From positions 426,665 through 434,277 of the forward strand of contig VRVR01000007.1 of NCBI GenBank assembly GCA_009859145.1: a stretch of DNA of 7,613 nt, given 5' to 3'. Each line of letters begins with the position of its first letter. Positions within the stretch are counted from its first letter, which is position 1. Both the position numbers and the translations under genes were made by a program. Positions 1-7,613 of the stretch are shown piece by piece. The DNA is from Andalucia godoyi And28. Lineage: Eukaryota; Protista; Jakobida. The notes below the pieces were generated by a model that saw nothing but the letters and a program-made list of their open reading frames with translations, was not told the origin of the DNA and did not search any database.

Positions 1-1272
1 ACGAGCTTCGTAGACATACCGTATACAACGAACGATAGAGCCCCATCGCGTTTTTCCGGGAAGAGCCAACATACAGACTTTCAGACTTTGTGCTTTAGTC
101 ATGAATATTTCTCGGATATTCTGATGACTACGAATGAACTTCGTGATCTTTGTCGCAATGAAAGACAACTCTGGCAAAGTGTACTGTCCAGGTTGAATGG
201 TATTCCAGCCTATTCCTCCTGCGATTTCAGATACATCTTCATCGGCATCATCATCTACAAGGGGGTTTTCCTCTTCTTCATCGTCAATACTCGGTAGAAT
301 CGCATCTGTCGACGTTTCTGGGACGGGGACTGCATTCTTGGGTCGTACAGCTCGAAATTTCTTTCCAAAAACATCATTGAAGAACAAGTTGAGCGCGTGA
401 CAATGACAACCAACAAAAATGACATGAGGATAGTCCTTCTTCAACATTTCGAATGCTTTTTTCATAACTGAAGCGTTGTCACTCACCACACCAGCCAGCT
501 TTGTCGCATTTCCAATGGAGGCAACCTGTTCAGCAATTTTATTTGCCACGTATTGAGCGTCCTTCTTATCGACGACGTTGTGAACTGCCTTGTAAAATAT
601 TGGCATGGGGGTCATTACTGCGAAGTTGGACAACGACTGGTTCCGGCAGTTGGACCATGCATCCGTTACTAACGTTACAAAGGGAGCTTTGTCAATTGTT
701 GTGCGAATTTCAGCCGTTACTGCGTCGAACAACTTGAAAAGCAGGGAATTCGAAATTGCAGAAGAAGATGGAATAGATAACTGATAGAAAGGTTGCAGGT
801 ACTTCTGAAAGAAGCGTTGGAGGAAGGGATGGCTCAACGACGAAAAGGGAAAGTTGAGTTCCACAAAAAGGCGACAGACATCCAGCCGAAACTCTTCAAC
901 TCGCGAAGTCTGATCCGCAACAGTGTTACGAATATCAAGCGTACCAGTAGTGGTCCTCATACGCTTCGCAGGATGGGCGATTGAAGAAGTGGAGGACGAC
1001 TCGCCGGATCCGATAGAGATTCCGTACTGCACATACTGCGAGGCATACTTCTCCAACTCTGATACGGGAAAGCGCTTAGCCATTGCAATCCTTGCCTCTT
1101 CAGTGGTCTGCGGACACACTCCTAAAAGAAAAATGTGATTGAACAATCGTTCAGGATGATCGCTAACGTGCTTGTCGCATTTGGGGCAAGTGTATTGTCG
1201 AAATTCCAGATTTCGAGCATTGTGCTTTTTCTCTTCTTTGTAGTATGCCTTGATCAACGATTTTGGGGGCAT
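1..1272 (-). CDS. hAT-superfamily transposase with N-terminal BED-type zinc finger; 3'-partial (424 codons, open to the window edge)
   Basis: Manual minus-strand translation from the ATG at 1272 (MPPKSLIKAYY...) has no stop down to base 1. Motifs seen: YTCPKCDKHVSDHPERLFNHIFLLGVCP (BED-like, 1188-1114), FVTLVTDAWSNCRNQSLSNF (first catalytic Asp, 663-661), VVSDNASVMKKA (second Asp, 480-478), GCHCHALNLFFND (CxxH motif, 408-397) and LPGKTRWGS (TRW motif, 51-37). The ORF track misses it because the stop lies outside the window. Confidence 0.93.
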   Translation of the reverse strand, partial: MPPKSLIKAYYKEEKKHNARNLEFRQYTCPKCDKHVSDHPERLFNHIFLLGVCPQTTEEARIAMAKRFPVSELEKYASQYVQYGISIGSGESSSTSSIAHPAKRMRTTTGTLDIRNTVADQTSRVEEFRLDVCRLFVELNFPFSSLSHPFLQRFFQKYLQPFYQLSIPSSSAISNSLLFKLFDAVTAEIRTTIDKAPFVTLVTDAWSNCRNQSLSNFAVMTPMPIFYKAVHNVVDKKDAQYVANKIAEQVASIGNATKLAGVVSDNASVMKKAFEMLKKDYPHVIFVGCHCHALNLFFNDVFGKKFRAVRPKNAVPVPETSTDAILPSIDDEEEENPLVDDDADEDVSEIAGGIGWNTIQPGQYTLPELSFIATKITKFIRSHQNIREIFMTKAQSLKVCMLALPGKTRWGSIVRCIRYVYEAR

Positions 1273-1420
1273 TGCAGAAATACAAAGGCGTTGATTACTA
1301 GTGGGCAATCAGAGACGGCAGAAAAGAAAGGATGAAAAATATGGGAAACAGTGTAGGATTCTCAGTGCAGCTGCCGAGTGGCCGAAAAGCGCGCGATTGG
1401 CAAGACTACGGCTGCTCAGT

Positions 1421-1509
1421 CGTCGGCTGGGCGTCGGCACAAAGCGTCGCGTCGGCAAACGTCGAGAGTCGGCATTTTGGCCACCCGACGCCGTCGTGTT
1501 CAAACCCTA
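1421..1509. repeat. hAT subterminal repeats and putative terminal inverted repeat (TIR)
   Basis: GTCGGC occurs at 1422, 1433, 1451 and 1468, and an inverted CCGACG at 1485-1490. Extra CGTCG cores lie at 1445, 1460 and 1492. The block ends in CAAACCCTA (1501-1509). Confidence 0.75.
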
Positions 1510-1661
1510 GTCCCGCAGCGTCAACTATCGTGGGTATTTTTTGTGGCAAGTGGCTTGTGCCTTGTGGTTGAATACGCTCTGGGAATTGTGCCAGTTTTGT
1601 TTGATGGCTGTTGATGTGTCCCATTCTGCTCGCTTCAGAATCGGCAAGTGTGAAAACGCCC

Positions 1662-1862
1662 TTGGTTGGGCGTGTTTTTGGAAGGAATTGAGGCCGGACG
1701 CTGACATTTTTGAGACCGTAGACTCAAGTAAAGCGTTTTCACTAACAATTGGTATCGCCCGGCTCTGACAATTGCGATGTAGCCCGCGCGGCCGCGCCCT
1801 GCTCTCGCTTGGCCCCCGGCCACTTCCCGATAAGATCTGGATGCTTTGTTTTTTCGATTTTT
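1662..1862 (+). repeat. Left arm of a 201-bp inverted repeat (putative TIR/promoter)
   Basis: It matches the reverse complement of 4525-4725 without gaps, with 3 mismatches by manual alignment (aatt/aact, gccc/accc, atgc/atgt). It contains the perfect 12-bp palindrome GCGCGGCCGCGC (1786-1797) and ends in a T-rich tract. Confidence 0.97.
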
Positions 1863-1922
1863 GATACAATTAGTTCTTCACTTTCTCGTTTGTATGCTTA
1901 TCGGATTTCTCAACTGCACTGT

Positions 1923-3173
1923 ATGACCGAATCAACTGCTCCTTCGTATGTGATCGCACTTTCTGCGAAAGTCGCTGTGTCGCCGCTCAAGGACTCTGAA
2001 GGTCGCACGATTCAGTCTTTGTTTCCTACTCTCAAAGACAGTTACTTTTTCATTGTGTACTCGCATGATCCGGAAAAGGCGCGGCGAACTGTGGAGGTTC
2101 TCAAAGCTCAGCACTCTTCTTTGAATTGTGTTGCCGCAGATCGGGCTGCTGACTCTCCCTCTGGTGTCCGCCGTCACATCAGTCGATTGCTGCAAGCGAA
2201 TCCGCAGACTTGTGTGTTTGTCATCGGCACAGTAGACCAAGACTTATATATTGCCTCAAATACCAAAACTGCGTTGGTATACTTGAGCTGGGATAATGAA
2301 GTTGCAGCAACAGTGCGGCAATACGGAGCTGGAGCTTACGATTTCGACTCTCTGTCACGCTGGCTTGGTATCGTTACAACCCAAAATGTGTGGTTTGCAA
2401 CTTGTTCTTTTCCTGGATCTCAGTTGTCGACTGAGGTTCGCTGTCTCTGGCGCGCTAATACGATTCGTGTTCCAGAAGACGAAACCCGTGTCCTCGAAGG
2501 ATTTCAGAGTGCGTTGAAAGAAAATGGCGAGTTGCAACAGGAAATGCGATTCTTCCTGATAGCTGCGATCATGCATGAGCGTCCTTTATTTGATGAAGTT
2601 CAAGATTTTGGCATCGTTCCGTCGTCTGGCATGGAGCTCAATGAATCCATGCTAGGAATCAAAAACATGGTTCGGTGTCTCTTCGGCAAGAGACAGAAAG
2701 CTGAAAACATTCTTCGGCGCAATTTAAGCATCGCCTCTGCGCATAGATCGGGGACAACTCGAACTGTCGAGCGTCACTTTCCGTCTCTAGTTCTTGATGG
2801 GAAGTACGAAAAAAAACTGAAGAATCGCGTCATTTGTTTGTTCGACGATTTTCTCACTACCGGGGCGACGATGGAAGCTTGTCGTTTGCTGCTTCAATCC
2901 CAGAATCCAAAAAGGATCATTCTTGTGTCGTGCGGGAAATTTAGGAAGCAAGATGGAACGATGGATCATTATATAGAGAAGCGCGGTTTGAAACTAATTG
3001 GTAGCGTCTTCACTGGTGAGTATGAGTGTCAGTCTTCTGACACCGTTGCACCGGCCAGGCATGTTTTCCAGTTTGATGACAATGCTCGATCAGACATTTG
3101 CCGCGTTCGGCCATACTTGCCTCCTGATGCACAACAGCGACAAACAACGAATAACATGCATACGCGTACGTAA
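1923..3173 (+). CDS. HAD-like domain plus type I phosphoribosyltransferase fusion (ShosT-like architecture), 416 aa
   Basis: The PRPP-binding motif VICLFDDFLTTGAT (2829-2870) is followed by MEACRLLL...IILVSCGK. The N-terminal CVFVIGTVDQDLYIASNTKTALVYLSW resembles HAD motif IV. The first in-frame ATG is at 1923; the track's TTG start at 1749 lies inside the inverted repeat. PRTase confidence is high; the HAD-like call is moderate. Confidence 0.85.
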   Translation: MTESTAPSYVIALSAKVAVSPLKDSEGRTIQSLFPTLKDSYFFIVYSHDPEKARRTVEVLKAQHSSLNCVAADRAADSPSGVRRHISRLLQANPQTCVFVIGTVDQDLYIASNTKTALVYLSWDNEVAATVRQYGAGAYDFDSLSRWLGIVTTQNVWFATCSFPGSQLSTEVRCLWRANTIRVPEDETRVLEGFQSALKENGELQQEMRFFLIAAIMHERPLFDEVQDFGIVPSSGMELNESMLGIKNMVRCLFGKRQKAENILRRNLSIASAHRSGTTRTVERHFPSLVLDGKYEKKLKNRVICLFDDFLTTGATMEACRLLLQSQNPKRIILVSCGKFRKQDGTMDHYIEKRGLKLIGSVFTGEYECQSSDTVAPARHVFQFDDNARSDICRVRPYLPPDAQQRQTTNNMHTRT

Positions 3174-3517
3174 AAAAACAAGCAAACCAAATGGGACAGA
3201 AACGAGGCTGTGTAAGATTAATACACTAAATTGTTCAGACACTGACTTTTAAGACACTGGTTAGAGCAGCAGCCACAGTCGGCTCGTGTTTTCTTTGTTT
3301 CAAACATCCTTTAGTATTTCTTCTTTTTCCACGCGATACCAACATACGTGGCCCCTGCCACGATACGCAAAGACACACGACGTTTTCCCGCAGCGCAATC
3401 ACCCGACGCTGAGTCACCGCAGGGCACGTCTGGGCCGTCCGCACCGGGTCGTTGTTCTTGCGGCAATTTGACGCAACACTCGTGGTTCGTATCAAATCCT
3501 CAGTCTTTCGATTGCCT

Positions 3518-4486
3518 TCACGCAAGTTTGAAGAATTTTGCAATGTGACCGGTTTGTCCCACGGATTTCATGTCTCTTTTCTGATTGGGACGACTTCGTT
3601 CGTTGATGGTCGAAAAGTGAGTGTTGCAATTCCGCAGGACAGCCGTCAAATCCTGTCTCTGACCACGGCTCATCACGTTTCCTATCGCTCCGAAACCAAC
3701 TTCCGACAGCTCGCGCGTGCCGATCCCGGCATACTTCCCTGTTGGCGTTGGAATATCTTCTAAACGAGCATTGCACCACACAAATTCGGGACCGTTCCTA
3801 TTACTTTCTATCACAATAGCACCTTGAAACCACTGACGCTTGGACGCTTGTTCAAACAAATAAACAGGCAACCGACGAAAATACGGGACTGTGCGGTTTG
3901 AAGACAGTTCTGCCCACAAGCGAAGAACAAACATCTGTACAGCCCATGCAGTTCCGCCTAGAAGACCAACGTAAAGGCCGCGACTAGCCGAAAACGCATC
4001 ATGGTCACAAGATCGAACAGAGGAACAGAACGATGAGACCGCGTAGACAGAAGAAACGGTCTGAATTTGGAAAAAATCCCTCAATAGCAAATTTCGAACA
4101 TACGTACCACGTGCACTTGATTCATTCATATTGGGGGGTCGTCGACAAAGCACTGCAGCTGCTTCGATGACCGCACCTCGAGCGCTAGAGACTAATTCAG
4201 TGTTTGACAGAAGTCGAATAGATTCTTCGCGCATGTCTTGATAGATACAATTTCCTGCACCAAGAAAAACAAGATGTGCAATTCTATGACCCAAAAAGGA
4301 CATAACTTGCACTTTATGGCCATAAAAATATGCAAGAGACTCCCATACAACATCAGAACCCTCAGCACCTCCAGTAAAGAGGACAGGAACATCTCTTGCC
4401 GAATCATCTGAATTGAGCGAGGACAGCACACGGTCTATCTCGTCAGCGAACAAAGGACTGTTGATTTCATCCAGCAAAGAACACAT
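3518..4486 (-). CDS. SLOG-superfamily (Smf/DprA-LOG fold) putative nucleotide-binding protein, 322 aa
   Basis: The glycine-rich motif LFTGGAEGSDVVWE (TGGAEGSD at 4375-4352) matches the SLOG (S/T)GGAxGxD loop. Further family-like motifs are RNLLLRDFFQI, LGGTAWAVQMF, PVYLFEQ and KYAGIGTR (YAGIGTR at 3733-3713). The ATG lies 39 bp from the inner end of the right repeat. Confidence 0.75.
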   Translation of the reverse strand: MCSLLDEINSPLFADEIDRVLSSLNSDDSARDVPVLFTGGAEGSDVVWESLAYFYGHKVQVMSFLGHRIAHLVFLGAGNCIYQDMREESIRLLSNTELVSSARGAVIEAAAVLCRRPPNMNESSARGTYVRNLLLRDFFQIQTVSSVYAVSSFCSSVRSCDHDAFSASRGLYVGLLGGTAWAVQMFVLRLWAELSSNRTVPYFRRLPVYLFEQASKRQWFQGAIVIESNRNGPEFVWCNARLEDIPTPTGKYAGIGTRELSEVGFGAIGNVMSRGQRQDLTAVLRNCNTHFSTINERSRPNQKRDMKSVGQTGHIAKFFKLA

Positions 4487-4524
4487 GGTCGCACATAACA
4501 GTTAATGAATGAAAAGAAAGAACG

Positions 4525-4725
4525 AAAAATCGAAAAAACAAAACATCCAGATCTTATCGGGAAGTGGCCGGGGGCCAAGCGAGAGCAGGGCGCGGCCGCG
4601 CGGGCTACATCGCAATTGTCAGAGCCGGGTGATACCAGTTGTTAGTGAAAACGCTTTACTTGAGTCTACGGTCTCAAAAATGTCAGCGTCCGGCCTCAAT
4701 TCCTTCCAAAAACACGCCCAACCAA
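4525..4725 (-). repeat. Right arm of the 201-bp inverted repeat
   Basis: It is the reverse complement of 1662-1862 with 3 mismatches. The palindrome GCGCGGCCGCGC lies at 4590-4601. Confidence 0.97.
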
Positions 4726-5165
4726 CAATGCGCCTCAGCTGGCTCAGCCAATTCAGCAAAGACTGAGGACTCTCAGCCTCGCTCGGAATAAATCTCTCGA
4801 GCAATGGACACCTGCGCCTTATCAAACATGAGCAACTTATCTGACGCAGCACCGTCTGTCGAACACGAAGACGAGTTTGAGCCGTTTACGATATTACTAC
4901 TGTCCGCGAGTGGTACAGTATCAGTACCCGAGGTTACCGTGTCGTGCAAGTTGCATGTCGTTGGGGTGAATGGCTGGTACCCCGAGTGCTGGGATCTTTC
5001 CAAGCGAATCGTTTCTGCGGATACCTACTCGCAGCGTCTCTTGAAGGCAGCGTCCCTTGTCTCTGTGGATCTGTTACAATGCAATCTCAAGCCAAAAGGA
5101 ATGCCCGAGAAAACATGGAAGCTGGTCATCAGAGGAGATTCCCCGGATTCCACCATGTCGAATAG

Positions 5166-6168
5166 TGTTACAACCCCGACCGTTGTTTCTCATCAAGCGT
5201 ACATCTGTCCTTCAAGAATGCTGGAGTATTTGTGGTCCTCCATCAACTCCAGAACGGGTGGGAAGCCCACGAAACGACGCGGAGGCGACGTGGAGTATTG
5301 GCTGTGCCCGTTTGGAAGAGAATCTCGGAAAGGGAAGGAAGGAGTGAAGGGCGTTCGGGCAACGGAGTATGTACGTGCACATGTCCTGCGTTTGTGGAAA
5401 AGGATGTTCCGTGGTGCAAACACATGGCGTTCTGCGCCGCTGAGGATAGTGTCGACGCCTTATATTATCCTTCTCTTCAGGACAACATGTAGACAGTGGT
5501 GGATGAGATGCTCAAATGGGCACAGCGGGAGAACGGAGCCATGGGTGAAAGCAATGCATGTACGGATGTATTTCGATCAATGAGCGAATACTGGGCTCAT
5601 TGGGATGACCAACGGCATATCCAAGAAGGTGGTCAGGTCGACGAACAGCAGACAGAAGCGCCCGTTGAAGATGCAAGGCCATGTGGCTCTGGCACATTTC
5701 AACTTCCGGCACCTCAAGATGTATGGAAAGCACGGGAACGAGCTCGAGGAAACTTGCAACGGCTCACGAGCTCGAGGAAACTTGCAACGGCTCACGAGAG
5801 AACTCAGTGTGATTGACATACGCGCTCCGGCTGTGCTTGGTTACCTTGATGATCTGGACCGCACACTGTCTGCGCAAACAGTGCCGCCCTCACTTCATCT
5901 ACCAGTTGCTTCTAACTATCATGGCTGTATTCGTCCAGCAGCCGGTTTTGAACGCACGCAAAAGAAACGTGGAAGAAAGAAAGCCGATCAAAGTGAGGAG
6001 TTTGTAAGGTGGAATACAGATTTGGATGTGGACGAGATGTGCAGGGCGTGGTCCGAGAGACAGGAGGTAACACAAGCTCGAGCCCCGCCAAAAAAGAAGC
6101 GGCGGGCAGAGGCGTTTTCTCAGATTACTTCACAAGGAAAACAAGAATACTCTGAAAAGGGAATGTAA
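5166..6168 (+). pseudogene. Decayed SWIM zinc-finger gene, probably the C-terminal part of a Mutator-like (MULE) transposase; the 5' boundary is uncertain
   Basis: The SWIM motif CTCTCPAFVEKDVPWCKH (CxC...CxH) lies at 5370-5423. Track ORFs 4944-5165, 5232-5492 and 5496-5816 share one frame separated by TAG stops (5163, 5490). Removing one copy of the 28-bp duplication joins this frame to ORF 5605-6168, which has NLS-like KKRGRKK and PPKKKRR. The MULE assignment is inferred, as no DDE core was recognised. Confidence 0.6.
5738..5798 (+). repeat. Perfect 28-bp tandem duplication causing a frameshift
   Basis: CGAGCTCGAGGAAACTTGCAACGGCTCA occurs at 5739-5766 and 5767-5794. The peptide RARGNLQRLT appears in two different frames in the ORF track. 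Confidence 0.97.
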
Positions 6169-6255
6169 CGGTGCGGCGGGGAACGCCGAGCGCAGCTTCG
6201 ATGAAGTCGCCAAAAGGAAAAAAGTGCGTGCCCGGATTCGGGTTCTCATTGGGAA

Positions 6256-6271
6256 TTAGGGTTTAGGGTTT
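6256..6271 (+). repeat. Short telomere-like repeat (TTAGGGTTTAGGGTTT)
   Basis: About two TTTAGGG units are followed by a T run. Its function is unknown. Confidence 0.5.
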
Positions 6272-6537
6272 GGTTTTTTTTTACGCCAGGAGGAGTTAGC
6301 TCAAAATTCAAAACGCGCTAACGCGAGTTCGCATAGAGTAAATTTAAATTATCTCACTTTCTGCTGCAAGACGTTCTTTCAAATTGCACGCAGCTGAATA
6401 TCATGCAAAAACGCACAAATACGGAAAATGGTCCACAGCACCTTTTCTGAGGTAGTGCTGGGGACTGGTAGAGTCGGGGACGGCGAGCAATCTGGCACAC
6501 GAACACTATTGGACAAAAATGTCACCGAATTTTTTTA

Positions 6538-6617
6538 GAGACGCCCCTGTGACGCATCGGTGATCTTGTGACATTGATCCTCTTGCTAGGATCACCGAAG
6601 CGTCACAGGCGCGTCTC
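6538..6617. repeat. 28-bp subterminal inverted repeat (hairpin) with a 24-nt loop
   Basis: GAGACGCCCCTGTGACGCATCGGTGATC (6538-6565) pairs with GATCACCGAAGCGTCACAGGCGCGTCTC (6590-6617), with 2 mismatches. Confidence 0.93.
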
Positions 6618-6687
6618 ATTAATAAAACCAGAAAATTCTTTGAAAACAAAGATTTTTATTGTAATAAAAGTAGCCAATATTACAAAT

Positions 6688-7613
6688 TCATAACCCAATC
6701 CCTTCGATGGAGATCGGATGGCGGGACAGCTCCAGCACAAGATGGCTCCGGCCACGCGTAAGCTCCTGGAGCACCACATGAGAGCCAATAAGGTGTAGTG
6801 GCACGAGCTCTGAGGCGTTGGAACGGTGCCATCCTTTCCCTATATCCACCACCGCATATCCGGAGCTTCCATGAGGGGGCAAAGATGCGAAGCCTCGAAC
6901 CTGGGCAAAAGCCAGATGCATCCCTCTCGAATGTGATGCGGCGCAAATGAAGAATCGTTGAATCTCGCAATACAATTTCGGCCGAAACATGACAGACACT
7001 CGGCTGTTGCAAGATTTGGAAGACAACCCTGTCGCCATCAGTGAGGTGAGTTGCAGAGGCCCCCACTGGTTGCTGCACTTCACCCGACCGAAGCACAGCA
7101 GATCTCGACAGGGAACGTCGATTCTCCCTTCGAAGAACAATAAGTCATCCTCTGAGGTAATGTTTTTGGAACCAAACTCACGCATTGCTTGATGATATAG
7201 AAATCCGTAGTGCTGGTCAAAGGATGCTCTCCACTTCATGATCGCGGCGATTACCAGAGGAGATGCATTTTCTACTGTCATTTCTTGATCTTCGAATTCC
7301 ACATCTTCGGCACGGGCGTACTGATTCGAGTGCGGATGAAATACGAATCTTTGATTCGTTTCCCGAATGCTTCTGAACGATTCCAGATGCTCCCACACAG
7401 AACTGTTACCCAGACAGCATTCCATCTCAGACAAAAACAGTCTATGATGCAGTCCGTCGGAGAGTTGAGAAAATGCCTGATTCGGAGCGGTTATCAAAGC
7501 GGACGATTCTTTGATAAAGGCTTCGAGAGGGAATGTCCAGTGATGACACAGAGGTCCATGCCGCCTGGTAACCATCCCGACATGCAAGAGGGCGTGGAAC
7601 GCGAATCGACATT
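6688..7613 (-). CDS. C-terminal part of a CACTA/EnSpm-like transposase (5'-partial)
   Basis: The frame is open from the right edge (CRFAFHALLHVG...), so the track's TTG start at 7587 is not the true start. The motif FHALLHVGMVTRRHGPLCHHWTFPLE (7599-7522) resembles the CMC-type H..LH....R..GPL...W.F..E signature. A minus-strand AATAAA lies at 6655-6660, just past the stop. Confidence 0.75.
   Translation of the reverse strand, partial: CRFAFHALLHVGMVTRRHGPLCHHWTFPLEAFIKESSALITAPNQAFSQLSDGLHHRLFLSEMECCLGNSSVWEHLESFRSIRETNQRFVFHPHSNQYARAEDVEFEDQEMTVENASPLVIAAIMKWRASFDQHYGFLYHQAMREFGSKNITSEDDLLFFEGRIDVPCRDLLCFGRVKCSNQWGPLQLTSLMATGLSSKSCNSRVSVMFRPKLYCEIQRFFICAASHSRGMHLAFAQVRGFASLPPHGSSGYAVVDIGKGWHRSNASELVPLHLIGSHVVLQELTRGRSHLVLELSRHPISIEGIGL

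Follow-up and report, generated by a model that had tools for sequence, protein, structure and literature searches.

A ShosT-family protein and a DprA-like partner in a eukaryotic gene pair: a possible version of the ShosTA toxin-antidote module with a swapped partner

Introduction

The closest described system to the gene pair reported here is ShosTA, a type IV toxin-antitoxin system of E. coli with anti-phage activity, which is composed of the toxin ShosT and the antitoxin ShosA. [quoted passage not shown]

All the characterised members of the ShosT family are toxins whose activity depends on a DD motif (PMC11961720, PMC12961424), and in the E. coli ShosT the toxicity is abolished by the mutation of D331/D332 (PMC11961720). 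Gene pairs that unite a SLOG protein with a PRTase have also been recognised as a recurring theme (PMC6459960).

The present analysis deals with a stretch of DNA of 7,613 nucleotides, referred to here as the window, which contains two adjacent genes, gene 1 and gene 2, that had been read in an initial annotation, made from the letters alone, as a HAD-PRTase and SLOG pair resembling ShosTA.

The locus and its setting

Genes 1 and 2 are intact, convergent open reading frames (ORFs), and each covers the profile of its family unbroken from end to end (HMM positions 5-381 and 7-236, respectively), and both are therefore intronless in the window, as first annotated. The highly conserved columns of the two families are largely kept (26/29 in gene 1 and 32/34 in gene 2), and the coordinates of all the features are given in Table 1.

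Table 1. Features of the window, numbered from its first letter.
Feature	Positions	Strand	Remarks
hAT gene	1-1272	-	Pfam DUF659, 7.9e-17
Left arm of inverted repeat	1662-1862	.	inner end 61 nt upstream of gene 1 ATG
Gene 1, ShosT-family protein	1923-3173	+	ATG to TAA, 416 aa
PRPP-binding loop VICLFDDFLTTGATME	2829-2876	+	in gene 1
Tail-to-tail spacer	3174-3517	.	344 nt; presumably holds the 3' ends of both genes
Gene 2, DprA-like family member	4486-3518	-	ATG to TGA, 322 aa
AGIGTR motif near the C-terminus of gene 2	3713-3730	-	aligns with VGTR, first strand of the DprA Rossmann domain
GGTAWAVQM motif of gene 2	3932-3958	-	aligns with SGTMHT of ShosA/DprA
R136-D137 of gene 2	4076-4081	-	aligns with RN of the DprA 'RNR' motif
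GGAEGSD glycine-rich loop of gene 2	4352-4372	-	aligns with SGLAxGID of ShosA/DprA
Right arm of inverted repeat	4525-4725	.	inner end 39 nt upstream of gene 2 ATG (minus strand)

The GC content and codon usage of both genes are those of the flanking hAT gene, in a composition that is uniform with the spacers included, and thus nothing indicates a chimeric insertion of bacterial DNA, a concern that the initial annotation had raised. As for the hAT, CACTA and SWIM-type neighbours that it had named, the hAT gene was recovered through its DUF659 domain, the SWIM finger scores 19.0 bits, which is borderline for a cut-off of 19.6, and no CACTA/EnSpm domain could be confirmed. Scans for Rfam families and tRNAs gave no matches, and exact-match look-ups in a public gene collection returned none for the two window proteins or for P0016. 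The eukaryotic setting proposed for the pair is supported by the hAT flank and by the eukaryotic relatives of gene 1.

Gene 1, a member of the ShosT toxin family

Gene 1 is a ShosT-family protein, in which an N-terminal HAD-like hydrolase of the pyrophosphatase type is fused to a C-terminal PRTase, and the earlier assignment to this kind of protein was upheld by the sequence profile, the profile of a solved structure and the fold alike. The PADLOC model of ShosT (PDLC03962) matches residues 123-346 at an E-value of 1.6e-26, and the family profile of gene 1 matches the ShosT crystal structure 8zvb over both domains (2.2e-25). The three best PDB matches in a Foldseek search with the AF2 model (pLDDT 88) are the ShosT structures 8zvb, 8zvc and 8zvd (E about 1e-14), with TM-scores of 0.63-0.67 over 441-462 alignment columns; the next structural match is the ComF protein of H. 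pylori, and gene 1 groups with ShosT rather than with ComF. The PRPP-binding loop contains D308/D309 (2844-2849), the counterparts of D331/D332 in the E. coli toxin, and these two columns are invariant in 55 sequences.

A word-indexed homologue search with gene 1 gave no matches, and its 188 relatives were reached only by an exhaustive search, the top ones all scoring as ShosT (1e-33 to 1e-49). Among the named relatives, animal and holozoan proteins stand closest; introns occur in several of the eukaryotic relatives, with one intron position shared by several of them. The bacterial and prophage relatives adjoin a canonical ShosA in 11/11 loci. No report of eukaryotic ShosT relatives was found in the literature searched.

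Gene 2, a DprA-like protein of a mostly phage-borne family

Rather than a canonical ShosA, gene 2 is a member of a separate, unannotated and mostly phage-borne DprA-like family. Searches against Pfam (including DNA_processg_A, PF02481), PADLOC (including ShosA, PDLC03961) and NCBIfam gave no match, and an HMM for ShosA, made from the neighbours in 10 bacterial or prophage loci, found no match in the window. The family is represented by 15 homologues of gene 2 and by 185 loci in IMG/VR, and phrog_768, described as 'DprA-like', matches the homologues at 1e-13 to 1e-14 and the window protein at 0.015.

A first profile-profile run with three ShosA sequences aligned the C-terminal GTR segment alone, at a probability of 6.6%, and a permutation of the domain was therefore tested. 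In the hhalign comparison of the gene 2 family with ShosA, the value rose from 11% without permutation to 90% with it (E 1.6e-6, 139 columns), at a score of 56.5 compared with 10-19 for reversed, shuffled or unrelated controls, in an alignment that spans positions 124-262 of ShosA only. The permuted segment is the C-terminal AGIGTR, and the counterparts of VGTR, SGxAxGID, RNR and SGT are all present. These alignments suggest that the core of the gene 2 family is homologous to that of ShosA/DprA but is circularly permuted, with a different topology. Given this, the initial reading of gene 2 as a SLOG counterpart of ShosA stands in so far as permuted hhalign recovers a probable DprA-like SLOG relative, and falls with respect to ShosA itself, since gene 2 does not match the ShosA and DprA profiles.

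In the DprA of H. pylori, R143-N144 are part of the base pocket (PMC3950713), and R52 of this protein, like R139 of ShosA, is an arginine that binds ssDNA (PMC12961424). R258 of gene 2 is aligned with R52 and R139 on the basis of profiles and not of a DNA-bound structure, and R136 is aligned, likewise by profile, with R143 of H. pylori DprA and R234 of ShosA. Both arginines are invariant across the gene 2 family, in which the consensus at positions 136-137 is RN, the window protein having RD. The antitoxin activity of ShosA needs the arginines that align with these gene 2 counterparts (PMC12961424, PMC3950713).

The gene 2 family is devoid of the N-terminal SAM domain and the C-terminal extension with which ShosA/DprA dimerise and contact RecA, and its typical members have about 190 aa, the core only. 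Beyond this length, the window protein carries insertions that are specific to eukaryotes, as well as a C-terminal tail of 48 aa. In its AF2 model (pLDDT 78), strands alternate with helices and glycine-rich loops are present, and a Foldseek search of the PDB, by a method that is blind to permutations, found nothing below E 0.02. In BFVD, Foldseek returned a viral 'DprA' (6e-3) and a molybdenum cofactor carrier (0.13), and the best fold match is a protein of the Agrobacterium phage Atu_ph07 (E 1.5e-13). The matches to TRAP and SDR proteins in a sequence-profile search of the PDB were rejected as spurious. Neither gene 2 nor its 15 homologues matched cpYpsA (PF12694) or YAcAr (PF10686) at E-values up to 1, and the sole hint of these models in the family comes from a Lingula protein, at an insignificant 0.19.

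The phage members, which are frequent among T4-like and jumbo phages and also occur fused inside the virion proteins of giant phages, carry the motifs GGAxGSD, RRN, GGTxWAxQM and AGIGTR.

Recurrence of the pair

The pairing of a ShosT-like gene with a member of the gene 2 family was found only in eukaryote-like contigs, and the co-occurrence that the initial annotation had proposed to look for is seen in the brachiopod Lingula anatina and in a metagenomic contig, L103 (59% GC). In Lingula, the consecutive genes LOC106159475 and LOC106159476 are divergent and lie 3 kb apart, and their products are a ShosT-like protein encoded by several exons (XP_013391222.1) and a member of the gene 2 family (XP_013391223.1, HMM E 7e-63) that sits in a different subclade from the window protein. 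In L103, the two genes are convergent, as in the window, and the unit is tandemly duplicated. In neighbour-joining trees, the window and L103 cluster for both proteins.

The eukaryotic hosts named for ShosT-like or partner genes are a unicellular holozoan, corals, a brachiopod, a hemichordate, a horseshoe crab and the window organism. Many of the eukaryote-like ShosT relatives have no visible partner in the available DNA, as in Saccoglossus (L113, with 7 kb of N) and a coral-type contig (L102), and no ShosT gene lies near a eukaryotic relative of gene 2 (L114). Neither does ShosT stand beside the gene 2 family in phage or metagenome loci (0/85), nor the gene 2 family beside ShosT in bacterial or prophage ShosT loci (0/11). 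On a bacterial-looking contig (L117), a ShosT-like gene is found beside another SLOG protein, which matches YAcAr at 4.5e-18.

A toxin-antidote reading and its alternatives

The reading that best accounts for these data, with a probability of about 0.55, is that the pair represents the ShosTA toxin-antidote module in a eukaryotic version whose partner has been swapped. The family assignments, the intact motifs, the eukaryotic setting and the recurrence of the pair are directly supported, and in place of a transferred ShosTA operon they point to a variant in which the partner comes from the separate, apparently permuted, phage-borne family.

From this, we infer that gene 1 would be toxic and that gene 2 would provide the rescue. 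The PRTase domain of gene 1 would consume PRPP, with the HAD-like domain clearing the pyrophosphate that is produced, and in bacteria this combination of domains disrupts purine metabolism as well as the replication of DNA, so that the cell dies or is arrested. Gene 2, with its putatively permuted DprA-like core, would stand in for ShosA and, like it, would most likely counteract the damage by way of its conserved nucleotide or ssDNA pocket and not by binding to the toxin; as the SAM and C-terminal domains are missing, a rescue linked to RecA/Rad51 may not apply. Duplicated promoters of 201 nt would replace the operon and keep toxin and antidote co-expressed, and a shut-off of expression or a loss of the antidote, as in a virus infection, would be the trigger that lets the toxin prevail.

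A rather unlikely alternative is that the pair serves nucleotide metabolism or signalling, with gene 1 making an unusual nucleotide from PRPP that gene 2 binds, senses or processes, and with neither protein being toxic at its native level. The gene that directly precedes the gene 2 family member in phages is most often a dNMP kinase (27/88 immediate neighbours), and in one locus (L001) the two genes overlap, an arrangement that speaks for a role in nucleotide metabolism and not for one as antitoxin. Animal ShosT-like genes with conserved introns also look long-resident, at times with no visible partner. On the other hand, the motifs of gene 2 fit the ssDNA pocket of DprA (RN, GTR), not PGGxGTxxE, the catalytic motif of the LOG hydrolases. 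SLOG does include members that process or sense nucleotides, and pairs of YpsA and PRTase are thought to act similarly (PMC6459960, PMC7824862), but the characterised ShosT proteins are all toxins through the DD motif that gene 1 keeps (PMC11961720, PMC12961424).

The inverted repeat bears on a further and still less probable alternative, in which a non-autonomous DNA transposon with long terminal inverted repeats, similar to a Pack-MULE, would carry the pair as its cargo and would be stabilised by it through selfish addiction. The arms, of 201 nt each, are ungapped and identical at 198/201 positions (99%), and enclose exactly the two genes and their spacer, so that the earlier view of a two-gene cargo between real repeats is correct in this respect. 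The hAT transposase and the borderline SWIM finger provide transposon debris in the surroundings, and the tandem duplication of the L103 unit makes it mobile in some sense. Against a transposon, no target-site duplication of 2-9 bp was found at the ends of the arms, where the flanks AAAACGCCC and CAATGCGCC were compared, and neither the window nor any of the 117 fetched loci contains another copy of the repeat; none of these loci has nucleotide similarity to the repeat or to the window as a whole. No extension of the inverted repeat beyond the arms was found, and the L103 and Lingula pairs are free of such repeats.

Given that each arm stops just upstream of a start codon, at a promoter-like distance of 39-61 nt, a duplicated promoter, or a regulatory block shared by the two upstream regions, is a better candidate for the repeat than transposon ends. 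The spacer contains a weak 16-nt tandem repeat (3218-3259), and no signal of the AATAAA type was found in it.

An adjacency that is artefactual or meaningless, through bacterial, phage or viral contamination, mis-assembly or the chance proximity of two decaying, horizontally acquired genes, is highly improbable, since the phage origin of the nearest annotated relatives of gene 2 and the want of exact matches for the window proteins in the public gene collection are outweighed by the uniform composition and codon usage over both genes, the spacers and the hAT gene, the intact ORFs with their conserved motifs, the eukaryotic and in several cases intron-containing nearest named relatives of gene 1, and the pairing in two other independent places.

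Implications

Eukaryotic descendants are known for several bacterial defence systems, such as cGAS-STING, viperin, gasdermin, TIR and Argonaute, and a two-gene toxin-antitoxin system of abortive infection whose two members stay together in eukaryotes would be a case of another kind. The partner-swapped module proposed here seems to be a bacterial toxin-antidote defence that eukaryotes have adopted. A far-reaching form of this reading, which we advance only tentatively, is that of a functional, PRPP-based immune module of ShosT-like toxins and permuted DprA-like antidotes, long resident in eukaryotes as a counterpart of abortive infection, with identical duplicated promoters in the place of the operon, in which case the phage homologues of the partner, some of them delivered within giant virion proteins, might be antidote mimics that disarm ShosT-type defences.

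The locus offers testable material, given the intronless eukaryotic pair, the named pair of Lingula, and single-residue mutants in which each activity is predicted to be lost. A further outcome is the definition of an unannotated family with a probably circularly permuted DprA core, which may bear on how phages handle nucleotide-based defences.

Comparison with known systems

With ShosTA, gene 1 shares the domain architecture of the toxin, its fold and the essential DD motif, and the likeness extends to the organisation as a two-gene unit, in which the partner appears to be a small Rossmann protein of the DprA type with arginines that, as judged from alignments, are counterparts of those in the ssDNA pocket. 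The differences lie in the partner, which fails the ShosA and DprA profiles, is without the SAM and C-terminal domains and is apparently circularly permuted; in the arrangement, with convergent genes (divergent in Lingula) and separate upstream regions instead of an operon; and in the host, which is eukaryotic, with introns in some of the relatives.

The association of a PRTase protein with a partner of the SLOG superfamily is common to the pairs of YpsA and PRTase, the YAcAr pair of L117 and PsyrTA. As L117 shows, a SLOG protein other than ShosA can be the partner of a close gene 1 relative. The gene 2 family matches neither the YAcAr nor the cpYpsA model of Pfam, and the helicase region of PsyrT is absent from gene 1.

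By its sequence, gene 2 belongs to phrog_768, the phage family of 'DprA-like DNA recombination-mediator' proteins, with which it has its motifs in common; the members of this family have about 190 aa and lie by a dNMP kinase, not by ShosT, whereas gene 2 reaches 322 aa with its insertions and C-terminal tail. Finally, DprA/Smf and ComFC, which act jointly on incoming DNA, present the probable fold of gene 2 and the PRTase fold of gene 1, respectively, but the window has no competence context, and gene 1 has a HAD-like domain in addition.

Gene 1 encodes a ShosT

Against Pfam, gene 1 gives only a sub-threshold PRTase match, and the PADLOC model of ShosT, the toxin of the bacterial anti-phage pair ShosTA, recognises it at 1.6e-26. 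A word-indexed homologue search returned no relatives for this protein, and an exhaustive search returned 188, of ~385 aa and aligned over their full length, the best of which all score as ShosT in PADLOC. A profile combining the window protein with 27 relatives hits the crystal structures of ShosT at 2e-25, spanning both the N-terminal hydrolase and C-terminal PRTase domains. In the PDB, the three best hits of the AlphaFold2 model (pLDDT 88) are the ShosT entries 8zvc, 8zvd and 8zvb (E ~1e-14, TM 0.63-0.67), followed among PRTase folds by H. pylori ComF. The protein keeps 26 of the 29 highly conserved columns. All the tests for ShosT that use sequence or structure are passed by gene 1, and the HAD/PRTase identity proposed in the initial annotation is confirmed.

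In ShosT, a PRTase activity is coupled to a pyrophosphatase activity, and the D331A/D332A mutant is no longer toxic (PMC11961720). These residues correspond to D308/D309 of gene 1, within the PRPP-binding loop VICLFDDFLTTGATME, and the same chemistry would be expected of the window protein by analogy with the characterised enzyme.

Gene 2 encodes a permuted DprA-like protein

The 15 homologues of gene 2, mostly of ~200 aa, share the motifs GGAxGSD, RRN, GGTxWAxQM and AGIGTR, and the family is encoded at 185 IMG/VR loci; phrog_768, which carries the annotation 'DprA-like', is hit at 1e-13 to 1e-14 by the homologues and at 0.015 by the window protein. Compared linearly with a profile of ShosA, the DprA-like antitoxin, built from ShosTA loci of bacteria and prophages, the family matches weakly (11% probability, score 31), with its motifs in the expected register. 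As the first comparison had placed the C-terminal AGIGTR segment on the opening strand of ShosA's Rossmann domain, the family alignment was duplicated in tandem. The match then spans 139 columns and runs on from the C-terminal segment of the first copy into the second (score 56.5, 90% probability, E 1.6e-6); as controls, ShosA in reverse, 20 shufflings of the columns and the gene 1 family, which is unrelated, scored 10-19. This contrast points to a DprA-type core whose first strand and helix are, by sequence alignment, relocated to the C-terminus. Given this, the SLOG/ShosA-like partner of the initial annotation survives as a DprA-type core but not as ShosA itself, with zero matches to gene 2 in Pfam, PADLOC and NCBIfam.

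Gene 2 R258 and R136 align to R52 and R143 of H. pylori DprA and to R139 and R234 of ShosA, residues that bind ssDNA and on which antitoxin activity depends (PMC3950713; PMC12961424). The AlphaFold2 model of gene 2 (pLDDT 78) has no significant PDB neighbour; its BFVD matches are strong for phage proteins and weak for a molybdenum cofactor carrier (0.13) and a viral 'DprA' (6e-3), the annotations of these last two being families of the SLOG superfamily.

In phages (IMG/VR loci L017-L096), the commonest immediate neighbour of the family is a T4-type dNMP kinase gene, directly upstream (27/88) and sometimes overlapping, followed by a PTH2-like peptidyl-tRNA hydrolase (9/88). The domain also lies inside giant phage ORFs of 1260-2822 aa (L066, L067, L083, L093, L095), that of L066 bearing N4-type virion RNA polymerase domains, which suggests delivery into the host cell alongside phage DNA, like polyvalent proteins.

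Recurrence of the pairing and eukaryotic relatives

Bacterial and prophage relatives of gene 1 adjoin a canonical ShosA (PF02481) in 11 of 11 loci examined, the six such neighbours scanned scoring 1e-66 to 1e-84 with PADLOC ShosA, and no ShosT lies within ~5 kb of the gene 2 family at 85 loci. Three informative pairings came from a metagenome scan and context look-ups. On contig L103 (59% GC), both families are convergent, in the same layout as the window; a second ShosT copy follows, with a ~1.3-kb internal deletion and segments 98% identical to the first (1-186 = 3275-3460; 1522-1806 = 3457-3738), and this is a tandem duplication in which one toxin copy has decayed. In Lingula anatina (scaffold LFEI02000828.1), the multi-exon ShosT-like XP_013391222.1 (LOC106159475) is divergent from, and 3 kb away from, the single-exon XP_013391223.1 (LOC106159476), a gene 2 family member with the full motif set (HMM E 7e-63). 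In these two cases, the co-occurrence elsewhere that the initial annotation asked about is found. On the bacterial-looking contig L117 (59% GC), a ShosT-like gene (P0052), near gene 1 in the tree, is divergent from a 195-aa YAcAr SLOG protein, which stands in place of ShosA, and the pair may be another partner-swapped ShosTA variant. Together, the three pairings argue that ShosT-type proteins combine with several different SLOG partners, and the same varied pairing is described for YpsA and PRTases (PMC6459960). The available flanks contain no partner in Saccoglossus (L113, including 7 kb of N), in a coral-type contig (L102), or in a eukaryotic contig (L114) holding a gene 2 relative beside gelsolin and coronin-like neighbours.

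Among named relatives, those nearest to gene 1 are eukaryotic. They come from Montipora capricornis (XP_068734364.1, 36% identity), Lingula, Saccoglossus kowalevskii (XP_002731396.1), Limulus polyphemus (XP_013790602.1) and a unicellular holozoan, Pigoraptor chileana. A coding-sequence break at profile position 198/199 (~residue 215 of the window protein), common to coral-type metagenome contigs, Saccoglossus and Lingula (L102, L105, L107, L110, L111, L113, L116), looks like a conserved intron, and these genes and the named relatives in Montipora, Limulus and Pigoraptor look like an unannotated animal/holozoan family of ShosT-like genes. In neighbour-joining trees, which carry no support values, both proteins of the window cluster with those of L103; the ShosT-like proteins of animals make up a neighbouring cluster, and the partner in Lingula belongs to a phage-rich subclade other than that of gene 2.

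Proposed mechanism and alternatives

The pair is probably a ShosTA-like toxin-antidote module, in which a permuted relative would have replaced the DprA-type antidote, and two genes sharing one 201-nt upstream block would have replaced the operon. The ShosA-core homology and the recurrent pairing are consistent with an antidote role for gene 2, and a defence role for the pair is speculative. The main rival, a nucleotide-metabolism or signalling pair, draws support from the phage family members directly after a dNMP kinase gene (27/88 immediate neighbours).

In the toxin-antidote reading, the repeat arms, which end 61 nt upstream of the gene 1 start codon and 39 nt upstream of that of gene 2, would by their geometry act as a shared promoter. 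The 12-nt palindrome GCGCGGCCGCGC, central in each arm, is a candidate protein-binding site of this putative promoter. The initial annotation had taken the genes as transposon cargo; the bracketing by nearly identical arms stands, but the cargo reading lacks both a target-site duplication at the outer arm ends and further copies in the window or in the 117 loci compared.

Features of the window and of related loci
Feature	Position	Strand	Remarks
hAT-family transposase gene, 5' part	1-1272	-	intact-looking; DUF659, 7.9e-17; exits left end
CCCTAAA-type unit	1501-1510		single
Inverted repeat arms	1662-1862; 4525-4725		201 nt, 198/201 identical, no gaps
Palindromes	1786-1797; 4590-4601
Gene 1	1923-3173	+	416-aa ORF
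Gene 2	4486-3518	-	322-aa ORF
Right-flank ORFs	4804-5583; 5232-5492; 5496-5816		overlapping, frames differ
SWIM zinc finger	~5361-5429		right flank, borderline; 19.0 bits, cut-off 19.6
187-aa ORF	5605-6168		no family match
Perfect tandem duplication	5738-5793		28-nt unit ACGAGCTCGAGGAAACTTGCAACGGCTC, within 187-aa ORF
Telomere-like TTTAGGG repeats	6259-6285		short; GGGTTTAGGGTTTGG then T run
Hairpin/palindrome	6538-6617		28-nt inverted repeat, 93% complementary, 24-nt spacer
L103 ShosT-like gene	361-1914	+
L103 gene 2 family member	3375-2080	-
L117 pair	4875-7056		divergent
L001 gene 2 family member and dNMP kinase gene	5372-6612		overlapping
L066 giant ORF	2046-10514

Gene 1 and gene 2, the two long ORFs, are convergent. 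The window has ~48% GC and no compositional break, the two genes of the pair and the hAT gene are similar in codon usage and in GC by codon position, and Rfam and tRNA scans gave no matches. Of the neighbours initially annotated, the hAT gene is secure, its start codon lying 390 nt from the left arm, the SWIM-type finger is borderline, just below its cut-off, and no CACTA domain could be confirmed in the window; the overlapping right-flank ORFs look like a frameshifted MULE/FAR1-type transposase remnant. The strong hairpin lies in non-coding DNA between the right-hand ORFs and a 299-aa minus-strand ORF, and the TTTAGGG-type repeats on both sides may be interstitial telomeric sequence or mark the end of an element. 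Contamination is unlikely, because composition, context and eukaryotic relatives are all contrary to it.

Relation to known systems

Gene 1 shares the sequence and structural features of ShosT, but the window pair falls outside the formal definition of ShosTA because its partner is not ShosA. No description of ShosTA outside bacteria and archaea was found in the literature searched. The best description is of a novel form of an already known type, in which a eukaryotic ShosT has a permuted DprA-like protein as its partner.
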